Part shown: positions 1-53,880 of the stretch, piece after piece
Position numbering within the stretch: the stretch's first letter is position 1
Layout: the number at the start of each line of letters is the position of its first letter
Origin: a virus
Lineage: Duplodnaviria; Heunggongvirae; Uroviricota; Caudoviricetes
DNA length: 53,880 nt
Reading direction: 5' to 3' (one strand)
IMG/VR virus record: IMGVR_UViG_2617270943_000003
Span: 1-53,880 of that record
Made by a program: the position numbers and the translations under genes
Notes under the pieces: generated by a model
What the model was told of the DNA's origin: nothing
Seen by the model: only the letters and a program-made list of their open reading frames with translations
Database searches by the model: none

Positions 1-36
1 ATGCGTAAAATGTGTGTACCAAATAGTGACCAAATT

Positions 37-1236
37 ATGCTTACAGATACCAAATTACGAAACATCCACGGCAAGCCATATGACGGCCCGGAAGAAGTCC
101 CGGACGCTGGCGGATTGTCTGCCAGGATAAGCCCGCGCGGAGTTATATCTTTCCAGTATCGCTACCGATTCAACGGCAAGCCTCGACGGATGAAGATCGG
201 CACATACGGAGAAATAACACTCAAAGAAGCCCGCGCGGCGGTGGCGGAGCATAAGGAAGTCTTAAACTCAGGACGAGATCCATCGATCGTAAAAAGAATG
301 AACTTGTCACGCGTTACGACACGGGCAACGATTGAAGATATTGTTAGGGAGTACATGGAATCACCGCAGGCAAGAAACATGGTCAACTATAAGCAAGTCG
401 AGGCGATGCTAAGTAAGCACATTGTCAGACCATGCGGTAGCTATATCGTCGATGATATGGACTCCATAATGTGGGAGGGGATTTTTAGAAAGGTAGCTAA
501 TGGTGGCGCGCCCGTTCAGGCAGGGATAGTCTTAAACAGGATGAAGGCGGTGATAAAATATGCCATGCGACGCCGCCGCGTGGAGCGTGACGACATATCA
601 TTGCTACGCGTGAAAGACGTAGGCAAAAACCCGGCGCAAAGGAAACGCGTCTTATCAATACAAGAGATTCACCATCTAATCAGCATTATAGACAGTTCAA
701 AAATGGCGCGGCTAAATCAGATATTGATGAAGCTGATTATATTCACCGGATGCAGAACAAGCGAACTAACAAACGCAAGGCGCGAACATTTCGATCTTGA
801 TAACTGCGTGTGGACCGTGCCGGGTGCATTGAGTAAGAACAGAAATGAGTTTAAGCGCGGTTTATCCGACGTTAGCGTAGGTTTATTGCGTGAAGCTATG
901 GATTTGCACGGCTTTAATTTTATCTTCGTTCCAGTGCTTTCTGGAAGGGATGAAGCGGTAGACAGGAGCGTGCCGAAAACAGCCGCAAGGGATTTGATGC
1001 TAAGGATGGGCGGCGAGCCGTGGTCGTGTCACGATCTACGCCGCACTGCAAGGACAAACCTTTCAGCGCTTGGCATTGCGCCGCACGTAGCCGAAAAGGT
1101 TTTAGGTCATAAACTGGCGGGAATGATGGCTATATATGATCAGTATGATTATGTGAGGGAGCAAATCGAGGCGATGAATAAACTGGCTGATTACTACATG
1201 AAGCCCATTGATTTACAAAATGAAATAACATCCTGA
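37..1236 (+). CDS. int: Tyrosine recombinase / phage integrase (P4-type, N-terminal arm-binding domain)
   Basis: Translation begins MLTDTKLRN (ATG at 37, typical P4-family integrase N-terminus) and ends with the catalytic region HDLRRTARTNLS...LGH...Y. The track ORF extends upstream to position 1. Confidence 0.9.
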   Translation: MLTDTKLRNIHGKPYDGPEEVPDAGGLSARISPRGVISFQYRYRFNGKPRRMKIGTYGEITLKEARAAVAEHKEVLNSGRDPSIVKRMNLSRVTTRATIEDIVREYMESPQARNMVNYKQVEAMLSKHIVRPCGSYIVDDMDSIMWEGIFRKVANGGAPVQAGIVLNRMKAVIKYAMRRRRVERDDISLLRVKDVGKNPAQRKRVLSIQEIHHLISIIDSSKMARLNQILMKLIIFTGCRTSELTNARREHFDLDNCVWTVPGALSKNRNEFKRGLSDVSVGLLREAMDLHGFNFIFVPVLSGRDEAVDRSVPKTAARDLMLRMGGEPWSCHDLRRTARTNLSALGIAPHVAEKVLGHKLAGMMAIYDQYDYVREQIEAMNKLADYYMKPIDLQNEITS

Positions 1237-1412
1237 TAACGGTAAAGAGATCCGCCGCGCTTTAATGCTGGCATCCCCTTAACAGGTTCAGGGAAAGGAG
1301 TTCCAGCATCTTTCCATTTTTTAACGAGCTTAAAAAAGGCGGACTTGCTAAGCCCGCCTAACATTTTTTGCACTTGCTCACGATTAATAAGGATTGTCCC
1401 GATCTTATCCAT
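1194..1412 (-). CDS. Excisionase / AlpA-like small DNA-binding protein
   Basis: 72 aa basic protein with HTH-like core (LSKSAFFKLVKKWKDAGTPFPEPVK), convergent with int and overlapping its 3' end, as expected for an excisionase. Confidence 0.55.
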   Translation of the reverse strand: MDKIGTILINREQVQKMLGGLSKSAFFKLVKKWKDAGTPFPEPVKGMPALKRGGSLYRYQDVISFCKSMGFM

Positions 1413-2059
1413 TACTTATCCCCCGTGTATTCAACGTGTCCGATACATCCATCGATAATAGCTTGCGCCATATTGCGATAATCACGCGAATAATCATTAT
1501 CATGATTGAAATCTATTTCTCCTGCCGCATCCTCACCAATAACCTTCGTAGCCAGAGCAAACGCAATTTGCGCCAGTGCTTTTTCTTTCGGATCAACGTA
1601 TAAATAATAATTATAAAGACCCCATTCAATAGCATTTTCTTTCTGTATACTGCCTTTTTCTGTGTATACCCCGTATTTATCACCGATAAATTTAAACATT
1701 AAAATCCCAATGTGATAGCCATCAGGATAATAACAATCAAGCCACACGCCGCACGGAGGCTTTTCTCCTGGCTTCCATTCCGTAACTTCCGTTTTATCGC
1801 AATCATGACGTTCATCTTCGATTAATTCATCAATGATTTCACTTTCTTTATTCATACCGTCATCATCCTTTTCAGAGAAACGTATAAAGCGCCACGTATT
1901 AGCCATCAACGTATAAGATTCGCCGCCAACCTTAGATCCGGCGTAATACTCCGTCCCAAAATCGTAATAACTTGAAAACGTGGTTACTTCAAAAGGCTGA
2001 ATATCACCACGGAAGCGGTGGAACATTGCGCCTATTGCAAAAGGGGTTTTCTTCGTCAT
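1412..2059 (-). CDS. Hypothetical protein
   Basis: 215 aa ORF, start overlaps the stop of the upstream gene; no motif recognised. Confidence 0.5.
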   Translation of the reverse strand: MTKKTPFAIGAMFHRFRGDIQPFEVTTFSSYYDFGTEYYAGSKVGGESYTLMANTWRFIRFSEKDDDGMNKESEIIDELIEDERHDCDKTEVTEWKPGEKPPCGVWLDCYYPDGYHIGILMFKFIGDKYGVYTEKGSIQKENAIEWGLYNYYLYVDPKEKALAQIAFALATKVIGEDAAGEIDFNHDNDYSRDYRNMAQAIIDGCIGHVEYTGDK

Positions 2060-2060
2060 A

Positions 2061-2222
2061 TTACGCCACCGTTACATTGTCAACCTTAATGTAATATTCA
2101 GGGTTGTTTTCTATTTCAGATTTAAACTTAGAAAAACATTCCCGCCATTCATGGGCTTGATTATTGAAGTAGTACACCGTATGGCGTTCTATTTTGTACA
2201 AAATCCCCGTTGATTTAGCCAT
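2061..2222 (-). CDS. Small hypothetical protein (53 aa)
   Basis: ORF MAKSTGILYKIERHTVYYFNNQAHEWRECFSKF... found by manual translation; it fills the gap between two leftward genes and contains the palindrome ATTTTGTACAAAAT. Confidence 0.3.
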   Translation of the reverse strand: MAKSTGILYKIERHTVYYFNNQAHEWRECFSKFKSEIENNPEYYIKVDNVTVA

Positions 2223-2236
2223 GTAATAACTAACCA

Positions 2237-2668
2237 TCATTGCCCCCAGCGTTTTATAAATTCCTCGTTTAATTTCGTATCACCCGACCATTGAACATCA
2301 TGTTCAGCACCGAACGAGTAGATCAATTCGATTAGTTCGCTGAATTCTGATTTACTCATTCGACTTGTAGACGTTCCCAATACAACGAAGCCTGATTTAT
2401 CTAGGTTAGGGACTACGCCATATTTCTTAAGTCCGGCAGTGAATACCGCTTTCCAGTCTTCCGGCGACAGCTTTTTACCGTACCAATTAACCTGATCGCT
2501 AATGTCGGTCAATAGCGCCCAAAGCAACGCATTTTGGCTTAGCGAGCGGGTTTTCTCCTGGATGGTGATTATCAGCGGGCTTTTGCTATCAGGCTGGATC
2601 TCTCTTATCTGCCTGATAGCATTTTCTTTCACGGCGTCGTTGACTATCTCAAATCTAATTTGCCGCAT
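2237..2668 (-). CDS. ninB: NinB / Orf-family recombination protein
   Basis: MRQIRFEIVNDAVKENAIRQI...TIQEKTRSLSQNALLWALLTDISDQVNWYGKKLSPEDWK...VVPNL...FVVLGTSTSRMSKSEF matches lambda NinB nearly position for position; start taken at the internal Met. Confidence 0.85.
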   Translation of the reverse strand: MRQIRFEIVNDAVKENAIRQIREIQPDSKSPLIITIQEKTRSLSQNALLWALLTDISDQVNWYGKKLSPEDWKAVFTAGLKKYGVVPNLDKSGFVVLGTSTSRMSKSEFSELIELIYSFGAEHDVQWSGDTKLNEEFIKRWGQ

Positions 2669-2882
2669 TATTTCTTTTCGCCTTATTTTTCGCTTTGTAT
2701 TCCTGCCAACTTTCCCAGCGCGCATTTATAATTGCATCAAGACTAATCAATTTTGAAGAAGTCATAAAAGCGCCTTTTAAATATTTCATATCAACCGTAA
2801 CAGGTTTATCAGGATCACCGCCGCGCTTGTATTCCGCGATCGTGCTTAAATCCTCCACGGTCAATTCTAAATCCTTGTTCAT
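2655..2882 (-). CDS. Hypothetical protein
   Basis: 75 aa ORF in the leftward operon, small overlap with ninB start. Confidence 0.4.
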   Translation of the reverse strand: MNKDLELTVEDLSTIAEYKRGGDPDKPVTVDMKYLKGAFMTSSKLISLDAIINARWESWQEYKAKNKAKRNNAAN

Positions 2883-2891
2883 AATTCCCCC

Positions 2892-3098
2892 TTACACAAT
2901 CCGCATTGTGTTTCGTAATTCACCGCGCAACGCCCGTAATGCATCGCGCATTGGCACAAAAACCCGGTTAAATTTTACGTGTTTATATTTCCGCATCAGT
3001 GGCGGTGTATACACCTTTGCGTCGTATACTTCCCACGGATAATAAACGCGCGTATCGTCGACAAACGTTTCAACTGAATAAAAGATTACCCGTCTCAT
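2892..3098 (-). CDS. Hypothetical protein
   Basis: 68 aa ORF, stop/start overlap with the upstream gene suggests an operon. Confidence 0.4.
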   Translation of the reverse strand: MRRVIFYSVETFVDDTRVYYPWEVYDAKVYTPPLMRKYKHVKFNRVFVPMRDALRALRGELRNTMRIV

Positions 3099-3652
3099 AA
3101 TTCTAACCCCGTTTCACCGTTAAGTTTTTCGATCTCAAATACTGGTTTATCCGGTAACAGGCCGTTATTTTTCCGGTATTCATTCAGGCGGCTGTCAAAA
3201 TCAAACGCGAGATCATTAGCGTGACCAAAGCGCCCAGGTTTAAACAGTGAGTAAAAGTTAAGGCCGTGTTTATTGGTGTCTATGCAAAGCGTTTCATCAA
3301 GTACCATTAAACGCAGCGTGCGCGACAGGTAATTCCACGGGATACCAGTTTCCGCGCTAATGTCACGCATACGCTTCTTAACGCTGTAGTCACTAAATAA
3401 CGCCGCCACACGATCACGACGTTGTGCATACAAATATTTAATTCGATACCCCAATAATCTGCGGCGCGGTCCGAAATATGTATATACACGCTCGACAATA
3501 CCAGTATCAATCAAGTGTTTAATTGTCTCAGGCAAACATCCGGCTTCGTCATATTCCGCTGATAATCCGGTTTTCTGGCGTAGCTGGTGCATTGTTGCGA
3601 TGCCGTCCAGTTCAAGGATATTGATAACTTTTGTTTCAAGTTCAATGCTCAT
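3095..3652 (-). CDS. Hypothetical protein (possible winged-helix domain)
   Basis: ORF 3095-3688; start placed at MSIELETK (3652), which has GAGG upstream. Confidence 0.45.
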   Translation of the reverse strand: MSIELETKVINILELDGIATMHQLRQKTGLSAEYDEAGCLPETIKHLIDTGIVERVYTYFGPRRRLLGYRIKYLYAQRRDRVAALFSDYSVKKRMRDISAETGIPWNYLSRTLRLMVLDETLCIDTNKHGLNFYSLFKPGRFGHANDLAFDFDSRLNEYRKNNGLLPDKPVFEIEKLNGETGLEL

Positions 3653-3731
3653 TGTTTTTCGCCTCGTTTTAAGCGCGAAAACAGCCACCAGAAAGAGATC
3701 AACTTTCCGGTAAGCCGTTTGCTCAAGTTAA

Positions 3732-5153
3732 TTAAAAGGATGCGTTATTCTGGTTATTTCGTGGGGAGAATCGGCTTGCTGCCGGACGTTGTTGCATTGA
3801 CTGGATGCAGGCGGACGCCGCGCGAGCCTGGTTGCATGGAATGATGTTGCCGTTATCGTCAAACCACTGGTAAACAGTCCCCGTTTTCCCGTGACGGTTT
3901 TTTGAAACGATGATCTCCATGTATTCGCGGGCAACCGATTGTTCGTTGTAGTAGCCGTCGCGGTAGACCATGATGATCCGGTCTGCGTCCTGTTCAAGAT
4001 TACCGGAATCACGCAGATCAGAATTGTTCGGGCGCTTGTTCGGTCGTTCCTCAACGCGGCGGGATAATTGCGCCAGCGCCGCCACTGGCACGCGCAACTC
4101 TTTCGCCATCATTTTCAATGACCACGACAATTGCCCTACGGCGAGATCATGACGTTCGGCCTTAGCCAGCTTCATTAACCCGATGTAGTCAATCATTACC
4201 ATCCCCAGGTTAGGATGGTCCTGTTTCATCCGTTCGACGGTGGCGCGTATTTCCTCGACCGTTAACTGCGATGCGTCAACAATCCACACATCGAGATCGG
4301 CAAGGGCACTCATTCCCTGGGCGACGTGCGCCCAACCTTCGTCATCCAGTTTTACCGGATTACGTAGGCAATCCGTTGATAAGTTCCCAGCGCCAGCGAT
4401 AGCACGTTCAGTCATCTGATCGAGCGACATTTCAAGCGTGAACAGCAAAACGCCGACCCGCTGACCTTCGCCGCCAGGGTATGGACGTTCAGCCGCCGCG
4501 CGGGCAATTGCCAACGCCAACGCCGATTTACCAGACCCCGGACGTCCGGCGATAAGCACCAGATCAGTAGCGTTAATGCCTCCTAACATTTCGTCGAGTG
4601 GGTCAATCCCTGTTTTGATGTTGTCAGAGTTCACGCCACACTCCATGCGTTTACTTAGCACTTCCGTGTACTCCTGTACCGCGTCGCGCAACAGCACCGG
4701 AATAATCTTGTCTTTCGTTACTTTTAATTTTGAATACCGGGAATCAAAATATTTCATCGTCTCCCTGACAGCTTCAAGTGTCCCGGTTTCCAGGTTGTAG
4801 CGTATATCGTCCATCAGTTCCAACATTTGCCGCCGCTGATATTCCTCCTGTAATAGAGCGGCGTACCCCTTAAGGTTGGCAGCAGATGGACACGATCGCG
4901 CCGTTTGCATTAGCGGGACAAAATTTTCGTTACCGATTTCATCACCGACCATCAGAGCGTCAATAAGGTTTCTGTTTCTTGCTTGCGCCCGGATGATCTC
5001 AAACGCTCGTTTATATAGTGGAATGGTGAAGACTTCAGGATCGAGCGTAGCAAGAACATCTTGCGCGTTAGGAGTAAGCCCGCCCAACAGGAGGCCACCT
5101 ATCACGGCCGCTTCCCGTTCCTGGCGTAATGAGTTTATTTGCTCAGTCACCAT
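3732..5153 (-). CDS. Replicative DNA helicase, DnaB family
   Basis: DnaB N-terminal domain (AAVIGGLLLGG...KRAFEI), Walker A GRPGSGKSALALAIA, Walker B VMIDYIGLM, and DnaB C-terminal motifs (SRRVEERPNKRPNNSDLRDSGNLEQDADRIIMVYRD). Confidence 0.9.
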   Translation of the reverse strand: MVTEQINSLRQEREAAVIGGLLLGGLTPNAQDVLATLDPEVFTIPLYKRAFEIIRAQARNRNLIDALMVGDEIGNENFVPLMQTARSCPSAANLKGYAALLQEEYQRRQMLELMDDIRYNLETGTLEAVRETMKYFDSRYSKLKVTKDKIIPVLLRDAVQEYTEVLSKRMECGVNSDNIKTGIDPLDEMLGGINATDLVLIAGRPGSGKSALALAIARAAAERPYPGGEGQRVGVLLFTLEMSLDQMTERAIAGAGNLSTDCLRNPVKLDDEGWAHVAQGMSALADLDVWIVDASQLTVEEIRATVERMKQDHPNLGMVMIDYIGLMKLAKAERHDLAVGQLSWSLKMMAKELRVPVAALAQLSRRVEERPNKRPNNSDLRDSGNLEQDADRIIMVYRDGYYNEQSVAREYMEIIVSKNRHGKTGTVYQWFDDNGNIIPCNQARAASACIQSMQQRPAASRFSPRNNQNNASF

Positions 5154-5171
5154 TATGGTATTGCCTCCTGT

Positions 5172-6290
5172 TTACAAAATGGAATATTCAGGGTAATAAA
5201 CAAAGCGCCCGATCTCCCCGTGATCAGGACTGTAAATTATTACCGCCGCCAGCCGCCGCGACCGCCAGCCGCCATTCGTTGAATAAGCGTCTTTGCCAGC
5301 TAACGTGCCGTGGTACTCAACAACGCCCAACGATGATTCAATCAGCCGTTGGTGATGCCAGTGTCCACAATGAGCGTAAACAGACGACGACTTGCCGAAA
5401 TCCTCCCGCCAGTCAGAAACGCAGGCAGAAAGTAAATTTTCTGGCTTTTTGATAGTGTGCCCGTGGTGGTAAGCAAGAAATGTTTTGCCGTACTGTGTGT
5501 GATGGACGATAGCAGGTGACACATCAACCGTCACACGCGGTTCATCTTCGTAAAAAGCCGCCAGCGCAGCACGTAGCCAGATCATACCTGATTGGTCGTG
5601 ATTACCGGATAATACTTGGATCTCGACATCCTTATGATTTAGTAACATCTTCCCGACCGCACGCCGGACCGACCGGATCGCCACGTAAACAAGTTTTGCG
5701 TAGCGTGAATCACAATCCAAAACGTGATTACTTGATGGCGTCACTGGTAACAGTCCGTCAGTGTGGAGCACATCCCCTCCTAACAGCAAAACAGCTTTTT
5801 CAGACATCGGTGCAGCGCCTACCGCGTAGTCGAAGAAGTCATTTAGCACGCGTTCAGCGATCCCGGTGTCGTAGCTCTCACCGCATTCAGCTTTATGAGC
5901 AAGCGCCCCGATATGCAGATCGAATACCGGATAAAGGGCCAGGCTTTTTTGAAAATCAATTTCCGGCACTGGCACGGCCTCCGCGCGGGGTATTTCTTCC
6001 GTGAAGGCGTCACAAGCAGATTGCATTAGCATTTCCATTTCATCGCGGTCACGGGCTGTTTTAATCCAGCGCATAATCACATTGCCATCCTTATCGACGA
6101 GCAATGACTCAGCATTGACGCCAAAACCCGGTGCGCGGCGCGTGGATATTAAACCGCGTTTCGCCAACCGTGCGCCCAGGCGTTCGACGTTGCGTTTTGC
6201 CATGCCATATTTTTCTGCGATCTGTTTATACGTCAGACCGTTATTATGTTCAGCGATTAACTGTTCATCGCTGATCTTTCTTTGTGACAT
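5172..6290 (-). CDS. HTH domain fused to calcineurin-like metallophosphoesterase
   Basis: N-terminal HTH (LTYKQIAEKYGMAKRNVERLGARLAKRGLI) and metallophosphatase motifs in canonical order: DLH, GGDVLHTD, GNHD, HHGH, GHWHH. Confidence 0.7.
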   Translation of the reverse strand: MSQRKISDEQLIAEHNNGLTYKQIAEKYGMAKRNVERLGARLAKRGLISTRRAPGFGVNAESLLVDKDGNVIMRWIKTARDRDEMEMLMQSACDAFTEEIPRAEAVPVPEIDFQKSLALYPVFDLHIGALAHKAECGESYDTGIAERVLNDFFDYAVGAAPMSEKAVLLLGGDVLHTDGLLPVTPSSNHVLDCDSRYAKLVYVAIRSVRRAVGKMLLNHKDVEIQVLSGNHDQSGMIWLRAALAAFYEDEPRVTVDVSPAIVHHTQYGKTFLAYHHGHTIKKPENLLSACVSDWREDFGKSSSVYAHCGHWHHQRLIESSLGVVEYHGTLAGKDAYSTNGGWRSRRLAAVIIYSPDHGEIGRFVYYPEYSIL

Positions 6291-6451
6291 AACGTTAATT
6301 CCTCCGGTTTACAGAATGTATATTTATTTTCCGTAAAACGCGCTACAACGCAAAAACCCACCGCGTAACCCACTTGTAAGGGTGCAGTGTCTTTTTTGCG
6401 CCAGAAGCGCAATCAGGTGGCTAATTTTCGATTTTTAAGGTAGAAGGGTAG

Positions 6452-6553
6452 TTATGGATTAACTAGTAGATATAAGCCGCCGAACAAGGCGACGTTAACA
6501 GCGATAGCCATCGCGATCGCGAAAGCCAGGGCGAACATGCGTTTACCGTTCAT
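6452..6553 (-). CDS. Putative small hydrophobic peptide (33 aa)
   Basis: MNGKRMFALAFAIAMAIAVNVALFGGLYLLVNP with GAGAGGA Shine-Dalgarno-like sequence upstream; lies in an otherwise ORF-free 350-bp intergenic region. Confidence 0.25.
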   Translation of the reverse strand: MNGKRMFALAFAIAMAIAVNVALFGGLYLLVNP

Positions 6554-6686
6554 AGCTAAATCCTCTCTGAAACGCTCCATAACGAGCTAATCGCAAAAAG
6601 GTAAGCAAGTGTAGCACCCCATGCGATTTAGCTCGCTGGTGAGGTTGTTTTGTGGGTAATTTTGGATTTTTGCGGATCGTAATTGG

Positions 6687-7739
6687 TCAAAGAACGCCAG
6701 CGCGCGTATCACGTAGCGTTTTTGGTTTAAGCAGAAAATCAAGTGTCGCAGTGAAGCCATTGCCGAAGTAAAAATCTGAAGCCGTGTTTTTGAACGTTTC
6801 GAAGTAGGCGACAAAGCCGTTAATGCTTTTGTCTTTCAGGTAGTCAGTGAACGCATAGATCTTGCGTTCAAGATCCCGATCCAGTTCGGCAGGTGGTAAC
6901 AGGCCGTCAAACGTGCTGTTAAATGCTTCCACCACGTCGGCAGCGTTTACAGTAGCTGATAGCTTGCGCCATTGTTCAGCATCAGCCAAATACCCATCAA
7001 ACTTAGTTACCCGGCAAATGTTGATAGGCTTAGGTGTTCCACCACGGCTACGCCATTGCGTTAAAGCCCACTCAATCACTAATGTGATCTCATCCTCCGT
7101 ATACGCTTTACGTGTTTTTGTTTCTGTCAGTAGTTCTACGAATGGCTTAGCATCACGACATTTGCATCCTGCCTTGTCGTTGTAGAAGGCAAGGCAACGC
7201 AATGCCGCTTCGTTTACGCCATCCTGATTGACCATTTTTTGTTCATTTTCGACAATACACGAAGTGTATATATCTTTTTCTCTTTCTTTTTCTACTTCTA
7301 ATTCTAATTCATGACCCTTTCCTGACCCGGTCATGACCCTATCATGACCTTTTTGTGTTGGATTGATTAACTTTTCTAATTTTAATTGCTCCTTCGCTGT
7401 GTTTATGGCGGCCCTGTAAGCGCTTTTAGAAGTCATTGATTGGTCCAGCCTTTTCAATAACTTTAAACAAGTTATGTGGCCTTGAGAACATTCAAACAAA
7501 CCAATTTCGATGAAGTATTTCATCATTTCTTCTATACGTTTTTCAGTAGATCCGACGTTTCGCGCAATTATTCTTGCGTCATGTCGTAGGTCAAAAGTTA
7601 GATTGTGCTGATCTACGTCATAAGTTATTAGTTCTAGGCAATACCAATAAAGCCCGTACCCTTCCAGGCCATAATCTAATAAAACGTTTTGAAGTTTTTC
7701 ATCGCGGTTCGCATCGCTATCATGCTTAAACCACTTCAT
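6687..7739 (-). CDS. Phage replication initiation / replisome organizer protein (DUF4373-like N-terminus)
   Basis: N-terminus MKWFKHDSDANRDEKL...YGLYWYCLEL is characteristic of phage replication organizer proteins; it sits upstream of the DnaB-like helicase in the same operon. Confidence 0.65.
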   Translation of the reverse strand: MKWFKHDSDANRDEKLQNVLLDYGLEGYGLYWYCLELITYDVDQHNLTFDLRHDARIIARNVGSTEKRIEEMMKYFIEIGLFECSQGHITCLKLLKRLDQSMTSKSAYRAAINTAKEQLKLEKLINPTQKGHDRVMTGSGKGHELELEVEKEREKDIYTSCIVENEQKMVNQDGVNEAALRCLAFYNDKAGCKCRDAKPFVELLTETKTRKAYTEDEITLVIEWALTQWRSRGGTPKPINICRVTKFDGYLADAEQWRKLSATVNAADVVEAFNSTFDGLLPPAELDRDLERKIYAFTDYLKDKSINGFVAYFETFKNTASDFYFGNGFTATLDFLLKPKTLRDTRAGVL

Positions 7740-7742
7740 AGA

Positions 7743-7997
7743 TCATTCCTCCGGCAATGCAATGTCATAAATGTCGCCGTATTCGTCAGCGCGTTTAATG
7801 AATCCTTTGCGGATCAATGAATTTAAAGCGTCAACAGTAGTATGCAGTGGCAGTTCGCACACTTTTGCGATCTCTTCGCGTGAAGCATGTGCGCGGCCTT
7901 TGTTGTCTGCCTTTTCTGCAAACGCAATTAAGACAAGTTTTTGGATCGGGCTGTTAAGTTTTACGTTCCATACTTCATTCATCATGTGCATACTCAT
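7743..7997 (-). CDS. Small HTH DNA-binding protein (first gene of leftward operon, Cro-like position)
   Basis: 84 aa, winged-helix-like segment SREEIAKVCELPLHTTVDALNSLIRKGFI; divergent from the repressor gene; AGGAGA Shine-Dalgarno-like sequence upstream. Confidence 0.45.
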   Translation of the reverse strand: MSMHMMNEVWNVKLNSPIQKLVLIAFAEKADNKGRAHASREEIAKVCELPLHTTVDALNSLIRKGFIKRADEYGDIYDIALPEE

Positions 7998-8303
7998 CTT
8001 GTTTTTCTCCTATGGTTAGAGTGAACGCGCGGGCGGGCATCCCATTAGCATTAGATAGCAGTGACTGACCGCTGAACAGATCCCGCCGTTGCGTGATATT
8101 TGTTTTTCGCTTCGCAGCGACACCGGGTTTTTAAAGAGCTTAAGGTATGTGCCTTTTTGTGCCTTCCGTTATCTTTTTCCTTGCGTCTTTGCAAGTATGG
8201 CCTTACCTTGTCTGCAAGTTTACAAAATGGAATTTTAAGATCAAGGCTTAAAATACACGTTTTGTGACTTGCATCAAACTTTTTGAGGTTATAGGGTAGC
8301 GAC

Positions 8304-8951
8304 ATGAAAACAAAATGGTATGACTTAGCAAAGCAGCTCATGCGGGCGCAGGGCATGAGTCAGGATTCACTCGCAGATCTCATGGGGATAACTAAAGGCG
8401 GCCTGTCACACTGGCTTAACGGTCGCCGCGAGCCAAATCTTGAAGATATTGCGCGGATTATGCGGGCGCTTGGGCGTCGTCAGTTCACTGTTACACATGA
8501 TGGTATGGTCATTGATGATTCTGTTTCTAATACACTTCAGGCCGCACCGCCGCGTGATTTAGGTAGTTACCCGGTTATTGACTGGAAGGACACAGTAAAC
8601 AATATGGATGACACAAGGCGATCAGCATTACCACACGTTACGACTAGCGTTATTTGTTCAGATGATAGTTACTGGCTGGTTGCCAAAGGTGAATCAATGA
8701 ACGCGCCGCAGGGGTTGAGCATCCCGGCGGGGACGATGATACTTGTTGACCCGCACGCGCCAGCTATTGACGGCAAACTGGTTATAGCCCAGCTTGAGGA
8801 AGGGCAGATACCGACGTTTAAACAGTTGATTATTGATGGAGGTCAAAGGCTTTTACGTTCGCTCAATCCGCTGTATCCGCCAATCCCTATGAATCCAGAA
8901 TCAAAAATTATAGGCGTGGTGGTTGATGCGAAGATCGTAAACCTGCCATAA
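8304..8951 (+). CDS. cI: CI-like prophage repressor (XRE HTH + LexA/S24 peptidase domain)
   Basis: N-terminal HTH (MSQDSLADLMGITKGGLSHWLNGRREP) and C-terminal S24 autopeptidase motifs (AKGESM, catalytic Lys in VVDAKIV). Confidence 0.9.
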   Translation: MKTKWYDLAKQLMRAQGMSQDSLADLMGITKGGLSHWLNGRREPNLEDIARIMRALGRRQFTVTHDGMVIDDSVSNTLQAAPPRDLGSYPVIDWKDTVNNMDDTRRSALPHVTTSVICSDDSYWLVAKGESMNAPQGLSIPAGTMILVDPHAPAIDGKLVIAQLEEGQIPTFKQLIIDGGQRLLRSLNPLYPPIPMNPESKIIGVVVDAKIVNLP

Positions 8952-8956
8952 ACATT

Positions 8957-8981
8957 AGCCGCCGAATGGCGGCTTTTCTTT
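8957..8981 (+). terminator. Rho-independent terminator after repressor gene
   Basis: Hairpin AGCCGCC-GAAT-GGCGGCT followed by TTTCTTT. Confidence 0.55.
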
Positions 8982-9073
8982 GCCTGGAAAACACCAAAAC
9001 GTAAACAGAAAACGTTATTTATTATTTAAATATCAATGGCATATAAAATATTTTAAAAAAGTATACAAAATGG

Positions 9074-9102
9074 ATTGACTCGGTGTTTTACGGGGCGTAT
9101 AT
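9074..9102 (+). promoter_or_regulatory. Sigma70-like promoter (TTGACT-17bp-TATATT) for the rightward early operon
   Basis: Consensus-like -35 and -10 with 17-bp spacing; flanked by the inverted repeat TTGACTCG/CGAGTCAA (9074-9111) and preceded by GTATACAAAATGG. Confidence 0.4.
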
Positions 9103-9451
9103 TGCGAGTCAAAGGAAGGGCGCAGGTAACAAAAGCAACTTCCTGGCACTTTAAAAATCAGGCTTAACACCTTGTCAACCGTGGAGTAACTCCCCGATGG
9201 GGGACCGAAAGCGGCACTGATAACAAGGCGCATGGGGTGTTTAAAGCGTTACATCCCCCACGAAACCGCACGCAAGGCGACGAGTCAGCTTGCTTGGAGT
9301 GAGCAAGGTCACGCCGGGAACGGCGATGATTGCGGGATTAGTTGAAAGATGTTAAGCCGCTCATTAACAATCTGGTCAGCCGCTGGAAGTGCGGCAATTA
9401 ACGAAGATGATTTTTTATTAAGTGTCATCAAGGATATACGGAGATCAGATT

Positions 9452-9742
9452 ATGAGCGTTACAATTATATATGGTAAATGTGATAGCAAAATGAATGCCA
9501 GGGAACGCAGAAGGATAAAAAGAGAAAACGAAAGAAAATCATCACCTGCAATCAATAAAACAGACAATGTGGATAAAGCTATTCGATTTGCAAACGAGGA
9601 AAGATGCAAACCAAATAGCATTAAAGAACGTCGCAAAGGATCAGTAAAATGGTATACGGAAAATGAAAGCGGCAGCTACTACCACGCAACGCAACCACGC
9701 CATTTAGGGGAAAAACCCCTGGATAAAGTCCGCTATCATTAA
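9452..9742 (+). CDS. Candidate N-like antitermination protein (arginine-rich motif)
   Basis: First gene after the early promoter; basic 96 aa protein with N-terminal arginine-rich stretch NARERRRIKRENERK; preceded by a ~340-nt untranslated leader. Confidence 0.35.
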   Translation: MSVTIIYGKCDSKMNARERRRIKRENERKSSPAINKTDNVDKAIRFANEERCKPNSIKERRKGSVKWYTENESGSYYHATQPRHLGEKPLDKVRYH

Positions 9743-9891
9743 TACAAAATGTAAACATCCGGAGATGACATTATGGTTATTCAGGCGCTTCAATTCAAAC
9801 TGGCAGTAGCGGAAATGCTTCACGATGCCGAAATGTGGAGCGCCGCGAATAAAGCCTTATACATAGTGTTAACAGCACGGGAGATTAAATA

Positions 9892-10533
9892 GTGAAAACA
9901 GAGTTACATAAAAAGCTATGGACGATTCAGCAAACGCTGAACGCGCCGAAAAATCAGCGTAATAATTTTGGTGGATATAATTACAGGTCGGCGGAGGATA
10001 TTTTAGAGGCGGTTAAACCACTGCTTCAAAATATCACGCTGACTGTTAGTGATGAAATTGTCCTGATCGGCAATCGCTATTATGTGAAAGCAACGGCGAC
10101 GCTAAGCGACGGTGAAGACGTAATAGCGGTAACTGCTTATGCCAGGGAGGAAGAAAGCAAGAAGGGTATGGACGCTAGCCAGCTAACAGGAGCAACATCA
10201 AGTTACGCGCGTAAATATGCTTTGAACGGTTTATTCTGTATAGATGATGCTCGCGATCCTGATACTGATGCTTACGCGAAGCAGACAGGCCAGCAGCCGC
10301 GACAACAGAAAAACCCACCAAAACAACAACCGCAGCAGAAGAAAGCGCCGCCAAATCCTGATGAAGTATTAGCACGTTTCTGTGATGCAGCAGCGAAAGC
10401 GCAGGACGCTAACAAGCTGCGTGAAATATTTGGCAAATGCTGGAAATTACTACCGGAAGGATCGGAGCATCGAATCAAGGCAAAAGATGTTTATGACATC
10501 CGGGTAGCAGAGCTTAACGGGGAGATGGGTTAA
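9892..10533 (+). CDS. erf: ERF-family single-strand annealing protein
   Basis: NFGGYNYRSAEDILEAVKPLL...SYARKYALNGLF is the ERF signature; GTG start with GGGAG Shine-Dalgarno-like sequence. Confidence 0.85.
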   Translation: MKTELHKKLWTIQQTLNAPKNQRNNFGGYNYRSAEDILEAVKPLLQNITLTVSDEIVLIGNRYYVKATATLSDGEDVIAVTAYAREEESKKGMDASQLTGATSSYARKYALNGLFCIDDARDPDTDAYAKQTGQQPRQQKNPPKQQPQQKKAPPNPDEVLARFCDAAAKAQDANKLREIFGKCWKLLPEGSEHRIKAKDVYDIRVAELNGEMG

Positions 10534-10949
10534 TGAGTTTAAATTCAATCACGCTGGGCGGGAATATCGGTAATGATATGGATGTTCGCTACACACAAAA
10601 CGGGAAAGCGATTGGTAGTTTTCCGTTAGCTGTAACGAATGGCTACGGCGATAATAAGCGGACAATGTGGGTCACTTGCCTGGTATTTGGTGAGCGTGCG
10701 GAAAAATTAGCGCCACATATCCGCAAGGGTGGAAAAATAGTGGTAAGCGGTCGCCTAGATGTTCGGCAATATGACCGGAACGACGGCACGAAGGGGACGG
10801 CGGTAGAAGTGGCGGTTAACGAATTTGAATTCATGAACGTTAACCAACAAGGCCAGCAGCAAGGCCAGCAGCAGAAAGCGCCACCGCCTCAAAATAATAA
10901 CGGGAATAATCCGCCGCCGATGGACTTCGACGATGATATTCCGTTCTGA
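10533..10949 (+). CDS. ssb: Single-stranded DNA-binding protein
   Basis: OB-fold N-terminus (LNSITLGGNIGNDMDVRYTQNGKAIGSFPLAV...WVTCLVFGERAEKLAPHIRKGGKIVVSGRL), Gln/Pro-rich linker and acidic tail DFDDDIPF. Confidence 0.9.
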   Translation: MSLNSITLGGNIGNDMDVRYTQNGKAIGSFPLAVTNGYGDNKRTMWVTCLVFGERAEKLAPHIRKGGKIVVSGRLDVRQYDRNDGTKGTAVEVAVNEFEFMNVNQQGQQQGQQQKAPPPQNNNGNNPPPMDFDDDIPF

Positions 10950-10958
10950 TTCAATAGG

Positions 10959-11243
10959 TTGGCGATGGGTGATTATTTAAAAGCACCGCCGCCGCCGCGA
11001 ACAAAAGAGCAAGTTTTAAGAGAAGCCCGTGATCAAATCGATCGCGGGCTTTTTTTATGCGGCACGGCAGCGGATCGAATGGCGAAAAGATTTAGTGACC
11101 TGTACGCAAAGCAAATATGGTTCGACAACTGGCAGGCAAGTTTTTACCCACTACAGAAAGCTGATGATATGCATTGGCCTGAATATGTCGATCCACGTAT
11201 GCGCAAATATCGCGGGCGTATGGGCCAGGTTATTAACGATTAA
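10959..11243 (+). CDS. Hypothetical protein
   Basis: 94 aa ORF in the early operon. Confidence 0.45.
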   Translation: MAMGDYLKAPPPPRTKEQVLREARDQIDRGLFLCGTAADRMAKRFSDLYAKQIWFDNWQASFYPLQKADDMHWPEYVDPRMRKYRGRMGQVIND

Positions 11244-11257
11244 TGAGGTATTAAATC

Positions 11258-11482
11258 ATGATCGAAGATAAAGAAGTTGACGGAGAAATTCCTGATGGCG
11301 CTGATGAGCTTATCACTTTCGGCGGCGGGCTGTACGAATTCGAGACGTCTGCTGGCTGGGTTGATAAATGGCCTTTCCCTACTCGACAGGAATTAAGCGA
11401 ACGTAAATCATTTGGCGAAGATGCCGAACGCCTGGCGAATAATAAATGGTTGGATAAATTTATTGCGGAGGCTGATAAATGA
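11258..11482 (+). CDS. Hypothetical protein
   Basis: 74 aa ORF in the early operon. Confidence 0.45.
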   Translation: MIEDKEVDGEIPDGADELITFGGGLYEFETSAGWVDKWPFPTRQELSERKSFGEDAERLANNKWLDKFIAEADK

Positions 11483-11598
11483 GCATGGTAAAAATTGCGG
11501 CATTAGCCGCCGCCTTCGTTATTGTGGTGATTTATATCACAGCTTCTTTTTATGTCGCCGTTTTTATTGCTGAATTAATTGTTGCATTGTTGGGGTGA
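11479..11598 (+). CDS. Small hydrophobic membrane peptide (39 aa)
   Basis: MSMVKIAALAAAFVIVVIYITASFYVAVFIAELIVALLG; ATGA stop/start overlap with the upstream gene. Confidence 0.3.
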   Translation: MSMVKIAALAAAFVIVVIYITASFYVAVFIAELIVALLG

Positions 11599-11601
11599 GT
11601 T

Positions 11602-11721
11602 ATGAAGGTTTGCAAGAATATTGTGAGGGTCGCTTTTTGCGTTATTTGTTTCCTGTTTACGATTGTGTTTTGCGGCGCACTTGCGGCGGTGATTAGCTTT
11701 ATTTGTAAAGGGGCGATGTGA
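11602..11721 (+). CDS. Small hydrophobic Cys-rich membrane peptide (39 aa)
   Basis: MKVCKNIVRVAFCVICFLFTIVFCGALAAVISFICKGAM; GGGGTGAG Shine-Dalgarno-like sequence 5 nt upstream. Confidence 0.3.
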   Translation: MKVCKNIVRVAFCVICFLFTIVFCGALAAVISFICKGAM

Positions 11722-11993
11722 TGGTTACTTGGAATGTAAAAGAGGGCGATCTTGTTGTTTTGCCAGAATATCGTAGCGACCCTGGTCTGGTTGTGCTGAA
11801 CAAGACATATAACGATCTTGAACGCCCGATCCTGGTTAAATATCTGGATGGAACAATTATAGAGCCGCGTTTCTTTGACAAGATTGAACTGAAGGCCCGC
11901 AATGTTCGCGTTAAGCCGTTCCGGGCTTATGTTGAAAACCACTGGCGGAAATTATTCGCCGGATTAAATGGGATGTTCGGCGTATGCCTATAA
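11721..11993 (+). CDS. Hypothetical protein
   Basis: ORF 11718-11993; ATG at 11721. Confidence 0.45.
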   Translation: MVTWNVKEGDLVVLPEYRSDPGLVVLNKTYNDLERPILVKYLDGTIIEPRFFDKIELKARNVRVKPFRAYVENHWRKLFAGLNGMFGVCL

Positions 11994-12175
11994 AAGAAGT
12001 AAAGGTTAAACACCTGAAAGGTGGGGAGCGCTTAAAGGCGTGGTGGGGCCGTGAATTTACAGCCACTGCTTTCAGATTCAGGCAAGGCGGAGAGGTCATT
12101 ATATACGACGAAAACATGGATGAAGTTGGTAAATGGCATCTTGAGCAATACGTCGAGGTGTTAAATGAAAATTAA
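11984..12175 (+). CDS. Hypothetical protein
   Basis: 63 aa ORF with overlapping stop/start. Confidence 0.4.
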   Translation: MPIKEVKVKHLKGGERLKAWWGREFTATAFRFRQGGEVIIYDENMDEVGKWHLEQYVEVLNEN

Positions 12176-12497
12176 ATTCCATAAAGCATATGATAGCGAA
12201 ACAAACAAGCTATCACTATTTATCGAATTCGAACGCCGGATCGTGGTTGTGCCCTGGGCGCGGCGCTTTAATGACGCCGCCGGACGTAGACAATTCGCGG
12301 TCGATATGCTGTTACGCGGCTGCGGCCTTATGCGTCCGCTATCTGATTTAAAACGAATGATGCCGGGATCGTTCGGTCAGATTGATGAAATAGAAATAAG
12401 CCCGGAAGAACTGAAACGGGAGCGTGATTTATTCCTTTCAAGCGAAGGAAACCCGTTTAATTCAGAAACAGAAATGAAATGGCATCACCCACTATAA
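12165..12497 (+). CDS. Hypothetical protein
   Basis: 110 aa ORF. Confidence 0.45.
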   Translation: MKIKFHKAYDSETNKLSLFIEFERRIVVVPWARRFNDAAGRRQFAVDMLLRGCGLMRPLSDLKRMMPGSFGQIDEIEISPEELKRERDLFLSSEGNPFNSETEMKWHHPL

Positions 12498-12510
12498 AAG
12501 GATAAATATC

Positions 12511-13131
12511 ATGAACGACATCAAAACAGCTTACTCTCTCGGTAATGAAGGTATGTTGATCACTCGCTATACAGATGATGCAAACTTTCACGAAGTGGAA
12601 ATTAAAGATTATCACGAAGTATTGAAAGATATGGAAGCTGGCGCGTATGACGCTGATTTGAATCTGGCGCTACAGGTTGTTGATATTGTGATGGGTGCGT
12701 CAATCCGCGATTACGTGTCTTTAAGTATGGAAGAAAAAACATCGGTAGCGCGTTATGTATTCTCTCTTACTTTTGTGAAGCGCATGGAGGAAGAATTCGG
12801 ACGCGTACCAGTGCCGGAAGAGGTTGATCCGCTCGCGTTCGGAAGTGCTGTTATTTTCCCGTTGAACAAGGATCAGCTTGGTAGTGTTTCACTGCATTCT
12901 ATGCGCGGCCTGATGAAAAACATCTTTGAAGTTAAGATGTTGCAGAAATGCATTGAGGAAGGCTACAAAGAAGAAGAAGTAAAAGCGTTCATGCCATTGT
13001 TTTACGGTGAAATGGTTGGCAATGATATGCGCGCAAATGATTTCGGTGTACAGGCGGCTATCGCTGTGCTTAATGATGCACGGAAAAACGCACAGCCGAT
13101 GCCTGAACAGGGAAAACGTGTACTGCATTAA
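12511..13131 (+). CDS. Hypothetical protein
   Basis: 206 aa ORF, acidic; no motif recognised. Confidence 0.5.
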   Translation: MNDIKTAYSLGNEGMLITRYTDDANFHEVEIKDYHEVLKDMEAGAYDADLNLALQVVDIVMGASIRDYVSLSMEEKTSVARYVFSLTFVKRMEEEFGRVPVPEEVDPLAFGSAVIFPLNKDQLGSVSLHSMRGLMKNIFEVKMLQKCIEEGYKEEEVKAFMPLFYGEMVGNDMRANDFGVQAAIAVLNDARKNAQPMPEQGKRVLH

Positions 13132-13188
13132 CCGAGTGATTCCGATCACATAAATATACATTTTGTGTTGTGATCGAATATCCGTTTT

Positions 13189-13449
13189 GTGAGCCAAAAT
13201 CAAAAGGTTTACGGTGCGGAGGAAGCAAAAATGGAACGCGAATTGATGCTTTATTGCGTAGAAGGTGGCGTAGGTCACGATGCCTACGTCGCCGGGAAAG
13301 GCTATCCAGCCGATGAAGTGCTTTCTAATATGCACTTCAGAGAAAATGAAAGCCAGGTGTCTGTGTGGAAACGGTGCGTTGATGGTATTGAAGTTGTAAG
13401 TATCGAACGGTATTTGGGCACGTTTGATTACGGTGTTATTGAGGCTTAA
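13189..13449 (+). CDS. Hypothetical protein
   Basis: 86 aa ORF. Confidence 0.4.
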   Translation: MSQNQKVYGAEEAKMERELMLYCVEGGVGHDAYVAGKGYPADEVLSNMHFRENESQVSVWKRCVDGIEVVSIERYLGTFDYGVIEA

Positions 13450-13547
13450 TTATGGACGACACATTGTTTTATATGTGCTGTTGCTGTGGTTTTATTGCCT
13501 TATGCCTGTTTATCAGGTGGTTTATTGAATACCATATGAGGTGAGGC

Positions 13548-13742
13548 ATGGAACAGGAAACTGATTATAGAATACCTGAAAACCTGAAGTTAGTCGGCAT
13601 TGGTTTTGGTTGTCGTTTTGTATCTGACGCAAACGGGGCGATTTATTTAGTGCGCCTCATTGATGGTGTTCAGCATATAAGAAGGCTAGGACTTTACATC
13701 AAAGCATTCAGAAGAGGTTATTTAAAAGCTCATGAAGTTTAA
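13548..13742 (+). CDS. Hypothetical protein
   Basis: 64 aa ORF. Confidence 0.4.
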   Translation: MEQETDYRIPENLKLVGIGFGCRFVSDANGAIYLVRLIDGVQHIRRLGLYIKAFRRGYLKAHEV

Positions 13743-13935
13743 ACACTATAAAGAATGGAAAATTCCAGAATCAGCAACAAAGGCAGCGCCAGGAAATTTT
13801 TCTGGCGTTTATTTTTATATGGATGGCAAATGGTATTTCGGCAGCAGGCCGGATCACTATTATCAGGAAATATGCAAGCCTCACGTATGGGATATTAAAG
13901 AGCGCGTGAAAGGCGGTGTGATTGAGGACGTTTAG
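13732..13935 (+). CDS. Hypothetical protein
   Basis: 67 aa ORF. Confidence 0.4.
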   Translation: MKFKHYKEWKIPESATKAAPGNFSGVYFYMDGKWYFGSRPDHYYQEICKPHVWDIKERVKGGVIEDV

Positions 13936-13936
13936 A

Positions 13937-14164
13937 ATGATGCGTGCACTTATTGACTTCATTATGGGCTGGCTATTTTGTTCTTTTTTTGTATTATCAT
14001 GTATAGCTACGGTTCTTATTGGAATTTTATGCGGTGTGTCTTTTGTTACATGGGAACTACCAGAAATGCCATCACCTGATGATGCGCTTTATATGTTAAG
14101 GATCATTATTGCTGTTAGTGTATTTGTTGGGTTCTTTTTCGCTGATTCTACTGATGATTTATGA
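13937..14164 (+). CDS. Small membrane protein (two predicted TM helices)
   Basis: MMRALIDFIMGWLFCSFFVLSCIATVLIGILCGVSF...IIIAVSVFVGFFFA; start at ATG 13937 with GAGGA upstream. Confidence 0.4.
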   Translation: MMRALIDFIMGWLFCSFFVLSCIATVLIGILCGVSFVTWELPEMPSPDDALYMLRIIIAVSVFVGFFFADSTDDL

Positions 14165-14165
14165 A

Positions 14166-14399
14166 ATGGCTTTATTTAACCTGTCAGAGCCGCAATTTAA
14201 CGCCGTAAAAACTGCCGCGCGTGCGGCGCTTTCTGCCTGCAAAGCAGAGGTAGAAAGAAACGGCTACAGCGATAAAGCTACGCGGCTGATATTAGAAAAG
14301 CATTATCGCAAGGTCGCCCCGCTAATCAGTATTGAGCGTTTTGTGTGGTTGGTGGGGTATCTGAATAACCGCTGGGGAACAGATCAGGATTATTTCTAA
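14166..14399 (+). CDS. Hypothetical protein
   Basis: ORF 14109-14399; start placed at MALFNLSEPQF (14166), just after the upstream stop. Confidence 0.4.
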   Translation: MALFNLSEPQFNAVKTAARAALSACKAEVERNGYSDKATRLILEKHYRKVAPLISIERFVWLVGYLNNRWGTDQDYF

Positions 14400-14408
14400 G
14401 GGGGCGTA

Positions 14409-14948
14409 ATGAAAAATGATTACGGCGGCAGCCATACGCCGAAAGAAATAAAAGACTTATGGCAAACGCCAAAACCCGTTTTTAGAGGAATGGATCGAGA
14501 ATTCGAGTTCGTCGCGGATGTGGCGGCAAACAAGGCAAACGCATTAATACCGCGATATATAACCGAAGAAATGGACACGCTGCATTATCCGTGGGGAGCG
14601 GTGGCGATGCCTGGTGAGTATGTCTGGATGAATCCGCCATATTCTAATCCGGGGCCATTCGTTGATAAGGCGGCGCTTGAACATCAACGAAATCACATTG
14701 GCTGTGTAATGCTATTGCCCGCTGACATTTCTGTTAGCTGGTTTATGAACGGCGTGGAGACGGCAAACGAATGCCGATTAATTACGCGCGGGCGGCTGGC
14801 GTTTATCAATGCTGCGACGGGTAAACCAGCAAGCGGAAACAATAAAGGGAGTTTGTTCTTGATCTGGCATCCACGATGCAGACATGAATGTATTTTCACG
14901 CAGATAACACGTAAAGAGCTATATGCAAGAGGTGCAGAAAATGAGTAA
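14409..14948 (+). CDS. dam: Phage DNA N6-adenine methyltransferase (Dam-like)
   Basis: Catalytic NPPY motif (WMNPPYSNP) and overall resemblance to the phage N6-adenine methyltransferase family. Confidence 0.75.
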   Translation: MKNDYGGSHTPKEIKDLWQTPKPVFRGMDREFEFVADVAANKANALIPRYITEEMDTLHYPWGAVAMPGEYVWMNPPYSNPGPFVDKAALEHQRNHIGCVMLLPADISVSWFMNGVETANECRLITRGRLAFINAATGKPASGNNKGSLFLIWHPRCRHECIFTQITRKELYARGAENE

Positions 14949-15432
14949 AGCGGCTGAATTGCTAAGACTTGCGGCTGAAACTATTGAGGCAAGAGGGGAA
15001 CAAAACGGATACGATCGAAAAGAAGAAAAATCAGCGCCAAAAATAGCCACTATTTACAACGCTAAGAAGGGGACAAATCTAACCCCGCTTGATGTATGGG
15101 ATCTACTAATTTGTCTCAAGGAGGGGCGATTAGAGGCCATTTTAAGCAATGGTAGCGACCCGCTCGACACTCTTATAGACCTTATTGCTTATAACGCGCT
15201 AAAAGCGGAGCAAATATTAACGGAGCGGGAGGAAGAACAAAGAAAGAAACAGGCTGTTTTTGATATGCCGTTAAATTGCGGCTGCAAGAAAACATCAATA
15301 CCAGGCGACTTGATCGCCGCCAGCGGGATAACGCTAAATGGTAGCCTTTCAAATAGGCTTGATGTGAAGTTTGACAACGAATCACTATTACGCGCGGCGG
15401 GGTATCATAAGAATGGAAAGGGTGACAATTGA
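14941..15432 (+). CDS. Hypothetical protein
   Basis: ORF 14923-15432; start at MSKAAELL with GAGGTG upstream. Confidence 0.45.
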   Translation: MSKAAELLRLAAETIEARGEQNGYDRKEEKSAPKIATIYNAKKGTNLTPLDVWDLLICLKEGRLEAILSNGSDPLDTLIDLIAYNALKAEQILTEREEEQRKKQAVFDMPLNCGCKKTSIPGDLIAASGITLNGSLSNRLDVKFDNESLLRAAGYHKNGKGDN

Positions 15433-15916
15433 CAGGTTATTAGCCTGCGTTTATGTCGCCGTTTTCGTGATCATCAATCTTATTGTTAACCATTGCGGCC
15501 CGTTGGTAATTCCGATCACCACGGTAGCCGCCGTGTGTGTCAATATGATGATCCGTGACTTCCTGTTATATGACGGCGGCTTGAGATGGTCGTCTACAAC
15601 ATGCGCCGCCGCTGGCGCAATCACTGTACTGATAAATTACGACGCCGGAATGGTGGCGATCGCGTCATTTGTCGCGGTTGTTTCCGGTGCGCTTATTTCT
15701 GGCGGCGTTTACCGGGTTTTGCCTGGTGACTTTGATTCTAAACGTTGGCCTGCAAATATAGCGTCCGCCATAGGTGATGCGTTAATTTTCCCGACGCTAT
15801 CGTTTATGGCATTTATGCCGGAAATATCAGCTATGCAATTCATCTCAAAAATGGCAGCGGTAACGGTGATTACTATCATCATGCGCCGCTATTTCACGTT
15901 TGAGGGTAGAAAATGA
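15413..15916 (+). CDS. Polytopic membrane protein (possibly YhhQ/VUT-family transporter-like)
   Basis: About 5 hydrophobic helices; ATG at 15413 (MERVTIDRLL). Family assignment is tentative, from architecture only. Confidence 0.35.
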   Translation: MERVTIDRLLACVYVAVFVIINLIVNHCGPLVIPITTVAAVCVNMMIRDFLLYDGGLRWSSTTCAAAGAITVLINYDAGMVAIASFVAVVSGALISGGVYRVLPGDFDSKRWPANIASAIGDALIFPTLSFMAFMPEISAMQFISKMAAVTVITIIMRRYFTFEGRK

Positions 15917-16677
15917 GCGGGCTTAGAAATTGGGTGGTGTGGTCGCTGTATGACGGCAGCGGGTACGCTGTTAAAGATTGGGCGGACGCTGGTTATAAAT
16001 GTTATTGCTTCAACTATGACGGCGCTAATCACGGTGATTATGACGGGGTAAAAATAATTCATCCAAATATTGAATATGTTAACGTCTGGATTGATAGCCA
16101 TTTTCTGGTAATGTTCTCCCCTGAATTGTCTGTATATCCAGATCCTGACATTATCCTGGGCTTTCCTCCATGCGACAATCTCGCCGTTTCAGGCGCTCGC
16201 TGGTTCGCTGATAAACGGAAAAAAGACCCTGACTTCCAGGTGAAGGCGGCGCATAACGCAAAACTGGTAGAAAAACTGGCGAATATGCATAACGTGCCGT
16301 GGATGGTGGAAAATCCGGTGGGCGCACTGTCAACGTTATGGCGTAAACCGGATTTTATCTTCAATCCGTGCGCTTACGGTGGCTACCTGCCGGAAGATGA
16401 TAAGCATCCCGCTTTCCCGGAATACATTGCCGACCGCGACGCCTACACGAAGAAAACTTGTATTTGGTGCGGGAATGGATTTAAGCAGCCGCTATTCCGT
16501 CCTGTGCCGATGCCAGATGAATGGGAAGACAGTAAGCAGCACGCGAAGTTAGGCGGAAAATCAAAGCGAACAAAGATGATCCGCTCACTAACGCCGCGTG
16601 GCTTCGCCCGTGCTGTATTCCTGGCTAACGACCGGGCCATCAATCGTACTACGCTCAACCGCGTTTTGCCGGACTGA
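15913..16677 (+). CDS. Putative DNA cytosine-5 methyltransferase-like protein
   Basis: Motif IV-like GFPPCDNLAVSG (PC catalytic dipeptide), motif VI-like MVENPVG, motif I-like SLYDGSGYA; short at 254 aa. Confidence 0.5.
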   Translation: MSGLRNWVVWSLYDGSGYAVKDWADAGYKCYCFNYDGANHGDYDGVKIIHPNIEYVNVWIDSHFLVMFSPELSVYPDPDIILGFPPCDNLAVSGARWFADKRKKDPDFQVKAAHNAKLVEKLANMHNVPWMVENPVGALSTLWRKPDFIFNPCAYGGYLPEDDKHPAFPEYIADRDAYTKKTCIWCGNGFKQPLFRPVPMPDEWEDSKQHAKLGGKSKRTKMIRSLTPRGFARAVFLANDRAINRTTLNRVLPD

Positions 16678-16699
16678 AGTTTACAAAATGGCGTCATTG

Positions 16700-16715
16700 T
16701 GTGATGAATGTCACA
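16700..16715. promoter_or_regulatory. Consensus CRP-like palindrome TGTGA-N6-TCACA
   Basis: TGTGATGAATGTCACA read directly; lies between inverted copies of the TACAAAATGG element upstream of the Cys-rich ORF and ninG. Confidence 0.4.
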
Positions 16716-16836
16716 TAATGGCGCTTTGCACCTTGTTAGCACGTATCCATTTTGTATACTTCAAGCAAACAAAATGCTCTTTAAAAATCCGGCAGCGCTG
16801 AAATGCGTAGAAATCACCTGAAAAGGAGAGAGCATT

Positions 16837-17013
16837 ATGCCTTTTGATAATTACCAATGGCATGACGACTATGAACGAGAAAGCGTTATGCGTGCAATGT
16901 GCAATGTATGCAGCACGAAGAAAGGAGGCTGTAACGAGTGCAACGAATGCTTAGAACATTGGCTAAGGGCCGGACACGCCGAAAGGCTGAACGAAACAGA
17001 GAATCAAAAATAA
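16837..17013 (+). CDS. Small Cys-rich protein (58 aa)
   Basis: MPFDNYQWHDDYERESVMRAMCNVCSTKKGGCNECNECLEHWLRAGHAERL; AAGGAGAG Shine-Dalgarno-like sequence upstream. Confidence 0.35.
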   Translation: MPFDNYQWHDDYERESVMRAMCNVCSTKKGGCNECNECLEHWLRAGHAERLNETENQK

Positions 17014-17027
17014 TCGGGGTGGTTTTT

Positions 17028-17633
17028 ATGCAAAACCCTAAAAAACCCATAAGACGCCGTTGCAAATGCTGCGGCGTTTTTTTTGAGCCTAAATATCACA
17101 ATCAAACGTGGTGCAGCGATGAATGTCTGGAAGAACTGAAGTTTGACCAGCTATGCCGCGACCGTGAGAAGGCTATGAAGGCTATGGAGCGGAAGAAACG
17201 CCGTGATAGCCAGAGGGAAGAACGCAACCGGAAGCGTAAACAGTTAAATCCGCGTAGTTATTGGATCAAACAAGTTCAAAATGTATTTAACGCCTATATT
17301 CGCGAACGTGACGCGCGCTTGCCGTGTATATCTTGCGGGACTTACTACGGTGAGCAATGCGGGTGGGATGCAGGTCATTACAGGACGGTAGCCGCCGCCG
17401 GACATCTTCGCTTTAACGAGGATAATTGCCATAAACAATGCAGGCACTGCAACCAGACATTAGACGGGAACATAGGAGGGTATCGCCCGGCACTGATTCG
17501 AAAAATTGGCCTCGCCAGGGTGGTAGCGCTGGAAAACAACAATGATACGCATAAATGGACGATCGCAGAATGTAAGGAGCTAATAAACATCTATCAGGCT
17601 AAATTGGACGCCTTAAGGAGAAAGGCAGCATGA
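17028..17633 (+). CDS. ninG: NinG / Rap recombination protein
   Basis: MQNPKKPIRRRCKCCGVFFEPKYHNQTWCSDEC...PRSYWIKQVQNVFNAYIRERDARLPCISCGT...WDAGHYRT...LRFNEDNCHKQC is closely collinear with lambda NinG. Confidence 0.85.
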   Translation: MQNPKKPIRRRCKCCGVFFEPKYHNQTWCSDECLEELKFDQLCRDREKAMKAMERKKRRDSQREERNRKRKQLNPRSYWIKQVQNVFNAYIRERDARLPCISCGTYYGEQCGWDAGHYRTVAAAGHLRFNEDNCHKQCRHCNQTLDGNIGGYRPALIRKIGLARVVALENNNDTHKWTIAECKELINIYQAKLDALRRKAA

Positions 17634-18031
17634 ATGAATATTCTTTTAGCCTGCCTTACCCGCCATCGAATAATCGCTATTACCGACATTCGCGCGGTTT
17701 TCACTATATCAGCAAAGTGGGGAAGGAATACAGGGAACAAGTAAGAGACATCATCGAGCTATTAAATTTAAATATTAACCTACCTTGCCGACTGGCAATT
17801 GCCATTTACGCCGCGCCGCCGGATAACCGGATCAGAGATCTGGATAATATCCCTAAATGCCTTTTTGATAGCCTTACTTATGCCGGATTCTGGACTGACG
17901 ACGGACAAATCGACTCAATAAAAATTGTGCGCTGCCGGAAGGTAAAAGGCGGGCGATTGTTTATCAAGGTACGCGAACGCGGCGACCTGCTACCGGATAT
18001 TGACGAATACGCGACCAATATGTGGGGTTAG
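17630..18031 (+). CDS. rusA: RusA-family Holliday junction resolvase
   Basis: LPYPPSNNRYYRHSRG...DLDNIPKCLFDSLTYAGFWTDDGQI resembles RusA endonucleases. Confidence 0.8.
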   Translation: MNEYSFSLPYPPSNNRYYRHSRGFHYISKVGKEYREQVRDIIELLNLNINLPCRLAIAIYAAPPDNRIRDLDNIPKCLFDSLTYAGFWTDDGQIDSIKIVRCRKVKGGRLFIKVRERGDLLPDIDEYATNMWG

Positions 18032-18033
18032 CA

Positions 18034-18216
18034 ATGAAAAACGAAGTTAAAGATCTGCAAATAGATATTCAGCGCGACGAGCGTGATTTAGAGACGGTCC
18101 GACAAATCCAGGCTTTCCACATGCGCGAATTACTTGCGCTGAAAGAGTTTGAAAGAAAGCTGGTGCAATCCATTTCTGATCGTAAACGCCTTATTGCTCG
18201 TTACGGGGGCAAATAA
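18034..18216 (+). CDS. Hypothetical coiled-coil protein
   Basis: 60 aa ORF following rusA. Confidence 0.4.
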   Translation: MKNEVKDLQIDIQRDERDLETVRQIQAFHMRELLALKEFERKLVQSISDRKRLIARYGGK

Positions 18217-18944
18217 TGAATTTAGAATCCATTCTAAAATTCCACTTTCCTAAATCACCGCGATTATCTGACGAAAGCCGGGGCACGTCCCCGGACGCTC
18301 TTAATACAACGGATGCGCTAACCGCTGCGGGTATGGCGCAATCGCGCGTAGAGCTTGGATATAGCGCTTTTTTAGGGAAGATGGAACTATCACAAGCCGA
18401 AAAACACAGGGCCGTAGTTTTGCTTACAGAGCGTTTAAGAGCTATGGCGAAAGATTACGAATACGTGATGGAATTAAATGAAGAACAACGAAATGATCTT
18501 ATTATTCTTGTTGCCGTTTTCGCGTTTCGGGATTACTGCCAGAGTGCCGCGACCGAAAAGGTTTGCCCTAAGTGCGGCGGTAACGGGCTTTTACCAAATC
18601 CATATTGTGAATACACATCGACAGTTTGCTCGCGGTGCAACGGCAAAGGCTACGTTAAGAACCATTGCCAACGTTGCAAGGGGCGCGGCGAAGTACCGGA
18701 TAAAGCAGCCAGCGAAGCGGCGGAAATGCCAGTATTCAAAACGTGCCAGCATTGCGGCGGGCGCGGGTACTCGCGTTTCCCTGTAGATCTCGTCCGGCAG
18801 GCTGTTAACCAGCTTGTTTTCCCTGTAAGCAGATCAACATGGTGGAAGAAATACCGGGTTTTCTATGAAGACGCCATAGCGGAGCTATTCAAAGAAGAAG
18901 CCCGCGCGGAAAGCGAAATTAAACGAGTGACACGGGGTGAATAA
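18216..18944 (+). CDS. Q: Late-gene antitermination protein Q-like (zinc-finger CxxC repeats)
   Basis: Repeated CxxCxGxG motifs (CPKCGGNG, CSRCNGKG, CQRCKGRG, CQHCGGRG), located after ninG-rusA as in lambdoid phages. Confidence 0.65.
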   Translation: MNLESILKFHFPKSPRLSDESRGTSPDALNTTDALTAAGMAQSRVELGYSAFLGKMELSQAEKHRAVVLLTERLRAMAKDYEYVMELNEEQRNDLIILVAVFAFRDYCQSAATEKVCPKCGGNGLLPNPYCEYTSTVCSRCNGKGYVKNHCQRCKGRGEVPDKAASEAAEMPVFKTCQHCGGRGYSRFPVDLVRQAVNQLVFPVSRSTWWKKYRVFYEDAIAELFKEEARAESEIKRVTRGE

Positions 18945-19144
18945 TGGACAAGTTAGAAATAAACGATCAGTTTGCCGTTATCTTATTTGAAGATAAAACA
19001 GGCGGCGCATGGTGTAAGAAAGTCACTGGTGCGGAAGCGCGTTTAATATTGGGTATGGCGAGCGCGTTAAACGAGGGCGAATTGCCCGCCATCCCTGTTA
19101 AGCCAGTCAAAATATACAAACGGGGTGACGATGATGAAGCCTAA
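18944..19144 (+). CDS. Hypothetical protein
   Basis: 66 aa ORF. Confidence 0.4.
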   Translation: MDKLEINDQFAVILFEDKTGGAWCKKVTGAEARLILGMASALNEGELPAIPVKPVKIYKRGDDDEA

Positions 19145-19403
19145 ATTAAAAGAACATCTATTTGCAAAGCTGGTCAATAACCTGACATTAACGGCGCGTG
19201 TGTGCAGTGATACGCAACAATTAAGGGCGTGGATAGCAAGGGATTTAAGAAAATACATTGAGCCAGGCGGACCAGGCGACGAAATGACTATGGACAAGGC
19301 CATCAAGCGCCGTTCGGCTGAATGGTCAGTGAGTAACACTGGATTAACCGGATACATTGAAGGCTATAACGACTGTTTACAGGATCATAGCGATGGCAAG
19401 TAA
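19125..19403 (+). CDS. Hypothetical protein
   Basis: 92 aa ORF. Confidence 0.4.
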   Translation: MTMMKPKLKEHLFAKLVNNLTLTARVCSDTQQLRAWIARDLRKYIEPGGPGDEMTMDKAIKRRSAEWSVSNTGLTGYIEGYNDCLQDHSDGK

Positions 19404-19698
19404 AGACCTGCATTTGAATCTGAAAGGGGAATATTTCCACGCTATCCGTGCGGGAAAGAAGGTGGAGGAATACCGGCTTTATAATGATTATTGGCGTAAA
19501 CGCCTGGAAGGGCGGGAATATGAACGTTTGTTCATTAAATGGGGTTATCCAGCAGGACACGAAGAACACCGGATTATAGACCTACCTTATTTTGGCTATG
19601 AAGTGAAAACGATCATACATCCGTTGTTCGGCCCTGATCCTGTTAAGGTATTCGCAATTAAATGTGATGTGAATTGGATGCTAAGAGGTGAAAAATGA
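19393..19698 (+). CDS. Hypothetical protein
   Basis: ORF 19357-19698; start at MASKDLHLNL. Confidence 0.4.
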   Translation: MASKDLHLNLKGEYFHAIRAGKKVEEYRLYNDYWRKRLEGREYERLFIKWGYPAGHEEHRIIDLPYFGYEVKTIIHPLFGPDPVKVFAIKCDVNWMLRGEK

Positions 19699-19907
19699 AA
19701 AGTAACCGTAAGCGCCTTGTAAGGGCATACGACAAAGCATTAAAGGCTTTTGATGATCTGCGACGCAATAAGCGCCAGCGCCGCAAATGGGCGCGAATGC
19801 TTGTTAGTGAATGGCATAACGAAGATTTCTTTCTGGAAGCGCGGCACATGACGCAAGAAGACGCGGATCAATTAGCTTACGATAACGTTTACTATATGAT
19901 GTGGTGA
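19695..19907 (+). CDS. Hypothetical protein
   Basis: 70 aa basic ORF. Confidence 0.4.
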   Translation: MKSNRKRLVRAYDKALKAFDDLRRNKRQRRKWARMLVSEWHNEDFFLEARHMTQEDADQLAYDNVYYMMW

Positions 19908-19911
19908 TAAT

Positions 19912-20277
19912 ATGCAAATAATCATTGATTACCTTTGCCACGCTGCAAATACAATTTTCGGTATGTATCAACAACCGTTTCTCAAAGAATGGGATGATAT
20001 GCTAAACGACATCCTCGACAAAGGATTAATAATGGAGGTTGACGAGCTTACAATCAGATTTAATTATGAAGGTGAAGAATATCTAATTTGGGTGGGTAAT
20101 AGATGGTATTCATACGGTCATATTTATTCAATTGGTGGTAAGTTCATTAAAAGAAACCAGGAATTCAGACCGCGCTTCCGCACAATGCGCCGCCTGCATG
20201 ATCTGCATATGAAGTTATTCGAAGATCAGGAAGCACGGGAATTATTCAAAATTTACGGGGATAAATCATGGAGCTAA
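19912..20277 (+). CDS. Hypothetical protein
   Basis: 121 aa ORF. Confidence 0.45.
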   Translation: MQIIIDYLCHAANTIFGMYQQPFLKEWDDMLNDILDKGLIMEVDELTIRFNYEGEEYLIWVGNRWYSYGHIYSIGGKFIKRNQEFRPRFRTMRRLHDLHMKLFEDQEARELFKIYGDKSWS

Positions 20278-20498
20278 AAATCTGGCAGGCTATCGACGTA
20301 GTTGATAATGAATTATCTATGTTTGCCACTGACGGAAAGCGCGTGGCGATCGCTACATGGACGCGCTTGCATGACGATATCACTTTTCGCCGCAAAGTTG
20401 CCGAGGGTCTTTTCTCTGATGGCGGCTACACGATGAATATCGCACAGCTTGCCAGGATGAAGGATGAAAAGCTGGTAGACAGCTACACAACTGCATAA
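20268..20498 (+). CDS. Hypothetical protein
   Basis: 76 aa ORF. Confidence 0.4.
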   Translation: MELKIWQAIDVVDNELSMFATDGKRVAIATWTRLHDDITFRRKVAEGLFSDGGYTMNIAQLARMKDEKLVDSYTTA

Positions 20499-20508
20499 CG
20501 GGGTAAAT

Positions 20509-21033
20509 ATGCGTATTTATGAACACAAGCGGGATAAAACCCGCTTTTTTGTTCGTGCTGGCGTAGCGTACCAGTATCACGAATGCGGATATATTGAGGC
20601 GCTTGCTTACGACCTGGATTTCGAACAAGAAAAGGCATGGTTCGATTTTAAAATTTACCGTAAGCGCAAACCAACGCGCGACGAGCGCCACGCTATCCGG
20701 GACTTTTTAATCAGCATTGACCGCTGGGGGTACAGAGTAATGAGAGCGAAGAAAATGGCAGACAAGAAAGCGTTAGTTATTGCCACAACGGATGTATCGT
20801 TATTTACGAAGGGCGAAGAAATAGATCTTAAATTGCTTTTTGGTATGTTTGAGCCACACGAAAAGCCGTGGTTTGTTCATGAAGACAAACAAGGAAATAT
20901 GCGCGTTGTAGTGCCGGACAAAAACAGCGACATATTTTTTGCTATTCCAGACCCATTACATGACGGTGAAATGCTGGCGGTATTGTTGGTCACTGATGCT
21001 GTCACTTACAAGGGAAAGAAATATGAAAGTTAA
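20509..21033 (+). CDS. Hypothetical protein
   Basis: 174 aa ORF. Confidence 0.5.
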   Translation: MRIYEHKRDKTRFFVRAGVAYQYHECGYIEALAYDLDFEQEKAWFDFKIYRKRKPTRDERHAIRDFLISIDRWGYRVMRAKKMADKKALVIATTDVSLFTKGEEIDLKLLFGMFEPHEKPWFVHEDKQGNMRVVVPDKNSDIFFAIPDPLHDGEMLAVLLVTDAVTYKGKKYES

Positions 21034-21250
21034 ATTCTTGCACGATCACGGCTACCCGTCATTGAAACAGGTTGTTGGTAAGGTCGTTAATGTCGTTCAT
21101 AGCGATGATGTTACTTGCATGATTAACGGTGCTGATCTCATTGCCGCTGGTGCTGATGACCATTACATCAATCCTGCGTGGTCGTATACGTTCAGCCTGG
21201 GCGACTTCGTGGGCGACAAGGGGCGCGGGCTGCAAGTGGTAGAGGGTTAA
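21023..21250 (+). CDS. Hypothetical protein
   Basis: ORF 20939-21250; start at MKVKFLHDHGY (21023). Confidence 0.4.
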   Translation: MKVKFLHDHGYPSLKQVVGKVVNVVHSDDVTCMINGADLIAAGADDHYINPAWSYTFSLGDFVGDKGRGLQVVEG

Positions 21251-21254
21251 TATC

Positions 21255-21470
21255 ATGGACGTTTACGAAGATCTATACCTTCAGACAAATACCCGCACTT
21301 TTTATTTTCTGAAAAACGGCGTCGTATATCGCAGCGATGACGGGGTAATAATGAAGGAATGGTTATTTAAGCGCAAAGACCTACTGGAAGATCTTGTCTT
21401 CGCCGGGATATTCCGTAAACGTCCGGCTAACATTGAGGAAGAAATGTTGATCGACGAGGTATTAAAATGA
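21255..21470 (+). CDS. Hypothetical protein
   Basis: 71 aa ORF. Confidence 0.4.
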   Translation: MDVYEDLYLQTNTRTFYFLKNGVVYRSDDGVIMKEWLFKRKDLLEDLVFAGIFRKRPANIEEEMLIDEVLK

Positions 21471-21718
21471 AAGTGAAAGTGAACTATTTCAGAGCAAAAG
21501 ACAAGGCAACAGGGAAACGGGTAGTTATCCTGGTTAATGAGGCCAATTATATGTTTGTTCTCCAGCCGTGGTGCATAACTGACTATAACGATGATTATCG
21601 CCGTCATGCAGCGCGGCGGGCGGTCGGCATGAAAGGCTGGCAACCGCGCGACATGGAAAATTATTGCGACTGGAAACTGATAGCAAAATACACGGTCGAT
21701 TATAAAGGTATCTTCTGA
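21467..21718 (+). CDS. Hypothetical protein
   Basis: 83 aa ORF. Confidence 0.4.
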   Translation: MKVKVNYFRAKDKATGKRVVILVNEANYMFVLQPWCITDYNDDYRRHAARRAVGMKGWQPRDMENYCDWKLIAKYTVDYKGIF

Positions 21719-21734
21719 TTTAAGGTGATTGCCT

Positions 21735-22559
21735 ATGAAACATCAAGTAATATCGTTCAGTGGCGGAAGGACTTCTGCTTACATGACTCTAGAGGTATTG
21801 AAAATTCACCATGACGCAGAGGTCATCTTTATGGATACAGGGGCTGAACACCCCAAAACATACGAGTTTATAAAGAATTTAGCCTCACACTTCAACATTA
21901 AAATAACTTGCCTCCGCTGCGTTCCTCCTGCAATTAAATACGGTAAATTCAGTTACGAGATCATTGGTATTGATGATGTAAAATATGACCTTGTTCCGTG
22001 GCGGAGAATCCTGGAACATTATGGTCATCCTTATATCGGCGGGGCATTCTGTACTCACAGGATGAAACAGCTACCTTTTGAAAAGTATTGTGATGAACAC
22101 TATGGCAAAGGCAATTACGAACGCTGGTTAGGTATTAGGGCAGATGAGCCACGCAGACTACACGAAAGGGAGGGTTTTCACTATCTGGCAGATATAAGTG
22201 ACTTTGAGAAGCAGGATATTATTGATTGGTGGTCAGGGCAGCCATTTGATTTAGAGATCCCCGAACATCTTGGTAATTGTGTTTTCTGCATTAAGAAGAG
22301 CAACAAGAAGTTGGCATTGGCAGCAAGAGATGAACCTGAACTATATGACCAGTTTTGTAGTTGCATTGCAGAGCATGATTGCAAGGAAGGTAAGCCGGAA
22401 ATGTATCGCAACAAAATGGCATTGCAGGACGTAATAGCGTTGTTCAGACTGGAGGAAACAGAAGGGATACGCAGCAGCATTATTAACAAGAAAGAGTTTG
22501 GTTCAGGCAGTTGTTCTGAAAGCTGCGAGGCTTTCGCTTGTGATAATAACGTGATCTAA
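21735..22559 (+). CDS. PAPS-reductase-like PP-loop ATP pyrophosphatase family protein
   Basis: PP-loop motif ISFSGGRTSAY near the N-terminus and a C-terminal Cys cluster (CSESCEAFAC); ATG at 21735 with AAGGTGA upstream. Confidence 0.6.
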   Translation: MKHQVISFSGGRTSAYMTLEVLKIHHDAEVIFMDTGAEHPKTYEFIKNLASHFNIKITCLRCVPPAIKYGKFSYEIIGIDDVKYDLVPWRRILEHYGHPYIGGAFCTHRMKQLPFEKYCDEHYGKGNYERWLGIRADEPRRLHEREGFHYLADISDFEKQDIIDWWSGQPFDLEIPEHLGNCVFCIKKSNKKLALAARDEPELYDQFCSCIAEHDCKEGKPEMYRNKMALQDVIALFRLEETEGIRSSIINKKEFGSGSCSESCEAFACDNNVI

Positions 22560-22644
22560 ATCACAAAGTATACAAAATGGCATTGTTCAGGCAGTGCCGT
22601 TTTGTTATATGTAAGCCACGGAAAGACGGAGGGGAGGCAAGAAA

Positions 22645-22785
22645 ATGAACGCTAACGCTAAATATCCGGCATGGGTTTTTGAGTTATATGCCCGCTACTT
22701 TGAATTGCTGGCACCAGGTGAAGAAGCATTAAGCATTGACGAATACGCGGAGTGTTTGGGGTTCAAAGGAGGCAAAGAAGGATAA
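22645..22785 (+). CDS. Small hypothetical protein (46 aa)
   Basis: MNANAKYPAWVFELYARYFELLAPGEEALSIDEYAECLGFKGGKEG; strong GGAGGGGAGG Shine-Dalgarno-like sequence upstream. Confidence 0.35.
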   Translation: MNANAKYPAWVFELYARYFELLAPGEEALSIDEYAECLGFKGGKEG

Positions 22786-22828
22786 AGCACGGGGTCGGAT
22801 GGCTCCATCAAACCAGAAGGGTTGAATC

Positions 22829-23128
22829 ATGAAAAGCGATAAATTCATAGCGTGCTGTTTTGTTGAAGTGCCTAAAGGTGATGTTTTCTGTAATTACGAA
22901 TTTAAAGACAGTTTAGGCCGATCTCATGTTGTTGTTGGTAAACGAGGCGATTGGTTATATATAACAGACGACGACATGATTTTTACCAAAAATCAACTAT
23001 TTTACATCAACTCAGTAAATAATTATGCGCCAGTTGCCGCTATATCCATGATGGATCTTAAATCTAATATGTGGCTTGAAAAGGACACTGTGCATAAAGC
23101 GCGTAGCTTACCTGGTGCGGAGTTTTAA
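22829..23128 (+). CDS. Hypothetical protein
   Basis: 99 aa ORF. Confidence 0.45.
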   Translation: MKSDKFIACCFVEVPKGDVFCNYEFKDSLGRSHVVVGKRGDWLYITDDDMIFTKNQLFYINSVNNYAPVAAISMMDLKSNMWLEKDTVHKARSLPGAEF

Positions 23129-23130
23129 TT

Positions 23131-23388
23131 ATGGTTGTGTTCAGGCTATGGCGCGGTGTAAGTCGTACCGATGGCACGTATAGCCGCGTGATTGAAGATG
23201 TTAACCGTGGCCGTTTTTATGAACTGGCATACAGGGAGGGAATGGAGAATACATATTTTGATGAGTCAATCCCTATGTGGCGGAAAATAGCTGGTGAAAT
23301 AGCTTTCGTTGCTCGCTACGGTACTTATAAAGATCACAACACGCTAACGGATGCCGAACTGGTGGCAATTCTTTACGAAGGAGAATAA
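23131..23388 (+). CDS. Hypothetical protein
   Basis: 85 aa ORF. Confidence 0.4.
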   Translation: MVVFRLWRGVSRTDGTYSRVIEDVNRGRFYELAYREGMENTYFDESIPMWRKIAGEIAFVARYGTYKDHNTLTDAELVAILYEGE

Positions 23389-23391
23389 CAA

Positions 23392-23715
23392 ATGTCTAAA
23401 TTTATCAGCGTTAAGGTTTTTCGTGGCAATTTTCCAGAAGATAAAGAAATTGGACAATTCGCAGGTGAACGTGGCGTATGTTTCCGTGTAGCTACTGAAG
23501 ACGATGCGCACGTTAAATGCTTTCACGTATCTGAACCGCCTTTTAATGCAGACCATCTTGAAGACCTGAATAGAATTAAAAGCCTTATTTTTGCCTATCT
23601 GGCGTTCCCTGGCATAGCTAATGCTGATGTGGGATTGGTTGGAGCTGAACTAGTGGCAGAATATAAAATGACTGAAGGAGAAGAAGGGGGAATTAAAATT
23701 GAGCGCATCAAATAA
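23392..23715 (+). CDS. Hypothetical protein
   Basis: 107 aa ORF. Confidence 0.45.
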   Translation: MSKFISVKVFRGNFPEDKEIGQFAGERGVCFRVATEDDAHVKCFHVSEPPFNADHLEDLNRIKSLIFAYLAFPGIANADVGLVGAELVAEYKMTEGEEGGIKIERIK

Positions 23716-23953
23716 GGTATACAAAATCAGGTGTAAAGGCGAATACCCTGGCTTTACGATTGGTTGCGAATATATGGGCCGCATTGGGTACGGCCCTTTC
23801 GGTGAATTAGGGATGAATACGCTGGACGACGACGGCGACAGCAGGACGCTTGATCTCGATTCTGATGATTTCGAATACATCCCGCCAGTAACTTGCCGCG
23901 TAGTTGATGAGTTCCTGGCTGAACATGAAGACGATGAGGATGATTATGATTGA
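23699..23953 (+). CDS. Hypothetical acidic protein
   Basis: 84 aa ORF with non-ATG (TTG) start and AAGGGGGA upstream; acidic C-terminus. Confidence 0.35.
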   Translation: MSASNKVYKIRCKGEYPGFTIGCEYMGRIGYGPFGELGMNTLDDDGDSRTLDLDSDDFEYIPPVTCRVVDEFLAEHEDDEDDYD

Positions 23954-24140
23954 ATGCCTTATTGCTGTGACTGTTTTGCTTTATATCGCTGGCGCGATCT
24001 TGATGTCATGTTTTATTAAGGTTAGTGAGGCTGACCGTTGCGGATTTGAGATCCCTTTTTGGCCTGTATTGGTTTTTCTCGCTTTCTTTGATGTTACGGT
24101 AGTGCAGATCAAGCGAGCCATTAAGGAGCGCAAGAAATGA
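23940..24140 (+). CDS. Small membrane protein
   Basis: MIMIECLIAVTVLLYIAGAILMSCFIKV...FWPVLVFLAFFDV: two hydrophobic helices. Confidence 0.4.
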   Translation: MIMIECLIAVTVLLYIAGAILMSCFIKVSEADRCGFEIPFWPVLVFLAFFDVTVVQIKRAIKERKK

Positions 24141-24319
24141 TTGAAGATGGGGTGTACGCAGCAACAGTAGTCGACAGGTTGTTTTACCGCGTGGAAGGTG
24201 ATGATATTCGTATCCGTGTTGGCGGTGGCGGGTGGGTAGCGCCAATCATTAAGACGACGCGAGAAACAATTAAAATATTTCTTGATGCTGGTGAACTGGT
24301 AAAGGTTAGCGACCTATGA
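24137..24319 (+). CDS. Hypothetical protein
   Basis: 60 aa ORF. Confidence 0.35.
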   Translation: MIEDGVYAATVVDRLFYRVEGDDIRIRVGGGGWVAPIIKTTRETIKIFLDAGELVKVSDL

Positions 24320-24492
24320 ACGAGATCGAAGACGGTATGTATTTTCATAAGGTATTTGACATCGCCTATTTGGTAAGAGGCGAAGAGGTGATGATAAGGA
24401 ATGAAGATGTTCCTTATTGGGAATTAAGCGACATGGATCGCGAACACATGCAAACATTGCTTGATAACGGACTGATATACAGAACTGCGTAA
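24316..24492 (+). CDS. Small hypothetical protein (58 aa)
   Basis: MNEIEDGMYFHKVFDIAYLVRGEEVMIRNEDVPYWELSDMDREHMQTLLDNGLIYRTA by manual translation; stop/start overlap with the upstream gene. Confidence 0.3.
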   Translation: MNEIEDGMYFHKVFDIAYLVRGEEVMIRNEDVPYWELSDMDREHMQTLLDNGLIYRTA

Positions 24493-24500
24493 AGCCGTAT

Positions 24501-24529
24501 TTGTGGGTCGAAAACAAGCAGATTAAAAT
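24501..24529 (+). promoter_or_regulatory. Candidate late promoter (TTGTGG-17bp-TAAAAT) upstream of lysis cassette
   Basis: -35/-10-like hexamers with 17-bp spacing, immediately upstream of a strong hairpin terminator, resembling a PR'/tR' arrangement. Confidence 0.35.
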
Positions 24530-24557
24530 ATTACCTAACAATGCGAAACTGTAACTA

Positions 24558-24580
24558 CCCGGCCCCGCGCCGGGTTTTTG
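24558..24580 (+). terminator. Rho-independent terminator upstream of holin (tR'-like)
   Basis: GC-rich hairpin CCCGGC-CCCGC-GCCGGG followed by TTTTT. Confidence 0.6.
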
Positions 24581-24599
24581 CTTTGTTGGAGGAAAATCT

Positions 24600-24800
24600 A
24601 TGTTCGACAGAATACGGGAGGCGTGTGCGTATGTGACTGGGGCCGTAACTGCTTTTTTCGGCGCGATAACCATCAATGACATTGCCGTCTTTGTGGGTAT
24701 CTTATCAACCGTAGGCACATTTGCCGTTAATTATTACTTCAAATCACAGGAGAACAAGCGAGCGCAAGAGGAACACGACGCGCGAATGGGGAATAAGTAA
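24600..24800 (+). CDS. Holin (pinholin-like, two TM domains)
   Basis: 66 aa, two hydrophobic segments and charged C-terminal tail, immediately upstream of a SAR lysozyme. Confidence 0.7.
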   Translation: MFDRIREACAYVTGAVTAFFGAITINDIAVFVGILSTVGTFAVNYYFKSQENKRAQEEHDARMGNK

Positions 24801-25292
24801 ATGATTAGCCAATCGCTGAAAAACAAGATTGTTGCGGCGGCGGCTGGTGGGGCGATCGCTATTGCGGCGGTGATGATTAAGCCATTAGAGGGCGTGGAAC
24901 ACGATCCCTATCGTGATGTTGTAGGTGTATGGACTGTTTGCTACGGTCACACCGGGAAAGACATCATGCTTGGTAAGACTTACACGCAATCAGAATGCGA
25001 TGCTTTGTTAAATAAAGATCTACACAAGACCGCAAAAGCGATTGACCCATATATCAAAGTCGAAATATCAGATTTTACCCGCGCTGCACTTTATTCCTTC
25101 GCCTATAACGTAGGCGCAACCAACTTCAAAACATCAACCTTATTAAAGCTACTCAATGACGGCAGGAAATCGGAAGCGTGCGCACAGCTTAAACGCTGGG
25201 TATACGCTGGCGGTAAGAAGTGGCAAGGCCTGGTAAACCGCCGCGATGTTGAATATGCCGTTTGCGAATGGGGGGAAACGTGGACAAGGTGA
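24801..25292 (+). CDS. Endolysin, phage lysozyme (GH24) with N-terminal signal-anchor-release domain
   Basis: N-terminal weakly hydrophobic Gly/Ala-rich segment [18 protein letters not shown] followed by the lysozyme catalytic region (E...D...T: [23 protein letters not shown]). Confidence 0.85.
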
Positions 25293-25750
25293 AGGCGTTA
25301 ATTATCGCCGCTGTTGTTTGCATTATTGCCGGACTTACCGCCGTAACGTGTTATTACCAGGGGGAAACGGCAAGGTTACAGGAAGAAGTCACGGTGACGA
25401 AAGGCGCACTGAAAACGGCAAGTAACACTATTCAGCAGATGAAGGAGCGAAACGCCGAACTGTCAAAACTTGATAAGAGGTATCACGATGAGATTAAAGC
25501 TATCAGATCTGACATTGCCGATCTGCGCACTGGCATTGATAACGGCACTATCAGGCTGCGCGTCAACGCAATACCCGTGCGAGTGTCCGACTCCGCCGAA
25601 TCCGCCAGCCGCATTGATGGAGCCTCCTGTAGACTCACTCCCGACGCTGAATCGGCTTATCTATCCCTCAGAGAACAACTAAAAGAGAAAGATGCGAAGA
25701 TAACCGCGCTTCAGGGCTACATCAAAACACAGTGCTTACGCAAAGAATAA
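25262..25750 (+). CDS. Rz: Spanin, inner membrane subunit (Rz-like)
   Basis: N-terminal TM helix then coiled-coil periplasmic domain; overlaps lysozyme 3' end; contains embedded Rz1. Confidence 0.7.
25488..25682 (+). CDS. Rz1: Spanin, outer membrane lipoprotein subunit (Rz1-like), embedded in Rz
   Basis: Lipobox ITALSGC and Pro-rich mature region ([17 protein letters not shown]), entirely within Rz in another frame. Confidence 0.7.
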   Translation: MRLKLSDLTLPICALALITALSGCASTQYPCECPTPPNPPAALMEPPVDSLPTLNRLIYPSENN

Positions 25751-26087
25751 CAGCGCGTGGACGTGTCGCCGTTTCCGCCAGCCAGCCATAACCGGGCCAA
25801 TCCTTCCCGCGAGCGACGGCGGAAATTCAAAAACACGTAATACCGGATCAACAGTCCCATTAACAGGTCAGGCGCTACCTGGGTAGAAGAAAGCGCCATC
25901 AACTCACCTGCCATGCGTAGGATGAGCGTTCGGATCTGTTTACCAGAGATGTTAAGCAGATCCAGTTTTATAAAATTCTAAAAACGGTACTCACTCAGCG
26001 CCGTTTTTAGTGTTTTATAGCTGTTTTCACTCCCTGCGGTGTCCAGTTTTGCGGGGGTTATATTTTTCAGGATAGAGGAATATTCTG

Positions 26088-35174: not shown

Positions 35175-35360
35175 ATGTGGAACGACCTAACGTTACCGGA
35201 CCCGGTATTACCTAAGCTATTCACCCGCGTATGGGTGAAGACTGACACTGGGCGACAGGTTGCCGCCTATCTCAATGATGCTGGCGAATGGGTAATTCTT
35301 TGCCCGCGCGTGGCGAAAACCCATCCGAAAATTGTTAAATGGAGCTATGGCTATGAGTAA
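35175..35360 (+). CDS. Hypothetical protein
   Basis: 61 aa ORF. Confidence 0.4.
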   Translation: MWNDLTLPDPVLPKLFTRVWVKTDTGRQVAAYLNDAGEWVILCPRVAKTHPKIVKWSYGYE

Positions 35361-35721
35361 GATCGCGCGATTCAGCTACAAGGCATTAGCCACCATTTAC
35401 CCCGTAACGCATGACGACTGGACAAACTCCGATGTATACGGTGCACCATACCTGATTGATTGCTCATGGGAGCGCACCGACGGCACGGCAACAGACACAA
35501 ACGGCAATGAGGTTAGCAATACAATAACCGTATTTACTGAACTGCTTCACAATATGCAGCCAGTACAGCGCCCGGAAAAAGGCTGGATGATTGCCACTGG
35601 TGACACCACTGATATTTCCGACCCGCTGGCGGCAGGTGCGAACGTTATAACCGGAATCGTTGAATGGGATATGAGCATGTTTAACGACACGCCGGATTAT
35701 AAGATCGTGACAGGGGGTTAA
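35332..35721 (+). CDS. Hypothetical structural protein
   Basis: 129 aa ORF; true start may be at 35347 or 35353. Confidence 0.45.
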   Translation: MLNGAMAMSKIARFSYKALATIYPVTHDDWTNSDVYGAPYLIDCSWERTDGTATDTNGNEVSNTITVFTELLHNMQPVQRPEKGWMIATGDTTDISDPLAAGANVITGIVEWDMSMFNDTPDYKIVTGG

Positions 35722-35723
35722 TC

Positions 35724-36188
35724 ATGCCTATCAAGGGTGTTAAACGTGTCAGGGAGCGATTAAAGCAGGAGCTAAAGGAAATCACAGATAAGAAAACTCA
35801 TGAGGTGTTATGGCGAGCAGGGATGCTGGCTGGTGGCTTCGCGGCGAACATGACCCCCGTTGATACGGGTTTTTTAATTAACAGCCAATTTCAGTATATA
35901 GGTAACACGGCGGAGGGTATGCAGTTACGGCTGGGATATACGGCCCGTTACGCTGAATGGGTGCACAATATGCCGGGCACATTAAAAGGCCAGCCGCGCG
36001 AACATTTCGGGAAAACAAATAACCTTTCAGATTTCGGGCCGAAACAGGTAATTGAGTTCGGCGGCGGTACTGGAAAAGGTAAATATTGGGACCCAAACGC
36101 GGAGCCGGAATTTTTGCGCAAGGCATTCGAAGATCCAAACAACGCCGACGATATTTATAAAGAGATTGTAGAAGGTTACAAAACATGA
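35724..36188 (+). CDS. Putative head-tail connector / tail completion protein
   Basis: 154 aa ORF within the structural operon. Confidence 0.45.
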   Translation: MPIKGVKRVRERLKQELKEITDKKTHEVLWRAGMLAGGFAANMTPVDTGFLINSQFQYIGNTAEGMQLRLGYTARYAEWVHNMPGTLKGQPREHFGKTNNLSDFGPKQVIEFGGGTGKGKYWDPNAEPEFLRKAFEDPNNADDIYKEIVEGYKT

Positions 36189-36571
36189 AACGCAGCGAAG
36201 TATACGACGAAATAAGGGATTGGATTAAATCCCACGGGTACGATGAAGGCTATATTTTGCAGGCCCGTTTCTGGAATGAGCGATCCAATTCAAATAACGA
36301 CAGATACATTGTCATCCAGCAAAACGGCGGCGCGGCTGGTGAGGAAGCAATAACCCGTGATTATTTCCGCATCCTGGTTATTTCCGCGCGTAATGATGCA
36401 AATATCAGTGAAGTTGAAGACCTTGCCGACGCCATCCGCCAAAGTATGTTAACAGAATATAAAACTGATAAAATTACACACATGAAGCCAGTTGGCGCTA
36501 TTCCTGCAATGCAAACCAGAGAAGGGCGCTTTATTTTTACCGTAGCTTTTCAAACTATCATATCCAGATAA
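36185..36571 (+). CDS. Putative tail terminator-like protein
   Basis: 128 aa ORF preceding the putative major tail protein. Confidence 0.4.
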   Translation: MKRSEVYDEIRDWIKSHGYDEGYILQARFWNERSNSNNDRYIVIQQNGGAAGEEAITRDYFRILVISARNDANISEVEDLADAIRQSMLTEYKTDKITHMKPVGAIPAMQTREGRFIFTVAFQTIISR

Positions 36572-36583
36572 GAGGTAATTAAC

Positions 36584-37060
36584 ATGTCTCAGACTTGCGA
36601 AAATGGCGCTTTTTTGGGCCGCGACGTTGCTGTATTCTTCGCTATCGCTTGTCCAAATGCTAAGCCGTCAGATGACGATTACAAAGCGTTAGGTATGATG
36701 CGTGGTAAGACGCTTTCCGTCGAATGGGAAACCGCAGACGCCACCGCTGATAAATCAGCAGACTACACGAAAGAATCAATGGTTACTTACAAATCTGTTT
36801 CTTTCTCCGGCGATGGTGTATCGCGTACTGAAGAAATCCACAACCAGAAGGCATTGAAACGTCATACCATTAACCCTGGTGAAACTACTGGCAGTCAACC
36901 TTATGTATGGCTGAAGATTGTTTCCCCGGTTGACGTGATTGAAGGGCCGTTCCTTTGCACTTCCTTTAAAGAGGAAGACCCTCACGATGATGTTTCAACC
37001 TGGTCTATTGAGTGCTCAAGCGCTGGTAAAGTTACCGCTGGTGACATCCCGGCAGCATAA
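36584..37060 (+). CDS. Putative major tail (tube) protein
   Basis: 158 aa ORF followed by a terminator, upstream of chaperone and tape measure genes. Confidence 0.45.
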   Translation: MSQTCENGAFLGRDVAVFFAIACPNAKPSDDDYKALGMMRGKTLSVEWETADATADKSADYTKESMVTYKSVSFSGDGVSRTEEIHNQKALKRHTINPGETTGSQPYVWLKIVSPVDVIEGPFLCTSFKEEDPHDDVSTWSIECSSAGKVTAGDIPAA

Positions 37061-37078
37061 TAATCAATATTAATAATC

Positions 37079-37100
37079 GGGGCCGTTGGCCCCTTTCTTT
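37079..37100 (+). terminator. Rho-independent terminator / attenuator after tail tube gene
   Basis: GGGGCC-GTT-GGCCCC hairpin followed by TTTCTTT. Confidence 0.55.
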
Positions 37101-37113
37101 TAGGGTGAAAGTT

Positions 37114-37791
37114 ATGATTCATGTTCGAACAGGACAATTTGCGGCGATGGTAGACGGCAGGCGGTACGTGTTTAATCCCTGCTTCGCTGCAATGGCTAAG
37201 ATCGGCAGTGACAGCGAACTGGTCGAATACTTCGCAACCATCCACGGTGGCAAATATCCATCACGATTGCCAGCAGATCCAGACCTTCGCAATCGCATTC
37301 TGGCGCGGTGTTATGGTGAGATAGTGCAAACGTCAATGCATATTCTGAAATGTTGCTCAGACGACGAAATAGGCCCGTTATTGGGTGAATGTAGGTTTAC
37401 TCCTTCCGGCAAATTGCGACTAAAACCCGGACTGATGCCGACCAGTGACGTTATCACGCTGGCGCAACATTGCATGTATCACGGTTTAATCGGTGACGGG
37501 CCAGAAGAAGACGCCGAAGAGATCCGGGAAGGGGAATATAAGCCGACTTTTAACGTGCTGGAATTCGTTTATTCTGCCGTAGCTCACCTGGGGTTATCAG
37601 AATCAGAAGCATGGAATATGACAATGACCGGATATAGGGCAGCCGTACGCGCTAAAACGCCGCCAGACGAAAGAAACGAAAGAAGCAAGCCAAACGTTCA
37701 CATAAATAAACGTGCTTATGACGAGCAAATGGAGGCCGCTAAAAGGGTGTTAGAAATGATGAAAAATCGTGAGCAAGAAAAAGCCCGGTAG
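37114..37791 (+). CDS. Putative tail assembly chaperone
   Basis: Location between tail tube and tape measure genes; ATG at 37114 with AGGGTGA upstream. Confidence 0.45.
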   Translation: MIHVRTGQFAAMVDGRRYVFNPCFAAMAKIGSDSELVEYFATIHGGKYPSRLPADPDLRNRILARCYGEIVQTSMHILKCCSDDEIGPLLGECRFTPSGKLRLKPGLMPTSDVITLAQHCMYHGLIGDGPEEDAEEIREGEYKPTFNVLEFVYSAVAHLGLSESEAWNMTMTGYRAAVRAKTPPDERNERSKPNVHINKRAYDEQMEAAKRVLEMMKNREQEKAR

Positions 37792-37816
37792 ATCCGGGCG
37801 TTTTTGTTAAGTTCGC

Positions 37817-38137
37817 TTATGCTATTTTTTCGTAAAGCACATTCATCTGTGTGCGAATTACTGTTAATATATTGATTGCTGCGTTCTTATTAATGCGTTT
37901 ATTCGCTACTATTTTTGTTTTCCCATCAATAACAACCAGATCTGCGTGCAATACATGGTTGAAGTTGACAATGTAATAATACTGTTTATCGCCAACATGT
38001 TGAACATATGCACCATTTAGATTTCCTTTATACCCACAATCACGCTCTGCGACACCGAAGTCAAATTCGCGGTTCATCTTGCGATTATATGCTACTTGTT
38101 TATGTTCCCATTTTCTCATCCATTCATCGCGTTTCAT
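37817..38137 (-). CDS. Hypothetical protein (accessory cassette A, gene 2)
   Basis: 106 aa opposite-strand ORF inserted between tail chaperone and tape measure genes. Confidence 0.5.
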   Translation of the reverse strand: MKRDEWMRKWEHKQVAYNRKMNREFDFGVAERDCGYKGNLNGAYVQHVGDKQYYYIVNFNHVLHADLVVIDGKTKIVANKRINKNAAINILTVIRTQMNVLYEKIA

Positions 38138-38146
38138 GTTTCACCC

Positions 38147-38806
38147 TTAATTCCAGTTGCAAGCGTTTTTTACTTTGTCGATGTGGTTATAAAGACCATC
38201 AATGTTAAACACTGCTTTCTCAATGTCGCCAGCTTCCGGCACTACTTCAATGATAAATTGTTTTTCGTTAACCAGATTTTTAATCATTGGGATGGCTTTT
38301 TTGTCGTTCCATAATCCAAGAGCTTTATAGTTAGTTGACCGCCCCCATTCAGTGGCTACAGCTTTGTGATCGCCGATCCGGTAGTTAATATAAGTAGCGT
38401 CCCCGGCGTCAGTTACACGGTGTGACCATGCTACGAACATTTTTGTTTTATTACCCTGGCAAGCAATTGTTAATACCGGTTTATTCTTATCCTGTGCCTT
38501 CAGTGCCGGGAAGGCATCAAGACTTCCGCTAAAATGATCTGCTTTCACAAAAAGGAACACGTTTTTTGTGTCCTGCATATCATCTTTTCTTTCGACCACA
38601 AGCCACTGTTTACCAGCTTTTTCTTTTGCTAACTGTGCCTCATATGCGGCTTGTTTTGCTTGTTGTTCCGCAAGCCATTTAGCATTTTTCTCAGCCAATG
38701 CTTGTTGTTCTTGAGTGGTCACTATAGGCGCTTTTTCATTATCCTCATTGCAACCAACCAGACCCAATACCGCCGCAATCATTGCCACTTTTGCTAACTG
38801 TTTCAT
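38147..38806 (-). CDS. Lipoprotein (accessory cassette A, gene 1)
   Basis: Signal peptide with lipobox MIAAVLGLVGC, then an Ala/Gln/Lys-rich helical linker and a C-terminal domain. Confidence 0.6.
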   Translation of the reverse strand: MKQLAKVAMIAAVLGLVGCNEDNEKAPIVTTQEQQALAEKNAKWLAEQQAKQAAYEAQLAKEKAGKQWLVVERKDDMQDTKNVFLFVKADHFSGSLDAFPALKAQDKNKPVLTIACQGNKTKMFVAWSHRVTDAGDATYINYRIGDHKAVATEWGRSTNYKALGLWNDKKAIPMIKNLVNEKQFIIEVVPEAGDIEKAVFNIDGLYNHIDKVKNACNWN

Positions 38807-38986
38807 AACCCACCACGCTTAGTTTTTATTTTTAAGTGATTTTAACATTTCTTCAATGAAATCCGCATAGCGTTCATGTTCGTTGGGACGGTAGTTTACG
38901 TTTTTCATTTTCTTGTCCTCTTTTGCTTCCTCCGGTTCATCCGGTCCTTTTAAATCCCTTTACTCTATCCATTTCCTTTAGCCTCT

Positions 38987-39028
38987 TTATACAAAATGTA
39001 TTCGTTGAAGTGAAGCCATTTTGTATAA
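38987..39028. repeat. Perfect 12-bp inverted repeat TTATACAAAATG-N18-CATTTTGTATAA in the divergent promoter region
   Basis: Read directly from the sequence; lies between the minus-strand lipoprotein gene and the tape measure gene. Confidence 0.8.
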
Positions 39029-39066
39029 AATAGAGACATAGATCACATCTTGTATGAGGTTAAATC

Positions 39067-41409
39067 ATGGCTACCAGTGTAGGTACAATTTATTACGAAG
39101 TTGACGCGAAAACTGGTCAACTTCTCGTTGCGCAGCGCCAGGCCGACCAGGCTTTTGACCGTATAGAGCGCGGCGCAAAACAGGCTGACCGCCAGGTAAA
39201 CACCCTGAAAACATCCATCAAGGCGCTAACCAGGGTTATCCATCTGCTAATTGCTGCGGAGGCTGTGCGCCAATTCATGGATATGGCGGAGCAAGCAAAA
39301 ATGCTTCGCGTAAAAATCAAAATGCTGACAGGTGATGCGGAGTCTGCCGGACGGGTTTTCGACGGCCTGAAAGCAATATCAAAAGAAACAGGTCAGAGCA
39401 TGAAGGATACAGGTGATCTGTGGCAAGGCCTGGCTATCTCACTGAAGAACACGTCCGCCACTGAAGGGCAATTGCTTAATCTGGTAGGTACGATTCAGAA
39501 AATGGGGGCGTTGGGTGGCGCGTCAGCGGAACAGATGTCTAACTCCATGCGTCAATTCCGTCAATCCATAGACGGCGGCGTGCTGCGTGCTGAAGAATTC
39601 AACAGCCTGTTAGAGAACACCCCAACCATCGTGCAGACAATGGCCCGCCAGATGGGGTTATCAATGGGTCAATTCCGCGCAGAAATGCTGGATGGCAAGA
39701 TCACAGCTGAAAGGATGGTCAACGCAATCCAGGCGGCTACGCAGGAAACAAACGAGAAGTTTGCACAGTTGCCGCGCACATCCGGTATGGCCCTGAATGA
39801 GCTTAAAGTCGAGGTTATGGGACTTGTTGAGCAATTGGATGATCTTTTCGGTGTATCCGATACGGTTGTTGCTGGTATCGATCTTGTAACGAAAGGTGTT
39901 AAGGCTTTAGGTGAAGGCGCTGATTTCGCTAAAACCTGCTTTAACACCCTGAATACGGCTGGTGGCGAATTCATCGACATGTTTGAAGATGTCAGAATCA
40001 AGGCTGGCGAGGTAGCCGAGAAGATCATCGCAATGGTGACGCCAATCAAGGCACTAATGGACGCCTACAAATGGATGAAGGAGGTCGTAGGAGAGCAAAC
40101 CGACGAATATAACAGCAACTACGAGAAGAAATACGGTAAGACCGTTGGCAAGGTCATGCAATTACAGGATGATCTGACCGCAGCAATCCGGGCTACAGAG
40201 GAAGCAAGGAAAAATGAACAGAATGCCGCCAATGACGGAGTGATTACCGGATTCGACAAGCCAGTAGACAAACCGAAAAAACAGAAAAAAGAGAAGAAAT
40301 CTGAAGCTGATCGGCTTGGTGACAAAGGCATAAGCGTTTCTGACCAGTACAACAAAGACGCCGCCGCTATGCGCAAAGCATTAGAGAACGGCAAGGCCAT
40401 TGATGCTGCATTCGCCCAGGGTAAAATCACCCTCCTTGAGTACCGCGCCGCGCAAAAAGGGATAGGTAAGGAACTGAAGGAAGAATTAGCACAAATTCCG
40501 GTAGAGGAATTGCGCGACAAATGGGAGCAAATAGTAAGCCCGATGGATCAGCTAAAGGGCGAAGTAGACCCTATTCAGCAGGTTCAAAATGAATGGGCCG
40601 TCCGTAAGCAAATGCTTATCGACCTGGGCGTGACGGAAGCGCAACAGAAACAGGAACTGTTAGCCTATGAGCAACAGATCCGCGATCTGAAGTGGGAACA
40701 ATGGCAGGCGCAAAGCGACACAAACGGCCTTATCGGTGATTGCGTTAATGGCCTTAAAGGCGGCATGAGTAATGCGCTTGTTGGCCTGCTTAACGGTACT
40801 CAATCGTTGAGCGATGTTTTTGCTAACTTAGGGAGCAATATACTAGGGAATATCGGCAACAGACTTTCTGATATAGCTGCCAACTGGATAGCAGATCAGA
40901 TAATGATGGAAACGCAAAGCAAAGCGACTCAGGCAAGTACCACGGCGGGCGCGGTAGCGGCGCAAGGCCAGATTGCTGCGGCGGCGGCCCCGGCGGCGGC
41001 GGCAACAGCGGCATCAACTGGCGGCGCATGGGCTGCGGCTGGTTCGGCGGCACTTACTGCGATCATGTCGCTGGCTACGTCAATTTTTGGAGGCGGTCGC
41101 TTTAATGGTGGTAGCGTTATTGGTGGCAATATGTACCGTGTCGGGGAACATAACAGGACGGAGCTATTCCAGACATCTAACGGAAATCAATACATGATCC
41201 CCGGCGAGAATGGCAGGGTTATTCCTGGGCGTGATATTGGCGGTGGCGGCGGCATTAGTATGCCTGTCAATATCAACATTCAGACCACAAACGGATTTAG
41301 CGACGAAGACAGTCGCAGACTTGAGCAAACAATGGAACGTGTAGCAATGAAGATGATAACAAGGGAATCACAAAGACCTGGCGGAATATTGCAACCGCGC
41401 CGCAAATAA
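39067..41409 (+). CDS. Tail tape measure protein
   Basis: 780 aa, largely alpha-helical, with Gly/Ala-rich C-terminal segment; canonical position. Confidence 0.85.
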   Translation: MATSVGTIYYEVDAKTGQLLVAQRQADQAFDRIERGAKQADRQVNTLKTSIKALTRVIHLLIAAEAVRQFMDMAEQAKMLRVKIKMLTGDAESAGRVFDGLKAISKETGQSMKDTGDLWQGLAISLKNTSATEGQLLNLVGTIQKMGALGGASAEQMSNSMRQFRQSIDGGVLRAEEFNSLLENTPTIVQTMARQMGLSMGQFRAEMLDGKITAERMVNAIQAATQETNEKFAQLPRTSGMALNELKVEVMGLVEQLDDLFGVSDTVVAGIDLVTKGVKALGEGADFAKTCFNTLNTAGGEFIDMFEDVRIKAGEVAEKIIAMVTPIKALMDAYKWMKEVVGEQTDEYNSNYEKKYGKTVGKVMQLQDDLTAAIRATEEARKNEQNAANDGVITGFDKPVDKPKKQKKEKKSEADRLGDKGISVSDQYNKDAAAMRKALENGKAIDAAFAQGKITLLEYRAAQKGIGKELKEELAQIPVEELRDKWEQIVSPMDQLKGEVDPIQQVQNEWAVRKQMLIDLGVTEAQQKQELLAYEQQIRDLKWEQWQAQSDTNGLIGDCVNGLKGGMSNALVGLLNGTQSLSDVFANLGSNILGNIGNRLSDIAANWIADQIMMETQSKATQASTTAGAVAAQGQIAAAAAPAAAATAASTGGAWAAAGSAALTAIMSLATSIFGGGRFNGGSVIGGNMYRVGEHNRTELFQTSNGNQYMIPGENGRVIPGRDIGGGGGISMPVNINIQTTNGFSDEDSRRLEQTMERVAMKMITRESQRPGGILQPRRK

Positions 41410-41415
41410 ACAAAA

Positions 41416-41442
41416 CCCCGGCACAATGCCGGGGCTATTTTT
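41416..41442. terminator. Bidirectional rho-independent terminator after tape measure gene
   Basis: CCCCGGC-ACAAT-GCCGGGG hairpin flanked by A-run upstream and T-run downstream. Confidence 0.65.
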
Positions 41443-41626
41443 ATTCAATTTCATCATTTTTAAATTCGCCGTTTACATAAAGCTGTAATGCTTTTATTAG
41501 TTCAGCGGCTTGCTTTTTGTCTATTACAATCATTTCGCAGTCGCTCACGATCCATAATCGCCCATCCTCTTCAATGCTAAGATTAATCCCTCTACATTCT
41601 TGCGTTTCATGAATAATCATTATCAA
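41441..41626 (-). CDS. Hypothetical protein (accessory cassette B, gene 4)
   Basis: 61 aa opposite-strand ORF. Confidence 0.4.
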   Translation of the reverse strand: MIMIIHETQECRGINLSIEEDGRLWIVSDCEMIVIDKKQAAELIKALQLYVNGEFKNDEIE

Positions 41627-41658
41627 CCTCCATTGTGTTATTAATTACATGAATAAAT

Positions 41659-41853
41659 TTACTCAAAACTTGTATATCCTCTCACAATTTTTCCGCCTCT
41701 TGCGCTTTTTGCAAATACAGCGTCAGTGTATCTGAAAAACGGTTCTGTGTATGTCTCACCTTTGCTATCCATCCATTTAACCACCCAGGCCATGCGTTTA
41801 ATGTTGCTTTTGCTTGCTGTAGTTTTCATTTTGTTTTCCTCCGCAACATTCAA
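41659..41853 (-). CDS. Hypothetical protein (accessory cassette B, gene 3)
   Basis: 64 aa opposite-strand ORF. Confidence 0.4.
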   Translation of the reverse strand: MNVAEENKMKTTASKSNIKRMAWVVKWMDSKGETYTEPFFRYTDAVFAKSARGGKIVRGYTSFE

Positions 41854-41860
41854 ATCCGAA

Positions 41861-42115
41861 TCACTTGTGAGCGCCTTTCACCCCACAGTGCCTGTTATAT
41901 TCCAGATGATCGATGATTAACCAGACTTTGAGATCTTCGCTAAACAGCCGCCAGTCAGGATTGATATCGAATTTAAAGCCATAACCATCGCGTAACTTTT
42001 TGGGGCGCGCCTCTTTCTTCAAAAATGCTTTAAGCAGTTCCTTACCTTTCTTGATAATCCGGTCCTGTGCGTTTTTCTGTACTTTCAGGTTTTTGTCAAT
42101 CGCTACCAGTTTCAT
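41861..42115 (-). CDS. Hypothetical basic protein (accessory cassette B, gene 2)
   Basis: 84 aa Lys-rich ORF. Confidence 0.45.
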   Translation of the reverse strand: MKLVAIDKNLKVQKNAQDRIIKKGKELLKAFLKKEARPKKLRDGYGFKFDINPDWRLFSEDLKVWLIIDHLEYNRHCGVKGAHK

Positions 42116-42134
42116 AGCTCACCCCCGATTATCC

Positions 42135-42290
42135 TTAATTAAGAGCCTTCAGGAAGAAATCACGGTATTCATCTTCTTTTGCATTCATCATGAATTGACC
42201 GTATTTGAATGCGTCGTCGAAACCCTTAACGATTGCTATTTCCACTTGTTCGAATGCGTTGTTTAGCATTACCACTACATAGCGTTTCAT
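42135..42290 (-). CDS. Hypothetical protein (accessory cassette B, gene 1)
   Basis: Start placed at MKRYVVVML, preceded by GAAGGAGG; the track ORF extends upstream to 42365. Confidence 0.4.
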   Translation of the reverse strand: MKRYVVVMLNNAFEQVEIAIVKGFDDAFKYGQFMMNAKEDEYRDFFLKALN

Positions 42291-42458
42291 TTTGGGCCTC
42301 CTTCGTTGGTACTGCTTTTCTTCTTGCTTTCTATATACATCTTGTTGCGTACTATGTGAAGCCATTTTGTAAACTAGCTATAATCATTGTGATGAAGATC
42401 TCATTTTTCGCGTAGAAGCGCGTAAAGATATATACAAAATGTAACTTATGGGGGTTTT

Positions 42459-42812
42459 ATGCCGGAAGTGTTCAGATGGACGCCACAACGAAGCTACAGC
42501 GTGACCAGGGAGCCAGACGTGTCTGTTGTTAAGCTGGGTGATGGTTATGAGCAAAGGCAGGTGAAAGGTATCAATCCATTACTCGATAGCTACACCCTGG
42601 TATTTAAAGGCAGTAGCGCCGGATGCGGTGATGGTGAAAACGTAGCAATCCAGGCGGAAGCATTCTTGAGGGCGCGCGGCGCGGTAGAGGCTTTTTACTG
42701 GTCGCCGTCGATGGATAACGTGCAAAGGCTTTTTGTTTGCCGTCGATGGAGCATGACTAAAGACGGGTCTTTGTACACGCTAAACGCAACATTTGAGCAA
42801 GTCGTCAGATGA
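42459..42812 (+). CDS. M: Minor tail protein M
   Basis: FRWTPQRSYSVTREPDVSVVKLGDGYEQR...ATFEQVV is collinear with lambda gpM. Confidence 0.8.
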   Translation: MPEVFRWTPQRSYSVTREPDVSVVKLGDGYEQRQVKGINPLLDSYTLVFKGSSAGCGDGENVAIQAEAFLRARGAVEAFYWSPSMDNVQRLFVCRRWSMTKDGSLYTLNATFEQVVR

Positions 42813-43009
42813 TGGAGGTTAATATGTATGGTATTTGTGTAGTGGACCGCACTGGCGCTTTTACATTCTTTGACGACTATGAAATTAAAGATCTTACTGT
42901 AAAGGCTGACAATGGCGAGATCTGGTATCTTCATGATGTTGGTGACGGGTATGTCGGATGCAGATCGAGAGAGGGTAGGGAAGTTTTATTCTTGCTTGAT
43001 GGCGTATAA
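42809..43009 (+). CDS. Hypothetical protein
   Basis: 66 aa ORF inserted between M and L homologs. Confidence 0.4.
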   Translation: MMEVNMYGICVVDRTGAFTFFDDYEIKDLTVKADNGEIWYLHDVGDGYVGCRSREGREVLFLLDGV

Positions 43010-43015
43010 ACACGA

Positions 43016-43043
43016 CCCCGCGCGAAGCGGGGTTATTATTATT
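43016..43043 (+). terminator. Rho-independent terminator
   Basis: CCCCGC-GCGAA-GCGGGG hairpin followed by TTATTATTATT. Confidence 0.6.
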
Positions 43044-43157
43044 CCATTTCCATTAACGCTATATTTTCTGCTATCGTTTTCCAGTCCAGATCTACAGCAT
43101 GAACACCAAATACCATCAACCCCATTGCGATTAGTGCTAAAACTTCGATTTTCATAA
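43044..43157 (-). CDS. Small hydrophobic peptide (37 aa)
   Basis: MKIEVLALIAMGLMVFGVHAVDLDWKTIAENIALMEM with GAGGT upstream; the two-residue acidic tail is not a recognised cleavage site, so a signal-peptide reading is speculative. Confidence 0.25.
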
Positions 43158-43246
43158 TCAACCTCGCTTAATTAAGAAAGGCGTAAACGATGGCAATCGC
43201 GCCAGCCACTACCAAAACATTTCGATCACTTCGTCTACTTTATTGA

Positions 43247-43450
43247 TTAAGGTAACTCCACTTCGTTAAATGTAACAAGCACCCCTTGATTTTCTTTATT
43301 TATAATTATGAAGGCATTAATTGAAGGCAGACATCTTTCCACGCGGTAAACGTCACCAATATCTAAACTGTAATATTCTGTTAATTCTCTATTGTTCCCT
43401 TTAGCAAAACCCGTAAACCTAACCATTCCTTGACCGTCGTACTTTAACAT
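43247..43450 (-). CDS. Hypothetical protein (accessory cassette C)
   Basis: 67 aa opposite-strand ORF. Confidence 0.4.
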   Translation of the reverse strand: MLKYDGQGMVRFTGFAKGNNRELTEYYSLDIGDVYRVERCLPSINAFIIINKENQGVLVTFNEVELP

Positions 43451-43458
43451 ATACAGTC

Positions 43459-43707
43459 CTATAGGTTATCACGCAGATAATTAACGCCCTTATCAGTGAC
43501 GAATGAATGATTAACCTGGTTTTCATCCGTCATGATGATGAATAACTTTTCCTGTAGGTATTTCGCTTTCGGGTACAGCGTTAAACAGACCTGGTACAGT
43601 ATCCCGCGCTCAATCAGCAAATCAATAAATTCGTGCTCATGATAACCGACGAGGCGGGCGGCCTGTTTCAACGTGTACACATAATCGCCGTGATTGCGCC
43701 ACGCCAT
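43459..43707 (-). CDS. Hypothetical protein, possible HTH (accessory cassette C)
   Basis: 82 aa; segment YTLKQAARLVGYHEHEFIDLLIERGILY resembles a helix-turn-helix. Confidence 0.4.
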   Translation of the reverse strand: MAWRNHGDYVYTLKQAARLVGYHEHEFIDLLIERGILYQVCLTLYPKAKYLQEKLFIIMTDENQVNHSFVTDKGVNYLRDNL

Positions 43708-43716
43708 TTTGCCGCC

Positions 43717-44064
43717 TTATTTATCGAATACTGAAAGGTTATCGATGCAGAAATCTTTTGCCGCTTTTTCGTATTCGCGTTTTGCTTCAGGATCATCTGC
43801 CGGGAAACCGTGCGCGTGTATTTCGCCAGGGCAAGACTGGTCCATAGAATCTGCATAATAAGCAGCGAAGCTACCATTAATATCTTTCGGGTTCATATCT
43901 TCCACCTCATCAACTATCTGTACCGGATTAGCAGCATATTTCACTGGATGGCCTAAACTACATTCAAGAATCCTGCCTTCTTCCAGGGCTACTTCTTCGC
44001 TATCAAATAATCCGAAACACTCCTTGCTACCACTTATCCACACATCAAGACTGTATTTTTGCAT
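43717..44064 (-). CDS. Hypothetical acidic protein (accessory cassette C)
   Basis: 115 aa opposite-strand ORF. Confidence 0.45.
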   Translation of the reverse strand: MQKYSLDVWISGSKECFGLFDSEEVALEEGRILECSLGHPVKYAANPVQIVDEVEDMNPKDINGSFAAYYADSMDQSCPGEIHAHGFPADDPEAKREYEKAAKDFCIDNLSVFDK

Positions 44065-44234
44065 TTTTTGTTAACCTCATTTTTCACAGGTTCGATCCTA
44101 TATCCCAAAACGCGGTCATCCTCAGCAAGTTCAAGCGCATCAATCAGTGCCTCACCCTCATCATCATACAGAGCGATAACCTTTTCCCTTCCGCCTGTCA
44201 GGAATACCGTCAACTTCCACACCTTATCACCCAT
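44034..44234 (-). CDS. Hypothetical protein (accessory cassette C, first gene)
   Basis: Start at MGDKVWKL with GGAGGTG upstream; the track ORF extends upstream to 44354. Confidence 0.4.
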   Translation of the reverse strand: MGDKVWKLTVFLTGGREKVIALYDDEGEALIDALELAEDDRVLGYRIEPVKNEVNKKCKNTVLMCG

Positions 44235-44363
44235 TTCACACCTCCGCGCCATTTTGTTAACTATGCTTCCGTTTGAGTAAAATATACATATTGTAAAAAC
44301 CGCGATCAATCCATTTTGGCATGATTTGGCGTGACACAGATCACAAAATGACAAGGTGAGAAA

Positions 44364-45068
44364 ATGCGCAATATTCCGAGAGAGATGATTATTGATTCCG
44401 TCGATGCCGGAGTCGGCGCGGTCATTGACTTATTTGAACTGGACCTGACTCCACTTGGTGGCGATGTTGTCCGCTTCCATTCCGGCGCTAATGGCTATTA
44501 CGGGAATGTTATCTGGAAGGGTATCGCTTACAACAGCTACCCGATCGAAGTTAGCGGCTTCGAAATGAAAAACGAGGGGGTATACGCGCGGCCTCAAATG
44601 GCAGTAGCCAATATTGGCGGGCTTATTACCGGAATGAACAACGACTTTAACGACCTGCGCGGCATGAAAGTAACCCGCCACCAGGTGGAGGTGAAATACC
44701 TGGACGCTGTTAACTTCCCTAACGGCAATCCAGATGCAGATCCTTCTATTGAGGCGGTATCTGTTTACGTTGTCGAGGCAATGAGTGAAGAAACGGCGGA
44801 GCAAGTACAGTACGAACTATCTACGCCAGTAGACGCAGACAAGGCTGTTATACCTGGGCGCACCATCCTTGCTGACGTTTGCCAGTGGCAATATCGCGGA
44901 GACGGTTGCGGATATAGCGGCGGCCCGGTAGCGACTGATAAAGATGCGCCGACCAGTGATCCAACATTGGATAAATGCAGCCACCGCCTCAGCGGTTGTC
45001 GCTTGCGCTTCCCGCGCCCGAATCCGTTACCAATTTCATGTTTCCCCGGATCAAGCAAGGTGGGCTAA
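44364..45068 (+). CDS. L: Minor tail protein L
   Basis: Collinear with lambda gpL (LDAVNFPNGNP...RGDGCGYSGGPVATD...DKCSHRLSGC). Confidence 0.8.
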   Translation: MRNIPREMIIDSVDAGVGAVIDLFELDLTPLGGDVVRFHSGANGYYGNVIWKGIAYNSYPIEVSGFEMKNEGVYARPQMAVANIGGLITGMNNDFNDLRGMKVTRHQVEVKYLDAVNFPNGNPDADPSIEAVSVYVVEAMSEETAEQVQYELSTPVDADKAVIPGRTILADVCQWQYRGDGCGYSGGPVATDKDAPTSDPTLDKCSHRLSGCRLRFPRPNPLPISCFPGSSKVG

Positions 45069-45070
45069 TT

Positions 45071-45802
45071 ATGGCACTTGAAGACAAAATGGTTCGTTAT
45101 GCCGCCGCTCACCCTCGCGAGGAAGTTTGCGGACTGGTGATAGATAACGATTATTTTTACCCGTGCTTAAACGTGTCTGAAACGCCCTACAACAGCTTTA
45201 AAATTTCGCCGGACGATTACATCAAGGCTGACGAATTGGGCGTCATAACCGCCGTTTTCCACTCTCACGTTGAAGATATTCCGGTATTGTCGGCACTAGA
45301 TCGACAACAACAGGTTATTTCCGGCCTTCCGTGGTTTTTATGTTCCGGTGGCAGGGTTAGAAAATTCCGCCCGGTAGCGCACCTGTTAGGCCGAAAATTT
45401 GAGCACGGGAAAACAGACTGCTACGCGCTTTTCCGGGACGCCTATCACCTTTGCGGCGTGGGTCTGCCGGACTTCGAGCGCCTTGATGGGTGGTGGTTGC
45501 GTGGTGAAAACCTGTATTTAAAAAACTTGCCGCTAAACGGGTTTTATCAGGTTGACGCGCAAAGCATCCAGCCGGGTGACGTGATTATTCGCCAGCCGTT
45601 CAAGGGTGCTGATCCATGTCACGCGATGATTTACCTGGGTGATAACACTGTTTTGCATCATGACAATGCCGGACTGTTAAGTCGCCGCGAGCAGATGCGG
45701 CCCGCTTATGTTCGACAAACGCATTCAATATGGAGATCTGACAAATGCTCAAATTTAGATTTACGGGCAATCTTCGAAGATATTACGGCAAAGTGTGTTT
45801 AA
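45071..45802 (+). CDS. K: Tail assembly protein K (MPN/JAMM + NlpC/P60-like)
   Basis: VITAVFHSHVED (JAMM-like HxH) and a C-terminal Cys/His region; position after L. Confidence 0.75.
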   Translation: MALEDKMVRYAAAHPREEVCGLVIDNDYFYPCLNVSETPYNSFKISPDDYIKADELGVITAVFHSHVEDIPVLSALDRQQQVISGLPWFLCSGGRVRKFRPVAHLLGRKFEHGKTDCYALFRDAYHLCGVGLPDFERLDGWWLRGENLYLKNLPLNGFYQVDAQSIQPGDVIIRQPFKGADPCHAMIYLGDNTVLHHDNAGLLSRREQMRPAYVRQTHSIWRSDKCSNLDLRAIFEDITAKCV

Positions 45803-46275
45803 ACGTTGATACGCCAGCGCAAGGACTTCGCTTATTGACTGCGCAGAATCAGGAATTCAAAAAAGCGTTTTTAAACACACCATCACGATTACGGATTGCG
45901 GGAAAGGATTATAACGAAAAAACAGCGCCAGCTGCGGTGAACAGCAAATACCCGGACGGGACCACTGTAATTATTGCGCCAGTAGTGGAAGGTGGGATCG
46001 CTGGTATCGGTGTAATTGGCTGGATCATGATTGGTATTTCAGTAGTTAGCGTTGCGTTTTCCCTCTTTATGTCTCGCAACATGAAGGTAAAAACATCAGC
46101 AGAAAGCGCACAGGATAACACCATAACGAATAACACCTACACCAGCGTTGAAAACAAGGTAGGTCAGGGTAGACCAGTGCCAATCCTATTGGGCGAAATG
46201 AAAATAGGTTCAAACGTCGGATCGTTAGGCATAGACACAAGTAATAACAAAGACGCCTTAGACGTTGTAAGTTGA
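45745..46275 (+). CDS. I: Tail assembly protein I
   Basis: Gly-rich hydrophobic segment and C-terminus LLGEMKIGSNV similar to lambda gpI; overlaps the K 3' end. Confidence 0.7.
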   Translation: MLKFRFTGNLRRYYGKVCLNVDTPAQGLRLLTAQNQEFKKAFLNTPSRLRIAGKDYNEKTAPAAVNSKYPDGTTVIIAPVVEGGIAGIGVIGWIMIGISVVSVAFSLFMSRNMKVKTSAESAQDNTITNNTYTSVENKVGQGRPVPILLGEMKIGSNVGSLGIDTSNNKDALDVVS

Positions 46276-46289
46276 CAGGAGAAAAAGCC

Positions 46290-49200
46290 ATGAGTAGCGG
46301 CGGCGGCAAAGCCAAAACACCAACATTGCTAAACGATAACCTGTATCATAAACAGTTTTACCGTGTTTTAGATATCCTTAGTGAAGGGCCGATATACGGT
46401 CCAGTAAACCAGACCGCGCCATTAAACAGCGTAATGCTTAATGACACCCCTGTTACTGACACCAACGGGAATACATCCATTCCTGGTATTAGTATAGCGT
46501 GGCGCAACGGTACGGTTGACCAATCGCCAATCAATGGTTTTAACGCTATCGAATCAACCGTTATTGTCAACGCTCAGGTAACTCGCGACACACCAATAAT
46601 CAGGACCGTTTCAGATCCAAACGTAACCCGCGTCAGATTAAATGTTGGCGTTGATGCTCTCGTTCAGTCAGATGATCAGGGCAATCAATACAACACATCC
46701 GTTATGTTAATGGTTGATGTTAAGCCATCATCATCATCAACTTGGACACTGGTTAAGGATATTACCATTGGCCCTGGTAAACAGAGCGGTGAATACTTAG
46801 AAGCTCACATTATCAACGCGCCGGATGAAAAACCGTTTGATATTCGCGTTCGCCGCATAACGGCAGACAGCAACAGCGATCTACTTCGCAATGATACGCG
46901 GTGGAGCAGTTACAGCGAAATCATCGACGATAATTTGTCTTATCCTCACACCGCTGTAGCTGGAGCGGTGATTGATCATGATCAGTACACTGACACGCCT
47001 ACCCGCGCTTATCATCTGCGCGGCCTGATTGTTGACGTGCCGGACAACTACAACCCTGAAGCGCGCACGTATTCCGGTTTATGGCTTGGTGGATTTAAAA
47101 AGGCGTACACCAATAACCCTGCCTGGCTTTTCCGGTATTTGATTAAAAATGAACGCTTTGGCCTTGCACGACAGGCTGGTTATATTGACGTTGATGACGG
47201 CGCTTTATACGTGCTTTCTCAATACTGCGACCAGTTGGTTGATGATGGCTACGGTGGCCTTGAGCCTCGCATGACGCTTAACGCTTACATCACAGAGCAA
47301 ATGAGCGCCCGCGACTTACTGGACAATATCGCCGGGATGTTCAGGGGTATCGCGTTATGGGACGGGCAACGCCTTACCGTGATGATTGATGCACCACAAG
47401 ACCCGATCGCCACCATTACAAATGCAAACGTCGTTGATGGTGCATTCACCCGTTCGAGCCTTGCCCGCGCGGAGTGCTACAACGCCGTGATTGTATCCTG
47501 GACCGATCCGGGTAACGGTTGGGAACAGTCAAAAGAATACGTTTCTGACGATGAACTAATCGCCCGCGACGGCTACAACGAAACCACGCTAGAGGCGTTC
47601 GGGTGCACGTCTCGCGGACAGGCTTATCGCGCTGGTAAATGGCTGATCGAAACAGCAAAACGCGAGCCGTCAAAATTCACGTTTAAAATGGCCCGTGACG
47701 CCATTCACTTTACACCAGGGGATATCATCGAGATCCTCGACAATAACCGCGCTGGCGCTCGCTTAGGCGGTCGTATCGTGGCGAACAATGGCAAAGTGAT
47801 AACGGTCGATAAGGTTGATTCTGAATATATCGCGGCTGGTGACACCATCAGCTTACTTGATAGCGATGGTAAATTTAAAAAACACCAGATCACCGGAGTT
47901 AACGGAAACAATATTACCCTTGCTGCGGCCCCTGCATGGATTCGCAATGGCACTGTTTTTGCTGTATCGACTGAAGCAGCAAAACCCGTTTTATGTAGGA
48001 TCACCAGCGTAGCAGAAACAGAAAATAACAGCGTATACACTATCGAAGCCGCACAGCACGACCCTAACAAACAGGCCGTAGTTGATGAAGGCGCAGTCTT
48101 CGAAATCAACAACGACACGCTTAATCACTTCCGCGTACCTAACATTGAAAATCTGAAGGTGTTAAACGTTGGTTCTGAAACGGTTCAATGCCGCGCAACA
48201 TGGGAAACGCAGACAACAACGCATCGTCTTACCTTTGAAATCCGCGTATATAATGCAGACGGTCGCGTGGTGGCAAGTTATGAAACCACGAATTACCGCT
48301 ATGAATTTTATGGCCTCGACGCAGGCAGCTACACGCTTGGTATTCGCGGTCGTAATGACACTGGCATGAAGGGCGCAGAAAGTATTGTGGATCTGGTTAT
48401 TGGTGCGCCAGCGGCCCCCATCGGCGTTAATTGGGTGCCTGGTGTTTTTCAGGCAACGGTGTACCCGATCAGCAAAACAACCCTAACCACTGATACAGCA
48501 TACGAGTTCTACTACTCCGGGGAAAATCAGATCACAGATCCATCAAAAGTAACCACATCAGCGCAGTTTACCGGGCGCGGGTATCAGTGGACTTTTGGCG
48601 GAATGAACACGGGCCATACCTATTACGTTTATGTCCGTACACGTAACGCTTTTGGTGTGTCAGATTTCGTTGAGGCATCAGGCAAACCAACTGAAAACTT
48701 CGATGAAATTAGCGACTACGTCACCAAAGACGTGATTAATTCAGAACAGTTTAAGGGGATGATTGGCGACATTAAAGATCTTGGCGACCGCGCTGATCTT
48801 ATAGAGAGCGCTACGGATGACCTAAAAACTGCAACTGACGACCTTAAGACCGCAACTGATAATCTTACCAATATCACAAACGGCCTAAGAACTGATACTG
48901 ACGACCTTATTGCAGAAACAGGGTCAATAAAAGTTGACACAGATACGCTTAAAAAAGACACGGAAGATCTTTATAAAAAAGTTCAGGAAAGCGCCGATGA
49001 AATAGGTAAACATGAGGTAAGAATAGACTCGTTAGAGGTATCAAGCGAAAACGTCGGTAATGAACTGGCACAGACAAAAGCAAGCCTACAAAACGCATCG
49101 CTTGCTCTTATTAATAATTCGCTTGCTCAAACTAACACCAGAAGAACGCTTACAGCTCAGATCAAAAATGTAGATTCAGAAACTAAGGCGCAAATAGATC

Positions 49201-51230
49201 GCATTGATAACGTGATTGTCAGTGAAAAAGAAGCAAGAGCGGAGGCAATGGAGACAATTACCGCCGAAATCGACACGATGGATAAAAACATCAAAGGTGA
49301 GATTGCGCGCGTAGATACTGCCATTGCCAATGAGAGCCAGGCAAGGGCTGATGCCATCAGTGAAGTTAGCGCAAACATTGACGCACTTGATAGTAAAACA
49401 GATGCCAGTGTTAATCGTCTTGATCAAGCTATCGCAGATGAGGCCAGCGCACGCGCACAGGCTATCAGCAATGTCAATGCGAGCATGACAAATCTTGATA
49501 ACAAGGTTACAAGCAACGTTTCTAGACTTGATCAGGCAATAGCTGACGAATCAAGCGCAAGAGCAGAAGCCGATGATCAGTTAATAGCAAAAAGCGAAAA
49601 ACTTGATGGTGATCTCGCTATGGCAAGGGCAAGCCTACAAAACGCTTCGCTTGCTCTCATCAATAATACATTGTCTCAGACAAAGACAAGGCGCACTCTC
49701 ACAGCGGAGTTCAAACGCGGACAAAGTGAAACTAAAGCACAAATTGACCGTATTGATAATGTCATTACTGACGAAAAACAGGCAACAGCGGAAGCGTTTG
49801 AAACTATCACAGCAGAAATGAACACGATGGACTCAAACATTAAAGGAGAAATATCACGATTAGATAAAGTGATCGCGACTGAAACGCAAGCAAGATCTGA
49901 AGCTATAAGTAGTGTTAATGCAAGCATAAAGACGCTAGAAAGCGACACTGAAGCCAGCGTTAACCGTCTTGATCAGGCAGTTGCTGACGAGGCCAGCGCC
50001 CGCGCACAAGCTATCAGCGGAGTAAATGCAAGCATCAGCACGCTTGATAGCAAGGTTACAAGCAATGTGACCCGTATCGACAAAGCTATTGCAGATGAGA
50101 CGCAGGCCCGCACAGACGCAATAAGCAACCTTAACTCATCGCTTACCAGTACGATTAATTCGAAAGTATCTGAAGTATCAACAGCACTTTCTACGCATGA
50201 AGCATCAAGCGCGGAAAAATTCAGCCAGATCTCAGCGTCTTTCGAAGCTGTAAACTCAAGCATCACGGAATGGTCGCAGACCATGACAACTGCGGACGAG
50301 GCATTATCAACCAAAATTGATCAGCTTACAGTAACAGTTAACGGGAACACCACGGCGATCGAGACAACATCTAAAGCGTTAACCGACTTCAAAGGTAATG
50401 TTGATGCGTCATGGTCAATCAAGATTGCCACCGACAACAACGGCAGAAAATACGCAACAGGTATGTCGCTTGGCCTGACTGGTAGCGGGACTAACGTTCA
50501 ATCGCAGTGTATTTTCCTCGTTGACCGCTTCGTGTTAATGACTGCGGCAAACGGAACATATCAGACGCCTTTCTATGTTACTAATGGTGCAATGTATGTG
50601 CGCGAAGCGTTTATTAAAGACGCATCAATAGGAACGGCTAAAATTGCAGATGCAGCCATTACTATGGCTAAAATTGTTAATGAAATAAAATCATCAAACT
50701 ATGTTGCTGGTTCTAAAGGTTGGAGGATAACACAAAGCGGATCATCAGAATTTAACGATGTTGTGGTAAGGGGCGAAATCCATGCTAATAGCGGTAAATT
50801 CAAAGGAACTGTAGAAGCTACATCCTTTGTTGGTGATGTCGCATCTACTAACGTTATACCGCAATCATCATTCCCTGGGACAAGTACAAGCGGATCTCGA
50901 TCTGTTACGAAGACGTATAAAGATTCATCATCAAGCTCGCTTTCGAAAACAGTTTTCGTAATGATTCCTTACCATCTTACTTATTATACTTATTCAGGAT
51001 CATCAACAATAAAAGTAACAATTAATATTAATGGCAATAGCAAAACATATAACGTAGTAAGGGCGGCATCATCGCCTCAATTCGGATTTACGGTATCACA
51101 TTGCGTAACTGGGATTACTGCTCAAACAGTTACGATAAAAATAACAGAGGAATACACCAACACCGGAACATCAGCAGAAAGAAGGCCAGGTCTTGCACTT
51201 GTTACAAGAAGCTCAGGATCATGGTCATAA
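46290..51230 (+). CDS. J: Host specificity / central tail fibre protein J
   Basis: N-terminal ~1000 aa collinear with lambda J (FYRVLDILSEGPIYGPVN...YHLRGLIVDVPDNYNP...AFGCTSRGQAYRAGKWLIET); the C-terminal part contains extended coiled-coil repeats. ATG at 46290 with AGGAGAAAAAG upstream. Confidence 0.9.
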   Translation: MSSGGGKAKTPTLLNDNLYHKQFYRVLDILSEGPIYGPVNQTAPLNSVMLNDTPVTDTNGNTSIPGISIAWRNGTVDQSPINGFNAIESTVIVNAQVTRDTPIIRTVSDPNVTRVRLNVGVDALVQSDDQGNQYNTSVMLMVDVKPSSSSTWTLVKDITIGPGKQSGEYLEAHIINAPDEKPFDIRVRRITADSNSDLLRNDTRWSSYSEIIDDNLSYPHTAVAGAVIDHDQYTDTPTRAYHLRGLIVDVPDNYNPEARTYSGLWLGGFKKAYTNNPAWLFRYLIKNERFGLARQAGYIDVDDGALYVLSQYCDQLVDDGYGGLEPRMTLNAYITEQMSARDLLDNIAGMFRGIALWDGQRLTVMIDAPQDPIATITNANVVDGAFTRSSLARAECYNAVIVSWTDPGNGWEQSKEYVSDDELIARDGYNETTLEAFGCTSRGQAYRAGKWLIETAKREPSKFTFKMARDAIHFTPGDIIEILDNNRAGARLGGRIVANNGKVITVDKVDSEYIAAGDTISLLDSDGKFKKHQITGVNGNNITLAAAPAWIRNGTVFAVSTEAAKPVLCRITSVAETENNSVYTIEAAQHDPNKQAVVDEGAVFEINNDTLNHFRVPNIENLKVLNVGSETVQCRATWETQTTTHRLTFEIRVYNADGRVVASYETTNYRYEFYGLDAGSYTLGIRGRNDTGMKGAESIVDLVIGAPAAPIGVNWVPGVFQATVYPISKTTLTTDTAYEFYYSGENQITDPSKVTTSAQFTGRGYQWTFGGMNTGHTYYVYVRTRNAFGVSDFVEASGKPTENFDEISDYVTKDVINSEQFKGMIGDIKDLGDRADLIESATDDLKTATDDLKTATDNLTNITNGLRTDTDDLIAETGSIKVDTDTLKKDTEDLYKKVQESADEIGKHEVRIDSLEVSSENVGNELAQTKASLQNASLALINNSLAQTNTRRTLTAQIKNVDSETKAQIDRIDNVIVSEKEARAEAMETITAEIDTMDKNIKGEIARVDTAIANESQARADAISEVSANIDALDSKTDASVNRLDQAIADEASARAQAISNVNASMTNLDNKVTSNVSRLDQAIADESSARAEADDQLIAKSEKLDGDLAMARASLQNASLALINNTLSQTKTRRTLTAEFKRGQSETKAQIDRIDNVITDEKQATAEAFETITAEMNTMDSNIKGEISRLDKVIATETQARSEAISSVNASIKTLESDTEASVNRLDQAVADEASARAQAISGVNASISTLDSKVTSNVTRIDKAIADETQARTDAISNLNSSLTSTINSKVSEVSTALSTHEASSAEKFSQISASFEAVNSSITEWSQTMTTADEALSTKIDQLTVTVNGNTTAIETTSKALTDFKGNVDASWSIKIATDNNGRKYATGMSLGLTGSGTNVQSQCIFLVDRFVLMTAANGTYQTPFYVTNGAMYVREAFIKDASIGTAKIADAAITMAKIVNEIKSSNYVAGSKGWRITQSGSSEFNDVVVRGEIHANSGKFKGTVEATSFVGDVASTNVIPQSSFPGTSTSGSRSVTKTYKDSSSSSLSKTVFVMIPYHLTYYTYSGSSTIKVTININGNSKTYNVVRAASSPQFGFTVSHCVTGITAQTVTIKITEEYTNTGTSAERRPGLALVTRSSGSWS
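49082..50110 (+). repeat. Intragenic tandem duplication (~549-bp period) within J
   Basis: Two diverged copies starting AAGCCTACAAAACGC at 49082 and 49631, encoding repeated NASLQNASLALINN...AQIDRIDNVI...ARA.AIS.VNAS blocks. Confidence 0.7.
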
Positions 51231-51237
51231 AAAATAA

Positions 51238-51262
51238 CCCCGCTTCGCGCGGGGTTTTCTTT
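51238..51262. terminator. Bidirectional rho-independent terminator between J and the convergent lipoprotein gene
   Basis: CCCCGC-TTCGC-GCGGGG hairpin with A-run upstream and T-run downstream. Confidence 0.65.
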
Positions 51263-51510
51263 TAGTAGTTAGCTACACAATTCGACGGGCTACCTATGCG
51301 GCGCATGTTGTGATCGAGTTCATGACACCATTGACCAGTATACGGAAGTTTTTCAGTGTCATAGACGAGATGACCGTCAGCATCATAGACAATTTCTTGT
51401 GGGATTACTCCGCTATTTGGCAGGTTATGCAATGCAGCTTCTTTATCAACAGCGCAACCAGTAAGAGCAACAGCCGCAGCGAATAAGACCACTTTGAACA
51501 TGTTTTTCAT
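51262..51510 (-). CDS. Small lipoprotein, Cor-like candidate
   Basis: Signal peptide with lipobox AVALTGC; 82 aa; opposite-strand gene between J and the tail fibre gene, the usual place for cor. Confidence 0.4.
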   Translation of the reverse strand: MKNMFKVVLFAAAVALTGCAVDKEAALHNLPNSGVIPQEIVYDADGHLVYDTEKLPYTGQWCHELDHNMRRIGSPSNCVANY

Positions 51511-51687
51511 TTTTTAATCCTCATTCTTGTTAGCTCGTCCGGTTCATCCGGTGGTTTAAATATCCGACAAAACCACATTTCGTATATTGACATAAATCAA
51601 TAAATACATTTTGTATGCGTCAAAAATGTAACACAGATCACAAAATGGTAGAATTATTCCGTTAATTAACATAATGGAGTCATTGCG

Positions 51688-53880: not shown

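Follow-up and report, generated by a model that had tools for sequence, protein, structure and literature searches.

The central fibres of F-type pyocins are among the closest described systems to the tail fibre reported here; their shafts, which are probably homologous to its own, have been solved as trimeric coiled coils (PMC13455828, PMC12874032). Among the fibres of related phages, that of HK639 was predicted by He et al. to undergo a fold switch (PMC12874032), lambda and T5 are reported to be without such a switch (PMC12874032), and the C-terminus of T1 gp33 is unresolved in cryo-EM (PMC11945409). The energy source by which non-contractile phage tails breach the cell envelope is still an open question.

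In the mEpimmI coliphages, J proteins have been noted to carry "repeats of different length (positions 950-1,475)" (PMC11893012, section 3.6), and no unit structure, periodicity or structural interpretation was given there. The same study reported that mEp021 and mEp515 both use OmpA as receptor and that mEp044 and mEp554 use LamB (PMC11893012). Here we describe the J-like gene of a related phage, found in a stretch of 53,880 nucleotides (IMG/VR record IMGVR_UViG_2617270943_000003, called the window below). The presence of repeats in mEpimmI J proteins is thus already in print; what an earlier sequence-only reading of the window missed is that the shaft formed by these repeats may, as modelling suggests, be metastable and able to switch its fold.

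Results

The J-like gene (46290..51230, on the + strand, like the parts of it described below) was recognised from the ORF list, Pfam and its match to lambda gpJ. Counted from the ATG at 46290, which is the basis of all residue numbers used here, its product has 1646 aa; the mechanical ORF begins at a TTG at 46272, and the start MSSGGG is the one annotated in relatives. Five Pfam domains (FNIII-A_GpJ, Phage-tail_3, Ig_J, Ig_J_second and Phage_Tail_Tip) all scored above cut-off, and lambda gpJ (8iyk) matched the protein with an E value of 1.6e-184. Upstream of the gene, Phage_tail_L and NlpC/P60-JAB genes were identified in the ORF list and by Pfam. The protein is therefore a lambda-type tip attachment protein J, or central fibre protein. 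Its hub and FNIII/Ig domains (aa 1-811; 46290..48722) are collinear with lambda gpJ 1-857 and include the Pfam domains up to Ig_J_second, in agreement with the lambda-J-like N-terminal region of ~800 residues described earlier. The 8iyk alignment covers residues 7-856 and resumes only from residue 1357, which indicates an insertion of ~500 aa relative to lambda J. Searches of Pfam and PHROGs gave no named family for aa 817-1356, with weak tail-fibre or tape-measure matches only.

The insertion is followed by a Phage_Tail_Tip, or central straight fibre, beta domain (aa 1356-1503; 50355..50798; PF09327, E 1.6e-37), for which Foldseek matched the lambda gpJ central fibre (8xcj/8xci), and by a variable C-terminal part (aa 1504-1646; 50799..51227) that is presumed to be the receptor-binding domain. 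Over the last 140 aa, identity is 84% to MagusPhagus and only 19-31% to the LamB- and OmpA-using mEp phages. Open frames also occur on the opposite strand inside the repeats, e.g., at 49676-49948 and 49973-50314; these lie opposite a long gene and are without further support.

Sequence comparison places the window in the mEp021 group (mEpimmI) of coliphages, and it probably represents a siphophage. In the phage collection, the only megablast matches were 7 mEpimmI members, at 84-87% identity; the synteny of the tail module, including the lipoprotein and side-fibre genes, is common to the window and these phages, and the window lipoprotein is 91-99% identical to those of 5 members.

The stretch of ~520 aa between the last FNIII domain and the tip domain consists of a heptad segment, two tandem modules, each made of a 41-aa head (H) and four 36-aa units (R), and a conserved helical tail. 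The heptad-periodic segment (aa ~825-927; 48762..49070) has a hydrophobic period of 3.51, with a signal that exceeds the 99th percentile of shuffled sequences; in the central fibre of the F7 pyocin, the segment at this position is the "spine". Length differences among relatives are all multiples of 7 aa here (117/138/152 and 118/125/132/139/153). Within it, the short repeats previously placed near 48818-48870 were confirmed as 2.5 tandem copies of the heptad TDDLKTA with a 21-nt period (48813..48866; TDDLKTATDDLKTATDNL), for which Tandem Repeats Finder (TRF) reported 2.0 copies at 48819-48859. Exactly 21 nt (window 48809-48829) are missing at this repeat from one relative, the IMG/VR contig L010, and 21 aa (aa 860-880) are missing from the MagusPhagus J.

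The recurring pattern IDRIDNVI...EAR.EA...VNASI..LDSK, which the sequence-only reading had pointed out, proved to be a 36-aa sub-repeat with 8 occurrences (HMM E values 1e-17 to 1e-21), a substructure that had escaped that reading; the best self-similarity offsets of the protein are 183, 36, 72, 219 and 147 aa. The conserved helical tail (aa 1296-1343; 50175..50318; periodicity 3.58) leads into the tip domain. It is 95-100% identical to MagusPhagus and homologous to the HK97/HK639 J.

A tandem duplication of ~549 bp had been proposed for this gene, and self-alignment bears it out. Self-blastn of the J gene gave one off-diagonal match of 477 nt (window 49043-49519 against 49592-50068; 71% identity; E 2e-66), with an offset of exactly 549 nt. 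The protein alignment was made with the split protein, as self-blastp of the whole protein returned the identity match alone; aa 919-1098 and aa 1102-1281 align with no gap (69% identity, 84% positives; E 1e-83). Together with the HMM, these alignments define copy A (aa 919-1101; 49044..49592), with head H1 (aa 928-968; 49071-49193) followed by four R units (aa 969-1112), and copy B (aa 1102-1284; 49593..50141), with head H2 (aa 1111-1151; 49620-49742) followed by four R units (aa 1152-1295; 49743-50174). The starts first given for the two copies, 49082 and 49631, are in register but lie ~38 nt inside the true boundaries, on the 17-nt run (at 49080/49629) that is the longest exact identity common to both copies.

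Copies A and B are in frame and show 68-71% DNA identity with no gaps. About 30% of nucleotides differ between them, identity at third codon positions is 40%, dS is saturated and dN/dS is 0.07-0.14. The block of H plus the first R unit of each copy is 82-83% identical to single-copy phages versus 75% to its partner copy. This divergence shows that the 549-bp repeat is an ancient duplication of one whole H-R4 module which has been kept under purifying selection; a recent duplication was rejected, as dS is saturated and each copy is nearer to the modules of other phages than to its partner. On the J gene TRF reported the 21-nt repeat alone and did not detect the 549-nt and 108-nt periods, because the copies are too diverged.

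Arrays were compared among 8 isolates and about 20 IMG/VR relatives. The arrays seen (HR4, HR5, HR6, HR8, HR4HR1, HR4HR4, HR5HR4, HR5HR5, HR7HR5, HR8HR3/4/5 and HR9HR3) range from HR4 to HR9HR3, always by 36- or 7-aa steps, with 4 to 13 R units, 1 or 2 H heads, H1-H2 spacings of 183, 190, 226, 298, 334 or 370 aa, and J proteins of 1393-1828 aa. The differences between relatives amount to complete R units (36 aa), complete heptads (7 aa) or entire modules. As had been expected, repeat number, and with it the inferred fibre length, varies among related phages.

The accompanying suggestion that the repeats vary receptor specificity did not hold. One C-terminal type (TRSSGSW) spans 4 to 9 R units; mEp021 and mEp515, which have the same C-terminus and share OmpA, carry 13 and 5 R units, respectively, and the array of the LamB-using mEp044 and mEp554 is identical in arrangement to that of mEp021. 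Array size is therefore uncoupled from receptor type, and specificity tracks the separate C-terminal domain.

Among the arrays compared, HR4HR4 with a head-to-head spacing of 183 aa was found only in the window and in L010. These two differ by 1 substitution across 49179-50290, and their flanks are ~10% diverged, which shows that the array is exchanged between phages as a cassette. In complete E. coli genomes no close relative of the array was found, the best match having 83% identity over 75% of the query. The two copies were also said to be recombination-prone; with at most 17 nt of exact identity they are poor substrates today, and ongoing homologous recombination between copies A and B was rejected as a source of variation on the same ground. 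Over evolutionary time, length has changed through whole steps of 36 aa or 7 aa and through the exchange of cassettes between phages.

The earlier description of an extended coiled-coil-type region agrees with several properties of the shaft. No proline occurs in the 521 aa of this stretch, and the proline-free, alpha-periodic segment sits directly after the last FNIII domain. Hydrophobic periodicity is 3.59-3.60 in units A and B, with a power of 4.2 versus a 99th-percentile shuffle value of ~1.5, and the aligned homologues show alpha-type periodicity of 3.5-3.66. With 33 sequences, the AlphaFold2 (AF2) monomer model has a single helix at aa 1103-1343 (pLDDT above 90, pTM 0.29), which ends where the shaft tail ends. 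With 88 sequences, each 36-aa repeat of the same 419-aa segment is modelled as two beta strands, which gives ~17 strands with lengths of 14-16 residues (mean pLDDT 82, pTM 0.65). In the monomer models, copy B is accordingly a helix with the shallow alignment and beta hairpins with the deeper one. Foldseek with the beta model gave as best matches the lambda gpJ fibre (PDB) and J-like fibres (BFVD), and with the helical model it returned nothing informative for the shaft. This change of fold with alignment depth could be an artefact of prediction.

Discussion

On balance, the most probable explanation of these data is that the stretch forms a modular helical central-fibre shaft, the H/R part of which is most likely metastable, as in F-type pyocins. 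In the virion, three chains would assemble into an almost straight trimeric coiled coil whose periodicity is 18/5 (7+11 residues); the trimeric state is suggested by the trimeric J hub and by the F-pyocin shafts that have been solved as trimers. Such a shaft would be ~78 nm long if fully extended and would keep the receptor-binding tip away from the tail hub. Upon receptor binding, the H/R part would refold into a triangular beta-prism, with one beta-hairpin formed by each 36-aa repeat, and the ~62 nm helix would shorten to ~11 nm. By refolding, the shaft would draw the tail tip up to the membrane and assist in opening it, and repeat number would set reach and stroke, not specificity. A more specific proposal, namely that the H/R array is a modular, copy-number-polymorphic fold-switch spring, with two complete switch modules in tandem and ~2.5x the F7 pyocin switch, is put forward tentatively.

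Homology provides part of the evidence for a metastable shaft. The profile of the H-R module matched T1 gp33 residues 856-1020 in a profile search of the PDB (E 1.3e-7), and the J of HK639/HK97 matched the H+R region by blastp (1.5e-15). Beyond T1 gp33, the PDB matches of the module profile were limited to generic coiled coils such as coronavirus spike HR1 and SNAREs, and the F-pyocin fibre was not among them; residues 911-1084 of the F2 pyocin (25vf) gave a marginal match to the shaft in a single-sequence search (E 0.007) and were absent from the module-profile matches at E<=1.

Further evidence comes from the repeat itself, in which three properties taken by He et al. as criteria for a fold switch were found, namely motif alternation, a core acidic/Arg pair and the change of AF2 fold with alignment depth (in the monomer). 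The SxSxxMxxLxS motif, counted forward and reverse, occurs 26 times in 540 aa versus 6.9 +/- 2.6 in shuffles, and it appears once in reverse (unit positions 35-9) and once forward (14-24) in each 36-aa repeat, in coincidence with the two predicted strands. This enrichment overlaps any Ala-rich pattern of period 3.6 and is not independent of the helical periodicity. Among 115 distinct R units, core positions hold an i/i+4 pair, E11 (100%) with R15 (89%), that resembles Glu1039/Arg1043 of the F7 pyocin. The outward small residues of these units are nearly invariant (A14 100%, A24 95%, S/A35 96%, as well as A7 and A9), and such residues would be needed by the corners of a prism and not by a plain spacer.

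A rather unlikely, though still sizeable, possibility is that the array forms a rod, a stable trimeric coiled coil of unchanging conformation, whose only task is to set how far the tip projects, e.g., through LPS or capsule. The periodicity and the helical AF2 model fit such a rod, and in the wider family the spacing from the last FNIII domain to the tip ranges from 80 to >2400 aa. Relatives with 4 to 13 R units are viable, including pairs with the same receptor; since phages with 5 and 13 R units and the same receptor are both viable, length appears to be loosely constrained, which counts against a switch and which a passive spacer would explain equally well. The reported lack of such a switch in lambda and T5 (PMC12874032), as well as a TEM description that mentions no long terminal fibre (PMC11893012), likewise count against a switch and fit a passive rod as well. 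Against this reading, the outward small residues and the core E11/R15 pair have stayed nearly invariant in diverged units, the AF2 model turns to a confident beta meander with the deeper alignment, and the shaft is homologous to fibres predicted to switch.

It is distinctly unlikely, although compatible with the other readings, that the H heads serve as a docking platform for side fibres, being kinks after Gly-containing segments (G923, G1107), with two heads providing two sites. In F-pyocins, a Gly kink in the shaft is where the side fibres attach (PMC13455828; bioRxiv 10.64898/2026.02.24.707460), the window has a side-fibre gene (51688-53880) after J, and H is the sole non-R element, present once or twice per array; yet AF2 gives H2 as a continuous helix or strand without a break, and phages with one head and with two heads have similar side-fibre genes.

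Even less probable is that the shaft is a beta-prism from the outset, extending the lambda-like beta central straight fibre in the virion, with the helical periodicity being incidental. The deeper-alignment AF2 model is all beta, has the higher pTM and matches the lambda gpJ fibre, and the TEM description of mEpimmI phages reports ~130-nm tails with no mention of a 60-110-nm terminal fibre (PMC11893012). The hydrophobic pattern of query and homologues alike, however, is of the alpha type at 3.6, with far less power at beta-type periods of ~2, and the F-pyocin equivalent is a coiled coil before ejection in 3 independent structures (PMC13455828, PMC12874032, bioRxiv 10.64898/2026.02.24.707460). 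Finally, collapse or expansion of the repeat during assembly can be dismissed. Repeats carry this risk in general, and numerous homologues in the databases are incomplete proteins from short contigs, but copies A and B have diverged at ~30% of positions with no exact run above 17 nt, the reading frame is intact and the independent contig L010 has the same HR4HR4 array.

If the shaft does switch, the mEpimmI group would offer E. coli phages that can be cultivated and are genetically tractable, with a switching region whose length changes naturally in whole-hairpin steps, and same-receptor pairs such as mEp515 (5 R units) and mEp021 (13 R units) would let infection be tested against switch length. 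If it further acts as a spring, this pair would represent a natural experiment on stored energy and stroke versus the length of the switching region. If it is a spacer only, the arrays would reflect ordinary length variation of a tail-fibre shaft, and even then they would help to annotate J proteins and to engineer fibre length without touching specificity.

Comparison with known systems

The window shares the gene order L, K, I, J, lipoprotein, side fibre with mEp021, mEp010, mEp013, mEp044, mEp515, mEp554 and MagusPhagus. The J genes of these mEpimmI coliphages show 84-87% DNA identity to the window J and have the heptad segment, H, R and tail in common with it; in its C-terminal domain the window J belongs with MagusPhagus and not with the LamB or OmpA types. 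With lambda gpJ, the window J has in common the hub, the FNIII domains and the central straight fibre, but lambda has only ~30-40 residues where the window J has ~520. T1 gp33 carries a homologous shaft segment (residues 856-1020) with 33-aa repeats of the same type, and in HK97-type J proteins (HK97/HK639/HK022) the homologous shaft consists of one H head, one R unit and the tail; both of these shafts are short (about 150-200 aa) and are without module duplication.

The F-type pyocin central fibre is a J homologue whose hub and FNIII domains are collinear with those of the window J (25vf, E 1e-119). Its shaft is helical, begins at an equivalent point (about residue 820-920) and leads on to a tip formed by a beta-prism. 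The S/M/L motif occurs in both fibres, as do buried Glu-Arg pairs, and for the pyocin, too, AlphaFold yields both folds depending on alignment depth (PMC12874032; PMC13455828). The two differ in that the pyocin shaft is built of heptads with one stutter, whereas that of the window J has regular 36-aa repeats with a periodicity of 3.6 throughout and a duplicated module, and in that the switch region comprises 163 aa in the pyocin and, as predicted, ~413 aa in the window J.

The J gene and its domains

The repeat region lies within a single long open reading frame on the plus strand (46272/46290-51230), which encodes J, the lambda-J-like central tail fibre or tip attachment protein. The mechanical start of this frame is a TTG at 46272, 18 nt 5' of an ATG at 46290; the ATG gives the MSSGGG start annotated for J in all relatives and is the likelier start. 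Counted from this ATG, as are all residue numbers here, J has 1646 amino acids (aa). The Pfam domains FNIII-A_GpJ, Phage-tail_3, Ig_J and Ig_J_second extend up to approximately residue 811 and Phage_Tail_Tip covers residues 1356-1503; the Pfam scan of J found no domain between these. Lambda gpJ (PDB 8iyk) aligns with residues 7-856 and then only from approximately residue 1357. The region singled out by the sequence-only reading (48700-50320) therefore corresponds almost exactly to an insertion of approximately 520 aa relative to lambda gpJ.

An ancient module duplication

Self-blastn of the gene gave one off-diagonal match (477 nt, 71% identity) at an offset of exactly 549 nt, which confirmed the proposed tandem duplication of about 549 bp. 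At the protein level, residues 919-1098 align with residues 1102-1281 without gaps (69% identity, E 1e-83). According to both comparisons, copy A spans 49044-49592 and copy B 49593-50141, both on the plus strand; the starts proposed earlier, 49082 and 49631, are in the correct register but do not mark these boundaries, and coincide with the longest exact run common to both copies (17 nt). The short repeats reported near 48818-48870 were located at 48813-48866 (TDDLKTATDDLKTATDNL). The duplication is confirmed, as are the repeats, and both are more structured than first described. An assembly artefact is excluded by the divergence of the copies (40% identity at third codon positions, dS saturated, dN/dS 0.07-0.14), and L010 (IMGVR_UViG_3300045988_106735), an independent contig from IMG/VR, has the same two-copy arrangement. 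A recent duplication is ruled out by the saturated dS and by the head block of each copy, which is 82-83% similar to the single module in other phages as compared to 75% to its partner copy; the duplication of the module is ancient.

Self-similarity of J is maximal at offsets of 183, 36, 72, 219 and 147 aa, and the region forms a regular repeat when set out in 36-residue rows. HMMs built from the window sequence resolved two elements, a 41-aa head (H; xxxASLQNASLALINNxLxQTxTRRTLTA....SETKAQ) and a 36-aa repeat (R; consensus V-x-R-L-D-x-A-I-A-D-E-x-x-A-R-x-x-A-I-S-x-V-N-A-S-I-x-x-L-x-x-K-x-x-S-x). HMM mapping placed these in an array H-R4-H-R4, with a heptad-type segment (aa ~825-927) 5' and a conserved tail (aa 1296-1343) 3' of it. 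The whole 521-aa stretch is proline-free, with a hydrophobic periodicity of 3.51 (heptad part) or 3.59-3.60 (units A and B); the power is 4.2 against a 99th percentile of approximately 1.5 in shuffles. A period of 36/10 = 3.6 corresponds to an 18/5 (7+11) pattern, implying a helical bundle that is almost straight.

Copy number, receptors and exchange among relatives

Among 50,697 phage records searched, close DNA matches (84-87% identity) were found only in mEp021-group (mEpimmI) coliphages and MagusPhagus, which also share the tail-module synteny of the window. As had been anticipated, repeat number, and with it the inferred fibre length, varies between related phages; their J proteins have 1393-1828 aa and their arrays differ, with H-R5 in MagusPhagus and mEp515, H-R4-H-R1 in mEp013, H-R5-H-R5 in mEp010 and H-R8-H-R5 in mEp021, mEp044 and mEp554. 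In IMG/VR, 21 further loci were found, whose arrays range from HR4 to HR9HR3. Spacings between heads are 183, 190, 226, 298, 334 and 370 aa and thus vary in increments of 36 or 7 aa, and heptad segments differ by multiples of 7 aa only. Compared with MagusPhagus, the window J has two extra stretches, one of 21 aa and one of 147 aa, which equals one H and three R. Among close database homologues, many are incomplete proteins from short contigs, which may reflect assemblies that break within repeat arrays.

The suggestion that the repeats might vary receptor specificity was not borne out. The receptor is LamB for mEp010, mEp013, mEp044 and mEp554 and OmpA for mEp021 and mEp515 (PMC11893012). mEp021 and mEp515 agree in receptor and C-terminus, yet have 13 and 5 R units, respectively; mEp044 and mEp554 have the mEp021 array but use LamB. 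Proteins with the TRSSGSW C-terminal type of the window carry between 4 and 9 R units. The number of repeats is thus free to vary and does not set receptor specificity, and copy-number variation is uncoupled from the receptor-binding domain.

The two copies were also thought to be recombination-prone, but sharing at most 17 nt of exact identity they are poor substrates at present. J is mosaic relative to L010 (window 46290-51230 versus L010 2719-7638), with near-identical blocks alternating with approximately 10%-diverged ones: 46290-49178 is ~10% diverged, 49179-50290, which includes both repeat copies, has 1 substitution, 50291-50636 is ~9% diverged and 50637-51230 has 1 substitution. The left junction of the near-identical array block is the H1/R1 boundary, and a clean 21-nt indel (one heptad) lies at 48809-48829. 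This block pattern shows that the array and the receptor-binding end travel between phages as cassettes, and the mosaic sequence points to recent recombination among mEpimmI phages that occur together.

Neighbouring genes

Downstream of J, an 82-aa lipoprotein is encoded on the minus strand (51262-51510). It shares 94% identity with Lpp010, which mediates superinfection exclusion of LamB-using phages (PMC11893012), and 99% with its MagusPhagus counterpart. Over its last 140 aa, J is only ~30% identical to the J ends of phages that use LamB, so this exclusion protein and the receptor-binding end of J may be unmatched. A 730-aa side-fibre gene follows on the plus strand (51688-53880). The N-terminal 108 aa of its product match the anchor at the N-terminus of Klebsiella phage depolymerases (7vyv, E 4e-23), a Peptidase_S74 intramolecular chaperone domain is present at the C-terminus, and the stop codon of the gene is the exact end of the window; in L010, ~277 bp separate the sequences matching the end and the start of the window. 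Upstream, a K-like tail assembly gene (44975-45802, plus strand) encodes NlpC/P60 and JAB-type domains; its long open reading frame shares sequence with the end of the L gene, and both the long and the short start occur in annotations of relatives. An HNH endonuclease gene lies between I and J in mEp021 and mEp515 (2437-3003 in both loci, L005 and L006) and is absent in the window and in other group members.

Proposed shaft function and comparison with known fibres

These analyses show a modular, helix-periodic, proline-free shaft array with an ancient module duplication, whole-unit copy-number variation and cassette exchange; we hold this description of the region as a whole with considerable confidence. 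In the shaft, three chains would form an almost straight coiled coil ~78 nm long (519 aa, 0.15 nm per residue) that carries both the tip domain and the receptor-binding end. The H/R part (~413 aa) would probably be metastable and, upon receptor binding, refold into a prism ~11 nm tall (~23 strands at 0.48 nm); prism formation would bring the tail tip to the membrane, which would then be opened. This fold switch of the H/R part is a tentative reading, somewhat more likely to prove wrong than right. Its main rival is a passive spacer, which the wide tolerance of array length favours. Conservation was compared across 115 distinct R units. Helical core positions are 1, 4, 8, 11, 15, 19, 22, 26, 29 and 33, including an i/i+4 pair of invariant E11 and 89% conserved R15 that resembles Glu1039/Arg1043 of the F7 pyocin. 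Small residues pointing off-core are nearly invariant (A14 100%, A24 95%, S/A35 96%, A7 and A9 at least 84%) and the remaining exposed positions vary freely (entropy >2 bits). Prism corners would account for this second constraint; a simple spacer does not.

AF2 monomer models of aa 1102-1520 took both forms. With a 33-sequence alignment, aa 1103-1343 formed one helix (pLDDT >90, pTM 0.29); with an 88-sequence alignment, ~17 antiparallel strands of 14-16 residues each were predicted (mean pLDDT 82, pTM 0.65), two per 36-aa repeat, centred on reverse and forward instances of the SxSxxMxxLxS motif. This published motif occurs 26 times in 540 aa, forward and reverse instances taken together, against 6.9 +/- 2.6 in shuffles, a count that is not independent of the helical periodicity. 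The aligned homologues have alpha-type periodicity (3.5-3.66) and largely lack proline, so the beta model is not due to obvious beta sequences in the alignment. Its best matches were the lambda gpJ central fibre (PDB) and J-like fibres (BFVD).

Many J proteins, among them those of Klebsiella and T1-like phages, contain detectable homologues of the region. In HK97, HK022, HK639 and mEpX1, a single H, a single R and the tail are present (blastp 1.5e-15), and T1 gp33 matches at residues 856-1020 (profile E 1.3e-7), which the cryo-EM structure of T1 does not resolve (PMC11945409). The broader family (E<=0.001, 2787 proteins) shows distances of 80 to >2400 aa from the last FNIII domain to the tip domain. 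The Pfam family PF28217.1 is found in precomputed annotations of P0001, P0002 and P0005, on fragments including the repeat region, but scanning the window J with the local Pfam copy gave no match to it, so the shaft family may be recently defined.

Repeats in the mEpimmI group are already published ("repeats of different length (positions 950-1,475)" in J; PMC11893012), and coiled-coil shafts that switch fold have been described in F-pyocins and are predicted in further phages. The region is of value mainly because tractable E. coli phages offer a natural length series of this shaft. In the central fibres of F-type pyocins, the corresponding segment is a three-stranded coiled coil, solved by three groups (PMC12874032, PMC13455828, bioRxiv 10.64898/2026.02.24.707460). 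He et al. reported that 163 F-pyocin residues turn into a triangular beta-prism upon target binding, that Ala to Gln substitutions at the prism corners abolish killing and that 21 of 24 phage fibres, including HK639, are predicted to switch likewise (PMC12874032). Direct sequence matches between the window shaft and F-pyocin shafts are marginal. Compared to the characterised F-pyocin region, the switch-type region of the window J is 2.5 times longer, and its own features are a regular, hairpin-sized 36-aa unit and a duplicated module.

What the first reader, a model, noticed from the sequence alone, without database searches (positions are those of the whole stretch)
51262..51510. Opposite-strand small lipoprotein between J and the tail fibre gene (Cor-like superinfection exclusion candidate)
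An 82-aa lipoprotein (lipobox LTGC) is encoded convergently to J, separated from it by a bidirectional terminator, with its upstream region (51511-51687) carrying the CATTTTGTAT and ACACAGATCACAAAATGG elements. In several lambdoid phages the cor gene, an outer-membrane lipoprotein that blocks receptor use by related phages, occupies this position. Sequence identity to Cor cannot be asserted from memory.
Basis: partly seen in the sequence, partly recalled or inferred. Interest (0 to 1): 0.4.

Follow-up and report, generated by a model that had tools for sequence, protein, structure and literature searches.

The report
LamB-type phage exclusion lipoprotein, not Cor
The small opposite-strand gene between the phage tail-tip gene J and the tail-fibre gene is real. 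It encodes an outer-membrane lipoprotein 94% identical to one already shown in 2025 to block infection by LamB-dependent phages, including lambda, so it is a known kind of superinfection-exclusion gene and is unrelated in sequence to Cor.

Summary
An 82-aa ORF lies at 51262-51510 on the minus strand. It has a Shine-Dalgarno site, a signal peptide and the lipobox LTGC. It is convergent with J and separated from it by a strong bidirectional terminator.

The window is a complete mEp021-group ("mEpimmI") temperate coliphage genome, colinear with mEp010. The protein is 94% identical to mEp010 gp116 (Lpp010, "type-C Lpp") and 99% identical to the MagusPhagus "lipoprotein". Plasmid-expressed Lpp010 excludes the LamB-dependent phages mEp010, mEp044, mEp554 and lambda (PMC11893012).

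The same mature domain (about 70% identity) sits in the same J | lipoprotein | tail-fibre slot in Seuratvirus, Nonagvirus and Dhillonvirus phages. All four BASEL Seuratvirus phages that use LamB carry it. The LptD-dependent BASEL Queuovirinae phages do not.

It is not a Cor homologue. BLASTP finds nothing, and the profile similarity is confined to the signal peptide. Mature domains compared alone give 0.4% probability.

The family (Cor) and the receptor (FhuA) are wrong.

How a lipoprotein disables LamB, which has no plug domain, is still unknown. This is already known; interest is low.

The parts
51262..51510 (-). Exclusion lipoprotein gene (type-C Lpp, orthologue of mEp010 gp116/Lpp010). The signal peptide is encoded by 51510-51457, lipobox Cys19 by 51456-51454, the mature 63-aa domain by 51456-51265, and the stop codon is 51264-51262.
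   Evidence: ORF list. It is 94% identical to mEp010 gp116 and 99% to the MagusPhagus lipoprotein. PHROG 12984 matches at 2.5e-26. Synonymous changes exceed non-synonymous ones. Invariant residues are C19, PNSGV.P, TGQW and C78, and C62 is nearly invariant.
51518..51522 (-). Shine-Dalgarno sequence GAGGA, 7 nt upstream of the ATG.
   Evidence: Read directly from the sequence. It is conserved in all five relatives.
51236..51256 (.). Bidirectional intrinsic terminator shared by J and the lipoprotein gene.
   Evidence: Terminator scan on both strands. Folding energies are -16 and -19.7 kcal/mol, z = -3.3 and -5.5. The mEp records annotate a terminator at the same place.
50800..51230 (+). C-terminal receptor-binding region of J (aa 1510-1652), which follows the Pfam Phage_Tail_Tip domain. 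It belongs to 'subtype 2' of the LamB-associated J ends.
   Evidence: Pfam domains of J. It is 44-52% identical, with the same indels, to the J ends of CAjan, EP23 and the LamB-dependent Bas21, Bas23 and Bas24. It has no significant similarity to the C-terminal domain of lambda J.
51511..51687 (.). AT-rich (33% GC) divergent intergenic region between the lipoprotein and tail-fibre genes. It contains the inverted repeats CATTTTGT/ACAAAATG (51607-14 / 51640-47) and TACATTTT/AAAATGTA (51605-12 / 51623-30). It also holds a + strand extended -10 candidate, TGgTAGAAT (51646-51654). The lipoprotein gene's own promoter was not identified.
   Evidence: Repeat search, relaxed promoter scan, stringent scan with 0 sites, GC content, and 95% column identity among six phages.
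51688..53880 (+). Lateral tail-fibre gene (730 aa) with a C-terminal Peptidase_S74 chaperone domain. This is context and forms the other boundary of the slot.

Best explanation
The gene encodes a superinfection-exclusion lipoprotein of the mEpimmI 'type-C Lpp' family. The precursor is exported, lipidated at Cys19 and its signal peptide is cleaved. Because residue +2 is Ala rather than Asp, the Lol pathway should sort it to the inner leaflet of the outer membrane. There its 63-residue domain, with two conserved cysteines that probably form a disulfide, makes the maltoporin LamB unusable as a phage receptor. Cells that carry or are infected by this phage therefore become resistant to phages that need LamB, including the phage itself, its relatives and lambda. 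The gene travels together with the LamB-type receptor-binding end of J as one horizontally exchanged host-recognition module. What is shown: the gene, its signals, its orthology, its linkage to LamB-dependent phages, and (in the literature, for the 94%-identical Lpp010) the exclusion phenotype. What is inferred: outer-membrane location, the disulfide, a direct action on LamB, LamB dependence of this particular phage, and when the gene is expressed.
For: The protein is 94% identical over its full length to mEp010 gp116 and 91.5-94% identical to the mEp013, mEp044 and mEp554 proteins. The locus layout is identical in all of them. PMC11893012 reports that mEp010, mEp013, mEp044 and mEp554 require LamB. 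It also reports that plasmid-expressed Lpp010 excludes mEp010, mEp044, mEp554 and lambda. The C-terminal region of lambda J has no significant similarity to this phage's J end, so LamB is the known component the excluded phages share. Homologues about 70% identical in the mature domain occupy the same J | lipoprotein (convergent) | tail-fibre slot in Seuratvirus CAjan and Bas21-24 and in Dhillonvirus EP23. The BASEL S5 table lists Bas21-24 as LamB-dependent. The LptD-dependent Bas19, Bas20 and Bas25 are absent from all 44 significant tblastn hits, as are T1, T5, N15 and HK022. Both subtypes of the linked J C-terminal domain are tied to LamB by experiment, and the window carries subtype 2. In Seuratvirus the lipoprotein is the same whichever J subtype it accompanies. 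That fits a host target rather than a phage target. The lipobox, Shine-Dalgarno site and terminator are present, and the gene is under purifying selection.
Against: No experiment exists for this allele. It differs from Lpp010 at four mature-domain positions clustered at residues 39-45. Lpp010 did not exclude the LamB-dependent mEp013, so the block is not a simple loss of LamB. Only spot assays are published, with no adsorption or binding data, so a direct action on LamB is inferred. This phage's own receptor is predicted only from 44-52% identity of its J end to those of LamB phages. No convincing promoter was found for the gene. The structure model is too poor to support any mechanism (pLDDT 62.9).
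Confidence: 0.85

Rival explanations
1. It is a Cor homologue that inactivates FhuA, as in phi80, N15, HK022 and T1.
For: It is a small lipoprotein of similar size to Cor (82 aa against 77-78 aa), encoded downstream of J where cor lies in N15 and HK022. Full-length hhalign against a Cor profile gives 93% probability.
Against: That hhalign match covers only 27 columns, which are the signal peptide and lipobox. With mature domains alone the probability is 0.4% and E = 0.17. BLASTP against HK022 and N15 Cor finds no alignment. The Cor PHROG matches residues 4-24 only at E = 0.097, against 2.4e-37 for HK022 Cor. All characterised phages carrying this lipoprotein use LamB, not FhuA.
Confidence: 0.02
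2. It excludes phages at a step after adsorption. For example, it could block the periplasmic passage of the tape-measure protein and DNA conduit, like the Ltp lipoprotein of Streptococcus phage TP-J34 (named from memory, not checked here), rather than altering LamB.
For: Only spot assays are published. One LamB-dependent phage, mEp013, escapes Lpp010. A periplasm-facing lipoprotein is well placed to interfere with ejection.
Against: The gene is inherited together with the LamB-type end of J across three otherwise unrelated siphovirus groups. It also excludes lambda, whose J C-terminal region is unrelated. A target in the ejection machinery would be expected to follow tail genes, not the receptor-binding domain.
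Confidence: 0.1
3. It is the outer-membrane spanin subunit (Rz1-like) or another lysis or structural accessory lipoprotein.
For: It is the only ORF in the window that passes a strict filter for a lipoprotein signal peptide.
Against: The lysis cassette lies about 25.5 kb away: holin at 24600-24797, endolysin at 24801-25289 and an Rz-like spanin at 25268-25747. The gene has its own terminator and is on the opposite strand. The orthologue has a demonstrated exclusion phenotype.
Confidence: 0.02

Closest known systems
Lpp010 (gp116 of phage mEp010), the 'type-C Lpp' of the mEpimmI phages (Front Microbiol 2025, PMC11893012); PHROG 12984 'lipoprotein'
   Same: It has 94% identity over all 82 residues and the same lipobox. 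The slot and orientation between J and the tail-fibre gene are the same, as are the terminator and the phage group.
   Different: There are five substitutions: M4V in the signal peptide and E39D, I40V, A44G and D45S in the mature domain. The linked J C-terminal domain is the other subtype, only about 38% identical to that of mEp010 over the last 200 aa. This allele has not been tested.
Lipoproteins of Seuratvirus, Nonagvirus and Dhillonvirus phages (CAjan gp19, Bas21-24, 9g, EP23) within the host-recognition loci described for the BASEL collection (PMC8594841)
   Same: The mature domain is homologous, with 67-75% identity over the last 52 residues and the same invariant motifs. The J | lipoprotein | lateral tail-fibre arrangement is the same. 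The J end is of the same LamB-linked type, and LamB dependence was shown for Bas21-24.
   Different: Those phages are virulent and have unrelated genomes. Their signal peptide and linker differ, and their proteins are 3-5 residues shorter. No exclusion test has been published for them.
Llp of phage T5 (FhuA-Llp crystal structure, PMC9586334)
   Same: It works alike in outline: a small outer-membrane lipoprotein encoded beside the receptor-binding protein gene that switches off the phage's own receptor from the periplasmic side.
   Different: There is no sequence similarity. No PDB chain is matched by the family profile at E <= 10 apart from two chance hits, and there is no PHROG link. Llp acts by jamming the plug of a TonB-dependent transporter, and LamB has no plug, so that mechanism cannot simply be transferred.
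Cor of phi80, N15, HK022 and T1 (PHROG 1119, 'phage exclusion lipoprotein Cor')
   Same: Both are small lipoproteins encoded downstream of J and act in receptor-level exclusion.
   Different: The mature domains are unrelated. Cor acts on FhuA, whereas this family is linked to LamB. In HK022 and N15, cor is on the same strand as J, whereas this gene is convergent with J.
Lpp021 (gp81 of mEp021), the 'type-A Lpp'
   Same: It occupies the same slot in the same phage group and is an experimentally shown exclusion lipoprotein.
   Different: It belongs to a different family, PHROG 4281. hhalign gives 19% probability, over the signal peptide only. It is linked to OmpA-dependent phages and is accompanied by a 311-aa membrane protein gene.

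Membership tests
mEpimmI type-C Lpp / PHROG 12984 | Full-length sequence similarity to Lpp010 and to the PHROG profile | tested here: met
   94% identity to mEp010 gp116. PHROG 12984 matches at E = 2.5e-26 over residues 7-82.
mEpimmI type-C Lpp / PHROG 12984 | N-terminal lipoprotein signal peptide with a lipobox | tested here: met
   MKNMFK + VVLFAAAVA + LTGC. Cys19 is invariant in 25 homologues.
mEpimmI type-C Lpp / PHROG 12984 | Location between J and the tail-fibre gene, convergent with J | tested here: met
   The layout is the same in the window, four mEp phages, MagusPhagus, CAjan, Bas21-24 and EP23.
mEpimmI type-C Lpp / PHROG 12984 | Linkage to a LamB-dependent phage (LamB-type J C-terminal domain) | tested here: inconclusive
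   The window's J end is 52% identical, with the same indels, to those of the LamB-dependent Bas21, Bas23 and Bas24. The receptor of this phage itself is unknown.
mEpimmI type-C Lpp / PHROG 12984 | Expression excludes LamB-dependent phages | not testable with these tools
   This was shown for Lpp010 only (PMC11893012).
Cor (PHROG 1119) | Sequence similarity of the mature domain to Cor | tested here: not met
   BLASTP finds no hit. hhalign on mature domains gives 0.4% probability. The PHROG 1119 match is limited to residues 4-24. The positive control, HK022 Cor, scores 2.4e-37.
Cor (PHROG 1119) | Association with and exclusion of FhuA-dependent phages | tested here: not met
   Characterised carriers of this lipoprotein depend on LamB. 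Cor-carrying phages are absent from the homologue list.
Cor (PHROG 1119) | Small lipoprotein encoded downstream of J | tested here: met
   The strand differs from that of cor in HK022 and N15.
T5 Llp | Sequence or fold similarity to Llp | tested here: not met
   The profile search of PDB sequences finds no Llp. Foldseek finds nothing at E <= 0.001, but the model is of low confidence, so the fold question stays open.
o-spanin (Rz1-like) | Encoded in or next to the lysis cassette with an i-spanin partner | tested here: not met
   The lysis cassette is at 24600-25747, about 25.5 kb away.

The most novel reading that the evidence does not exclude
The type-C lipoprotein may bind the periplasmic face of the LamB trimer and disable it as a phage receptor by a route unlike the only solved case. 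In that case, T5 Llp jams the FhuA plug. LamB has no plug, so the route would have to be different, for example insertion into or capping of the maltoporin channel, or allosteric refolding of surface loops. The variable patch at residues 39-45, and the ability of some J variants such as mEp013 to escape, would then reflect an ongoing contest between exclusion and receptor binding at LamB.
Probability: 0.35. Interest if true: 0.45.

Novelty: already known. Interest (0 to 1): 0.2.

Why it matters
The result assigns a tested function to this gene and predicts that the phage in the window uses LamB. It also corrects a tempting annotation: 'Cor-like' would imply FhuA. More broadly, the same lipoprotein and J-end module is shared by temperate mEp021-group phages and by virulent Seuratvirus, Nonagvirus and Dhillonvirus phages. 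This supports the view that receptor specificity and the matching exclusion factor move together as one unit. The open point of some interest is mechanistic: nobody has shown how a roughly 63-residue lipoprotein disables a plug-less porin such as LamB.

Tried and rejected
- **Family libraries.** Pfam, NCBIfam and PADLOC give no meaningful match. The NCBIfam hits are signal-peptide noise.
- **Structure.** The AlphaFold2 model built on 25 homologues is poor (mean pLDDT 62.9, pTM 0.38). Foldseek against the PDB then gives nothing at E <= 0.001, so no structural argument is made. The profile search of PDB sequences gives only two chance hits.
- **Exhaustive profile search.** A search of 1.84 billion cluster representatives finds only three true clusters. 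There is therefore no deeper superfamily to draw on. A fourth hit, a 4467-aa adhesin, matches only a 24-residue repeat motif and was rejected as homology.
- **Remote homology with the type-A Lpp of mEp021.** A six-sequence alignment with aligned cysteines suggested it. It is not supported: hhalign gives 19% probability, over the signal peptide only.
- **Apparent Cor similarity in full-length hhalign.** Probabilities of 91-93% were shown to come from the signal peptide and lipobox alone.
- **Promoter for the lipoprotein gene.** The stringent scan finds none. The relaxed scan gives only weak candidates in AT-rich DNA.
- **Putative 5' leader.** It has no significant structure (z = -0.04).
- **Receptor of CAjan.** A literature search found nothing. 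Receptors of its close relatives Bas21, Bas23 and Bas24 were used instead.

Full report
**Observation**

It lies at 51262-51510 on the minus strand, is 82 aa long and starts at ATG. A GAGGA Shine-Dalgarno site lies 7 nt upstream of the start. The N-terminus has the three parts of a bacterial lipoprotein signal peptide: a basic start (MKNMFK), a hydrophobic core (VVLFAAAVA) and the lipobox LTGC with Cys19.

J (46272-51230, + strand) is a true GpJ homologue with five Pfam GpJ or tail-tip domains. It ends 31 nt before the lipoprotein's stop codon. Between the two genes is an 8-bp hairpin with 6 G-C pairs at 51236-51256, with T-runs on both strands. Its folding energy is -16 kcal/mol on the + strand and -19.7 kcal/mol on the - strand, with z-scores of -3.3 and -5.5.

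The tail-fibre gene (51688-53880) carries a Peptidase_S74 chaperone domain. Both quoted sequence elements are present in the 177-bp intergenic region.

The ORF is a real gene. Compared with five related phages, synonymous codon changes far outnumber non-synonymous ones, for example 17 to 5 against mEp010.

**What the window is**

Both halves of the window match the mEp021-group temperate coliphages at 85-88% DNA identity over 68-88% of the query (57% for MagusPhagus against the first half), colinear with mEp010. These phages are mEp010, mEp013, mEp044, mEp554, mEp515, mEp021 and MagusPhagus, together called "mEpimmI". The window is therefore a further member of that group, probably a whole genome.

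**Identity of the protein**

tblastn against 50,697 phage records gives 44 significant hits.
- MagusPhagus is 98.8% identical and is annotated "lipoprotein".
- mEp010, mEp554, mEp013 and mEp044 are 91.5-93.9% identical over the full length.
- About 39 records of Seuratvirus, Nonagvirus (9g), Dhillonvirus and two related phages share 61-75% identity over the last 52 residues.

PHROG 12984 "lipoprotein" matches at 2.5e-26.

The family is narrow. It comprises 27 clusters at 90% identity among 5.8 billion proteins. A profile search of 1.84 billion representatives finds only three true clusters at 50% identity.

An alignment of 25 members shows invariant C19, P31-N-S-G-V-x-P, T52-E, T58-G-Q-W, R71, G73, N77, C78 and Y82, with C62 nearly invariant. 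The two mature-domain cysteines suggest a periplasmic disulfide. This is an inference.

**Published function**

PMC11893012 (Front Microbiol 2025) defines four lipoprotein sequence types in 40 of 48 mEpimmI genomes. Its "type C" is the protein of mEp010, mEp013, mEp044 and mEp554.
- Those four phages fail to plate on a lamB knockout.
- Plasmid expression of the mEp010 protein (gp116, Lpp010) excluded mEp010, mEp044, mEp554 and lambda, but not mEp013.

The window's protein differs from Lpp010 at five positions. One is in the signal peptide and four are at residues 39-45.

**Independent support for the LamB link**

The same convergent J | lipoprotein | tail-fibre arrangement is found in Seuratvirus CAjan and Bas21-24 and in Dhillonvirus EP23. 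In EP23 the gene is not annotated.

The BASEL S5 table lists Bas21, Bas22, Bas23 and Bas24 as LamB-dependent, and Bas22 was confirmed by complementation. All four carry the lipoprotein. The LptD-dependent Bas19, Bas20 and Bas25 do not appear among the homologue hits, and neither do T1, T5, N15 or HK022.

The C-terminal 140-200 residues of J come in two related subtypes.
- Subtype 1 is found in mEp010, mEp013, mEp044, mEp554 and Bas22.
- Subtype 2 is found in the window, MagusPhagus, CAjan, Bas21, Bas23, Bas24 and EP23. It is 44-52% identical to the window (79% for MagusPhagus), with the same insertions.

Both subtypes therefore include phages shown to need LamB. Within Seuratvirus the lipoprotein mature domain is essentially the same whichever J subtype accompanies it. 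That fits a host target.

The C-terminal region of lambda J is not detectably similar to this phage's. LamB is therefore the known common factor among the excluded phages.

In the OmpA-dependent mEp021 and mEp515, the same slot holds a different cassette.

**Test of the Cor hypothesis**

Cor of HK022 and N15 were fetched.
- BLASTP finds no alignment at E <= 100.
- The Cor PHROG matches only residues 4-24 at E = 0.097. HK022 Cor scores 2.4e-37 over its full length as a control.
- Full-length profile-profile comparison with an 89-member Cor alignment gives 93% probability. The alignment is 27 columns of signal peptide and lipobox.
- With both families trimmed to the mature protein, the probability falls to 0.4% and E = 0.17.

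The protein is therefore not a detectable Cor relative.

**Other rivals**

An o-spanin role is unlikely. The holin, endolysin and Rz-like spanin genes lie at 24600-25747.

A block after adsorption cannot be excluded, because only spot assays are published and mEp013 escapes. The strict co-inheritance with the J receptor-binding end in three unrelated phage groups argues for action at the receptor.

**Mechanism and its limits**

By analogy with T5 Llp, the most likely mechanism is binding to LamB from the periplasm. Llp is a periplasm-facing outer-membrane lipoprotein that binds FhuA and folds its surface loops inward. LamB has no plug domain, so the Llp mechanism cannot simply be transferred.

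The AlphaFold2 model is too uncertain to help (pLDDT 62.9). Foldseek and the PDB sequence search return nothing useful.

Sorting to the outer membrane is inferred from the +2 rule, since residue 20 is Ala rather than Asp.

The promoter and timing of expression are unknown. The stringent scan finds no promoter and the relaxed scan finds only weak candidates.

**The upstream elements**

CATTTTGTAT is not peculiar to this locus. It occurs 8 times in the window against 0.28 expected. Its 8-nt core occurs 23 times against 3.9 expected, often as inverted pairs. The 18-mer has a 17/18 copy at 44334, which also lies just upstream of a + strand late gene that follows an opposite-strand insert.

Some 8-mer copies are simply start-codon contexts. 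The rest look like a dispersed regulatory motif, and this was not resolved.

**Verdict**

The gene is an orthologue of an exclusion lipoprotein that is already characterised.

Noticed in passing
window 9063, 9742, 16748, 22570, 38989, 39017, 42432, 51607 (10-mer); 23 sites for the 8-mer core: CATTTTGTAT occurs 8 times in the window against 0.28 expected, and its core CATTTTGT occurs 23 times against 3.9 expected. The copies often form inverted pairs (16748/16769, 38991/39017, 42363/42434, 44250/44343, 51607/51640). Three copies share the longer form CCATTTTGTATACTT. Some 8-mer copies are only start-codon contexts of the type ACAAAATG. The rest may be a regulator-binding or promoter element.
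   Followed up: partly
window 44334-44351 and 51631-51648: ACACAGATCACAAAATGG has a second copy matching at 17 of 18 positions. Both copies sit just upstream of a + strand late gene that resumes after an opposite-strand insert (a gpL-like gene and the tail-fibre gene). The element contains a GATC site.
   Followed up: partly
window 51556-51672 (-): A 38-aa ORF lies in the intergenic region. Related records annotate a 'hypothetical protein' here, but with inconsistent coordinates and lengths (37-42 aa). It is probably a gene-caller artefact.
   Followed up: partly
window 50631-51230; L009 (mEp013) 2285-3004: The J C-terminal domain exists in two related subtypes, both linked to LamB. mEp013 is the LamB phage that escapes Lpp010. 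Its J is a mosaic: the segment just before the terminal domain resembles the window's (ADAAITMAKIVNEIKSSNYVAGS...), while the terminal domain is subtype 1.
   Followed up: partly
L001 (mEp021) 3412-4565: In the OmpA-dependent mEp021 and mEp515, the same slot holds a different cassette. It consists of a type-A lipoprotein (PHROG 4281) and a 311-aa membrane protein (PHROG 1265), both on the opposite strand to J.
   Followed up: partly
L016 (Shigella phage EP23) 4420-4662 (+); also PNS1: The homologous lipoprotein gene is not annotated in the EP23 and PNS1 GenBank and RefSeq records.
   Followed up: yes
window about 49000-50300 (J residues about 900-1350): J carries long internal coiled-coil repeats. 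For example, the segment ASLQNASLALINN...TKAQIDRIDNVI... occurs twice. This makes the protein 1652 aa long, against 1132 aa in lambda.
   Followed up: no
window 16769-16790: A sequence resembling the rrn/lambda boxA (TGCTCTTTAAAAA) lies directly after a CATTTTGT...ACAAAATG inverted repeat. It may be one of the nut sites described for this phage group.
   Followed up: no
lipoprotein residues 43-66; P0030: The core motif DADGHLVYDTEKLPYTGQWCHELD weakly resembles a motif repeated nine times in a 4467-aa adhesin (DANGNAVNNTENPITAGVWVNLVD). At least one of those copies lies at the start of an SdrD B-like repeat. The profile E-value is 2.3e-5, summed over the repeats. This is probably a shared beta-hairpin motif or chance, not homology.
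   Followed up: partly
window 8304-8951 (+) and 9422-9742 (+): A CI-like repressor gene (215 aa) and an arginine-rich N-like gene lie on the same strand. CATTTTGT copies occur at 8222, 8310, 9065 and 9744 around them.
   Followed up: no
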